Below, in pieces: positions 1 through 45,008 of a stretch of 45,008 nt of DNA (the first letter of the stretch is position 1; every line of letters begins with the position of its first letter). The notes under the pieces are model-generated. The model did not search any database. It was not told the origin of the DNA and worked only from the letters and a program-made list of their open reading frames with translations. The stretch is taken from the IMG/VR virus record IMGVR_UViG_3300029169_000006, positions 1 through 45,008 of that record; one strand, written 5' to 3'. The position numbers and the translations under genes were made by a program. The DNA comes from a virus. Its lineage: Duplodnaviria; Caudoviricetes.

Positions 1-133
1 AGATGTTTGTTTGTGGTTTGGAGAGATGGGAGTCGCCGTTTACCCCAACGATGATTCTGTGCATATTTTAGAGCTGGGGGGCTCAGACACCACCATCACA
101 GAAGCCGAAATGGAAAGGTGTCTGCGGGGCTGG
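1..133 (+). repeat. Terminal direct repeat, left copy (assembly circularity overlap)
   Basis: 1-126 identical to 44858-44983; match extends to 133/44990 with one mismatch. Confidence 0.97.
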
Positions 134-175
134 TTTGTTTCGGCCGTTGAACCAAAGGCAGAATGAGCGTATTGT

Positions 176-250
176 ATAAAGAAAGCCCCCAAGCGGAAAT
201 GACTACGCAAGGGGGCTTGAATCTGGTTAGCTTTCAAGGGAGAACCAGGA
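176..250 (-). ncRNA. Putative OOP-like small antisense RNA (about 75 nt)
   Basis: Minus-strand promoter at 256-283, then hairpin CTGGTT/AACCAG (223-248) and terminator-like AAGCCCCC/GGGGGCTT (183-218) followed by TTTCTTTAT on the minus strand. Confidence 0.45.
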
Positions 251-255
251 CACAA

Positions 256-283
256 ATGCTACCACAACATCTTGTGTCTTCAA
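256..283 (-). promoter_or_regulatory. Putative leftward sigma70 promoter
   Basis: TTGAAG-16nt-TAGCAT with an extended -10 TG; overlapped by inverted repeat GACACAA/TTGTGTC (249-278). Confidence 0.45.
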
Positions 284-313
284 AACCCCTTTACCGCAAC
301 CAGCGGTGTTTTA

Positions 314-481
314 GGTATTTAGGTTGTTTTATTGGTGGTTCACAAAGGGTGCCGGTAGGTAAACCGGTTGGAGTCCAATTCACCCTGCTGAGGCGGCTGA
401 ACCGAGTATTGCGAAAGCATGTGTGGGAAGCCAACGAAAAGCTCACACCAGCGTTCCACCAACTAAAGCAACTTATCTACC
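314..481 (+). ncRNA. Structured RNA unit C closed by the conserved long stem
   Basis: GGTATTTAGGTTGTTTTATTGGTGG (314-338) pairs with CCACCAACTAAAGCAACTTATCTACC (456-481) using G-U pairs; internal helices AGGGTG/CACCCT, CCGGT/ACCGG, TGC-GAAA-GCA, GTGTGGG/CTCACAC. Confidence 0.7.
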
Positions 482-499
482 GAGTCAGTTCGACCGTAT

Positions 500-648
500 A
501 TCAAACTGTTTTGATGGTGACTATGGGCTAGCTGCGTTAGTACCAGCCGTACTTGGGACTAAGCCCCATGAGGCTCGCAACTTCATAGTCGTTGATCGAT
601 CACGGCCTCTTAAAGCTGTTGCGATAGTCACCACTAAAGCAGTTTGGT
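500..648 (+). ncRNA. Structured RNA unit D closed by the conserved long stem
   Basis: ATCAAACTGTTTTGATGGTGACTAT (500-524) pairs at 24 of 25 positions (incl. G-U) with ATAGTCACCACTAAAGCAGTTTGGT (624-648); internal GGGCT/AGCCC, AGTAC/GTACT, ATGAGG/CTTCAT. Confidence 0.72.
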
Positions 649-661
649 TTAACCCAAACCC

Positions 662-837
662 GACACGTATCGGCGCGATAACGTTCCGTGTCTAAGACAG
701 TAGCCCCAACCAGGTCGAATCTCTGTTGGTCTTGGGGTTAGAAGGATAAGTCAGGGATGCTCTATACGGCTCTACAAGCCTCTGAGGTGGCAGGTCGTAG
801 CAAGATTTAATGACTACATGTGAGTCAGGGTCTTGCT
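662..837 (+). other. Series of further hairpins in non-coding DNA
   Basis: GACACG/CGTGTC (662-692), TAGCCCCAA/TTGGGGTTA (701-740), AGCAAGATT..TGACT/AGTCA..GGTCTTGCT (799-837). Confidence 0.55.
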
Positions 838-873
838 CACCCGGATACAACGTAAGGTAACAGGTAGGTAGAC

Positions 874-1014
874 ATGCAATGTAAATGTGGAGGTAAGACC
901 AGAAGTCATTCATATACAACCAAAGATGGTATTAAACATTACATAGATACTTGCAATGGTTGTGGTAGACGACATGAGATAACGGAGAAAGTATGCGAAC
1001 CCCAAAGAAAATGA
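874..1014 (+). CDS. Small Cys-rich zinc-ribbon protein (46 aa, not in ORF track)
   Basis: Translated by hand: MQCKCGGKTRSHSYTTKDGIKHYIDTCNGCGRRHEITEKVCEPQRK; AGGTAGG upstream; TGA overlaps an ATG at 1011. Confidence 0.6.
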   Translation: MQCKCGGKTRSHSYTTKDGIKHYIDTCNGCGRRHEITEKVCEPQRK

Positions 1015-1200
1015 TTGTTAAGCACAAAGGTAAGACTTACTGGGCAACGCTTACTTGGTTTAGAAACAGACCTGTCTTCAGGTTCTGGTCAAGCCACAAG
1101 TGGCCTTTTTACCATGCTCATTACATGCCTGACGTGATTCATCCTGAAGATGTGTGGCAGAAGTTCGAGGAATTTATTCCAGGTTATAACGGAGAAAGTA
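979..1200 (+). repeat. 15-bp direct repeat ATAACGGAGAAAGTA bracketing ORF 993-1205
   Basis: Exact copies at 979-993 and 1186-1200, each containing a GGAG RBS just before an ATG. Confidence 0.9.
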
Positions 1201-1205
1201 GATGA
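993..1205 (+). CDS. Hypothetical protein
   Basis: GGAG RBS; ATGA overlap with next gene; alternative start at 1011. Confidence 0.7.
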   Translation: MRTPKKMIVKHKGKTYWATLTWFRNRPVFRFWSSHKWPFYHAHYMPDVIHPEDVWQKFEEFIPGYNGESR

Positions 1206-1696
1206 GTGATCAAGGTAATTACAGGCAGATGTATTCTCTGTCTTGTGTGATCGATGACTTAAATATAGATAGGTTTTGGTCAAAAGTTGACAGGTCTGAT
1301 GGTTGTTGGAATTGGACGGCTGGTAAAAATGATGCAGGTTATGGGCAGATAAAGGTTGCAGGAAAGGTCCTTAAGGCCCACAGAGTGTCGTATTTTTTGA
1401 GGCATCAAACCATTCCTCATCAATTGTTTATTTGTCATTCTTGTGACAATCCTGCCTGCGTAAATCCAGATCATTTATTTCCGGGCACAACCGCAGAGAA
1501 TCAGAAAGATAAGGCCAGGAAAGATCGGTCATGGAGACCTGTAGGAGCTTGCCACCATCTCACTCACTTATCAGACGTTGATGTTCTCGAAATCAGGGCA
1601 AGGCCCGACAAGTATCGCTTGATAGCAGCGGACTACAATGTTTCATGGTCGACAATTGAGAGGATCAAAAACCGCAAAACATGGAGCCACATATGA
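1202..1696 (+). CDS. HNH homing endonuclease with C-terminal HTH-like tail
   Basis: RFWSKV..CWNWTA..GYG..AHRVSY..CHSCDNPACVNPDHL..GT..EN motif. Confidence 0.92.
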   Translation: MSDQGNYRQMYSLSCVIDDLNIDRFWSKVDRSDGCWNWTAGKNDAGYGQIKVAGKVLKAHRVSYFLRHQTIPHQLFICHSCDNPACVNPDHLFPGTTAENQKDKARKDRSWRPVGACHHLTHLSDVDVLEIRARPDKYRLIAADYNVSWSTIERIKNRKTWSHI

Positions 1697-2016
1697 AGTC
1701 TGAACAGTTCAACTTGTCTCTAGCTCTGGACTTTAAGGAGCGAGGAATTACTGCTGTAGCTGGTAACAACAGACACTTTCTAACGACAGCCAGGAACATC
1801 GCAATCGCCTTGTGTAAGCAAAATGGTTCTGTGACGGCTGATGATGTGAGACGTAATTGCCCACTTGAACCACTTCACCCTAATGCCTGGGGTGGGATAT
1901 TCCGTGGTAAGCAATGGAGGTTCACAGGCCAGTTCAAACAGAGCGATCTAGTCTCGAGAAGGGGTGGTTACCAGCGTGTCTGGGTGCTTGATCCGACAGG
2001 GCAGAAACATGGTTGA
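1693..2016 (+). CDS. Conserved phage hypothetical protein, possibly winged-helix
   Basis: VTADDVR..HPNAWG motif seen in phage nin regions; ATGA coupling at 1693. Confidence 0.75.
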   Translation: MKSEQFNLSLALDFKERGITAVAGNNRHFLTTARNIAIALCKQNGSVTADDVRRNCPLEPLHPNAWGGIFRGKQWRFTGQFKQSDLVSRRGGYQRVWVLDPTGQKHG

Positions 2017-2233
2017 GCTGAAACCCTGTCCGTGCGGAAAGACGCCGGATCGAATCAACTATTTTGGTGACACGCGCCAGAAATGGACTGAGGCTAGTGC
2101 AGACTGTTGTGGAGAATGGCTATTCGAGTTCAAAACAAACTACGAAACCAGAAAGAACAAGATTGATCAAATGGCTATTGCCGCCTGGAATGACCTTCCT
2201 CGCGCCTCTGCCCTCGATAGGCAGGAACCATGA
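2009..2233 (+). CDS. Lar (restriction alleviation)-like zinc protein
   Basis: N-terminal ELKPCPCG and C-terminal AIAAWN are characteristic of Lar-family proteins. Confidence 0.6.
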   Translation: MVELKPCPCGKTPDRINYFGDTRQKWTEASADCCGEWLFEFKTNYETRKNKIDQMAIAAWNDLPRASALDRQEP

Positions 2234-2373
2234 GTGAAGAAGGCTATGTCATGCCGCCAATAATAGATGGCGAATACAAGGTACTTACACTGGAAAACTG
2301 CCCTAACTGCGAGAACAGGGTTTGTAACAGATGCAAGTGGGGAACTATCGACACACCACAGGAACCGGAATGA
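2230..2373 (+). CDS. Small CxxC-CxxC protein (47 aa, not in ORF track)
   Basis: MSEEGYVMPPIIDGEYKVLTLENCPNCENRVCNRCKWGTIDTPQEPE; ATGA overlaps at both ends. Confidence 0.6.
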   Translation: MSEEGYVMPPIIDGEYKVLTLENCPNCENRVCNRCKWGTIDTPQEPE

Positions 2374-2507
2374 GTTGGCTGTGCTGGTTTATTCCCCACA
2401 GCTTCAAGCTGAACCGAGTCATTAGGGATGATGGGTACGGCCAGTTAAAGGGACATTCATGTGTTAGGTGTGGCGCAATTCCGCCAGAGCAGAGGGGTAT
2501 CGGATGA
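2370..2507 (+). CDS. Small Cys/His phage protein (45 aa, not in ORF track)
   Basis: MSWLCWFIPH...CVRCG pattern; ATGA overlaps at both ends. Confidence 0.6.
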   Translation: MSWLCWFIPHSFKLNRVIRDDGYGQLKGHSCVRCGAIPPEQRGIG

Positions 2508-2704
2508 CTGATCATGAAACTTGTGGTTCGAAACGAAGATACTGGACCAAGGTCGATGCGCTGGTACAAATGGAGATAGCGATGAATAGGTTTGATTCGC
2601 CAATGAGGGTATACAGATGTCCGACATGCAAGGGTTGGCACTTGAGCAAGAAACGGCGAAGGGCCGCCCCAGTGAATACGATGACTGACAAGGCAGAGTT
2701 ATGA
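2504..2704 (+). CDS. Small zinc-finger phage protein
   Basis: C..KRRY...RVYRCPTCKGWHLS motif; start set by ATGA overlap. Confidence 0.7.
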   Translation: MTDHETCGSKRRYWTKVDALVQMEIAMNRFDSPMRVYRCPTCKGWHLSKKRRRAAPVNTMTDKAEL

Positions 2705-2928
2705 CTAAACAAGATCGTTATGAAAAGGCCATGTATCGGTTCTTTCGGCACATACAAGATCAAGTAGAGCGCATGCCCCACTGGATGGACTACGACTCTT
2801 ATCCGGTGGATATCGATGTTTTTGAATTCAATAGGTTTGTGAATACGTTAGGCAAGCCCAGTAATGCGGAGCGATGGCATGGCCTGCATGAGAAGCATGG
2901 TGGTCTGACTAGGCAAGAACATGACTGA
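2701..2928 (+). CDS. Hypothetical protein
   Basis: Overlaps neighbouring genes at both ends. Confidence 0.65.
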   Translation: MTKQDRYEKAMYRFFRHIQDQVERMPHWMDYDSYPVDIDVFEFNRFVNTLGKPSNAERWHGLHEKHGGLTRQEHD

Positions 2929-3283
2929 CTGGCGAGAACGTGCAGAGGAAGAAAAGCCATCTATCGAAGAAAAGCTTGAAAAAGCCCGAGATCGATCAGA
3001 AAACTACGGTTATCTATACGGCAGACACGCCACCGCCGATGACTACATCAAGACCACCTACGCCAAACTCTACGAGGATATTCCCAAAGACTTCAAGACG
3101 GTCCCCGAGAGGGACGCATGGGTAAAGCGACAGGATGAGTACATAAACGCCATAGAGCGTAAGCGTGATGCGTTTGCAGCGTGGAAGACAGCAGAGACCT
3201 ATACCAAGCTTCTATTTGCTGAGGCGGACGTGTGGCGAACCAAGGAAGCGAATAACCGATTTATGGACAGGGCGCATCAATGA
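2921..3283 (+). CDS. Helical phage protein, possibly UvsY-like recombination mediator
   Basis: TVPERDAWV...VWRTKEANNR pattern; adjacent to the NinG-like gene; function inferred. Confidence 0.55.
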   Translation: MTDWRERAEEEKPSIEEKLEKARDRSENYGYLYGRHATADDYIKTTYAKLYEDIPKDFKTVPERDAWVKRQDEYINAIERKRDAFAAWKTAETYTKLLFAEADVWRTKEANNRFMDRAHQ

Positions 3284-3714
3284 AGATAAAGAAAAACAAG
3301 ATTGACAGAGTTTTCTCTGATCTGGTCCGTGAAAGAAATAACTACGTCTGTCAGAACTGCTGTGAAGGCAACCGCCATAGACCTCATGCCTTTGACTGCG
3401 CGCATATCATGGGACGCAGGAACGTAGGTCTGCGTTGGCATCCTGATAATTGCTTGGCGCTTTGTAGATCCTGTCATATTTTCTTCACTGAACACCCCTT
3501 CGATTTCAGGGACTTTTGTGTAGACCAGTTCGGCGAGGACCGGGTGGCTGAGTTAAGGCTGATATCGAACCAAACCGTGAAATGGAACAAGCCCCTTCGA
3601 GAAGAGATCTACAAGCACTACAAGCGTGAGTGGGTCTTGATGCAGGATTACCGCATAGGTAGTGAGTTGCGCATTGATTTCCAGCAGCATGAATGTATGC
3701 ACATATTTGCTTAA
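3280..3714 (+). CDS. NinG/Rap-like HNH-fold nuclease
   Basis: DRVFSDLVRER..CQNC..CAHIMGR..LRWHPDNCLALCRSCH. Confidence 0.8.
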   Translation: MKIKKNKIDRVFSDLVRERNNYVCQNCCEGNRHRPHAFDCAHIMGRRNVGLRWHPDNCLALCRSCHIFFTEHPFDFRDFCVDQFGEDRVAELRLISNQTVKWNKPLREEIYKHYKREWVLMQDYRIGSELRIDFQQHECMHIFA

Positions 3715-3848
3715 TTCTTAGGTGATTATGTTATAGTCCACGCCCATGGATCTCAACCCATGGACAGACAATTCAAACATGTACTCCACTTGTGCGGAAG
3801 AACCTTTGCGGTTTTGCCGAGCGGGCAGATTGTAGAGTTGATTAGGAG

Positions 3849-4361
3849 GTGAGCCTGCTAACTTACGATAAAGCAACAATGATGTTCTCTTATGATCCGG
3901 ACACAGGCGTGGTAACGAGAAGGAAGCGCTCAGGGAATAGGTCTAAAGGGGCGATAGTGGGGTCAAGAAAGACCACAAAATATCCGAGGCTTACGGTTGA
4001 GGTTGCCGGCAAAAAATACTACTTGCATCGAATTATTTGGTTATTGATGACCGGAGAGTGGCCCTCTGAGGTTGACCACGTGAATCACAATGGTCTGGAT
4101 AATAGATGGGTGAACTTGCGTGAAGCCACCCGGCTTGAAAACAATAGAAATAAACCACTGAGAAGGTCGTCAGGATCTGGAATAACCGGGGTGCTTTGGG
4201 ATAAGAGCTGTCAAAAGTGGAGGTCTGAGATAACAGTAAGTTATATTCGGCACCGTATATATTACGGAGATGATTTTTTTGAAGCTTGTTGCCGTAGGAA
4301 ATCCGCTGAAATAAAGCATGGCTTCCATGAAAACTGCGGCTTGGTCAGCCCCTTTGCTTGA
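3849..4361 (+). CDS. HNH homing endonuclease with AP2-like C-terminus
   Basis: YDPDTG..HRIIW..GEWP..VDHVNHNGLDNRWVNLR..SGITGV.W....KW; AGGAGG upstream. Confidence 0.92.
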   Translation: MSLLTYDKATMMFSYDPDTGVVTRRKRSGNRSKGAIVGSRKTTKYPRLTVEVAGKKYYLHRIIWLLMTGEWPSEVDHVNHNGLDNRWVNLREATRLENNRNKPLRRSSGSGITGVLWDKSCQKWRSEITVSYIRHRIYYGDDFFEACCRRKSAEIKHGFHENCGLVSPFA

Positions 4362-4731
4362 TTCTGTAGAGCTTGATGCTAGGCTAGATGACTGGGCGCG
4401 GTGGGCGCGGTCTCCAGCCCCCGGAAGTTCCAACGGTTCAGCCGGATACCTAAAAGAGCGGTTGGATCAAGCCGCCGATTCCGCTGAAATGACGGATGAG
4501 ATCGCCATTACAGAGCGAGCGGTAGCCAAGACCAAGGCAGAAAGCCGTATGCACTGGCGGGTAATTTCGAGATATTACTTGGGCCGGCTATCAGAGGTTG
4601 AAATAGGTCTCGATCTACAGCGCTCACATGATCAGGTAAAAGTAGATTTATTGAGGGCCAGGGGTAGCATCGCAAGCTACATTATCCTGCTTGACAATAA
4701 TTTCTATATGGTCAAAAATATCGCAGTCTAA
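4327..4731 (+). CDS. Q-like late antiterminator / sigma-region-4-like regulator
   Basis: RLDDWARWAR motif, C-terminal HTH-like segment, last gene before a promoter-terminator and the late genes. Confidence 0.65.
   Translation: MKTAAWSAPLLDSVELDARLDDWARWARSPAPGSSNGSAGYLKERLDQAADSAEMTDEIAITERAVAKTKAESRMHWRVISRYYLGRLSEVEIGLDLQRSHDQVKVDLLRARGSIASYIILLDNNFYMVKNIAV
4691..4719 (+). promoter_or_regulatory. Putative late promoter (pR'-like)
   Basis: Perfect TTGACA, 17 nt spacer, weak -10 AAAAAT, at the 3' end of the Q-like gene. Confidence 0.5.
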
Positions 4732-4758
4732 GGCGTGCTTCGTGCACCCTAAATAAAC

Positions 4759-4779
4759 AGCCCTGAGAGGGCTTTTTTT
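4759..4779 (+). terminator. Intrinsic terminator (tR'-like)
   Basis: AGCCCT-GAG-AGGGCT followed by a T run that abuts the ATG at 4780. Confidence 0.75.
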
Positions 4780-6303
4780 ATGTCTGTCTCTTTTGTCCAG
4801 AAGGCTTATTACGAGCTATATGATGGAGACAGGTGGATTTCCCGACACAGAAACGAGCTGAAGGCCGCACAAGAGGCGACCTCGCAAGGCCCTGGTGTGT
4901 ACCAGATCTGTGTTGGCAAGGAGGTTTTGTACTTGGTCACCGTGACGACAGCAGGGCTTGTCGAGCCTCCCGGCCTAACGCCTGCACCGACCCCTAATCA
5001 AGCGCCGATCATAGTATCTACGCCAAATCCTGCCTTTCAGGACGGTATCGCCAAGATATACGGGCTTGATCAGCATATGTCCGACCCTGATGGCAACCCA
5101 CTGACCGCGGTTATGAACACGGGGACAGTCGCCTTGCCCTCTGGTGTCACCTTAAACGCCTCACCAGACAATAACAGCCTTGTTTACGACGGTATTGGTG
5201 CTTTGACGACCAGTACCGGCCACACATTGACCGCTTTCGATGGTTTAGCCCAATCAGCCCCAAGCAGTACGTTTGCTGTCTCGGTCAATGATACAGGTAA
5301 GAAATGGAGGCCGGGTCACGGTCAGAAAACCCAAGGTAATCCAGGACAAACTGATCAAGACGACTATAGAACTGACATCCTTGACGACATGGATGATTTG
5401 ACTGCTGACCCGATCTTCACTTATGCCGTTGTTTCTGTTGCCTGGGGTGCGATGGAAATAACCCAAAACACATATGACTGGACGTTACCAGATGCGGTGT
5501 TAGCCAAGGCTCAAAGTCTTGGTAAGAACGTGGTATTCCAGTTTGTGTGGGATTCATCCAGTACGGCCTCGAATCAGTTGTTAATGCCGCTTGATATCTA
5601 TGGTGGGAATACCTACCAGAACGGCGGTTTTGATCCTGATGAAGATCCTCCATTCACTGGTGGTTATGTATCGGCCATGTGGCGAACAGAGGTCAATGAT
5701 CGATTTGTTGAGTTTATCGAGACATTTGGCGCGAGATACGACAGTCATCCGAATTTAGAGGGTATTACCACTACAGAGTCAGCGCCGGGCTGGAGAGACT
5801 TTGACCCGCCGTCTGATTATTCGACTAATTTATTGATGGCTGCGCTAAAGCGCATTGCTGATGCGCTGGTAGCCTCGTTCCCAACCACGGTAGTGACCCT
5901 GACGCTCAATTCATTGGGTGGCTCGACTGGCGGCAATAAGATCCCTGAGTTAATGGAATATTGCTACCAGATAGGTTGTGGTGCTGCCGATCCTGATTTG
6001 AATGCCAGTATTGGTGATGAGACATTCCAGGGTATTGCCAGAACCGTTCCTGTCACCAGAGACTATAGAAACAAGATCTCCAGATTTAACATCGTCTCCA
6101 GTCCCGTATTGGGTGGTAAGGATGACCAGCTTCCGTTGAGTAATATTCTCAATGGCATGCAGAACCTTGAGACAGACCACCTAGCGTGGACACAGAAAAG
6201 CTCTGTTGGTGTGAATTGGTCGACTATTGCTGATGCGATCAGCTCTGACCCTGGATTTAATACGGATTGCCCGACTCAATATCCGAGCTGTAACACAAGC
6301 TAA
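4780..6303 (+). CDS. Multidomain protein: cadherin/Ig-like domain plus clan GH-A (GH42/beta-galactosidase-like) TIM-barrel glycoside hydrolase
   Basis: Pro-rich linker, NQAP..SDPDG Ig-like motif, W..ME...YDW...D..L..A...GK.V and GARYDSHPNL..I...E motifs. Confidence 0.65.
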   Translation: MSVSFVQKAYYELYDGDRWISRHRNELKAAQEATSQGPGVYQICVGKEVLYLVTVTTAGLVEPPGLTPAPTPNQAPIIVSTPNPAFQDGIAKIYGLDQHMSDPDGNPLTAVMNTGTVALPSGVTLNASPDNNSLVYDGIGALTTSTGHTLTAFDGLAQSAPSSTFAVSVNDTGKKWRPGHGQKTQGNPGQTDQDDYRTDILDDMDDLTADPIFTYAVVSVAWGAMEITQNTYDWTLPDAVLAKAQSLGKNVVFQFVWDSSSTASNQLLMPLDIYGGNTYQNGGFDPDEDPPFTGGYVSAMWRTEVNDRFVEFIETFGARYDSHPNLEGITTTESAPGWRDFDPPSDYSTNLLMAALKRIADALVASFPTTVVTLTLNSLGGSTGGNKIPELMEYCYQIGCGAADPDLNASIGDETFQGIARTVPVTRDYRNKISRFNIVSSPVLGGKDDQLPLSNILNGMQNLETDHLAWTQKSSVGVNWSTIADAISSDPGFNTDCPTQYPSCNTS

Positions 6304-6968
6304 TGGCCTCGTTCAGGAGTGCTGGGGCGTTTGCCACGGTAACGTCCGGGCAGACCATAGAGATTCCTGCTGGCGCGGGTATTGTTGATGGCGATGGCCT
6401 TGTAATTATTGGCTTTGCTGACGACAACCAAGCACTAAGCTTAAATGAGGGTGGTTGGGCTGAGGATACCGAGGCGCAAGGCGCTACAGGTGGCGATAAA
6501 GCCATCGCGGTTTATCGAAAGATAGCCTCATCAGAGTCAGGCACGTACACGCTTGATGTTGGCGGTGGCGCTGATGTCAAAATGAAGGGCGTGATGCTGG
6601 TCTACCAAGATGTGGACCCAACACAGTTTGATGTTGTCAGCACGACTTTTGAGGGCCCTGCTAACCAGGATACGCATAACCCGGCATCGATTACTACGTC
6701 GACCGATGGTGCGATTGTTGTCTCAGCGGTGGCAGCGGTACAAACGACTGCAAGCCCTGGTACACAGCCATCAGGCTACACAATGCGCGCTCAAAACGGC
6801 ACGACCGATTACCTAGGCGTTGCAGATATAACGGTAGCTACAGCAGGTCTAGAAGATCCGGGTAACTGGTCTGGCCTTGGAACCAGTTCAGATTCGATCA
6901 GTATTACATTTGCAATAAGGCCATCTTCAGCATCCAGTAGTGTTGCTGTAATGAGACGGAGGCGATAA
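6303..6968 (+). CDS. Beta-rich virion-associated protein with basic C-terminal tail
   Basis: Gly/Thr/Ala-rich, VYRKIASSESGTYT motif, ends MRRRR. Confidence 0.6.
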   Translation: MASFRSAGAFATVTSGQTIEIPAGAGIVDGDGLVIIGFADDNQALSLNEGGWAEDTEAQGATGGDKAIAVYRKIASSESGTYTLDVGGGADVKMKGVMLVYQDVDPTQFDVVSTTFEGPANQDTHNPASITTSTDGAIVVSAVAAVQTTASPGTQPSGYTMRAQNGTTDYLGVADITVATAGLEDPGNWSGLGTSSDSISITFAIRPSSASSSVAVMRRRR

Positions 6969-7793
6969 GTGTTAGGACCCTATATCAGACAATACGGTGA
7001 GGCGACCACGATTAACTTCGCCTTGTATGAGCCTAATGGGGTTGATTTTGCAAATGTAAATTTCAGTGCTGGCGATATTCTTATTACCAAAGATGACCTG
7101 GGTGGTGGCAACACCTCGAATCTGGCATTTGATAACGGGAACGGGTCTATCTATCGATTGGGCTTAACAGCCACTGAGATGGAGGCTGCCCGCATCGTTA
7201 TTACCCTGATTGATCAAACGGCCACCAAGGCATGGCTTGACACCCAAATTATTATCGAGACTGAGGGTGATATCGCAGCTCAACACACTAACGGAGTTGT
7301 TGAATCAGGCATGGCGCAGGGCGGTAATGCGAACACGATCACGTTTAGAGCCGGTGCAAGCGCTGTTAATGATTACTTCAAGGGTCAGCTTTGCGTGTTG
7401 ACATCAGGGCAGGGTGCCGGCCAATCAAGGCCCGTTATCGGATATGCTGGTCTGGCCAAGATTGCGACCATTTCAGGCACTTGGGCGACTAATCCTAATT
7501 CCGGAACTCGTTACAAGTTAATCCCTGATGCGATTACAGAGGTTAATTTCCCAGATATACCGGATATTGTTCAAGGTGTTTTTGAAGAGCCAGAGGCCAG
7601 TCATACAACGCCAGGAACATATGGTGTAGCGCTCACTGCCACAAAGAATGATGCCGCTAACACAAGAACGTTAACTGATGCTCGATTACCTTTGACACTA
7701 ACTCCTAACGGTAATATCAGATCTAATATCGAGACAGTTGAAGATGTTGATGTTGTCTATGACTCAGTGACAAAAACATGGGGCCCGGCCTAA
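6969..7793 (+). CDS. Virion structural protein, paralogue of 10718-11290
   Basis: Shares G.A.T..F.L....G.DF, GNG...LT..E and TSG...G..P.IGY motifs with 10718. Confidence 0.65.
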   Translation: MLGPYIRQYGEATTINFALYEPNGVDFANVNFSAGDILITKDDLGGGNTSNLAFDNGNGSIYRLGLTATEMEAARIVITLIDQTATKAWLDTQIIIETEGDIAAQHTNGVVESGMAQGGNANTITFRAGASAVNDYFKGQLCVLTSGQGAGQSRPVIGYAGLAKIATISGTWATNPNSGTRYKLIPDAITEVNFPDIPDIVQGVFEEPEASHTTPGTYGVALTATKNDAANTRTLTDARLPLTLTPNGNIRSNIETVEDVDVVYDSVTKTWGPA

Positions 7794-8983
7794 TGGTTGA
7801 TATCAAGATTGATTGGAACGCGGTTGTCGAGGATGAGTTTGACCGGCCTGCGAACATAACCAATTATCGAATCTACAATAAAGGCCAGTTTATTGCCGAG
7901 GTAGGGAATGTCACTACATACACGATCACTGACGTTCCCCCAGAAACAAGATTTCGTATTTCTGTCTCTGCTGTTAACTCTCAGGGAGAGGGACCAAGGT
8001 CATTGGATTCGGTTATTGTGTCTCCGTCATTACCGCAAGGATTACCAAAACAAGTCGAGGGCGTTGTGCCAATAATTATAGGAAGTGAGCAAACACCCGA
8101 TAACGGAGGCCCGCCTCCAGAGGATATTATTTTTGAGTCTGATCTTCAGACGGGTGTCATTAAGTATGTTGGTGCTGGCGATCCACACCCTGGCGGGGGC
8201 TACATTTCGTTTTTGGGCGGTGAGCTAACCAACTTCCCGAATCCCGGTGATGGCACACAGAACTTTCAGCAGTTCCAAAATACAATCATCACTGATGAAC
8301 CAGACGCTCAAGGGTCAATCCCTGGGAACACGTACTCGCTAAAAACGCACTATGCTGGCGGCTTTACCGATGACTTCGGTCTGAACACTACGATTATTAA
8401 ATTTCCACCAGCGGCCACTAACACTGGTGACAACTTCCACATTCGGTTTTATCAGAAGTGGGCGACGGGCTGGCAATGGCCCGGTGTTCAGCAGAAATTC
8501 TGCAAGATCGAGACCGAGGGCGGTACTTTCTGGACGCAGAACTTCAAGCAGGTATTTGGCTATGATTTCCTCATGGTCACGCATCTTACTGATTCAACAG
8601 GGCAGTTCGAGAAGCATGCTTATCCCGTCATTCCGCCAGAGCAAGGTGGGCCGGGAACTTTTGTCGAAGAGGACAGCATCAATAACGGTATTGGCCCTGG
8701 TGGTACAGATCAAAATAAGCAAATGCTTGAGGACACTTGGTACTGCATTGAGTTTGCTATACAAACTTCGTCACCGAATGGTTTTGATGGTCGGTACAGG
8801 ATATGGGTCGATGATGTACTTGTATTTGATCTGCAGAACGCCAAGACAAGACCGTCTGGAGCTCCATCAGGGTTGAGGAAGGTTGAGCTGCAGCACGTAT
8901 ACGAGCCACAGGCACAGATTGATCAGCCAACGTATATGGATGAGATAGTAATTGCCACATCGAAGATCGGATTGGCTACTTGA
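7793..8983 (+). CDS. FN3 domain plus polysaccharide lyase-like jelly-roll domain
   Basis: ITNYRIY..TYTITD..FRISVSAVNSQGEGPRS (FN3); WYCIEF..DGRYRIWVD..YMDEIVIATSKIG (polysaccharide lyase-like); TAATG coupling. Confidence 0.7.
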   Translation: MVDIKIDWNAVVEDEFDRPANITNYRIYNKGQFIAEVGNVTTYTITDVPPETRFRISVSAVNSQGEGPRSLDSVIVSPSLPQGLPKQVEGVVPIIIGSEQTPDNGGPPPEDIIFESDLQTGVIKYVGAGDPHPGGGYISFLGGELTNFPNPGDGTQNFQQFQNTIITDEPDAQGSIPGNTYSLKTHYAGGFTDDFGLNTTIIKFPPAATNTGDNFHIRFYQKWATGWQWPGVQQKFCKIETEGGTFWTQNFKQVFGYDFLMVTHLTDSTGQFEKHAYPVIPPEQGGPGTFVEEDSINNGIGPGGTDQNKQMLEDTWYCIEFAIQTSSPNGFDGRYRIWVDDVLVFDLQNAKTRPSGAPSGLRKVELQHVYEPQAQIDQPTYMDEIVIATSKIGLAT

Positions 8984-9426
8984 TCGTAAGCATTCCTCAT
9001 ACTGGCACCCGCACCCTGGTTAATGTTTTAAACGACGATGACATCGTTCATTTCGACAAGCATCACACGAACGTACTCAGGCGACTGTCTGGCCCGATTC
9101 ACGTACCAATAAGAGACCCTCTTGAATCGCTTGCGAGCTATATCGCCTATTCATACCCGAGGAACGATGAATACATAGAGCGCGCCACTATCGCGGTTGA
9201 TTACCTGTCTTCATATTTAGGTGATGTTACTTACCATGTGGTGGAGGATATCGACATAAGAGAGGGTCGAGGCCCTACGCATCCTATTCGTGGTCTTATT
9301 TTAAACAGGGATTATTCGGAGCTTTGTCATTTGGAGCGGTTCAGGCAGCTAACGGGTTGGTATAAGCGACCAGAGATACGAGAATTCTTTGGTGAGTTTT
9401 ATTCTGATCTTTGGTGGGATAGATAA
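8980..9426 (+). CDS. Sulfotransferase-like P-loop protein (short)
   Basis: SIPHTGT resembles the 5'-PSB loop and IRDPLESLAS the 3'-PB motif of PAPS sulfotransferases. Confidence 0.55.
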   Translation: MIVSIPHTGTRTLVNVLNDDDIVHFDKHHTNVLRRLSGPIHVPIRDPLESLASYIAYSYPRNDEYIERATIAVDYLSSYLGDVTYHVVEDIDIREGRGPTHPIRGLILNRDYSELCHLERFRQLTGWYKRPEIREFFGEFYSDLWWDR

Positions 9427-9983
9427 TGGCGATTATTGGTATCAATACGATTGTTGGCGGTGGTGCTACGATGCCCACATCAACGCCTCATATCATGCTT
9501 GATGAGACTACTGAGTCATATGTTGCCCCTGCAAGTGAAGAAATTTATCGATTTGGTGTTTACAACACGAATAACAATACAGCTGCTGATGTCGAAATGG
9601 GCTTGTATGACATTACATCAGGAACGGATGGCGCTACATTAGTTGCGTCTGCAACCTTTACGGGTGGTGCATCATCAACGTGGACGACCTTTGATTTAGT
9701 AAGCCCTGTGGCGCTCACGGATGGTAATCGATACGCGGTAGCTATTCGGTTTGTGGATTCGTTCGCTGTTAGCCGGCAGTACGCAACATTTCAGCAGGCG
9801 GCCTCAAGCACCGCATCGACCAGCCCGCTTGACGCGACATGGAACGATGATACCGATGCAACGTATGATTACAGTTTTTATGCTGACACACAGGCAGCAA
9901 CAGGTGGATCATCTCCAACAGATGTGAACTTTTCAGGATCAGGTAGAGGGATTTTGCGCGGCGTTCAACGTGGCGTTGGTTAA
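9426..9983 (+). CDS. Beta-sandwich virion-associated protein with RG-repeat tail
   Basis: MGLYD..LVAS..WTTFDL..PVALTDGNRYAVA; ends GRGILRGVQRGVG. Confidence 0.6.
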   Translation: MAIIGINTIVGGGATMPTSTPHIMLDETTESYVAPASEEIYRFGVYNTNNNTAADVEMGLYDITSGTDGATLVASATFTGGASSTWTTFDLVSPVALTDGNRYAVAIRFVDSFAVSRQYATFQQAASSTASTSPLDATWNDDTDATYDYSFYADTQAATGGSSPTDVNFSGSGRGILRGVQRGVG

Positions 9984-10002
9984 TTACATAGGACATTAGG
10001 AT

Positions 10003-10440
10003 ATGCCAGCAACAGATACTTTAGAAGACGAGATTTTAAGCCTGATATTTGAGAACCTTGATTTCGCAAATATTGGTGATGCCACAGGCATTCAGGGCAG
10101 TTCAGCGCCGGGTAATGTAGAGATTACATTGCATACCGCGACGTTGAGTGATACCTCGACACAGGCCAGCTCAGAGGCTGCATACACCAGTTATGCGCGC
10201 CTGTCGGTGGCCAGGAGTTCTGCTCAGTGGACTACCTCTTCAGGTAATGCGACGAATGATGCTTTGTTGTCGTTTCCACAAGCTACGGGTGGCTCAGAGA
10301 CTGAGGTCGATTTCGGTATTGGCTCAGCGGTAGCCGCAAATGATTTGTGGATCTACGGGGCTTTGTCAGCATCGCTCGCGGTGAGTAATGGTATTACACC
10401 TGAGTTTGCTATCGGTGATATTGATATCACTGTGACATGA
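10003..10440 (+). CDS. Conserved phage structural (fibre-associated) protein
   Basis: LHTA...E..YTSYAR..V....W....N...FP.ATGG...GAL...GITPEF..GDIDI family signature. Confidence 0.7.
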   Translation: MPATDTLEDEILSLIFENLDFANIGDATGIQGSSAPGNVEITLHTATLSDTSTQASSEAAYTSYARLSVARSSAQWTTSSGNATNDALLSFPQATGGSETEVDFGIGSAVAANDLWIYGALSASLAVSNGITPEFAIGDIDITVT

Positions 10441-10721
10441 GCGAACACGAACCAAGAAACGCTAAGATCCAGACGGTTGGGCCTAGTGTCTTTAAGCAGA
10501 TACCGATCAGGATATTGCATGAGCTTGATACTGTGGTGCTGACTATTGGTGGCGCAGATCTTAAGATGGATTACATGGCAGCGCTAGAAGTTGCTGAAAA
10601 GCTTAGGCTTCATGCCAAGCAGGCTAAGAAGTTCGCAGGCCATGCAAAGCTCAGGGTAGTATCGACGGGCGGCTCATTGCTGACTGATGCAGAAGAGAAT
10701 GATAAGAGAGGGTGGCGATGA
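10437..10721 (+). CDS. Hypothetical protein
   Basis: ATGA coupling on both sides. Confidence 0.7.
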   Translation: MSEHEPRNAKIQTVGPSVFKQIPIRILHELDTVVLTIGGADLKMDYMAALEVAEKLRLHAKQAKKFAGHAKLRVVSTGGSLLTDAEENDKRGWR

Positions 10722-11290
10722 GTGAGCAGATCATATTTGGCAGCGCCAACACGGTCTATTTCCCGTTAATTACGGCGGCCGGCACAGACTTCCAGACTAC
10801 ATGGTCACCTGCAGCGGGTGAGGCTCAGTACATTGGCGACGGTGGAACAGCGACCAACTTAGGCTCTAATCCTGTACATGAGGGCAACGGTATCTGGTCC
10901 CAGGCACTGACGATTGCCGAGAGTTCATTTGGTATTGTGGTGCTGACGTATTCTGATGGCGCAACAGACATTGAAGACCAAGCGATCATTTGCAACACGC
11001 AGTTCTCTGGCCAGATAGAGTCAAACAAATCTATTTCTATCAACTCAGTGAACACGGCATCGGTAGCAGCTACAGCGATCAAGTTCGAGTCAGACAAGCT
11101 CTCTCCAAGCACCACGGAAGAGGCCACTACTGACCACTATTTGTCTCGTAATATCTTGTTCACTAGCGGACCTTTACTGGGTGAGATGAAGCCGATTATC
11201 GGCTATTCGTTCACTAACTCACGCGAAGACTTCGATACACAGGCGTTTACGGGTGCGCCTTCCAACGGTGATAGGTTCGTTATTCTATGA
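10718..11290 (+). CDS. Virion structural protein, paralogue of 6969-7793
   Basis: Motif sharing with 6969; ATGA start. Confidence 0.65.
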   Translation: MSEQIIFGSANTVYFPLITAAGTDFQTTWSPAAGEAQYIGDGGTATNLGSNPVHEGNGIWSQALTIAESSFGIVVLTYSDGATDIEDQAIICNTQFSGQIESNKSISINSVNTASVAATAIKFESDKLSPSTTEEATTDHYLSRNILFTSGPLLGEMKPIIGYSFTNSREDFDTQAFTGAPSNGDRFVIL

Positions 11291-11325
11291 AACTTCGAGG
11301 AAAAACAGGGCTATAGGGTAATTCG

Positions 11326-12519
11326 ATGAGTTCGATCAGCCCACTTGTTCTACCGATAACGTCGTATGAGTTTAAGGGACCCATACAGGCCAGCACATCC
11401 ATAGCGTTTAGCGATAGCGCTACGATTCGTGGTAGCGGTCAGCTTCAAGCGGCTACGGGTGTTGCGCTTTCTGCATCAGGTACGTTAACGGTTGACGGTG
11501 CTTTACAGGCATCGACTAACGTAGGTTTTACGGCATCAGCCAGTTTAAGTGCCAGGGCATCGATACAAGCCTCGACCAATATTGCGGTAGGTGCTACGGG
11601 AACGCTTGTCACTGATATAGTGTCATTTGGCGTAAGCCCGCTAGTTCTACCGACCACGAAATACAATTTCTTACCGATCAGACATGCGCTGATTGGTAGT
11701 GCCAACGTATCGTTTAGTGCAACGGCAAACCTAACGGGTACAGGTAGTCTTGGAGGTAATCTCCAGGCCAGTACTACCTTGTCCGATATGTTTGACACCT
11801 ATGCCTTCATGCAGGGCAGGGGTCAGCTACAAGCCAGCACTAGCATTGGATTCACAGCTACTGCAAGACCCTTAACCGGTCGTATAGCAGGTAGTGCGAG
11901 TGTTGGATTTGGTGCAAGCGGTACATTAACGGGTAGAACACAAGGTCAGGCACAGACCACGATAAGCTTTTCTGCTACGGCATCGCTTACGCAGAAGGGC
12001 GGATTGCAGGCGGTAGCATCGATTGCTTTCGATAGCACTGCGGTACTGTCAGCACGAATCCCGTTAAGCGCACAGACTGGTGTAGCCGTTGGCGCATCAG
12101 GTGTTATCAATGGTCGAGGACGACTACAAGCCTCGACTAGCATGGGTTTTGGTGCTGCTGCCACGGTACAAGGTAAAGGCACGCTCAAAGGCTTGGCCGT
12201 CATACGGTTCGGCACTAGTGAGCAAATACGGAACATACAAGGCGCTACCAGCTTCTCATTTGATGCAACTGGTACATTAACGCCTAAATTCCCAAGACAG
12301 CCGATCAATGCAGATGTCTCTGTATGTGCACCACTTAGGTTGGTTCCCTCATCGGGAAGCAGCGTGGTGACTGGAGATGATGCCTGGGGTGGTAGTTGGG
12401 GTAATAGCTGGGGTGGATCATGGGGAGGCACAGGAACAACGGTGGTCTCTCAATCTACGGAATCCAGCAATGTATCAAGCAAACTCAGGCGTGAAGTCGC
12501 GGTAGGTAATGGACTATGA
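11326..12519 (+). CDS. Beta-repeat fibre-like protein (20-aa repeats)
   Basis: Repeats such as LQASTNVGFTASASLSARAS; duplicated SPLVLP.T.Y.F; WGGSWGNSWGGSWGG motif. Confidence 0.7.
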   Translation: MSSISPLVLPITSYEFKGPIQASTSIAFSDSATIRGSGQLQAATGVALSASGTLTVDGALQASTNVGFTASASLSARASIQASTNIAVGATGTLVTDIVSFGVSPLVLPTTKYNFLPIRHALIGSANVSFSATANLTGTGSLGGNLQASTTLSDMFDTYAFMQGRGQLQASTSIGFTATARPLTGRIAGSASVGFGASGTLTGRTQGQAQTTISFSATASLTQKGGLQAVASIAFDSTAVLSARIPLSAQTGVAVGASGVINGRGRLQASTSMGFGAAATVQGKGTLKGLAVIRFGTSEQIRNIQGATSFSFDATGTLTPKFPRQPINADVSVCAPLRLVPSSGSSVVTGDDAWGGSWGNSWGGSWGGTGTTVVSQSTESSNVSSKLRREVAVGNGL

Positions 12520-12824
12520 ATGTTGGTGAGTACGGCAACGTCTTCAGATTTGATGCTGGAGAGGACATCAGTTCAGCCACGCCAACACTCGTATTAGAGC
12601 CCAAGATTGGTGATGTATTAACCATCCAGTCATCAGAGCTAACGATTCCCATCATTGATGTGACGATCAACGGCAAGACATTCCTTGGTAATCAATACGT
12701 TGAATACGTTATCAAGAAAGGTGATATCAAATACGCGGGACGGTGGAGAGCAAAGCTATTTGCGGAGTTCTCAGCCACAGAAAAGCTCAATGCTGATTAT
12801 GTCCGATTCACTGTTAGACCTTAA
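12516..12824 (+). CDS. BppU N-terminal-like Ig domain protein
   Basis: EDISSAT..VEY....GD....GRWR...F.V pattern. Confidence 0.55.
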   Translation: MNVGEYGNVFRFDAGEDISSATPTLVLEPKIGDVLTIQSSELTIPIIDVTINGKTFLGNQYVEYVIKKGDIKYAGRWRAKLFAEFSATEKLNADYVRFTVRP

Positions 12825-12984
12825 ACAACGTTTAGCAGACATTGAGAAGCGCCTCGAATACACAGAGGAACAGCTAGCAGTATTAACTGACTACCTGGCC
12901 GCTAAGTATTTACTCAATGGCTTGGCAGTAGAGGACATTGATGAGCTTGAATACAGCAACGGGGATAAGGTCAGTAAGAATTAA
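12799..12984 (+). CDS. Small coiled-coil hypothetical protein
   Basis: MSDSLLDLKQRLADIEKRLE; internal ATG preferred over 12685. Confidence 0.55.
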   Translation: MSDSLLDLKQRLADIEKRLEYTEEQLAVLTDYLAAKYLLNGLAVEDIDELEYSNGDKVSKN

Positions 12985-13044
12985 CGGAACACACACGGAG
13001 TACAGAAATGTTTTTACAATCAAAAAGTTCTGTCCGAGTCGGCC

Positions 13045-13365
13045 ATGAGTGAGCCGGGTAATAAGAATGCAGCCAGAGGTACTGAGTGGCGTGACGCTAT
13101 TCGTCATGAGCTAGCAGCCATTGGACGTGATGTTGATGGTCAAGACCCCGCTTATCGTAAGGGTTTGAGGCAGTGTGCCAAGGAATTCATCAAGGCGGCC
13201 CAAGGTGGTGAGCAGTGGGCCATCAAAGAGCTTGCAGACAGGACTGATGGCAAAGCACCACAGGCTATAGAGCTAACGGGTGGTGAGGGTGGACCAGTAG
13301 AGGTCAAGCAGTGGACTGTACAGCCTATTAAGACATTGGCCGATGAACAAGACACTGAAGGTTAA
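13045..13365 (+). CDS. terS: Terminase small subunit
   Basis: PGNKNA..AIKELADRTDGKAPQAIELTG..GGP motifs; directly upstream of TerL. Confidence 0.75.
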   Translation: MSEPGNKNAARGTEWRDAIRHELAAIGRDVDGQDPAYRKGLRQCAKEFIKAAQGGEQWAIKELADRTDGKAPQAIELTGGEGGPVEVKQWTVQPIKTLADEQDTEG

Positions 13366-14779
13366 TGCCAAGCTAGTCCCTTTTCTCACAAAGCCACAGC
13401 CTATCAAGATAGCCATAGGGGGTAGGGGATCAGGTAAGTCTATCGGATTAGGTGACATGCTCACCTTCAAGATGGATACAGAGGCAGCAGATATCTATTG
13501 TCTGCGTGAGTTCCAGGACTCTGTATTTGATTCGGTCCACAAGGTATTCGAGAGCTCAGTCAGAGATCGATTAGGTCTTCAAGGCTGGGACTTACAACGT
13601 TCTACGGTGGTATCGCCTAATGGGGCGAGGACTAACTACAAGGGCGCTAACAGAAACCCTGATGCCATGCAGTCGGCACAGGATTACAAGTATTCGTGGT
13701 TTGAAGAGGCACACAGGGCTTCTCAGGACTCAATCGACAAGCTATTACCGACCATCCTACGAATACCGGGTGCACAGTGTTGGTTTAGTGCTAACCCACA
13801 ATCAAGCGCAGACCCGTTCAGCAAGCGATTCATTGTCCCTTACCTCAAGGAACTGAGGCAGAATGGGGTGTATGAAGATGATCTGCATTACATCGTTGTT
13901 GTTAACTGGCGTGATAACCCTTGGTGGAATGAGGAACAAGAAGCGCTAAGGGCTTGGGATTACGATAACCTATCTCGGGCCAAGTATGACTGGATATGGG
14001 AGGGCATGTTTAACGACTCAGTGCCTCACGCCATTATCAGTGCTGAATGGTTTGATGCGGCAATCGATGCTCATGAAAAGCTAGGCTTTGAGCCATTAGG
14101 GGCTAAGGTAGTTTCTCATGATCCATCGGATGAAGGCCCTGACCCGAAAGGCTTGGTGTACCGACACGGCTCCGTGCTGTTGGACGCTTTAGAGGAACCT
14201 TTTGGTGATGTCAATGAGGGATGTGACTGGGCGACAGCTTATGCCATCCAGTGCGAAGCAGACCATTTCATATGGGATTGTGACGGTCTGGGTGTGTCCC
14301 TGCGGAGACAGGTTGCCCAGGCTTTCAAGGACAAGCGCATAGAGGAGCAGATGTTCAAAGGCTCTGAGGGTGTTGATGATCCTGGGGCTATTTACCAGCC
14401 TGCTAACACAGCGGCCAAGGGCAAGACGAACAAGCATACGTTCAAGAACAAGCGCGCACAGTATTACTGGGGATTGAGAGATCGATTCCACAACACCTAT
14501 AACGCGGTGGTGAATGGCCAGTACTGTGACCCTGACGAGATGATCAGCATCTCATCGAAGATTGAAAGGATTGACGAGTTACGAGCAGAGGTCTGCCGAA
14601 TACCCCGTAAAGACACGGGTAATGGGCTGATTCAAATTCTTAGCAAAGTGGATATGAAGAAAAAACCCTATGAGATTGACTCACCTAACATGGCTGACTC
14701 GTTAATGATGTCCCTATCCAAGCTCAAGACTCGATCAAGCTTCAAGGAAATAGACTTCGCGAGCGCACATCATGGCTGA
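13343..14779 (+). CDS. terL: Terminase large subunit (PBSX-like)
   Basis: Walker A GGRGSGKS, LREFQDS, Walker B WFEEA, ANP motif, C-terminal SPNMADSL. Confidence 0.96.
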   Translation: MNKTLKVNAKLVPFLTKPQPIKIAIGGRGSGKSIGLGDMLTFKMDTEAADIYCLREFQDSVFDSVHKVFESSVRDRLGLQGWDLQRSTVVSPNGARTNYKGANRNPDAMQSAQDYKYSWFEEAHRASQDSIDKLLPTILRIPGAQCWFSANPQSSADPFSKRFIVPYLKELRQNGVYEDDLHYIVVVNWRDNPWWNEEQEALRAWDYDNLSRAKYDWIWEGMFNDSVPHAIISAEWFDAAIDAHEKLGFEPLGAKVVSHDPSDEGPDPKGLVYRHGSVLLDALEEPFGDVNEGCDWATAYAIQCEADHFIWDCDGLGVSLRRQVAQAFKDKRIEEQMFKGSEGVDDPGAIYQPANTAAKGKTNKHTFKNKRAQYYWGLRDRFHNTYNAVVNGQYCDPDEMISISSKIERIDELRAEVCRIPRKDTGNGLIQILSKVDMKKKPYEIDSPNMADSLMMSLSKLKTRSSFKEIDFASAHHG

Positions 14780-16835
14780 TTTCAAAGATCACAATGGCGT
14801 GGTCAAGCTATTGCGTGAGGCCCAGGGTGCAGAGCGTGAGACCCGAGAGAAGGCCAGAGAGGTAAGACGGTTCCTATCCTTGCCTGATGGTCAGTGGGAA
14901 GACTCGGTTAAGACCTCGCATATTGACAGACCTCGATACACCTTTGATTGGTGTAACACGATGGTTGACGACATAGCCGGCGAGATGGAGCAAGCGGACT
15001 TTGATATACGTGTAGCCCCTGCGGGTGGTGATGCGACCAAGGATCTGGCTAAGACTATTGATGGCTTGGTTCGTAATATCGAGAACTTGTCGAATGCCTC
15101 AGATGTATTCAACACGGCTGGCCGGGAGATGGTTGGCTCTGGCTTTGATGCGTGGAGGGTTGTTCAGAGGTGGGGTGATAACGATAGCTTTGATCAGGAT
15201 CTATTCATTGATGGCATATCAGATGCTATCGACCGGGTATGGTTTGATCCTAATGCCAAGAAGTACTGTCGAGACGATGGCATGTACGTGTTCATCCTTA
15301 ATTCGATGGACAAAGAGGCATACAAGGAGAAATTCCCCAAAGGCTCTGGTCAGTCAGTAACGACTGATAGCACGTTCAGTACGACAAATATCGGTGAGGC
15401 CCCTGACGTTATCGTTGTGGGCGAGATCATCTACAAGAAGAAAGATAAGATCAGGATTGTTGAGCTGACTAATGGTGCTGTCTACAAGGATGATGAGAAC
15501 TACCAACGGGTCAAGGATGAGTTCGAGGCACAGGGTATTACTGAGAAGCGTGAGCGAATGCGTGAGGTTGACGTTATCTTCAAGCGCTTCTTTGATGCAC
15601 AGGACTGGCTAACAGAGCCTGAGAAGACGGTATTTGATTTCCTGCCTGTTGTGCCGACTTACGGTAACTTCAAGGTCATTGAAAACCGTGTTGATTACTG
15701 GGGAATTGTCACTAAAAAGATGGACGCACAGCGCGTCTATAACTACACAGAATCACGCAAGGTCGAGGAAGGCGCACTAGCACCACTGGATAAGATTGTT
15801 GCATCCATTGAGCAGGTAGAGGGTCGTGAGGCCCAGTGGTCCAAGCTTAATGTCAGTAAAGACCCGGCCCTGTTCTATACGCATGTCGATGGTCAGGTGC
15901 AGCCTTATAAGATTGGTGGCGCGCAGGTTAACCCAGGTCTAGAGATTACCTCTCAATCCATGCTGCATAACCTGCAGTCAGTACCGGGATTAGATCGACA
16001 GAACGGTCAGTCATTAGGTTTGAGATCGGGTGCAGCGGTAGAGCTTGAGCAGAACAAGGGCGATACACGGAATTACAAGTACACGGTGTCTCAGCAGAAA
16101 TCTATCCAGCACACAGGGAAGATACTGATCAGGGCATTGCCTAAAGTTTATGACAACCAGCGCACAGCACGTGTTCTGAATGAGGATGCGAGCTTTGACA
16201 TCGTTACGCTGAATCAGCGGCATTTCGATGAGCAGACTGGTCAGCCAGTGACCTTGAACGATCTGTCGAAAGGCTCTTATGACGTAACGTGTGATGTGGG
16301 TGAGGCATTCAAGAACCGACAGAGCGAAACATCAGAAGCCTTTGCCCAGATGGCTGAGCAGATACCAGAGATCACCCAGCTTGGCCTGGATATCTGGCTG
16401 AATAACATAAGCTCTCCGGGCATGGATTTGCTAGCGGCCAGAGCACGCCAACAGATGGTGCTTGCGGGTCAGATCCCTGAAGACCAGCTAACGGACGAAG
16501 AGATTGAATTCCTACAGAACCAGCCTGAACCACCACCAGACCCAGTGGCAGTGGCACTAGAGCGTGAGTCTGAGAATGCAGAGAACGAAACACAGCTCAA
16601 AGCCATCAAGGAAGCTCGCGAAGATCGTAAGCTGGACATGGAAACTCAGATGGCGATTGAGAAGCAGGAGCTTGAAGAGGTCAAGGTTCAAATAGCTGCA
16701 CTGACAGCAGCATTCAACGGAATAAAACAACTGGCTGATGCCAAGGGTGTAGAGGGTGTGGATATCCCAGGTATCGACGGTGCAATAAGCGGTCAAACGT
16801 CTCTACTTAAGGAGACACAAACAATCACGGAGTAA
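14772..16835 (+). CDS. Portal protein, P22 gp1-like
   Basis: GQW..RP, DAQRVYNY..S, SGAAV motifs, long helical C-terminus, 687 aa, follows TerL. Confidence 0.92.
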   Translation: MADFKDHNGVVKLLREAQGAERETREKAREVRRFLSLPDGQWEDSVKTSHIDRPRYTFDWCNTMVDDIAGEMEQADFDIRVAPAGGDATKDLAKTIDGLVRNIENLSNASDVFNTAGREMVGSGFDAWRVVQRWGDNDSFDQDLFIDGISDAIDRVWFDPNAKKYCRDDGMYVFILNSMDKEAYKEKFPKGSGQSVTTDSTFSTTNIGEAPDVIVVGEIIYKKKDKIRIVELTNGAVYKDDENYQRVKDEFEAQGITEKRERMREVDVIFKRFFDAQDWLTEPEKTVFDFLPVVPTYGNFKVIENRVDYWGIVTKKMDAQRVYNYTESRKVEEGALAPLDKIVASIEQVEGREAQWSKLNVSKDPALFYTHVDGQVQPYKIGGAQVNPGLEITSQSMLHNLQSVPGLDRQNGQSLGLRSGAAVELEQNKGDTRNYKYTVSQQKSIQHTGKILIRALPKVYDNQRTARVLNEDASFDIVTLNQRHFDEQTGQPVTLNDLSKGSYDVTCDVGEAFKNRQSETSEAFAQMAEQIPEITQLGLDIWLNNISSPGMDLLAARARQQMVLAGQIPEDQLTDEEIEFLQNQPEPPPDPVAVALERESENAENETQLKAIKEAREDRKLDMETQMAIEKQELEEVKVQIAALTAAFNGIKQLADAKGVEGVDIPGIDGAISGQTSLLKETQTITE

Positions 16836-16840
16836 TTACG

Positions 16841-17641
16841 GTGACAGATGAAACGGTAGAAGAGGTAGAAGCAGAGATTGATGAGGGAACTGAGTCAGTC
16901 GATCAAGAAACACAGCAGGAAGCAAAGCCCGAGGAAAAGGCTGAGGAGCCTAAAGCACCAGAGGGTTTTATCTCTAAGGAGAATGCACGAAAGGACATAA
17001 ACGTCCAGCATAAGAAGTATCGAGACGAGGAAAGGGCAAGAACTGCAGCAGAAGAGAAGGCCGCTGCATTACAGAAAGAGCTTGATGATCTAAAGGCATC
17101 GAGTGTTGATCTGACAATCCCACCTGTGCCAGATCCTTATGCTGAAGACTTTGCAGAAAAGACCAAGGAACGTGATGCGGCTATTGCCCGTGTCGCGGCC
17201 CATGAAACACAGCAACAAACGGTAGAACAGAAACAAACGGAAATCCAAGAACAGACTGAGCAGGCTCAGGCTGAGGCAATGGACGCTAAGGTAAAGCAGT
17301 TCGATGCCAATATGTTAGAGCTTGGTCTTAATCCATTGGAGTTGAAGAAAGCAGCAAATAGTGTGGTCGAATACGGCGTAAATGACACGTTGCAAGACGT
17401 GTTACTTGAGGATGGCGAAGGCCCTCTGATAGTGCAATATCTTGCAGAAAACCCGGTTGAACTTGCATCACTAAATCAAATGACCCCACTTCAGATGTTT
17501 AATCGCGTCAATGAATTACGGCCCCAGGCCCAGTTACTTAAACCACAAACCAGTCAGGCACCACCTCCAGGCACAGAACTTAGTGGCGGAGGGGCGACGG
17601 AGATGGAAGATCCGGCGTTACAGGGTGTCACTTTCGAATAA
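16841..17641 (+). CDS. Scaffolding protein
   Basis: Acidic coiled coil, GPLIVQYLAENP and SQAPPP motifs, between portal and coat. Confidence 0.85.
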   Translation: MTDETVEEVEAEIDEGTESVDQETQQEAKPEEKAEEPKAPEGFISKENARKDINVQHKKYRDEERARTAAEEKAAALQKELDDLKASSVDLTIPPVPDPYAEDFAEKTKERDAAIARVAAHETQQQTVEQKQTEIQEQTEQAQAEAMDAKVKQFDANMLELGLNPLELKKAANSVVEYGVNDTLQDVLLEDGEGPLIVQYLAENPVELASLNQMTPLQMFNRVNELRPQAQLLKPQTSQAPPPGTELSGGGATEMEDPALQGVTFE

Positions 17642-17654
17642 GGAGTAGCTTTAA

Positions 17655-18920
17655 GTGGCTAACAATTTAACTAGCAACATTACTCGCAAGCTGATGCGGG
17701 TGTTTTTGAAAGCGTTCGAGTCAAATCGAGTCGTGACAAAGACAGTCGACACTCAGCTTCTCTCGGGTAAATTCACGCCTTCATCAGGTAGTACGGTGGA
17801 CTTCAAACGTCCGCACGACTATCGGACGCACAGGACTGCAGGCGGTGATATCTCGGCTGTAACCAAGTCAGACATCATCTCAGGTAAAGCGACCGGCACG
17901 GTGCAGGATTACATCACAGCAGCAACCGAGTGGGAAAACGTCGAAGAGGCATTGGAACTTGATCAGCTGGACCAGATCATTAACCCGATGGCTACTCGTA
18001 TCGTTACTGACCTTGAGGTTGATTTCGCGGGTTACTGCATGCAGAACGCAGCACTGTCTCATGGTGCGGTGGGTACGCCTGTAGCGTCATGGTCTGATGT
18101 GGCCTATTCGGGGGCGTTGATGCGCTCAGCGGGTGTGCCGAAAGACTCACCTTGGTATTACCTGATCAATCCCTATGCGCAGGTCGTATTGGCTGACGTG
18201 CAGAAGGGTCTTGCAGGTAACGACAACCTGATCGCTACGGCATGGCAGAAAGCACAGATTAGCCGTGACTTCGGTGGTCTGCAGGCTTTGACCTCGGATG
18301 CGCTGGCGTCTTACACCACTCACTCGGTCGCTGATCGTGTTGGTGCTGTGAACGGTGTGCCTGATGCTACCTATGTCACGCACAAAGACACGATGATCCA
18401 GAACGTGACTGTGGATGGCTTTGGTGCCAACCTGCAGGTGCGTGCCGGTGATGTTGTTGAGATAACAGGCCCACAACGCCTGAACCTCTCAACCCGTCAA
18501 CTGGTCATGGATCAGAATGGTACGGGTGTGCCTTATCGTGCGACGGTAACGGCTGCTGTGACGCTTGATGGCTCTGGTGCGGGTACTCTGGCTTTGGCCG
18601 GTCCTGCTATCCAGGAGGTTAATGGTCAATACAATACTGTTGATGCAGCGATTGGTGATAACGATGTTATTACCTTGCTGGGTGCAGCGGATACTGTATT
18701 GCAGCCTAACCTGTTCTACAGCTCGCAGGCGTTTGGTATCGGTACGGTGAAACTGCCGAAGCTCTTCTCAACTGACACGTTGGCAACCACCAAGGATGGC
18801 TTCTCACTTCGCGTGAGCAAGTACTCTGATGGTGATTCCAACACCCAGAAAGTTCGTTTTGACCTGTTGCCGGCTTATGCAACATTCAATCCGTTCTTCG
18901 CTGGTACCGGTTGGGGTTAA
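17655..18920 (+). CDS. Major capsid protein, P22 gp5-like
   Basis: MANNLTSN..SGSTVDFKRPH..KATGTVQDYIT..RFDLLPAYATFNPFFAG; AGGAG RBS, GTG start. Confidence 0.95.
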   Translation: MANNLTSNITRKLMRVFLKAFESNRVVTKTVDTQLLSGKFTPSSGSTVDFKRPHDYRTHRTAGGDISAVTKSDIISGKATGTVQDYITAATEWENVEEALELDQLDQIINPMATRIVTDLEVDFAGYCMQNAALSHGAVGTPVASWSDVAYSGALMRSAGVPKDSPWYYLINPYAQVVLADVQKGLAGNDNLIATAWQKAQISRDFGGLQALTSDALASYTTHSVADRVGAVNGVPDATYVTHKDTMIQNVTVDGFGANLQVRAGDVVEITGPQRLNLSTRQLVMDQNGTGVPYRATVTAAVTLDGSGAGTLALAGPAIQEVNGQYNTVDAAIGDNDVITLLGAADTVLQPNLFYSSQAFGIGTVKLPKLFSTDTLATTKDGFSLRVSKYSDGDSNTQKVRFDLLPAYATFNPFFAGTGWG

Positions 18921-19114
18921 TGGAGTACGTCACTGACGGCGATCTGGGTAATGGACAGCCTGGATCTCGTCGGTGGCACCTTATTGTTTTGCATCAGCTT
19001 GAGACTGACGAGGAAATCATCAGTTACATGAAGGATGCGCTTGAGCACGACATTGCCAAGGAAGGCGATGTCCGTTCACTGGCTGTGGAGTATGTGAATG
19101 GCAACTGTAAATGA
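18920..19114 (+). CDS. Small hypothetical protein after coat
   Basis: TAATG coupling to the coat stop. Confidence 0.6.
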   Translation: MEYVTDGDLGNGQPGSRRWHLIVLHQLETDEEIISYMKDALEHDIAKEGDVRSLAVEYVNGNCK

Positions 19115-19562
19115 TGTGGTATCTACCGCCTTGCGGTTGCTGAAGGTCAAAGACGCAGAGTCAGAGATAACAGCGAAAGAGGCCAGAGACGGCCTTGAAT
19201 CATTGAACGACATGATGAACGAGTGGGAAGAGGCGGGTCTCGAGACTGGCTTTGTCACACTGAATGATGTCAATGCAACGCTTGAGGTACCTGAGAGTAC
19301 ATTGGGTGCTATCAAGGCCAAGCTTGCGCTGTATATCGCGCCTGAGTATGAGGCGAATATCTCTCCGCAGTTAATGCAGCGCGCACGTATGAGCTTTATT
19401 CGCTTGCGTGATCGACTGGATACGATACAGGGAACAGAGTTTCCGGCTACCTTGCCGGTTGGCTCGGGCAATGAGGAATACTTTCACAGCCCGAATGGTG
19501 ATGCGCCTGGAGACTTGGTTGACAGGACGTTCTTTCCTGATAACGAAGAGCCGAACTTTTGA
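19098..19562 (+). CDS. Head-tail adaptor, P22 gp4-like
   Basis: ALRLL..DGLESLNDMM.EW..LAL.IAPEY..LPVGSGN. Confidence 0.88.
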   Translation: MATVNDVVSTALRLLKVKDAESEITAKEARDGLESLNDMMNEWEEAGLETGFVTLNDVNATLEVPESTLGAIKAKLALYIAPEYEANISPQLMQRARMSFIRLRDRLDTIQGTEFPATLPVGSGNEEYFHSPNGDAPGDLVDRTFFPDNEEPNF

Positions 19563-21007
19563 TTCCACTAGAGATAGCTACAGGATTCTATCGCTCGGAC
19601 TCACTACCACTGGCAGCCCAGCGATGTGTTAACTGGCTACCCGTCGTGCCACAGGCAAAGGCGTTGAATCAGCGTGCCTTGTTTGATGTGCCGGGTATTG
19701 TCACTCAGACGTATACGGGTGATGCGGTAACAGGGCATAACCGTGGTGCGGTATTGCTTGGCTCAGAGGCGTTCTTTGTCAATGGTCAGTCTTTTTACCG
19801 ACTGAACAAGGGTAACGTCACGAACATCGGTGAGGTCATAAGATCAAGCCGTGTATCGATGGCGGTCAGTACGAGATATGTCGTGGTTGTGGTTCCAGGT
19901 GTTAAGGCTTATGCCTATGACACACAGACGACCACGCTAACAGAGATTACAGACCCGGATTTCATTATCCCGGTGCATGTCTGCTTTAAAGACGGGTATT
20001 TCATCTTTACTGCGACTGATGGAACGGTGTTCTTTAACTCAGCCCTGAATGACCCGTTTAACTACAATGCGCTTGATTTCGGCAGTGCTGAGGTGCGGCC
20101 GGATAAGATCGTAGCCTGTCATGTAAACCACAATGAGCTGTTTGTCTGTGGTGAACATACGATAGAGCTATTTCAGAATATCGGTGGTGCCAACTTCCCC
20201 TTTCAGCGAATACAGGGGGCTAACATCCAGAAGGGTGTGCATGCACGGCATACACTGAAAGATTTCGATAACTCGTTTGTGTTTGTTGGTGGTGATAACG
20301 CGGAGTTAAGTGCTATATGGAAAGTGGTGGGTTCTGCGAGTGTCGAGAAGATATCGACCTCTGCAATTGATAATGAGATTCAGAAATTCACTAAAGACGA
20401 GATTAGCGAGGCAGTCGCGATTTCATACGCATTTGGTGGCAATTTCTTTGTTGCCTTTACGTTCACCTCGCCCTCGATTCCGTCCAAAACCTTCGTATAT
20501 GACGCAACCACATCGGCCTTGGCTGGTGAGGCAACGTGGCATGAACGACAGTCAGGCACAGTAGAGGAGCGCTGGAGGGTCACAGAGATTGTCGACCTTA
20601 ATGGCGAGCTGCTGACCTTTGATGGTGTTGACGGTCGTATCGGTAAGATGGATAAGAACACGCACACCGAATACGGTGATGTTATCTATCGTGAGAAGAC
20701 CTCACAGCCCTTTACTGACCAGGGTGACCCGCTATTCATACCCAGTATTAGATTAACCATGGAGTCTGGTGTTGGCACGATTGCTGGGCTAGATCCACAG
20801 ATTCGTATGGATTACTCGGATGATGGTGGCCGTACATGGTCAAACGCTGCATTGCGTTCATACGGCAAGATTGGTGAATACCGGACCTATCCTACCTGGA
20901 GACGACAGGGCCGCGTACCGGTTAGCCGTGTATTGAGGTTCAGAACATCAGAGGCGGTGAAGAGCGTCATTATCAAGCTTGAGGCTGATGTGGAGCAGGC
21001 AGCATGA
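19559..21007 (+). CDS. Tail hub / DNA stabilisation protein, P22 gp10-like
   Basis: DGYFIF..ALDFGSAE..PD, TFVYD..WHER, SDDGGRTWS..GKIGEY..W.R.G. Confidence 0.9.
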   Translation: MIPLEIATGFYRSDSLPLAAQRCVNWLPVVPQAKALNQRALFDVPGIVTQTYTGDAVTGHNRGAVLLGSEAFFVNGQSFYRLNKGNVTNIGEVIRSSRVSMAVSTRYVVVVVPGVKAYAYDTQTTTLTEITDPDFIIPVHVCFKDGYFIFTATDGTVFFNSALNDPFNYNALDFGSAEVRPDKIVACHVNHNELFVCGEHTIELFQNIGGANFPFQRIQGANIQKGVHARHTLKDFDNSFVFVGGDNAELSAIWKVVGSASVEKISTSAIDNEIQKFTKDEISEAVAISYAFGGNFFVAFTFTSPSIPSKTFVYDATTSALAGEATWHERQSGTVEERWRVTEIVDLNGELLTFDGVDGRIGKMDKNTHTEYGDVIYREKTSQPFTDQGDPLFIPSIRLTMESGVGTIAGLDPQIRMDYSDDGGRTWSNAALRSYGKIGEYRTYPTWRRQGRVPVSRVLRFRTSEAVKSVIIKLEADVEQAA

Positions 21008-21240
21008 CCGCTATAGCACCCAGCAGAAGCCAGCCTATTGTCGATAAGACGGGTAAGGGTACCGACAGATTGCATGCGTTCCTTGAAGAGATTCAAGGGA
21101 TTGCTTTTTCTGCGACTGGTCCGCAAGGCGCACAAGGTGAGCAGGGACCACAAGGCGTACAGGGGCCTGCAGGTACAGGTGGTGGTGGCATTGTGGTTGT
21201 GCCGGATGAAGAGTCTTTCGATTTTGACCTAGGATTATAA
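21004..21240 (+). CDS. Short tail needle-position protein with collagen-like Gly-X-Y repeats
   Basis: PIVD..G..T N-terminus then GPQGAQGEQGPQGVQGPAG; gp26 position. Confidence 0.6.
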   Translation: MTAIAPSRSQPIVDKTGKGTDRLHAFLEEIQGIAFSATGPQGAQGEQGPQGVQGPAGTGGGGIVVVPDEESFDFDLGL

Positions 21241-21558
21241 ATGGCGCTCGCGTTTAAGATATTGGGCCAGACTGGCGACGCGTCTAGTGAGGTCACGCTG
21301 TACTCAGTGCCTAATGGCGCAGAAACCAAGTTACAGGTCGTGGTCGCTAACCGTGGATCTGCGGCAACCTATCGGGTTGCGGTGATTCCAGGTGGCGGGG
21401 CTACGGCGAATGAGAATTATGTGGCATTTGATGAGCCTATTCCTGCGAATACGTCTTATCTCAGCCCGGTATTTCAACTATCAGGTCTTGATGCGGTCAA
21501 GGTGACAGCCTCAACGGCAACAGTATCTTTTACTGCCAGTGGGGCAGAACAAACTTAA
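21241..21558 (+). CDS. Small beta-sandwich structural protein
   Basis: FKILGQ..TLYSVP..VANR..YRVAV..VSFTASG.E family pattern. Confidence 0.65.
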   Translation: MALAFKILGQTGDASSEVTLYSVPNGAETKLQVVVANRGSAATYRVAVIPGGGATANENYVAFDEPIPANTSYLSPVFQLSGLDAVKVTASTATVSFTASGAEQT

Positions 21559-21567
21559 AGGTGTGGC

Positions 21568-22005
21568 ATGGCAACAGGTGATGTAACAGTATTTGAAGAG
21601 GCGAAAGCCTACATGATCGACGGTGGGTGGGAATCCACTGATGACATCAAGTGTGCAATCCTCGATAACACCACGGCACCGACAGCGGCTGATACTACGC
21701 CTGCGCTGGGTGATTACACTGAGGTGGGCGCGGCTGGTTCGTATACAGCGGGTGGCACAAGTCTTGGCACGTTGGGTACGTTGGTTGCTGAGGCGGGTGG
21801 TACGATGACATTTGACTCTACCACCAATCCTACCTGGGCTGCGAATGGCTCAAATGATACTGACGCTTTCTGGGGTTTGATTTATAACGACACAGATGGC
21901 GCTGATCGGGCGATTGCGTTTGTTGAGCTGGGTGGGCCTGTGAACATGGCAACCACGGCTTTGACTATTAACTGGAATGCCAGCGGTATTTACACGATTA
22001 CCTAA
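21568..22005 (+). CDS. Conserved phage structural (fibre-associated) protein
   Basis: DDIKCAIL..EV..GSYTAGG..L..FD..TW..LIYNDT..LTINWNASGI. Confidence 0.7.
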   Translation: MATGDVTVFEEAKAYMIDGGWESTDDIKCAILDNTTAPTAADTTPALGDYTEVGAAGSYTAGGTSLGTLGTLVAEAGGTMTFDSTTNPTWAANGSNDTDAFWGLIYNDTDGADRAIAFVELGGPVNMATTALTINWNASGIYTIT

Positions 22006-24254
22006 TGGCTAACCTGCTCCAATATACCGGAGGCGCTAAAGCACAAGGAAACCCACCTGAAACATGGACTGCACCTACCAGCCTGTTTGATACACAGGAC
22101 CGGGCTGATAGTGGGGCGGGTACGTTTGCGACAGCAACCTCACGATGGACTGCACCTACGGGTGGACATCCTGACTGTTATATCTTAAAGGCCCGCTACG
22201 AGTACCACGACACCTCGAACGGTCGTTTAAACCCGCAGGGTCGCTTTGCGCTGATATCTGGCACAGGGAATCTGGTGACGGCCACAACAGGTGGTTATAA
22301 CCGTGATAACTCTGAGGATCGATCCTATGTGGAGACATGGGCGGTCTATGACCAGCCCTCAGATGGCGCAACGGTAGACTTTCAGTGGAAAGCTGACACA
22401 GATGACTCAACGGGTGGCACTGAGCGCTCAACGTATCAGGTCACACCGTTTTACTATTCCAATATTGGGATGTACACGTCGACATCGGCGGCTTTGTATG
22501 GTGGTACGACCCCGAATCAGGTCACAGGATTTGCGGCGGTTCGTGAGTCAGATACTGCAGCAATTGAGATGGTGTCGAATGTCGTTACCGTAAAGGGCGA
22601 CAACAAACGATATATAGCACTTGGCGGTCAGTTCTTTGAGGGTCGTGGCGGGCGCACACAGCGCTGGCATGGCTTCCGTATAGACGGGACCAAGGACGAC
22701 TCAGCCAAGGCATACAGTTACTACCGAAACACGGCAAACGATGAGTCTGGGGATATATTCTCCAAGCTGATTGACCGGGTTACGACAGATATCACGATTG
22801 ACCAGTTCTGCTATCGCGGTGATGGGGTTGGTGCCTCACAGGGTGGTGCAGACGCTGATGGCTCTACGCCTGGGGTGGGTGCACATGCCATTGTGGTGCT
22901 GGAATTAAACGATAGTGCTGAGGTCTTTTATTCAAGCACGAATGCAGACAGTGCGAACCTTGCTACGACGGGACCGGTTGATTTAAGCCTGTTCCCAAGC
23001 GCTAATTTTAATTCGGACTCAGCCTCGTTTACACGGGTATCGGACACAGCGGTCAATTGCGAATCAGCAATGGACCTGATGTTTGGGTTCAATGTCGCGG
23101 CCGCACAGAACACGGTATCTACTACCACGCGTTGGACGGCATATGCTGAACCAACCATCAATGGCACAGAGAATGCTGATCTGTTTGCCGGCGATTACAT
23201 GCGTAATAACCAGGGTGCGATTGATACCTTTGGTTGGTCTGCGAACTGCGGTGGCTTTATTGCTGTCGCGGCTAACGATGACTTTGGCGTCTCGGTCACT
23301 GAGCTATCAGGTTCTGAGGGCGGTGGCGGCTCGATTGACTCGAACTCGGGTTGGGCTGGTGTTTGGGGGTTAAACCTAGACACGCTGGAGGATGCGGGTG
23401 GCAGTGTTACGGTCAACGCAACGACCGCGGCACTTACCCTCACAGAACAGCAAGCCTCTATAGCGCTTAGCACAGAGATTAGTGCAGGGCTTGATGCCCT
23501 TACGCTAACAGCGTTTCCGGCATCTATCAGCCTTGGATACACGGTAGAGACAAGTACTGATGCCCTGTCTTTGGCTGGGCTTCAGGCGTCGATTGGTCTT
23601 GATTTAGAGATTAGCGCGGGCTTTGAGGCGCTGACTCTCACGACGTTCCCGGCAACGATAGAGACAGGCTCGGCCATCAATGCAGGGGTGCATAACCTTG
23701 TATTGACAGAACAACAGGCATCGATCGATTTATCGATGGTGGTTGATGCGGGGGTGCAGGTATTAAGCCTGACGGCATTCCCGGCCAGTATTGACCAGAG
23801 CATAGAGATCAATGCAGGCGTTGATACGCTTAGCTTGCAGACCTTTGCGGCATCGATTGACAAGTCGCTGACGATTGAGGCCGGCACACAGGCTTTATCA
23901 CTACAGACATTTGCAGCAGGGATTGGCACTGATAGTGCTATCCAGGCGAATACACACGCACTAACGCTTACCACGTACCAGGCCAGTGTTGATCTGGATC
24001 TGACGGTTAGCGCGGGCGTTGATGCGTTATCGATCACTGAACATCAGGCCAGTATCGATGTTGCATATGTGGTCAATGCGACTACGGATAGCCTGGGATT
24101 AACGACGTTCCCTGCCTCAATTGATACGGTGGGTGATGTCATTATCGAGGCATCGGTGGCTAATCTTGCCTTGCAGGCACATCGGGCGGTTATTTACACA
24201 GAGCGGGCTAATGACGGCATGTTCTGTAAGTCTTTCAAGAGTACATTTTCTTGA
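22005..24254 (+). CDS. Fibre-like protein: globular N-terminal domains plus about twelve 22-aa beta repeats
   Basis: Repeats like TEISAGLDALTLTAFPASISLG in the C-terminal third. Confidence 0.75.
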   Translation: MANLLQYTGGAKAQGNPPETWTAPTSLFDTQDRADSGAGTFATATSRWTAPTGGHPDCYILKARYEYHDTSNGRLNPQGRFALISGTGNLVTATTGGYNRDNSEDRSYVETWAVYDQPSDGATVDFQWKADTDDSTGGTERSTYQVTPFYYSNIGMYTSTSAALYGGTTPNQVTGFAAVRESDTAAIEMVSNVVTVKGDNKRYIALGGQFFEGRGGRTQRWHGFRIDGTKDDSAKAYSYYRNTANDESGDIFSKLIDRVTTDITIDQFCYRGDGVGASQGGADADGSTPGVGAHAIVVLELNDSAEVFYSSTNADSANLATTGPVDLSLFPSANFNSDSASFTRVSDTAVNCESAMDLMFGFNVAAAQNTVSTTTRWTAYAEPTINGTENADLFAGDYMRNNQGAIDTFGWSANCGGFIAVAANDDFGVSVTELSGSEGGGGSIDSNSGWAGVWGLNLDTLEDAGGSVTVNATTAALTLTEQQASIALSTEISAGLDALTLTAFPASISLGYTVETSTDALSLAGLQASIGLDLEISAGFEALTLTTFPATIETGSAINAGVHNLVLTEQQASIDLSMVVDAGVQVLSLTAFPASIDQSIEINAGVDTLSLQTFAASIDKSLTIEAGTQALSLQTFAAGIGTDSAIQANTHALTLTTYQASVDLDLTVSAGVDALSITEHQASIDVAYVVNATTDSLGLTTFPASIDTVGDVIIEASVANLALQAHRAVIYTERANDGMFCKSFKSTFS

Positions 24255-24652
24255 TTCAGATCACTGAAAACATGGAGATTGTTAATTCGATCTACCACCA
24301 CCCTCAGATATGGCCGGATATTGTGCCTGATGGGGTTGAGATGTTTGACGTGCCGTATCAGCCTAATTTGTTGTACTTGCTGGTTAATGAATGTGACGGG
24401 GTGATTGTTCTCCACTCGTTCAGGGATGGTTACAAGATTCATCCGAATTTCCTGCCTGAGAAGCGTGGCAAGACAGCTTATGAGGCGATTGATCAGGCGG
24501 TGAGGTTTATGTTCGAGACCGGGGCTAATGTGATTTACGCAGAGATCGACCCGAAACTACGGCATGTAACGAGATGTGCGGTACATAACCAGTTTTTATT
24601 GCTAGAGCGTAACGAAAGGCATTTGTATGCCAGAAGGAAATTAAACTCATGA
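24251..24652 (+). CDS. GNAT-like protein, P22 gp14 position
   Basis: IHPNFLPEKRGK motif; immediately before the ejection genes. Confidence 0.6.
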   Translation: MIQITENMEIVNSIYHHPQIWPDIVPDGVEMFDVPYQPNLLYLLVNECDGVIVLHSFRDGYKIHPNFLPEKRGKTAYEAIDQAVRFMFETGANVIYAEIDPKLRHVTRCAVHNQFLLLERNERHLYARRKLNS

Positions 24653-25314
24653 TTTTTGACGCACTTGATGACGCGTTCTTTGGCGGTGCCGAGAAAGATG
24701 CAGCTAATGCCGAGGCAAATGCTATCAATGCCGGTGCTGATCGTGGCATACAGGCGATTAGTGACCAGCTTGGCTTTAGTGTTGAGCAGATGCGTCAGCT
24801 TCTTGGTCAGACCGAGGGGCAATTTGATCCGTTTGTACAGCAGGGACAGGGCGCGGTACGGGCTGAGGGTGATTTGCTCGGTATTAACGGTCGTGACGCA
24901 GAACAACGGGCGATAAACAACTTTACCGAGTCACCTGGGCAGGCTTTTTTGCGTGAAAGGGCTGAAAAGTCACTATTGCGCAATAACGCGGCGATTGGCG
25001 GCCTTGGTGGCGGCAATGTGCGTAGTGCATTGAACGAACAGGCCGTAGGCATTGCAGGCGCACAGCTTGGAGAGCGTCAAGACAGGCTATCTAACGCGGC
25101 AAACCGTGGATTGAGCGCGGTGGGCAACCTTGGGGCCTTGAGAACGGGTGTTGGTAGCAATATCGGCTCTTTGAGCTCGAATGCAGGGGCTAATATCGCC
25201 AATATCTCAGCAAATGCAGGGCTTAATAGCGGTGCAGCACTGGGTGCGGGCATAAGAGGCCGTGCATCGGGTATTGGCAGTGGTCTGAGTCGTATTGCAG
25301 GAGCGTTTCTATAA
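24649..25314 (+). CDS. DNA ejection protein, gp7-like
   Basis: DPFVQQG..ESPGQAFL..AAIGGLGGGNV; Gly/Ala/Asn-rich C-terminus. Confidence 0.8.
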   Translation: MIFDALDDAFFGGAEKDAANAEANAINAGADRGIQAISDQLGFSVEQMRQLLGQTEGQFDPFVQQGQGAVRAEGDLLGINGRDAEQRAINNFTESPGQAFLRERAEKSLLRNNAAIGGLGGGNVRSALNEQAVGIAGAQLGERQDRLSNAANRGLSAVGNLGALRTGVGSNIGSLSSNAGANIANISANAGLNSGAALGAGIRGRASGIGSGLSRIAGAFL

Positions 25315-26606
25315 TGGCAACTGATTTACTGCGTCGCGTAGGTCAGGGACTGGTTTCTTTCGGAACCGGTGTACCTCAGTCGCAAATAGACACAATCAGG
25401 GCTGATCGAGACACGGCACAGTCACAGGCGCGTGTCAGTGAGGTCCAGGCACAGCAGGCAGAGGGTGCGGCGGTCGAAGATCAGCGTTTTAACTCACTGG
25501 CCAATATTGCTTTTGGCGAAGGCCCAGACGCAAACAAAGCAAAGAGAGCTTTAGCTATTCAATTTCCTGAGCGATTTGACAAGATCAATAGCTCATTAGG
25601 CGTTATCAATGACGAGAAGCGCGCTAGCCTGTCTCAGTTTGCAGCTAATGCCTTAGATATACCGTTCGGACCTGAAAGAAATGCTTTTATCAAGCGAAGG
25701 GTCGATGAAGACCCGGAGAGGTTCACACATACCGCTCAATTGCTGGATTCACGCAATGAGCTGTCGCAGAACAGGGTTTTACGTGCCGCGCAGTTCTCTG
25801 CTCTCAGTCCGGAAGATCGTCTCGCACAGAGCAATAGAGAGCGCGAGGCAGCGGCTCAAGCGGATCGAGGTGAGAATACACCGTCTGACCTAGTTACATT
25901 TAACGCATTAGTTGATGCGGCGGCAGAGAGAGATGCTGCCGGGCAACCAACAGATAGAGCAATTGCAGCACAAACAGAGCTTAGAACACGTGCACCCGCA
26001 GGAACCTCGGCGGCAGAGAGAATAGCCAATGATCCAGAGTTGGGCGATAGGATCGCAGACCAAAAAGAGGCAGAGAAATTTGCGGCATCCACGGGCGCTG
26101 ATCGGGCAAAACGAATCGATTCTGCATTAGAGCGCGTGCAAAACATTGATCAGAATATCAATAATCTTGATCAGGCTATTGCTGCATTAGATAGCGGGGC
26201 ATCTACTGGTGCTATTGAGAGCCGTTTCTTCCCCACCATTAGGGAATCAACGGTGGCCCTTGAGCAGATACAGGCTCAATTGGGCCTTGATGTTGTTCAG
26301 TCGGTTCAATTCGGTGCGTTATCAGAGGGCGAATTGCAGTTAGCTTTAGCTACAGCCCTGCCGACCGGATTGCAGCCTAACGAATTAAGAGAATGGATTC
26401 AGAATCGTCAGTCCTCGCAGCGCAAATTAAAAGGTTATTTCGAGGATCAAATAGATTTCTTGGACCAGGGCGGAACTATTGCCGGGTTTGTCAGGGATAG
26501 AAAAAGAAAGGCTGAAGGCGGTAGTAAGCAATCATCTACAACCTCTCAGAAACCCATATCAGAGATGACGGACGAAGAGCTACAGGCGGTTATCGATGGC
26601 AGTTAG
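25314..26606 (+). CDS. DNA ejection protein, gp20-like
   Basis: Helical, GLDVV...FGALSEGEL motif; position. Confidence 0.7.
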   Translation: MATDLLRRVGQGLVSFGTGVPQSQIDTIRADRDTAQSQARVSEVQAQQAEGAAVEDQRFNSLANIAFGEGPDANKAKRALAIQFPERFDKINSSLGVINDEKRASLSQFAANALDIPFGPERNAFIKRRVDEDPERFTHTAQLLDSRNELSQNRVLRAAQFSALSPEDRLAQSNREREAAAQADRGENTPSDLVTFNALVDAAAERDAAGQPTDRAIAAQTELRTRAPAGTSAAERIANDPELGDRIADQKEAEKFAASTGADRAKRIDSALERVQNIDQNINNLDQAIAALDSGASTGAIESRFFPTIRESTVALEQIQAQLGLDVVQSVQFGALSEGELQLALATALPTGLQPNELREWIQNRQSSQRKLKGYFEDQIDFLDQGGTIAGFVRDRKRKAEGGSKQSSTTSQKPISEMTDEELQAVIDGS

Positions 26607-28389
26607 TGCAGAAGAAGCACGCAAGGAACTTGCACGACGTGAGTTAGCCAGACGTAAGGCGGAACGCACCCAGAGCACTCCAAGTGAAACATCGCAACTG
26701 GACCAGTTTGGTCGCTCCATATTTCCGGGTGTTTTTGAGGCTACGCAAGGGTTTCAGTCTGGTCTTCGTAATGCAGCGTCAGGCGTCAATCAACTGATGA
26801 ACCTTGGTGATCAAGGCGTTCAGCAAGAAGAGGCTGCAGCTATCGCCAAGAGAGATCAGCGCGTTAGCGATCTGGGTACGTTTGCCGAGGTTGGTTCGTT
26901 TGTTGGCGAGGTTGCACCGTCTGCACTATTGCCGGGCGGACCTACTGGCAGCCTAGCCAGACGTTTGGCCGGTGGTGTAGCTTCAGATGTTGCCGCGTCA
27001 GTAGCGGACCCGGTTCGGGAGGACCAAACGCGGGCTGGCAATTTGCAGAATACAGCTACATTCAGTGCTGGGACTCGATCAGTCGGTGGTGTTGCATCGG
27101 GTCTGTTCCAACGGTTCTCTAGCGCAAAAGCTGGTGATGTTAGCTCTGCTGATGCCAGGGAGCTTATAGACACTGCAGACGCAAACGGGATTCAACTATT
27201 TTTTGATGATATCAGTGACAGCGTTTTAGCTAAGAAGGCTAGTGTGGCCGCTGAGTCATTTGGAGCTTTAGGTACTGGTCGAGGCCGTGCAGAGCAGAAT
27301 GTACAGGCCGCAGAGGCAGCTAATCGATGGCTGCAAAGGGTAACCGGTGACGTTGATAGCTTCGATGAGATTGTGCAGGAAGGCTTAAAGAAAAAGCTAA
27401 ATTTATTCAAAGAGGCGGCCTCTCGTAGATATACAAGGGTCGGTCAAGCCATTGGTGATGGTGAAGTGGCAACGCCTAACTTTGACCGCTTGGCACAAGC
27501 TGGAATAAACGCAGAGGCAGCTAAGAAAACGAGGGCAAATACTGAGGTTCAGTCTTTTCTCGCTAAGTTCAGGGATGCACCACGCGGCACATTTGATGAA
27601 ATGATTGAGTTTCGCTCTGATTTCAACAAAGAGGTCAGCGGGTTTATTCTGGATAACCCACAGATCAATCACTCATCGATTACCTCATTGAGAAACGCTC
27701 AAGAGGCTATCAATGGTGATATGGCCGCGCACGCCAAGAACAACGGCGCAGAAGGGGCTTGGAATGCTGCTAACAAGTTCTATCAAAGTGCTGTTGGCCC
27801 TTTCAAAGAGGGTAAGTTAAAGAATCTTGTTAATGACCGTAGTGCTGCTAACTTCGATGAGCAATCAGCGTGGCGATACCTGATGTCTCAGACGACCAAC
27901 CCAGCCCGTGCTCAGAAAATGTTTAGGTCTCTGGATTCAAAGGGCAGACAGGCGGTTAGATTTGGTCTTGTCAAAGAGGCTGTGGACGCCGCAACGCTAG
28001 AGGGTAAGCCATTTAGCCCGGCAAGGTTTGCCTCGTTTCTTGAGAAGCGCGGCCCCGTTGTTGATCAGTTCTTTCGAGGTTCAAGCGGTAAGGAGCTTGA
28101 TGGTCTGGTTAAGGTCATGCGGCATATTGAGCGTGCTGGTCAGTTTGCAGAAAACCCGCCAACAGGCCAGAGGATCATACCGTTATTGCTTGGTGGTGGC
28201 CTTGCCGTCTCCCCAGAGGCGACGATAGCTGCAGCAGGTGGTGCGTTTGGCCTACAGAGATTATTTCAAACACAGACGGGCAGAAACTTATTGCTTGGTG
28301 CAAATAAAGTTACACCTGGATCTGCTGAGTTTGATCGACTTATTGAGAAGGTTGAGCGCGTGGCGGCCCGTGGTGCTGGTCAGCCCTAG
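26596..28389 (+). CDS. DNA ejection protein, gp16-like
   Basis: Large Ala/Gly-rich helical protein, FSPARFA and NPPTGQR motifs; third in the ejection trio. Confidence 0.7.
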   Translation: MAVSAEEARKELARRELARRKAERTQSTPSETSQLDQFGRSIFPGVFEATQGFQSGLRNAASGVNQLMNLGDQGVQQEEAAAIAKRDQRVSDLGTFAEVGSFVGEVAPSALLPGGPTGSLARRLAGGVASDVAASVADPVREDQTRAGNLQNTATFSAGTRSVGGVASGLFQRFSSAKAGDVSSADARELIDTADANGIQLFFDDISDSVLAKKASVAAESFGALGTGRGRAEQNVQAAEAANRWLQRVTGDVDSFDEIVQEGLKKKLNLFKEAASRRYTRVGQAIGDGEVATPNFDRLAQAGINAEAAKKTRANTEVQSFLAKFRDAPRGTFDEMIEFRSDFNKEVSGFILDNPQINHSSITSLRNAQEAINGDMAAHAKNNGAEGAWNAANKFYQSAVGPFKEGKLKNLVNDRSAANFDEQSAWRYLMSQTTNPARAQKMFRSLDSKGRQAVRFGLVKEAVDAATLEGKPFSPARFASFLEKRGPVVDQFFRGSSGKELDGLVKVMRHIERAGQFAENPPTGQRIIPLLLGGGLAVSPEATIAAAGGAFGLQRLFQTQTGRNLLLGANKVTPGSAEFDRLIEKVERVAARGAGQP

Positions 28390-28532
28390 ATCTTGGGTTT
28401 CTTTATTGGGCTTTCCCACATAACTAGAGCGACAAATAGAAGAGCAAGAATGATTGCCTCTATGCTCATGCGCTCAACGATAAGGCTCAAACAAGCGACT
28501 ACAGCAATCAGTGTTAGTTGAATGGTTCTCAT
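28386..28532 (-). CDS. 48-aa two-TM moron protein, candidate superinfection exclusion (not in ORF track)
   Basis: MRTIQLTLIAVVACLSLIVERMSIEAIILALLFVALVMWESPIKKPKI; GGAG 5 nt before the ATG; own promoter; antisense, directly after the gp16-like gene. Confidence 0.7.
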   Translation of the reverse strand: MRTIQLTLIAVVACLSLIVERMSIEAIILALLFVALVMWESPIKKPKI

Positions 28533-28560
28533 GATAACTCCGTATGTGTTCCGATCATCA

Positions 28561-28569
28561 ATTATACCA
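28561..28569 (-). promoter_or_regulatory. Extended -10 promoter for the moron
   Basis: Minus strand TGGTATAAT about 30 nt upstream of the ATG at 28532. Confidence 0.65.
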
Positions 28570-28591
28570 TTTTAAAACATTAGGATAATCA

Positions 28592-29536
28592 ATGGCTTAT
28601 AAGTTTACATTGCCGCGAGCTGATGTAGGTCCGGGGATTACTCCGGCATCAGGTGCGAAGTTAGAGTTCTTTGTCATCAACACTACGGTACCGTTGACGA
28701 CTTATTCTAATTTCCCATTGACGGTCGAACATACTAACCCGGTGGTATCTGATGCTAACGGTGTGTTCCCTGATATTTTCCTTGATAGCAGTGCTGACGT
28801 TATCCTGACGGACAAGGATGATGTCCCGATCTGGGGGCCGTCATCGGTTTATGAGCCTAGCCAGACGATATCGGCAGTGGCTGCGGACACGGTGGTTGTC
28901 AGTGACAGCGGTGGTAATTTCGATGAAAACAACGTCGAAAACGTCTTAGCGGAGATTGTTGACAACTATGCCTCGAATGCCAGTGGTCAGGGTGCGTCAA
29001 AGATTGGCATTCAAGACGCTGCTGGTAATTTCACCGGGACAGAGGTGGAGGCTGCGCTTGCAGAGCTCGCGGTTGATGTTAATGCAAACTTCCAGGTGCT
29101 TGCGAAGTTTACTGATGAAGACAAGGCCACGGATACGACGCTGGCGAATGATAATAAGCTACAGGGATTTAGTTATTTAGCGGCCCGATCATATTCGTAT
29201 GACATCTATATTCATTACAACCAAAACGTCGGTGACATCAAGTTCCGGCTTAATTTCTCTTCAGCGCCGCAGCGAAACTACGCTCAATACACGGTTGTTG
29301 ACTCATCGGGAACGGTGGTGAATGGCAGTGCTGACTTAGACTCAAGCACCATTGCTGTGACGACCATGACTGATGGCCTTAATGCTGCAATCAATATTCG
29401 TGGTGGCTTTGTCAGTCATGCCAGCACCGCAGGCGCACTATCATTCCAGTGGGCACAGAACACATCCAATGCCAATGATACGACTGTCTTTAACGGCTCA
29501 TGGATGCAGGTTCGCAGAACGGATGACTTCGGATGA
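28592..29536 (+). CDS. Tail appendage protein with tailspike head-binding-like N-terminus (short, no catalytic beta-helix seen)
   Basis: GAKLEFF..TT.P..TYS..TNPVVSDANGVFPDIFL; duplicated D..GNF...VE..LAE. Confidence 0.7.
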   Translation: MAYKFTLPRADVGPGITPASGAKLEFFVINTTVPLTTYSNFPLTVEHTNPVVSDANGVFPDIFLDSSADVILTDKDDVPIWGPSSVYEPSQTISAVAADTVVVSDSGGNFDENNVENVLAEIVDNYASNASGQGASKIGIQDAAGNFTGTEVEAALAELAVDVNANFQVLAKFTDEDKATDTTLANDNKLQGFSYLAARSYSYDIYIHYNQNVGDIKFRLNFSSAPQRNYAQYTVVDSSGTVVNGSADLDSSTIAVTTMTDGLNAAINIRGGFVSHASTAGALSFQWAQNTSNANDTTVFNGSWMQVRRTDDFG

Positions 29537-29874
29537 AACTAGGCGACCTACAGAAGTTATTTGCCAAGCAGGTCCCGAAACTAATCAACAAAGCCCATGC
29601 GCTGGGTTATGAGGTAACGCTTGGTGATGCTTACAGAGATCCGAAAGTACATGGTGAGGTAGGCGAGAAAGAGAGTTATTCAAGCGCGTATTCCATGCAC
29701 AAATCCAGGTGTGCAATTGATCTTAACCTGTTTAAAAACGGCAAATACCTGACAAAAACAACGGACCACAAGTTATTAGGTGAGTGGTGGGAGGCTCAAC
29801 ATGAGCTGAACTGTTGGGGAGGCAGGTTCAACGATGGTAATCACTATTCAATGACCTATGAGGGCAGGAAATGA
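29533..29874 (+). CDS. Endolysin, peptidase M15 family
   Basis: SMHKSRCAIDL..WGGRF.DGNH zinc-ligand motifs. Confidence 0.9.
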   Translation: MKLGDLQKLFAKQVPKLINKAHALGYEVTLGDAYRDPKVHGEVGEKESYSSAYSMHKSRCAIDLNLFKNGKYLTKTTDHKLLGEWWEAQHELNCWGGRFNDGNHYSMTYEGRK

Positions 29875-30038
29875 CCGCAAAGAAAACAGCGAAAGAATCC
29901 AAGAAAGACGAGGTTTTAGTCCGATTCAAGCTACTACCTAAGCGACTCCCGAATTTAGTCGATAAATACCCGGTGGTTTTTTATGTAGTGGTGGCGGTCT
30001 CGGCCTTGGCAGGGTTTATCTTGGGTAAGATTCTATAA
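29871..30038 (+). CDS. Small C-terminal TM protein (55 aa, not in ORF track)
   Basis: MTAKKTAKESKK...PVVFYVVVAVSALAGFILGKIL; coupled at both ends. Confidence 0.65.
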   Translation: MTAKKTAKESKKDEVLVRFKLLPKRLPNLVDKYPVVFYVVVAVSALAGFILGKIL

Positions 30039-30283
30039 TGTCTCCCGTACCTCACGACACATTCAAAGCGCTATGGATTGCTTGGCTAGTGTTTTTCTGC
30101 ATTGTTGAGTTTATTGCGATCAAGCGCGATGGTTATGGCGATACGTTCAGCGAATTCGTGCAGTGGATTGTCGGGGCTGGAGAGGCTGAGCGCGAGTGGT
30201 TTAGGTGGGTGGCTAGAGTCTTTGTGATTGGTTTGTTGCTGTGGCTGATTCCTCATTTTCTAAATCGGTGGAAGTGGTTTTGA
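30038..30283 (+). CDS. Two-TM membrane protein, holin/antiholin candidate
   Basis: Two hydrophobic segments; within the lysis cassette. Confidence 0.55.
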   Translation: MSPVPHDTFKALWIAWLVFFCIVEFIAIKRDGYGDTFSEFVQWIVGAGEAEREWFRWVARVFVIGLLLWLIPHFLNRWKWF

Positions 30284-30474
30284 TGACTGATTTGGTGAAC
30301 AAGTACTTCAAGAAGAAATTCGCCCTGACTTGTATGTTTTGGGTGTCAGGTACTTACATTGCTATCGATACCAGTGCAGAACTGGCCTCATACACCGCAT
30401 TCACGACCATTGTGCTTGGATTATTCAAAGCCAGTGACGTAGCCGACAAGAAATTGAACGGGGGGCATTACTGA
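30283..30474 (+). CDS. Two-TM holin candidate
   Basis: KKKFAL then two hydrophobic segments; TGATG coupling. Confidence 0.55.
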   Translation: MTDLVNKYFKKKFALTCMFWVSGTYIAIDTSAELASYTAFTTIVLGLFKASDVADKKLNGGHY

Positions 30475-31067
30475 TGCCTTATGGTCTGATATTCAGGTTT
30501 GCCCCTTGGGTATTGCTGGCTGTAACTATCGGCCTGTACCTCGATAAGCGCGACGAACTGGCCACAACCATAGAGAAAGCCAACACAGATAAGGTCAAAT
30601 CTGTATTGCTGGCAGAGAAACAGGTCTCAAAACGCCTGAATGAGGCTCACACGCAAGAACTCGAAGAACGTGAGATTAGGTATAGGGCCGCACAAAAGGC
30701 CATAGAAACGGCTACAGAGGCTGCACAAGCGGCTCAGAATGCTGCGGCTGAGAAAGACGTAGCGATCAGGGAACTACAACTAGAGGCAAGTATCGATGAC
30801 ATACCGGATAGCGGCGAGTGTCTTAATGTTTATGTCCCTGGCGGGATGTTGCACACCAGAGATTGTGAAGGAACCAGTCCTGGTGGAGGTAGTGAAAACG
30901 GAATATGTGTCAATACCGGACGAACTGACCAAACAAATCCCAGCTTTGGTTCCATCACCTTTGGCGAACTAGCTGAGATTACGAACAAGAACATTGCCAC
31001 GATTGACGCATTGAACGCTCAATTGATTGGCATAAGGAAACTGAACGAGGAAGATAATGGCAACTGA
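30474..31067 (+). CDS. i-spanin (Rz-like), apparently carrying an o-spanin-type C-terminus
   Basis: N-terminal TM, coiled coil, ends TFGELAE...NAQLIGIRKL. Confidence 0.7.
   Translation: MPYGLIFRFAPWVLLAVTIGLYLDKRDELATTIEKANTDKVKSVLLAEKQVSKRLNEAHTQELEEREIRYRAAQKAIETATEAAQAAQNAAAEKDVAIRELQLEASIDDIPDSGECLNVYVPGGMLHTRDCEGTSPGGGSENGICVNTGRTDQTNPSFGSITFGELAEITNKNIATIDALNAQLIGIRKLNEEDNGN
30796..30972 (+). CDS. Embedded o-spanin (Rz1-like) lipoprotein, possibly truncated (not in ORF track)
   Basis: +1 frame inside Rz: MTYRIAASVLMFMSLAGC lipobox, then VEVVKTEYVSIPDELT; GAGG upstream. Confidence 0.75.
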   Translation: MTYRIAASVLMFMSLAGCCTPEIVKEPVLVEVVKTEYVSIPDELTKQIPALVPSPLAN

Positions 31068-31311
31068 ATACATCAAGATTACTGAGGCAAAAAAATGGAC
31101 GTTATTGCATGACGGTGACTGCGTAGTTGCTAACGGCAGTAAGCGGCCTTTGCTTTGTGTTTTTGCTACCTCTGTACCGACCATTGAGGACATGCCCTTT
31201 GGCTACCCAATGCAGCGCGGTGAGTGGATTTCTTTGTCACCCAGCACAGGTGAGGACGTGTATTACTGCGGTCTTCGTGAGGGTGATGGCTTTGTTGTGG
31301 ATCGATCATAA
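31057..31311 (+). CDS. Small beta-rich hypothetical protein
   Basis: GAGG RBS; TAATG coupling to 31311. Confidence 0.65.
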   Translation: MATEYIKITEAKKWTLLHDGDCVVANGSKRPLLCVFATSVPTIEDMPFGYPMQRGEWISLSPSTGEDVYYCGLREGDGFVVDRS

Positions 31312-34118
31312 TGGGTAACTTGCAACACGTCGGCAGGGGTACTGTCGGTAAGGGTTCCGTTGGTGGTGGCGTTGGCGGTGGTGGGTCTGATCCTATCCAG
31401 AGCTTTACGAATACCACGCAGGCTTTGGCTGAAGCGGACAGGGATACTTACTACACAAATAATCCCAGTGAGCTAACAGATGGTCGCCAGTGCTGGATAT
31501 GGTGGGGAAATCCTACACCTACCACGCTGGACAGGCAGGTTTACAACCTTGCGGGCGCTCTCTGGATTAGTGAGAGTTCATCGGTCACGGTTGATGTTGA
31601 GCGGCACTATCAAGTAGTGGTGGCATTTGCATTACTTGACCCTCCTGGTGCGCCTTTAGAGGGCGATCTGTACATCGTGGCTGGTGCTGGTGGTACCGCG
31701 ACTGGTGCATGGGCAGGCCATGAGGAAGAGCTAGCCTCTGTCACTGGGGGTGTCTGGGGCTTTAAAACACCGCATATCGGTGAGGTCGCCTACGATCAGG
31801 CCGGTAATCTCTCGTATATCTATGATGAAACCCTGACTTGGGTTCGTACTGATCTTGGTACGCTGTATTTGCGTAGTAATAAGATCAACAGGGTACGCGG
31901 TGTTGATCCTGCGGTTTTTGCAGACCTTGACGCTGTGGGCGCGGCTTACGGCGGTATTCTGTCTGAGACAGAGATCGTGGCTTTTGATTCTGTTGCGGGT
32001 CTTGGTGCGCTGGTCAGGATTGATCCGGGTACACCCGCGGTGGCTACGCTCCTAATCAATGCCTCTTCGGGTATGCGTCAGCAAATCGTCCCTAATACCG
32101 CACCATCTTATGACGTGGTGTGGAATGGTACTAAGTGGGCGAATATCGTCAATTACGGTGTCGATGGCACTCGATTTAGCTCTGGTGAGTATGCTGAATG
32201 GGCTGTAGCGACAGCAGCGGCCCCGTTTGAGGGTGGTGATGCGTGGATTCAGTTAGTTGAGGCTACTAACCCGATTGGCACGGTAACGCTGGATGTTACA
32301 GACGCTGATACGCGGTGGAGCAATATACCCTCGCCGATCAGTCAGTACGGTATGTTCCCCACGGATGACGATGAGTCCTCATGGATTCGATTCAGGTTCA
32401 CAGGGGCTCAAGCGGGTATCCAAGCGAATATTCATGCTGACTGGTGGCGTCCTGCAACGGCCGGTGGTGCCACCATCGAAGAGTTCGATATTCGTGTTGG
32501 GTCGGTCAGTGGTACTACGGTTGATACGTTCACCTATGATGGCTCGACAGGCCAGACGACCATTGTTATGGATATCAAGCATATCCCGTCAAGTGCTGAT
32601 GTCATTAACGGTTATCTTGATCTCTTTTGTGTAAGGACGACCAATTCAACCAACGGTGGCTCAAGCGCCCAAATGGGTATCTTGCGCTATGAGTTAGGTG
32701 TTGAAACGGTAGAGCCTGCGATTAGTGCTAACGTGGTTAGTCAGTTTGACTCATCCACTCGCGGCATAAAACTACCGAGCATTATTCCGTCTTCTACCTC
32801 AGTGACTCATGATGAGGGTGCTTTGGCCCTTGATGGCTTGGCGGGTAATCGGCCTATCTGGTATGACGGTGATGACTGGTCGTATGTCAACACCACTCGA
32901 ATTGGGTTCAGGTCTATTGATTCAGGCCAGTTCTTCTTTGCTGAGGGCAATACTTTTGCAAGCTCTGGCTGGACAGGATCAAACCATGCGAGGCTGATCA
33001 AGGTATTCGACTACCAAGGCTTTCCCGAGCTAATCCGGTTAAACCAAACGGGTGGCACTGTCACCATGCAGGCCCCGAACAACACGCAGGCGCTATGGGA
33101 TGTCGCTAGGGCTAACGGTTTTCGTGTTGATTATCGAATGATGTTCGGTTCATCGCATGATGGATCGATGTATACCAGTATCGAGCCTAACAATACGTCA
33201 TGGGGTAGTAACGGTCGCTTCGAATTCTCGGTGCAAACGCCCGGTGGACAACTGCAACTCATCATGGTCAACAGTGGTGGTAATACCACATTCGATCTTG
33301 AATTCGATGTTATGTACACGTTCAGCATGGTTGCTGGACCATTGGCACAGCTCGCTGATGTTCTTGTCGATGGCGTGAAAGTTGGTGAGGTCACTTACGG
33401 TGGTAGTGGTACGACCGACCGCGGTACGTTCTTCTATAACCCGCCGGGCAATGCCGCAAATGAGATGTACTGGCAGTCAGTCACGATGTACACACTGTCT
33501 GCGGCCGATACTAACGTTACGCTCGATAAGCAGGCCATCTCAACGGGTCTTCGCTACAACGTGCCCAACATTAACTCGGCAATGACGCTGAGAGTGCCTA
33601 AAGGCTTATATAACTTCGGTAATACGTTCACGGTGGTCAATGGCTCAAGTGTGCCGGCCACGGTCACGGCAGCGGCAGACGACAAGCAGCTATTTGGTGG
33701 CTCGACTGAGTTCTCTGTATTACCGCAGCAAGAGGTGACGTTTACACAAACCTCATTCCCTCGGGGTAATGTCTGGGCGGTAGAGGGCGGTAAGCTCGTT
33801 ATCAACCATGAAGACAATCTGTCCACGGGTAATTCATTGCACCTAACGGTTGATTCAGGCGGTGCGATACTGGGCCGACACGGTAATTACATTGGTGATG
33901 ACGTTGTGGTGGCTAACCCGACTACGGGCAACTTTACTATCCAGGTTGGCGGTCTTGTATGGGATACAGACACGACAATTATTGCTACCCCCTGGCATAC
34001 CGCGAGTCAGAAAATGTCCTGTAATGTGGGCATAGAGATCGGTTTAGCGCGGGTTGACGTATTGGACGCTGCTGGTGCGTTACTCAATGATCGATTCTGT
34101 GTGTCTATCTACTGGTAA
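31311..34118 (+). CDS. Large tail fibre / receptor-binding protein with DUF2793-like domain
   Basis: PPGAPLEGDLYIV...ATGAWAGH..LA..W.F..P..G (DUF2793-like), followed by several beta-rich lectin-like segments. Confidence 0.7.
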   Translation: MGNLQHVGRGTVGKGSVGGGVGGGGSDPIQSFTNTTQALAEADRDTYYTNNPSELTDGRQCWIWWGNPTPTTLDRQVYNLAGALWISESSSVTVDVERHYQVVVAFALLDPPGAPLEGDLYIVAGAGGTATGAWAGHEEELASVTGGVWGFKTPHIGEVAYDQAGNLSYIYDETLTWVRTDLGTLYLRSNKINRVRGVDPAVFADLDAVGAAYGGILSETEIVAFDSVAGLGALVRIDPGTPAVATLLINASSGMRQQIVPNTAPSYDVVWNGTKWANIVNYGVDGTRFSSGEYAEWAVATAAAPFEGGDAWIQLVEATNPIGTVTLDVTDADTRWSNIPSPISQYGMFPTDDDESSWIRFRFTGAQAGIQANIHADWWRPATAGGATIEEFDIRVGSVSGTTVDTFTYDGSTGQTTIVMDIKHIPSSADVINGYLDLFCVRTTNSTNGGSSAQMGILRYELGVETVEPAISANVVSQFDSSTRGIKLPSIIPSSTSVTHDEGALALDGLAGNRPIWYDGDDWSYVNTTRIGFRSIDSGQFFFAEGNTFASSGWTGSNHARLIKVFDYQGFPELIRLNQTGGTVTMQAPNNTQALWDVARANGFRVDYRMMFGSSHDGSMYTSIEPNNTSWGSNGRFEFSVQTPGGQLQLIMVNSGGNTTFDLEFDVMYTFSMVAGPLAQLADVLVDGVKVGEVTYGGSGTTDRGTFFYNPPGNAANEMYWQSVTMYTLSAADTNVTLDKQAISTGLRYNVPNINSAMTLRVPKGLYNFGNTFTVVNGSSVPATVTAAADDKQLFGGSTEFSVLPQQEVTFTQTSFPRGNVWAVEGGKLVINHEDNLSTGNSLHLTVDSGGAILGRHGNYIGDDVVVANPTTGNFTIQVGGLVWDTDTTIIATPWHTASQKMSCNVGIEIGLARVDVLDAAGALLNDRFCVSIYW

Positions 34119-34348
34119 TGGACCGCGAAAGGGTCACGTTTTGGGTGGCTGTCACAGGATGGGGCGTGGTGGCTTTTGGTAGTGTGGTCGCTATCCTGAA
34201 GGCCGGGCCGTTGGCTCACTACGCCTTTGAGACGGACAGAGAGATCACTGAATCAGAACTACGGTCATATTGTCCAGAGAATGCAGAAAAGCTGATACGC
34301 CTGCAGAGAGGCCGCGACAGGGAGAATATACGCAATGAACTTGACTGA
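34118..34348 (+). CDS. Small N-terminal TM protein
   Basis: Hydrophobic residues 6-27, charged tail. Confidence 0.6.
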   Translation: MDRERVTFWVAVTGWGVVAFGSVVAILKAGPLAHYAFETDREITESELRSYCPENAEKLIRLQRGRDRENIRNELD

Positions 34349-34610
34349 TAAAGTAAACATGACCCTGCTGACCGCTTGTGCTGGTGCAATTATCTGGGTG
34401 TACACGAACTTTGTTGAAGCCTCTGAGTTCCACAAGGAAATATCCGCTATCAACGTGGCTGTGGCTTATGGTCAGTATTACGACCGCCTGGATGATTATG
34501 ATGAGGCGATGGATGAGGAAAACGAGCGCTTGGCAGCCGAATACGCACGACAGATGGAAAGACTGAAAGCTGAGATCTGTGAACACGACCCAGAATGGGA
34601 ACGGTGTTAA
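34335..34610 (+). CDS. Small N-terminal TM plus coiled-coil protein
   Basis: LLTACAGAIIWVY, acidic helix, terminal C..C; GGAG RBS. Confidence 0.65.
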   Translation: MNLTDKVNMTLLTACAGAIIWVYTNFVEASEFHKEISAINVAVAYGQYYDRLDDYDEAMDEENERLAAEYARQMERLKAEICEHDPEWERC

Positions 34611-34662
34611 TATAAGGGCAATATTTCCCAAATCCCTTAAAAACAAGGCGGAAACGGGCAAA

Positions 34663-34926
34663 ATGGATTTTTATGAAGTAATATCAGCACTCGTTTTCTT
34701 ATGGCTGGGTACATTGAGCTGGTGGGGCAAAAGCGCGTTGAATGATTTGAAGAAAAAAGACGCCGACCAGGACGAACGAATGGATGGCCACGCATCTATG
34801 CTGATGGACCAAGGTAAGGATGTGGTCCAGACCCAGACCAATATCATCAATATTGACAAGACGCTAACGCGGATTGATCAAAAGCTGGACGATGTAATTG
34901 CCAACAGAGCTGCAACCGGATCGTAA
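34663..34926 (+). CDS. TM plus coiled-coil protein, holin/XhlA-like candidate
   Basis: VISALVFLWLGTLSWW then IDKTLTRIDQKLD. Confidence 0.6.
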   Translation: MDFYEVISALVFLWLGTLSWWGKSALNDLKKKDADQDERMDGHASMLMDQGKDVVQTQTNIINIDKTLTRIDQKLDDVIANRAATGS

Positions 34927-35176
34927 TAAGTACCTTAGAGCAGTTTTTCGCATACGGTCAGAGTGGCTGGCCGTGGTTATCTCTATTGCTGGCGTTCTAA
35001 TTGCCTGGGGTGGCTATGCGTATGCTGTCAGGGCTGAGATTAGATCAGAGTTATTGCAGGAAAGCTTGATCTTACAAACGAACAGAACATCGCTTTATAT
35101 TACCTACGTTCAAGACTTGCACTTTTGTTTAAAGTCCAATGAATGTAATGAACTCCCACCTTTACCAGAGGATTAA
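34898..35176 (+). CDS. Single-TM hypothetical protein
   Basis: WLAVVISIAGVLIAWGGYAYA; start uncertain. Confidence 0.55.
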   Translation: MPTELQPDRNKYLRAVFRIRSEWLAVVISIAGVLIAWGGYAYAVRAEIRSELLQESLILQTNRTSLYITYVQDLHFCLKSNECNELPPLPED

Positions 35177-35178
35177 AA

Positions 35179-35379
35179 ATGTCAGGCGGACCATGTAGAA
35201 AAGGCGCGTTAGATTGTAACGGGGATCTTATGGAAGCAGCATCTCCTAATATCCTGATTCTTGGTGTTCACGGTTTGATCAGTGAAGAGGCGCTAACCGA
35301 GTACAACGAGATCAAGGAAAAGTTCGCCAAGCGTTATAAGAAATGGAAAGAAAAGCATATCGACTTTGATGATATCTAG
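35179..35379 (+). CDS. Hypothetical protein, last gene of the late operon
   Basis: GAGG RBS; converges on the leftward arm. Confidence 0.6.
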   Translation: MSGGPCRKGALDCNGDLMEAASPNILILGVHGLISEEALTEYNEIKEKFAKRYKKWKEKHIDFDDI

Positions 35380-35380
35380 G

Positions 35381-35542
35381 TCAATTGCTTAACCTTGCTC
35401 CTACGATGAAGTGAAGCGTATCCTCACTCGCGTAGTCTGTCTCGACCTCAAATACTTGACCGCAATCCTGACAGGTGGCTTCAACAAGCCATGAGCCTTC
35501 ACCTTTTAGCTCACCATCACACTCGGGGCATTGGATATCCAT
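35381..35542 (-). CDS. Acidic zinc-ribbon protein (53 aa, not in ORF track)
   Basis: MDIQCPECDGEL...TCQDCGQVFEVETDY. Confidence 0.6.
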   Translation of the reverse strand: MDIQCPECDGELKGEGSWLVEATCQDCGQVFEVETDYASEDTLHFIVGARLSN

Positions 35543-35780
35543 AGGTCACTGTTTGATCAGGACACGCTCATTGCATCTTGGGCATAGGTCAGATCTACCT
35601 ATTCTCCAGCCATCATTTCTTGCTTGTCTCCAGCAATCTTCTCTGCTCGAACCTGTATACATAGATGGACTAGAAACAAGTTGGCTGTCCTCGCACTCTT
35701 TGGAGTCGCAATAAATGTGTAGTTCGTAACATTCAGCCCTCATGATCCTGCCTTGTCTGGTCTAATTCCATAGGTCACTG
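35538..35780 (-). repeat. 14-bp direct repeat TCCATAGGTCACTG bracketing ORF 35546-35743
   Basis: Exact copies at 35538-35551 and 35767-35780; reads CAG-TGA-CCT-ATG-GA (stop plus start) on the coding strand. Confidence 0.9.
35546..35743 (-). CDS. Small zinc-binding phage protein
   Basis: YCD..C ... ARNDGW ... DLCPRC. Confidence 0.7.
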   Translation of the reverse strand: MRAECYELHIYCDSKECEDSQLVSSPSMYTGSSREDCWRQARNDGWRIGRSDLCPRCNERVLIKQ

Positions 35781-36071
35781 ATTGTCGGGGTCAGTTGTCT
35801 GTCGAAGCTCAACTGTCACATACCCTCTGCAATTACTAGATGTTTTGTCGTGCAAAACAATGCCGCATCGACTACAGCATCGAAAGCCATTAAATTCTCG
35901 TTCACGGTGCTTCCTTAGATATTTGAGAATAGCTTCCATTAAAGCTGGCCCGGACTCACTGCCATCGTGCGGGGCTGTGTTGTCCCAAGCTTGAACGAAA
36001 CAATCAAGCCACCTTTCAACCCTGGCAAGGTCTTTGCGAAGTTCTGCATTTTGTCGAATAATCTCGGTCAT
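35775..36071 (-). CDS. Hypothetical protein
   Basis: Fits the leftward operon; C-terminal CSRCG. Confidence 0.6.
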   Translation of the reverse strand: MTEIIRQNAELRKDLARVERWLDCFVQAWDNTAPHDGSESGPALMEAILKYLRKHREREFNGFRCCSRCGIVLHDKTSSNCRGYVTVELRQTTDPDNQ

Positions 36072-36096
36072 GGTTTCTGATTGCTCAAGTCAATAA

Positions 36097-36807
36097 TCAC
36101 TTAGCCACTGCCTCTACACATCTTGCAGTCCGTTCGTTAGCATCATCAACGCGCTCATGACAAGCCTCTAATTGCTCCTGGGCTTTGTTCTGTTGTGCGA
36201 TGATATCTGCTAGGTCTGCTTTGTGTGACTCCATCAAGGCCATCCCACTATCCATCACAAGGTTTATGCAGTGATCACGCTTGCTGGTCCCTTTGGGTCG
36301 ATCAAAAGCGATGGCATTTCGGTAGTGCCTGTCATGGCATTTCAACCGCGCATTCAATTCAATGTCCCTTTCCTCAGCCGCTAGCGTTTTCATCCAGCAG
36401 GATTTATTGAGGTAGTGAAAGCCTAAGAACCCGCTAGTCCCGTCATCAGCAGCCCCACCTTGAGCGCCGACAAAGCAATCCACCGCGTTAGGATGCGTCA
36501 AAGACAAAGCATAGAACTGGCTCGAGTTCATACTTACCTGATCACCGTTGGATGACCCGCTGGACGACTCACTAACTGAATTGCTATCTGCAAGACTTGA
36601 ACTATCACTATTAGCTGTAGCATCCACAGACTTATCGATATCGTTTTTATTCACCACCAGCTTGCTGGGACGATAGTCTTTGTCGGTAGCATTGGCATTA
36701 TTTGAGTCATAGACCGCTAGCGCCAAGAGGCAGAAAAACGTCACTGCGATGACTTTTAAGGCTAGCTGGAAGAGTTGATTACTCCTGCTTTCTTTTCGGT
36801 GCTTCAT
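36097..36807 (-). CDS. Exported or membrane-anchored Cys-rich protein with Ser-rich linker
   Basis: GGGAGG RBS before ATG 36807; hydrophobic segment VIAVTFFCLLALAV; SDSSSLADSNSVSESSSGSS; several Cys; frame open up to 36948. Confidence 0.7.
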   Translation of the reverse strand: MKHRKESRSNQLFQLALKVIAVTFFCLLALAVYDSNNANATDKDYRPSKLVVNKNDIDKSVDATANSDSSSLADSNSVSESSSGSSNGDQVSMNSSQFYALSLTHPNAVDCFVGAQGGAADDGTSGFLGFHYLNKSCWMKTLAAEERDIELNARLKCHDRHYRNAIAFDRPKGTSKRDHCINLVMDSGMALMESHKADLADIIAQQNKAQEQLEACHERVDDANERTARCVEAVAK

Positions 36808-36944
36808 AGGCCTCCCCATATTCTGTTGAAATAGTTTGTTAAGTTCGTTCATTGAAACCTCTTTTGTTAGCGCTGCATCTGTCTCGATTAGTGACGCATC
36901 GAAGTCTGTTGGTACGGGCTTAACCGTGATCTGGTCAGGCAGTG

Positions 36945-37166
36945 TCATCTGTAATCCTCAATTCGTTCTAGCAGTGAGCGACCGTCGCGCCTGAGAGGGA
37001 TCAATATCTCGTTGTCCGCAAGCCAACCTTTCAAATCTTCGTTGTGAACCATTCCCGAAAATGCGGCATGTATGTCCGTCGCCTCTTTGGTGTCGATGTA
37101 TTCAACGAGATGAGCTATGGCGTTGATTGCAGCTAATAGTGCTTTGTCGTGGTTAGTCTCAGCCAT
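36945..37166 (-). CDS. Hypothetical protein
   Basis: Overlap-coupled in the leftward operon. Confidence 0.65.
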   Translation of the reverse strand: MAETNHDKALLAAINAIAHLVEYIDTKEATDIHAAFSGMVHNEDLKGWLADNEILIPLRRDGRSLLERIEDYR

Positions 37167-37611
37167 TTTCGTCTAGATCCTTTACGCCATTTAAGTAAAC
37201 TTCGTCATAGCGCCTATTCGGTGATGGGTCGATTAGTTTCTGTTCGGATTGGTCAGGTTCCTGCTGAATGAAATCACGAAGCGCCAGCAGATGCTCACCA
37301 GGAACCCTGTAGTCTGTTCTCGATGGATTGTTCACCGTTGAATTGACCCACACCATACTGCCCAATTCTCTAAGATTTCTGTTCTCAGCATACAGTGACC
37401 TAACCTTCTCAACGATCTCAGACGGTAGGATTCCCTGTGAGCCAAGAGCAACTATGATTTCGTCTTGCTGTTGTTGGTGCTCGTCAACCTCAGCAATCAG
37501 TCGCTCTATTTCTACGTCCTCATGATTCTTTTCCTCCATCCATTTTCCATCTTTAAATATTTCTACATAAGATTCCATGATTCGCATATCGCCGTTCTTT
37601 GGAGTTCTCAT
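37159..37611 (-). CDS. Hypothetical coiled-coil protein (EIERL motif)
   Basis: DVEIERLIAE; ATGA coupling. Confidence 0.65.
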   Translation of the reverse strand: MRTPKNGDMRIMESYVEIFKDGKWMEEKNHEDVEIERLIAEVDEHQQQQDEIIVALGSQGILPSEIVEKVRSLYAENRNLRELGSMVWVNSTVNNPSRTDYRVPGEHLLALRDFIQQEPDQSEQKLIDPSPNRRYDEVYLNGVKDLDENG

Positions 37612-38000
37612 CGCTGATTACCTGAAGCAGTGGCTACCGCTGTAGGCGCCAACGCGCTGCCGTAGTGACAGCATGTTTTCTTGTGTGTGCGAACAACCCC
37701 ATCATCATCTGATTTTTCCTGGCACATCGGACACCGCCACGCTCTTCGTCGAGTATCGGTGACATCGTTAATAACCCCCTCGACGAGGGCGTTGGCTGCC
37801 TTACCGTCCATGCCGCAGGCCACTAGCACGTTACGAAATTTAGCAATTAGTGCGCTGTTTTCGGTAGTCAGGCGTTCGATCTCATCGATTGCGCCCTGAA
37901 CTATCGAATGGTCAAGCGTTCCTTCATCCTCAGTCTCTAGCTTGGATTTTAGGCACAACAAGACGGCTACTGGATCGTGGCTCATCGCTGACTGCCTGAA
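37607..38000 (-). repeat. 20-bp imperfect direct repeat bracketing ORF 37608-37985
   Basis: CTCATCGCTGATTACCTGAA (37607-37626) vs CTCATCGCTGACTGCCTGAA (37981-38000); both encode SG.QR-stop overlapping an ATG. Confidence 0.88.
37608..37985 (-). CDS. Hypothetical protein (DEIERLT motif, C-terminal CxxC)
   Basis: ATGA coupling on both sides. Confidence 0.65.
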   Translation of the reverse strand: MSHDPVAVLLCLKSKLETEDEGTLDHSIVQGAIDEIERLTTENSALIAKFRNVLVACGMDGKAANALVEGVINDVTDTRRRAWRCPMCQEKSDDDGVVRTHKKTCCHYGSALAPTAVATASGNQR

Positions 38001-38299
38001 TCAAGAACATCGTTGCACGCTGCCCATATTTCCATCATTACGGTTCCCGGCTTTTTATCGCCAGCGCCTTGATACCAGTCACCAGATAGCTTTTGAATTG
38101 TCTTGAGAGCAGCAAGCGCGGTTTTGCTCTCAGCCGTCAGGCGCTCTATTTCGTCTGCCAGCTCCGCGATTCTTCGGCCTGCGCACTGAATATCGCTACT
38201 GGATGACACGCTAATAGCATTCAATAGCTGCTCGTTCGTCATTTCCGTAACGAAATAATCATCGCCGTTTTGTCTATAATGTTTTTCTACGAAACTCAT
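37982..38299 (-). CDS. Hypothetical protein (DEIERLT motif)
   Basis: ADEIERLTAE; coupled to the downstream gene. Confidence 0.65.
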   Translation of the reverse strand: MSFVEKHYRQNGDDYFVTEMTNEQLLNAISVSSSSDIQCAGRRIAELADEIERLTAESKTALAALKTIQKLSGDWYQGAGDKKPGTVMMEIWAACNDVLDSGSQR

Positions 38300-38314
38300 A
38301 ATCTATATCACTAC

Positions 38315-38503
38315 CTAGTTATCACAACCACGCCCAAACATATCAGGCACACATTGCTCTGTAGGTTCTGGCTGTGTTGATACGGTCGAAATAACCACAT
38401 AAGTTATCCCTGCAAATACGAATATAATCAGGTACGCAGTGATCAATGTTCGAATGTCTTCGCTTGTCCTGCCGTCGTCACGTCTTCGATTATTAGCTAA
38501 CAT
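38315..38503 (-). CDS. Small single-TM protein
   Basis: LITAYLIIFVFAGITYVVI; AGGTG upstream. Confidence 0.6.
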   Translation of the reverse strand: MLANNRRRDDGRTSEDIRTLITAYLIIFVFAGITYVVISTVSTQPEPTEQCVPDMFGRGCDN

Positions 38504-38512
38504 AAGTCACCT

Positions 38513-38701
38513 TTAGTTTTGTTCCTGTACGTCTGTGACAGGTGTTTTGTAGTTTTGCCTTCCTGAACCCACACAGGGGCCATGTGATAACTGAATTGCC
38601 GCACCCTTGAGCCTCTCAGTTAAGGCCCGATGCTCTACAAGTCGTCCCTCATCGCCTACCGGAACGTGTTGGAGACAATAGCCACAGATTCGCTTAATCA
38701 C
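38513..38701 (-). CDS. Small Cys/His protein
   Basis: CGYC...H...CVGSG pattern. Confidence 0.6.
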   Translation of the reverse strand: MIKRICGYCLQHVPVGDEGRLVEHRALTERLKGAAIQLSHGPCVGSGRQNYKTPVTDVQEQN

Positions 38702-38852
38702 GGTTTTGATCCCTGTCGTCAGAATCTTTAGGCGGCAATAAGCCTGCCTCTACCATTTGCTTGTCAAACTCTCGAATGCCATCCCGTCTACCAGCAAGAA
38801 AACTAGCGAAGGCAACGCCTATTAAGAGCATCCAAAAAATTATTGGGTCCAT
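38694..38852 (-). CDS. Small N-terminal TM protein (52 aa, not in ORF track)
   Basis: MDPIIFWMLLIGVAFASFLAGRRDG; GGAGG RBS. Confidence 0.55.
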   Translation of the reverse strand: MDPIIFWMLLIGVAFASFLAGRRDGIREFDKQMVEAGLLPPKDSDDRDQNRD

Positions 38853-39081
38853 CGTTACTATCCTCCGCCGCTCTTACATGGCACCGCGAACACTTCGCCA
38901 TCAAATACCTTGATGCGGTATCCAGCCTCAATCAAAGCCCTAACATCTTGCATTGTTCTGTTCGATACGTTGATCATGTCATCTCCTTTAGTTTAGTTGC
39001 CCCGATATTCCCGACACTCGGGGCCACATGCCAAACTAGGACTCCTCGATCATTTTTGAACAAGGTGGGCCTTGGGATCAT

Positions 39082-39510
39082 TTAGATATCTTTCCAGCTT
39101 CTGTTGTGCCGAATGTCAGAAATAGTCATTTGTGACACTCCGTATTTTTTAGCCAAATCAGCCCTGTCGCCATGCCTTGGCTTTGTCGACCTGATCTCTT
39201 TAACGTCAGCATGGGTTAGTTTTGTTGACGACCCTCTACGCTGATTCTCTGTAATACTGACCAACTCAAGGTGGTGAGGGTTTACACACCTTCTATTCCG
39301 GCAAAGGTGATCAACAGTTAGTGAGTTATCTATCTTTCCAAACAGCATCATCCAAACCCACCTATGAGCCAACCATGCTTCGTTGTGCCATTGCTTCTTT
39401 CCATATCCTGTGCGCTTGTTGACCGACCCAATCCAATTCCAGCAGTCGCCTGGATTGTCACCAATCTGCACAAGCTTCTTGTATCGGGTTCCGGGCTTAT
39501 GTCCTCTCAT
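39082..39510 (-). CDS. HNH homing endonuclease with C-terminal HTH
   Basis: CWNWIG..GYG..AHR..DHLCRNRRCVNPHHLE..EN; LAKKYGVSQMTI. Confidence 0.92.
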   Translation of the reverse strand: MRGHKPGTRYKKLVQIGDNPGDCWNWIGSVNKRTGYGKKQWHNEAWLAHRWVWMMLFGKIDNSLTVDHLCRNRRCVNPHHLELVSITENQRRGSSTKLTHADVKEIRSTKPRHGDRADLAKKYGVSQMTISDIRHNRSWKDI

Positions 39511-39534
39511 TGTTTGATGATAACATACACCTTC

Positions 39535-40065
39535 TTAAAAAGGAATGTCCGAGTCATCAAAATCTTGTGGTGCAGGGTTTTCGGACTGCATTGCAAAATC
39601 GTTATCACCAATCGCAGGATGGGTCTGCATGTTTGGCGCTCGATACACCCCGCCCCACGATTTGTATTTGGTATAGAGCATTGTGTAGGTATTCCAGGCT
39701 TCTTCTGCGCTCGTATGACTAACAGACTTGGTTAGCGCTTGGGCTACGATAGATGCGTCACGGTCTATTGCAGATTCTTGTTTTGCGGGTTGTGCTTGCT
39801 GTACAGGCGCTTGTGCAGGCTGAGGATTGTTCTGCATGGCTTGGTTCATAGCTTGATCTGCTGGACCCATGCCTGACGGTGCATATTCATTGATCCACTT
39901 CATTGTTTTGCCATTCCACTCACTGAGGGATGGCTCAAACGTGATCATCTGACCCTGCATTTCACGGAATTCCCAGCACTTTGATGTGTACCACTCGTTT
40001 CCGACCTTAACGGAAATGGTCTTTCCGGATTGCGAGTCTCTTACTTCTGCTATCGTGCCCTGCAT
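39535..40065 (-). CDS. Single-stranded DNA-binding protein-like
   Basis: OB-like N-terminus, Gln/Pro linker, acidic tip DFDDSDIPF; GGAG RBS and TAATG coupling set the start at 40065. Confidence 0.65.
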   Translation of the reverse strand: MQGTIAEVRDSQSGKTISVKVGNEWYTSKCWEFREMQGQMITFEPSLSEWNGKTMKWINEYAPSGMGPADQAMNQAMQNNPQPAQAPVQQAQPAKQESAIDRDASIVAQALTKSVSHTSAEEAWNTYTMLYTKYKSWGGVYRAPNMQTHPAIGDNDFAMQSENPAPQDFDDSDIPF

Positions 40066-40451
40066 TACGCTTTCTCCATCTCGACGGTTCTCTCGCCGGT
40101 AAATATTTGTTTGATGTTCTCGGGTATGCCGGTGTGCTCTGGATGGTATTTGTCTGCGTATTTTCGCAAGACATTGGCACAAGCGTCTGCGTTGGCCGTC
40201 CAACCATAAGCTAGGGAATGCATTCGCTTATAAAACGAATGGCCGTAGTCATTTGTAATCGACAGGTGGCTATAGACAGTACCTGTATCCGTCCATTCCT
40301 GAATATTCAGATGATGTGCAATCCAACCAATGGCACAACCCGGCGTTCCACAGTCGTGCGATGGGTCCTTAGTAGAGTCAAAATCAAAAAGATTTGGGTA
40401 TTTCTCAATGCTGTCAGCAGCCTTCAGGATTGCTTGTCTAATCTCCATCAC
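40065..40451 (-). CDS. Conserved phage hypothetical protein (CGT..CAIGW motif)
   Basis: GAGGTGA RBS; motif common in phage proteins. Confidence 0.7.
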   Translation of the reverse strand: MMEIRQAILKAADSIEKYPNLFDFDSTKDPSHDCGTPGCAIGWIAHHLNIQEWTDTGTVYSHLSITNDYGHSFYKRMHSLAYGWTANADACANVLRKYADKYHPEHTGIPENIKQIFTGERTVEMEKA

Positions 40452-40611
40452 TCACCTCGTATTTATCTTTGTATTCATAGCCGGCACTAAAACCCCTATG
40501 CCATGACTGGGCGATTAAGTCTTTAGCCCATTGCTTGTCTATGTCCGGGTTGTCTCTGACTCTCTCAGATACAATCTCGTTTAAGTCTTTGTCCACCTGT
40601 TCAGAGATCAT
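40438..40611 (-). CDS. Hypothetical protein (57 aa, not in ORF track)
   Basis: MISEQVDKDLNEIV...GFSAGYEY; fills the operon gap. Confidence 0.55.
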   Translation of the reverse strand: MISEQVDKDLNEIVSERVRDNPDIDKQWAKDLIAQSWHRGFSAGYEYKDKYEVSDGD

Positions 40612-40727
40612 CTAACCAACCCCCGTAATCACAAGAGATGCGCGAATCAATATGAGTAGAATCAGCCCTGTCACCACTCCGCCCCTCCATCCACTCATAG
40701 GGTGCCAAAACCAATAACCATTGAATT

Positions 40728-40931
40728 TCACCCCACATACTCCTGTTTAGCCGCCGCTAGCGCCCATCCCGCTTGCGCCAAAGAGGGAGCTAGGTCTTTG
40801 CAATTAAAATCATCCAGCCTGAACAAATCCCAAGGGCTGTCCATGTCCATAATTTCTGGATGGGTCTTGATCAAATCAACAATTCGATCTCGCAGTGTGT
40901 TCGCTGTATCTACATATTGCGGATGCATCAC
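40728..40931 (-). CDS. Hypothetical protein
   Basis: AGGAG/GAGGTGA RBS; bracketed by a direct repeat. Confidence 0.7.
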   Translation of the reverse strand: MMHPQYVDTANTLRDRIVDLIKTHPEIMDMDSPWDLFRLDDFNCKDLAPSLAQAGWALAAAKQEYVG

Positions 40932-40953
40932 CTCACATACTCCTGTTCAGCCG
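40728..40953 (-). repeat. 26-bp imperfect direct repeat bracketing ORF 40728-40931
   Basis: TCACC(C/T)CACATACTCCTGTT(T/C)AGCCG at 40728-40753 and 40928-40953; contains AGGAG and GTGA on the coding strand. Confidence 0.92.
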
Positions 40954-41223
40954 TCATTTGGCTGTCACCTCAAATTGATACTCATTTCCGCCTGACGGTG
41001 ATGTAACAAGCCTTCTTTTCACATACCCCTTATCGAATAGTTTTTTCATAACCATCGACGAGTGGCTGGGCTGGAAACAAAAGACCGCGCTAACCTGAAA
41101 CGATGAAAAATCCCGATACTGGGAAAAATGATTTAAAACCTCAGCCTCTTGATCTGTCAGCATAAGGCGCTGGATACGCTCTCTGTCGGAGACAATAATC
41201 TGTCGAAGCTTAGAGTCTTTCAT
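40954..41223 (-). CDS. Winged-helix DNA-binding protein (MarR/BlaI-like)
   Basis: LTDQEAEVL..HSSMVMKKLFDKGYVKR..SPSGG.EY. Confidence 0.65.
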   Translation of the reverse strand: MKDSKLRQIIVSDRERIQRLMLTDQEAEVLNHFSQYRDFSSFQVSAVFCFQPSHSSMVMKKLFDKGYVKRRLVTSPSGGNEYQFEVTAK

Positions 41224-41597
41224 CCCACCCTCTCATTCTCAGCCATACGGCGATCAGTCAATTTAGCTTTCTCAGCTCTTTCTACCAGTCGCTCAATATG
41301 GTGATCGATAATAAAGCCACGATCCTTATATCTGGGCTGGCAATTGGGCATGAATCCTGTAATCCACTTCCAGGCGGCCTCAGAGTCCGCGTAGAAGACG
41401 TAACGACCATCTTCTAGTGCATAGGTCTCGAAATCGAAAAACTGCCCGTAATCGCCATCTGTGATCTCTAAGGGCGTACCGTACTCGGTAGCTTCTGGCT
41501 CATAGGCTGGTATGGCGTAGGTGTATGAGAAGTATTCGAGGTCTGTTGAGCTAAATCGTGTAGACCCGATCTCTTCAAGTGTTTCTCTTAAGTTCAT
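41220..41597 (-). CDS. Hypothetical protein, first gene of the leftward operon
   Basis: GGAG RBS downstream of a strong leftward promoter. Confidence 0.7.
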   Translation of the reverse strand: MNLRETLEEIGSTRFSSTDLEYFSYTYAIPAYEPEATEYGTPLEITDGDYGQFFDFETYALEDGRYVFYADSEAAWKWITGFMPNCQPRYKDRGFIIDHHIERLVERAEKAKLTDRRMAENERVG

Positions 41598-41623
41598 TTA
41601 GTTTCTCCGCTTCAGTTTCAACA

Positions 41624-41652
41624 AGCATATATCAGGGTTGCGCAGATGTCAA
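41624..41652 (-). promoter_or_regulatory. Leftward early sigma70 promoter
   Basis: TTGACA-17nt-TATGCT on the minus strand. Confidence 0.8.
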
Positions 41653-41666
41653 CACCGTGTTATGAT
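41638..41666 (+). promoter_or_regulatory. Rightward early sigma70 promoter
   Basis: TTGCGC-17nt-TATGAT with extended -10 TG; ATG 7 nt downstream. Confidence 0.7.
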
Positions 41667-41673
41667 TCATTTC

Positions 41674-41853
41674 ATGAAGACAAGCGAAGCAGTAGATCAT
41701 TTCGGCTCAAAGGCAGCAGTAGCAAGGGCTATAGGCCGAGACAAGTCGAGAGTAACTAGGTGGGGAGATATCGTCCCTTTGAATCATGCGTTGACCTTAG
41801 AGAAGATATCCAGAGGTAAGGTTGAGCTAGTATTGGCGGATTATCGTGACTGA
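41674..41853 (+). CDS. cro: Cro-like HTH repressor, probably leaderless
   Basis: MKTSEAVDHFGSKAAVARAIG...VTRWGDIVP...LEKISRGK, typical of the P22/N15-type Cro family. Confidence 0.85.
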   Translation: MKTSEAVDHFGSKAAVARAIGRDKSRVTRWGDIVPLNHALTLEKISRGKVELVLADYRD

Positions 41854-42145
41854 AGACGAAGCAAAAAAGAGATGGTGTCCCTTTGCTGCGAGCCGCTCGG
41901 TTGAGCGCGGTACTGCAACCAGGCACATCACGGTTACTAGCTGGTTAACGAATAAGGACGAGCCAGACAGCTTTAATATCAGGTGCATAGGCTCAGACTG
42001 TATGGCATGGCGGTGGAAGCATGTTTTCAGCACTAATGACGCACACAGGCCGAGCAGACCTGACGGTGTGGTAGCTACCGTTGATGTTATTGGCGAAACA
42101 GAGACTTGGCACTTGAACGGCTATTGCGGGTTGGCAGGCAAATGA
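41846..42145 (+). CDS. Cys-containing phage hypothetical protein
   Basis: TEDEAK.RWCP..CIGSDCMAWRW..GYCGLAG family pattern. Confidence 0.75.
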   Translation: MTEDEAKKRWCPFAASRSVERGTATRHITVTSWLTNKDEPDSFNIRCIGSDCMAWRWKHVFSTNDAHRPSRPDGVVATVDVIGETETWHLNGYCGLAGK

Positions 42146-42462
42146 ATGATCGTGATCTGGCTGATGCAATAGTAGGGCTTGGTGTCGGACAGCTTGTGCA
42201 GCTCGGGGCTGACGACCCTAGGTGGTATCAAACCCCCACTGCGTATGCGATTAACGGAGACTTTCCGTTCTACACGAAAGAGTTTGTCGGAAGTTGGTTG
42301 GTTGCAGGCGCATTGATGGAGAAGCTGGAGTATTCGATAGAAATTATGCCCGTGGCTAATCATTTCGTGGTCACCATCCTTGCAGATAAAGTGGTCAACG
42401 AATCACTCCCTCGCGCAATCAATGAAGCTTTTGTAGCTGCCTTACAAGGTGAGAAACGATGA
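42142..42462 (+). CDS. Phage ABA-sandwich-like protein
   Basis: MNDRDLADAI..W.VAGALMEK..ESLPRAINEA. Confidence 0.6.
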   Translation: MNDRDLADAIVGLGVGQLVQLGADDPRWYQTPTAYAINGDFPFYTKEFVGSWLVAGALMEKLEYSIEIMPVANHFVVTILADKVVNESLPRAINEAFVAALQGEKR

Positions 42463-42650
42463 GCGTTTGCTTAGGAAAGCTCACTTGTCGGGGAACGCAA
42501 GCGGATCGAGATATTGAGGTCTGGTGTAGCAACTATGACGATGATGAGATCTGGCTTCTTGTTGATAGAGAAAGCATAGATGTTGAGATCACTCTCGATC
42601 AAAGGCAAATGCAGGAGCTGTCGGTAATTATCGATAGGTTCCTATCTTGA
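42459..42650 (+). CDS. Hypothetical protein
   Basis: ATGA coupling. Confidence 0.6.
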   Translation: MSVCLGKLTCRGTQADRDIEVWCSNYDDDEIWLLVDRESIDVEITLDQRQMQELSVIIDRFLS

Positions 42651-42662
42651 GCGATAAAAACC

Positions 42663-42998
42663 ATGAATAACGAACAGTACATACGCAAGGCTGTAGAGCT
42701 AGCGGACGGGTGGTCGATTGGCGAGATGAATAGCGATGTTGTGCATATTCCGGACACCGCATATCACGGCTACATTGATCTCACCTACGTCAAAGACGCG
42801 TTAGCAGCTCAATTAGTGCGCCAGGTTGATGCGCTGCCCAATGAATATCACTTGGTGTCTGGTCGGGAGTCGTTACTGATAGAGATCGATGACGAAGCCG
42901 AGGGCATGGGATTTAAAAACATTGCGTGGGTCGAAGGCCCAGACCGGACCATGAATTCCATCAAAGCTATTATCGACAGTGGGGTGCTTAGTGAATAA
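42663..42998 (+). CDS. Hypothetical protein, possibly ABA-sandwich-related
   Basis: MNNE..AVELADGW; starts with the same TGAATAACGAA as the next gene. Confidence 0.6.
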   Translation: MNNEQYIRKAVELADGWSIGEMNSDVVHIPDTAYHGYIDLTYVKDALAAQLVRQVDALPNEYHLVSGRESLLIEIDDEAEGMGFKNIAWVEGPDRTMNSIKAIIDSGVLSE

Positions 42999-43275
42999 CG
43001 AAGACAGAATAAAGCTTGCCGAGGCGATGGATTGGGTTACCACAAGTGAGTTCGTGACGCCGCACGGATACTCACCAGACGTTGCAACACCAAGGCCGTT
43101 ACCCGACCCATTCACAGACGCTAACGATGACTATGCTTGTTTAACCTGGATGTCAGATAAGGGTTGGTTTGATACTGGTGGCAAGGCTCGTCATGTAGTT
43201 CCAATGCAAGCAGAAATGTTTTGTTACCAAATAGGCGACTTCGCCAGAGCTGCGTTAAAGGTCTTAGATGAATAA
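42991..43275 (+). CDS. ABA-sandwich-related phage protein
   Basis: IKLAEAMDW..LPDPFTDAND..ARAALKVL; GTG start. Confidence 0.55.
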   Translation: MNNEDRIKLAEAMDWVTTSEFVTPHGYSPDVATPRPLPDPFTDANDDYACLTWMSDKGWFDTGGKARHVVPMQAEMFCYQIGDFARAALKVLDE

Positions 43276-43429
43276 CTACATCCCAAGCCACAGATACGAG
43301 AAGTTTATCAAGATACCGGCTTATCTGGATTGTCGTGGGCCAAAAGAAAAGAAGCCTAGAAACCCGTGGTTTTTTGATACAAAACCCGTGCCTTGGCCAG
43401 AGAACCCAAGCAATGAACTACACCAGTAA
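43268..43429 (+). CDS. Small hypothetical protein (53 aa, not in ORF track)
   Basis: MNNYIPSHRYEKFIKIPAY...; overlaps the previous stop. Confidence 0.45.
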   Translation: MNNYIPSHRYEKFIKIPAYLDCRGPKEKKPRNPWFFDTKPVPWPENPSNELHQ

Positions 43430-43592
43430 GGGCTATTCCAGGGGCTTACAGTACGATATCTGCCCTGTCTGCAGACGAGAGGGCCAGTGTGTGAGGACTT
43501 TGTTAGATGGTCGGGAAACGTACCGTGACAGCCCACACAGGGAGCGTAACAGGGCTTTGAATCCAGAGGGTGTTAGGAGGTTTCATGAGTGA
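43413..43592 (+). CDS. Small hypothetical protein with CPVC
   Basis: Internal ATG of the 43335 ORF; overlaps the next gene. Confidence 0.45.
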   Translation: MNYTSKGYSRGLQYDICPVCRREGQCVRTLLDGRETYRDSPHRERNRALNPEGVRRFHE

Positions 43593-43890
43593 TTTGGACT
43601 TCGGTGATTTTTGCCTAATAGAACAACATCGCTACGGATGCGAGAACGAAATGTATTTGCATAAGGTCATCAATCGACTGAACTCAAATTCATACGTAAC
43701 GGTTCCTGTTGATTCTGGTAAGGCTGGCACCAAGCATATTATGGGCGAGATGACTGAGGTTGTGAGTTGTATCTGTTGTGGGCTTCAGGAAACAGAGGTT
43801 CGTAAGTACAGGGTAGTAGATGTTAAGCCAAACAACGCTTTCAGAGAATCAGGTAGGGTAAATTTTAACGAAGATAGAATTGAGCCGTAA
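43585..43890 (+). CDS. Hypothetical protein
   Basis: AGGAGG RBS before ATG 43585. Confidence 0.7.
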   Translation: MSDLDFGDFCLIEQHRYGCENEMYLHKVINRLNSNSYVTVPVDSGKAGTKHIMGEMTEVVSCICCGLQETEVRKYRVVDVKPNNAFRESGRVNFNEDRIEP

Positions 43891-43892
43891 TA

Positions 43893-43955
43893 TGTCGGGC
43901 GCAGGGGATCATGGTCCCTTGTTACAACAACACCTTATCGGATGGGTGTCTGACA
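43893..43955 (+). other. Hairpin cluster at the start of the non-coding region
   Basis: TGTCGGGC/GTCTGACA around GCAGGGGAT/GTCCCTTGT; an alternative ACACCT/GGGTGT helix overlaps the outer 3' arm. Confidence 0.5.
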
Positions 43956-43975
43956 GAATAAATCCGGTGGCTCAG

Positions 43976-44077
43976 AGTGTTTTGATTTGGTGGTCTGTCG
44001 ATGAGGTTTGATTCCAACGGACGGCAGCGCAAGCTGATACGCGGGTAGACAGTATCGGGCCACCAACTCAAAGCATT
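43976..44077 (+). ncRNA. Structured RNA unit A closed by the conserved long stem
   Basis: AGTGTTTTGA-T-TTGGTGGTC pairs with GGCCACCAA-C-TCAAAGCATT; inside CAGC-GCAA-GCTG tetraloop, GATAC/GTATC, CTGTC/GACGG. Confidence 0.72.
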
Positions 44078-44150
44078 AGGAACAGGAACTTTTAACTTTA
44101 AGAGGACAGGACAATGACACAGGCCGGGGGAAAGCCTCGGCAGCAATGAG

Positions 44151-44276
44151 AGTGTTTTGATGGTGGTTCAATCGTGGCCTGTAACATGGTGCAGAAGCTC
44201 GTCTTAGCGAGGCGGGCAAAGGCCGGGTGTATAGACCGGATATGCGATGGCAGCGCCTGGCCACCTTCAAAGCATT
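44151..44276 (+). ncRNA. Structured RNA unit B closed by the conserved long stem
   Basis: AGTGTTTTGA-T-GGTGGTT pairs with GGCCACC-T-TCAAAGCATT; inside CTCG/CGAG and CCGG/CCGG hairpins. Confidence 0.7.
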
Positions 44277-44337
44277 GGCAGTGAGGTAACAAAGGCTACG
44301 GCCCTTTCAGGTTACGGCTTGAATAGCCTCTCTGCCA
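44276..44337 (+). other. Additional stem-loop with UACG tetraloop
   Basis: TGGCAGTGAGG/CCTCTCTGCCA enclosing TTCAGGT-TACG-GCTTGAA. Confidence 0.5.
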
Positions 44338-44356
44338 TCTTAACGGGAGAATAACG

Positions 44357-44623
44357 ATGTACAGATTATTGATTTTAGTGTTGTTAACGGGTTGTGCGAC
44401 GGTCTCAGAGACTTATGGCCTTGATGGCAGACCCGCCTTTACCTTGAATTGCTCAGGCACTGCCAGGACATGGAATATGTGTCGAAAGGCTGCTGGTGAG
44501 CTTTGTGGTGCGCGTGGTTACGATGTAATTGAGCGCCTTGACTCTGACGACAACAGGCCAGCATTTGAACTTGAGAAAGACATAGGACATAGCCGTTCTA
44601 TGGTTGTTTCTTGCAGGGGTTAG
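44357..44623 (+). CDS. Small lipoprotein with four further Cys
   Basis: MYRLLILVLLTGC lipobox; GGGAG RBS. Confidence 0.85.
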   Translation: MYRLLILVLLTGCATVSETYGLDGRPAFTLNCSGTARTWNMCRKAAGELCGARGYDVIERLDSDDNRPAFELEKDIGHSRSMVVSCRG

Positions 44624-44854
44624 ATGTGAAGTTTGAGATGACAGAAGAGGCGCAGAGAATTGCGCTTGAGCACTTGTCTAACGATGGATCTTTGATGGTT
44701 AGGATAACAAGGGTGGGCAGAAATGAGTTTGAGGTTGGTTTGTACAAAGATGATGTGATGATGCTGCAAATGGAAGGTTTTTCACTAGAGAAAGGAGATT
44801 CCTTTGTCCTGTCCGGTATATCTGCCGACATTAAGGTAAGGGGTTAGATGTGAA
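44615..44854 (+). repeat. 16-bp direct repeat AGGGGTTAGATGTGAA bracketing ORF 44626-44847
   Basis: Exact copies at 44615-44630 and 44839-44854; each encodes RG-stop followed by a GTG start. Confidence 0.92.
44626..44847 (+). CDS. Hypothetical protein
   Basis: GTG start inside the repeat; acidic beta-rich sequence. Confidence 0.6.
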   Translation: MKFEMTEEAQRIALEHLSNDGSLMVRITRVGRNEFEVGLYKDDVMMLQMEGFSLEKGDSFVLSGISADIKVRG

Positions 44855-44983
44855 AACAGATGTTTGTTTGTGGTTTGGAGAGATGGGAGTCGCCGTTTAC
44901 CCCAACGATGATTCTGTGCATATTTTAGAGCTGGGGGGCTCAGACACCACCATCACAGAAGCCGAAATGGAAAGGTGTCTGCG
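44850..44983 (+). CDS. Hypothetical protein spanning the circular junction (continues to TGA at 164-166)
   Basis: VKTDVCLWFGEMGVAVYPNDDSVHILELGGSD...VEPKAE reads through the end overlap. Confidence 0.55.
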
Positions 44984-44990
44984 AGGCTGG
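44858..44990 (+). repeat. Terminal direct repeat, right copy
   Basis: Matches 1-133. Confidence 0.97.
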
Positions 44991-44991
44991 G

Positions 44992-45008
44992 GATCGTGAC
45001 TGGGAAAC
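44992..45008 (-). other. Library artefact: random-amplification primer tag
   Basis: GATCGTGACTGGGAAAC is the reverse complement of GTTTCCCAGTCACGATC (round A/B, SISPA-type primer). Confidence 0.9.

What the first reader, a model, noticed from the sequence alone, without database searches (positions are those of the whole stretch)
314..648. Second pair of conserved-stem RNA units (C and D) with CACCA at the 3' arm
Seen: unit D pairs at 24 of 25 positions (500-524 with 624-648) and unit C over about 23 positions (314-338 with 456-481). Both carry the TGTTTT..TGGTG / CACCA..TAAAGCA signature of units A and B. The inner helix runs GGTG...CACCA in three of four units, reminiscent of a tRNA acceptor stem with CCA, and units A and B contain T-loop-like GGTTTGATTCC and GGTTCAATC. 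None folds into a canonical cloverleaf by eye. Inference: the cargos might be tRNA mimics or degenerate tRNA-derived RNAs.
Basis: partly seen in the sequence, partly recalled or inferred. Interest (0 to 1): 0.8.

Follow-up and report, generated by a model that had tools for sequence, protein, structure and literature searches.

The report
Translated array of swappable RNA cassettes
The two stems are modules of a phage cassette row in which relatives keep the closing stem and its slot but swap, add or drop the enclosed sequence while mostly keeping one reading frame open across it; the stem resembles phage lambda's leader stem, so the host enzyme RNase III likely cuts out small RNAs, and these two passed no tRNA test.

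Summary
The pairing is confirmed: D pairs at 24 of 25 positions and C at 23. With units A and B across the circular junction, they belong to a family of about 40 distinct units in uncultured phage and metagenome contigs, with a ~20-bp closing helix, compensatory changes outside my search patterns, and unrelated cargo. The helix fits the E. coli RNase III recognition boxes, and the lambda N-leader stem shares its motif. C and D occupy slots in a conserved scaffold: relatives fill slot D with other cargo or leave it empty, and four lack C. Unexpectedly, one reading frame stays open through the cargo in 5 of 5 slot-D relatives found by DNA pattern, with amino acids kept only where the RNA is kept. 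ORFs 163-531 and 423-695 are its two out-of-frame halves. The tRNA reading is weak for C and D: CACCA is paired, relatives mostly have CACCU, and no tRNA test was passed, though about 10% of family cargoes carry a T-arm. Best reading: RNase III-excised small-RNA cassettes in a translated spacer. No cut, RNA or translation was observed.

The parts
314..484 (+). Cassette C: 171-nt module in slot C; closing helix 314-338/456-481; predicted RNase III cuts after 332 and 464 (132-nt product)
   Evidence: Absent at this site in L001, L046, L028 and L206; slot-C arms with other inserts in P0008, P0025 and P0028; cuts predicted
500..648 (+). Cassette D: closing helix 500-524/624-648; predicted cuts after 514 and 635 (121-nt product)
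   Evidence: Same flanks with unrelated cargo in L001, L046, L028, L004 and L206; empty site in L026 and L042 and in P0033 and P0035
163..313 (+). Conserved upstream scaffold: hairpin at about 183-218 and the stretch leading to slot C
   Evidence: BLAST matches to L028 (163-225) and L001 (238-313); alignment
485..499 (+). Scaffold between slots C and D (5' flank of slot D)
   Evidence: 91% identical over 485-519 to L001, L046 and L028
649..667 (+). 3' flank of slot D; one base longer than in relatives
163..531 (+). 5' half of the read-through ORF; its start overlaps the stop of ORF 44850-166; runs through C and stops inside D
   Evidence: alone it finds only itself, but it aligns with the ORF family
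423..695 (+). 3' half of the read-through ORF, in the -1 frame; covers the 3' arm of C and all of D
   Evidence: C and D lie in one frame in P0025 and P0028
43974..44079 (+). Unit A, same closing helix; predicted cuts after 43985 and 44069
44149..44278 (+). Unit B, family-consensus closing helix; predicted cuts after 44160 and 44268
   Evidence: its outer pairs have probability near 0 in the +-150 nt ensemble
44858..44990 (.). 133-nt repeat of bases 1-133; the genome is circular, so A, B, C and D lie within about 1.5 kb
   Evidence: in run X2 one contig runs from 44990 straight into 134

Best explanation
C and D are exchangeable cassettes in a phage early-operon scaffold, each a conserved closing helix around unrelated cargo, and the helix is likely cut on both strands by host RNase III to release end-paired small RNAs of about 132 and 121 nt, while a reading frame kept open across the slots in relatives likely lets ribosomes cross the region. 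Shown: the pairing, its covariation, cargo swap, slot gain and loss, the fit to published RNase III boxes, the shared motif with the lambda N-leader stem, and the open frame. Inferred: the cut itself; that the cargo acts in trans as a regulator or decoy, with different targets in different phages; that translation of a low-constraint peptide prevents premature Rho termination and hands ribosomes to the next gene, competing with cleavage; and that swapping runs by recombination at the short conserved arms. In this phage the frame is broken inside cargo C and after D.
For: Covariation outside the search patterns: 126 of 150 outer positions paired against 78 in shuffles (maximum 98 of 10,000), 102 of 116 inner positions against 66 (maximum 81), G.U 40 against A.C 2. 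RNase III fit: in a register with proximal-box pairs G.U or G-C, A-U, A-U, A-U, distal-box position 2, never part of a pattern, is U.G in 21 and C-G in 6 of 29 distinct flanks (30 and 8 of 41 units). PMC1540722 reports a stringent U.G requirement there, PMC6212723 a G preference at positions J and A upstream of the first cut, and the T7 R1.1 hairpin has the same 4-bp spacing. The lambda N-leader stem has the same core motif around 109 nt, and my register puts its cuts at +88 and +197, which agrees with the sites as I recall them. Slot-D cargoes are unrelated (9 of 10 pairs reached by 12 or more of 200 shuffles). The frame is open in 5 of 5 DNA-found slot-D relatives, with slot lengths all multiples of 3 (P about 2e-5, times 1/81; post hoc). 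23 of 47 related ORFs carry both slot-D arms in frame around 20 different inserts. In the arms, variable sites fall 6, 3 and 2 on codon positions 1, 2 and 3, with 1 synonymous against 10 non-synonymous codon pairs.
Against: No RNA end, expression or translation data. The proximal-box bases were fixed by my patterns, so they are not an independent test. Distal-box position 1 is the canonical U-A in only 9 of 29 flanks. D has U-A at distal position 2 and an A.C mismatch between the predicted cuts; C has a mismatch or bulge there; lambda lacks the distal U.G. The inner half-site has an inhibitory G-C at proximal position 2 in 33 of 41 units, so nicking or binding without cutting is possible. Cargo interiors are barely more structured than shuffles (median z -0.48; 3 of 43 below -2), and no cargo was found conserved between distant phages, which is what neutral filler would also show. 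Family-wide the open-frame excess is small (30 of 44 against 22.9, 10 of 500 shuffles; antisense 30 against 26.7). The protein hits were selected for being open, and the five DNA-found relatives are related to each other. This phage itself breaks the frame.
Confidence: 0.58

Rival explanations
1. The helices are cis-acting RNase III processing or decay sites that segment or tune the early mRNA, as in the lambda N leader or T7 early RNA; the enclosed sequence is neutral filler that is discarded.
For: Weak cargo structure; no conserved cargo across distant phages; the unit is on the strand of the nearest annotated genes in 15 of 17 loci (read); lambda precedent; a cut inside an ORF would make a non-stop message, as recalled for arfA.
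Against: A short hairpin would serve this purpose, yet the enclosed stretches are 70-194 nt; units come in tandems of 2-4; some cargoes keep T-arms; in L010 and L024 the unit is antisense to the neighbouring recombination genes.
Confidence: 0.22
2. One reading: the cargoes of C and D are tRNA mimics whose 7-bp inner helix works as an acceptor stem; a cut at G1 with a 2-nt overhang would leave an end that could be completed to CCA.
For: Inner pairing is 34 of 36 through position 7 and then falls (27, 22, 20 of 36); G at position 1 in all 6 units found without selecting on GGTG, apart from a re-find of L023; L058 scores as a tRNA with a tetraloop in place of the anticodon loop; T-arms in 4 of 43.
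Against: C and D have no T-arm or D-arm in register and no tRNA call, permuted or not; CACCU in 28 of 40; GGTG itself is replaced in 4 of those 6 units; D-arm motifs are not enriched (16 against 10.5, maximum 20); RNase III needs about 22 bp, which explains the inner helix without tRNA (PMC3867540).
Confidence: 0.1
3. The ORF is a real protein gene that tolerates or uses in-frame palindromic inserts (like the recalled Rickettsia palindromic elements), the inserts encoding hypervariable peptides.
For: Frame kept through unrelated inserts, start coupled to the upstream stop, in-frame empty sites; 46 ORFs found by profile.
Against: Conservation follows bases, not amino acids; frameshifts upstream in L001 and L028 and twice in this phage; no PHROG family for 18 of 18; predicted model pLDDT 51.8, pTM 0.12, no secondary structure, from a shallow 18-row alignment and so weak evidence; A, B and many units have no long open frame.
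Confidence: 0.07
4. The helices act as single-stranded DNA hairpins (replication or recombination signals) or as antitermination sites rather than as RNase III substrates.
For: Units often sit near replication and recombination genes; strand asymmetry would also fit single-stranded DNA; short direct repeats bound slot D.
Against: The distal U.G and the spacing match an RNA enzyme's rules; boxA-like motifs are not enriched on the sense strand (5 against 10 of 40); no N-like gene among the 65 ORFs scanned.
Confidence: 0.03

Closest known systems
Phage lambda N-leader RNase III stem (pL transcript, between nutL and N)
   Same: Same core helix motif (GYUUUG..GGUG paired with CACC..AAAGC), encloses 109 nt, lies in an early operon; my register gives +88 and +197. 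That lambda's N leader is RNase III-processed rests on a citation seen in PMC5371410; the positions, the pL start and the name boxC are recalled.
   Different: Lambda has one copy behind nutL in an untranslated leader and lacks the distal U.G. Here there are four copies, no nut or N found, fixed slots with cargo swap and empty sites, and an open frame through the cargo in relatives.
T7 early-RNA RNase III sites (R1.1) and the E. coli proximal/distal box rules
   Same: Box identities and the 4-bp spacing fit the outer helix (PMC1540722, PMC6212723).
   Different: R1.1's upper stem is closed by a tetraloop and releases no long cargo.
DicF sRNA of the Qin prophage dicBF operon
   Same: [quoted passage not shown]
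   Different: RNase III makes the 5' end of the long DicF form; no shared clamp or array is described in the passages read.
rRNA precursor stems
   Same: L039, the end of a cellular rRNA operon, carries D's arm motif around a 5S rRNA gene.
   Different: One case in 33 metagenome hits; the cargo is a fixed essential RNA; it may be convergence on a processing site.
tRNA and tRNA-like RNAs (tmRNA tRNA-like domain, YrlA)
   Same: 7-bp G-initiated inner helix; T-arms in a minority of cargoes; weak tmRNA-like hit in L054 (19.7 bits, below the cut-off of 47).
   Different: C and D show no cloverleaf parts; no free CCA; no Rfam family at gathering or E-value thresholds.

Membership tests
RNase III double-cleavage stem | Helix of about 20-22 bp, at least 11 bp on the box side | tested here: met
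   Positions K to I' paired in 36-41 of 41 units except the single mismatch (units were filtered on pairing); C 23 bp, D 24 bp
RNase III double-cleavage stem | Proximal box G-C, W-W, A-U, W-W | tested here: inconclusive
   Fits (G.U 39, G-C 2 at position 1; A-U at 2-4), but these bases were fixed by my patterns
RNase III double-cleavage stem | Distal box U.G at position 2, U-A at position 1 | tested here: met
   U.G in 21 and C-G in 6 of 29 flanks; U-A in 9 of 29. Met in A, B and C, not in D
RNase III double-cleavage stem | No antideterminant in the second half-site | tested here: not met
   G-C at D' in 33 of 41; PMC1540722 says one box set is enough to specify a site
RNase III double-cleavage stem | rnc-dependent cuts with 2-nt 3' overhangs | not testable with these tools
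   Needs end mapping or in vitro cleavage
Lambda-type N leader | nutL (boxA, boxB) upstream and N gene downstream | tested here: not met
   No N-like hit among 65 ORFs; one 1-mismatch boxA-like motif, inside cargo D; the units are not in the leftward operon
tRNA / tRNA mimic | T-arm stacked on the acceptor stem | tested here: not met
   0 of 4 window units; 4 of 43 in the family, 3 of them near register
tRNA / tRNA mimic | Cloverleaf or permuted tRNA call | tested here: not met
tRNA / tRNA mimic | Unpaired 3' NCCA, encoded or added | tested here: inconclusive
   Not encoded (paired; CACCU in 28 of 40); post-transcriptional addition not testable
Any Rfam 15 family | Score at or near the gathering threshold | tested here: not met
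Protein-coding gene under purifying selection | Synonymous excess and a conserved domain | tested here: not met
   1 synonymous against 10 non-synonymous in 16 codons of 5 sequences (small sample); no PHROG or Pfam family
Protein-coding gene under purifying selection | Reading frame maintained across indels | tested here: met
   5 of 5 DNA-found slot-D relatives; not in this phage

The most novel reading that the evidence does not exclude
Temperate phages carry a modular small-RNA expression array: a scaffold with several fixed slots, each taking a lambda-leader-type RNase III clamp with captured cargo (tRNA pieces among them), under selection to stay stop-free so that ribosomes run through the whole row. 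Translation and RNase III then compete, switching the transcript between an intact early message and a set of end-protected RNAs used against host defences or regulators, and phages diversify the set by cassette exchange.
Probability: 0.33. Interest if true: 0.86.

Novelty: new variant of a known kind. Interest (0 to 1): 0.7.

Why it matters
RNase III stems in phage transcripts are textbook. A slot-based, exchangeable array of them with a reading frame held open through arbitrary cargo was not found in my ten paper searches or in Rfam. If right, it points to a large unannotated pool of phage small RNAs with predictable ends, recasts the lambda N-leader stem as one member of a cassette family, and identifies a class of 'hypothetical proteins' (46 found by profile) as by-products of a translated RNA array. 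The predicted cut sites make it testable with purified RNase III.

Tried and rejected
tRNA, permuted tRNA and Rfam searches on the window: nothing. BLAST of the regions against annotated phages and plasmids: only short chance matches. ORF 423-695 against protein representatives: two weak hits to repeat proteins, judged spurious. Sequencing runs: no RNA holder listed. ESM Atlas: no usable hit, which shows nothing. Antisense targets of the cargoes in the phage's own genome: nothing longer than 12 nt. Promoter scans near the units found no start of their own. Pattern scan with a 60-90 nt gap and CACCA: 0 hits. GTDB genome scan: 1 hit, L063, judged a chance match inside a coding gene. Scan for the slot-D 5' flank: 3 of 9 loci real, all known. 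Scan without GGTG: 3 real of 95 distinct matches, covering 53 of 64 parts. The strict pattern finds no unit in lambda, T7 or Shewanella phage ZP9, and one unexamined match in the phage with the closest capsid. Rows dropped: L053, L063, L055, L113 (chance) and L039 (5S rRNA); still contains L039, L053, L055 and L063, one search contains L113, and one search also left out the longer L065 unit. Integron attC and terminal-inverted-repeat readings were considered from recall and rejected by eye (core-site order wrong; G.U bias; cargo not conserved). Two searches for a paper giving the lambda cut positions found none.

Full report
Setting. The window is a complete circular phage genome: bases 1-133 repeat at 44858-44990, and in run X2 one contig passes from 44990 into 134 (both runs are from one study and may be the source). 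It has a P22-type head module, a Cro-like gene, NinG, HNH and a Q-like gene. The best capsid match is a Pseudoalteromonas phage at 52%, then Sf6/HK620 types, so a gammaproteobacterial host with RNase III and Rho is inferred. Units A (43974-44079), B (44149-44278), C and D lie within about 1.5 kb on the strand of the rightward early genes.

Observation. The counts are right: 24 of 25 pairs for D and 23 for C, with z-scores of -4.24 and -2.43. A profile of the outer helix made from other phages ranks C, B, A and D first on the genome, D only just above the shuffle maximum. The T-loop-like words in A and B do not form T-arms.

A family. Pattern scans gave 4, 22, 2 and 7 viral loci, 33 metagenome loci and 1 genome locus, reduced to about 40 distinct units. 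Positions outside the patterns covary: 126 of 150 outer positions pair in 30 distinct flank sets against 78 when partners are shuffled (maximum 98), and 102 of 116 inner positions against 66 (maximum 81). G.U outnumbers A.C 40 to 2, fixing the strand. Neighbours found without selecting on the core show compensatory changes within it (L026, L042). The units sit among replication, recombination and nin genes, on the strand of the nearest annotated genes in 15 of 17 loci (read), often in tandem. Cargoes run from 70 to 194 nt, share no similarity beyond close kin and are hardly more structured than shuffles.

What the helix looks like. PMC1540722 (passages and sections 10-12, 15 and 22 in part; figures not seen) defines an 11-bp helix with a 4-bp proximal box and a distal box needing U.G at its second position. 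T7 R1.1 shows 4 bp between the boxes. In that register the family has U.G in 21 and C-G in 6 of 29 distinct flanks at a position no pattern fixed, and G at positions J and A of the 5' arm, as PMC6212723 (passages) reports for in vivo targets. The lambda N-leader stem has the same core motif around 109 nt, and the register gives cuts at +88 and +197, matching my recall of the published sites; I could not confirm the numbers in print. Against: the proximal bases were pattern-fixed, D and lambda lack the distal U.G, C and D are imperfect between the cuts, the inner half-site usually carries an antideterminant, and B's helix is outcompeted in a wider fold.

Slots. D shares both flanks with L001, L046, L028 and L206 and the 3' flank with L004, each with unrelated cargo. 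L026 and L042 have the site with no unit. C is a 171-nt insertion absent from four of these relatives, and L004 has a different unit in tandem.

The open frame. In all five DNA-found slot-D relatives one frame runs stop-free through the cargo and the slot length is a multiple of 3 (P about 2e-5 from cargo shuffles, times 1/81; post hoc, related genomes; L206 was found after I noticed the pattern). The first start codon overlaps or abuts an upstream stop in the window, L206, L046 and L004. A search with L046's ORF gave 21 proteins and a profile search 46. Of 47 held, 23 carry both slot-D arms in frame around 20 different inserts of 22-58 residues; P0025 and P0028 carry slots C and D in one frame; P0033 and P0035 show slot D empty in frame; further slot types are visible. 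These hits are selected for being open. ORF 163-531 and ORF 423-695 are the 5' and 3' parts of this frame, out of register inside cargo C, with one extra base after D. Conservation follows bases rather than residues, upstream frameshifts occur, no family is hit and the model is unfolded, though from a shallow alignment. Family-wide the excess of open frames is small, so this is a property of this scaffold.

tRNA. L058 is scored as a tRNA with the inner helix as acceptor stem, 4 of 43 cargoes have T-arms, and L004's second unit shows one by eye, so tRNA pieces do get captured. C and D fail every test, and CACCA is paired and usually CACCU.

Mechanism. Most likely RNase III cuts each clamp and frees a small RNA with paired ends, while translation of a low-constraint frame carries ribosomes over a row that would otherwise be a long untranslated stretch. 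The cut, the products, their targets and the role of translation are inferred.

Literature. Ten searches found no description of this family. I also read passages of PMC3867540, PMC11780869, PMC5371410, PMC10690425, PMC12197685, PMC8632103, PMC6524683 and bioRxiv 10.1101/2023.04.14.536235; PMC6212792 is a 1,569-character item under the same title as PMC6212723 and held none of my terms. The supplement of PMC10690425 (10,006 candidate viral RNAs) was not opened and could hold the motif; the supplement of PMC6212723 had no lambda or phage entry; bioRxiv supplements were closed. Earlier AI notes of this scan describe similar clamp-and-cargo stems in other phages; they are leads, not support, and none of those listed mentions a frame held open through the cargo.

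Verdict. Real, and a new variant of the lambda-leader type RNase III stem; not a tRNA mimic by any test run. Interest 0.7.

Noticed in passing
L039 448-568: A cellular 5S rRNA gene behind a 23S end is enclosed by the same arm motif as unit D, in a long perfect stem.
   Followed up: partly
L016, L029, L037, L054, L058, L064, L065, L032 (flanks of the units): A second scaffold type with its own conserved upstream element and downstream hairpin. In L016, L029 and L065 it lies just before what appears to be the C-terminal part of a replication-initiator O-like gene, in frame in L029 and L065. The upstream element recalls primase-recognition hairpins (from memory); L003 has a Betaproteobacteria-1 RNA about 700 nt from its unit.
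   Followed up: partly
L006-L025 group (e.g. L010 4001-4084, L024 4001-4088): Short units antisense to the RecE/RecT genes, followed by further conserved hairpins; possibly a stand-alone transcript. No promoter found.
   Followed up: partly
window 423-445: The two ORFs overlap in cargo C, where an A-run with an upstream purine stretch could allow a -1 shift joining them; the frameshift motif is recalled and untested.
   Followed up: no
L002 and L023 (one contig, G001): One unit on each strand about 6.4 kb apart, pointing away from each other.
   Followed up: no
L201, just after nutL: In lambda a 9-mer identical to the family's 3' arm lies directly before the 5' arm of the N-leader stem and can pair with it as an alternative hairpin.
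   Followed up: no
window 43890-43975, 44280-44340, 700-745: Further hairpins flank the units; no Rfam match.
   Followed up: no
window 41668-4731 (through the junction): No replication-initiator or helicase gene was recognised in the rightward early operon among the ORFs scanned.
   Followed up: no
window 44991-45008: The last bases depart from the circular sequence and look like a library primer (recalled).
   Followed up: no
L047 886-958, L031 1-67: A tRNA-Met gene lies close to the unit in these two contigs.
   Followed up: no
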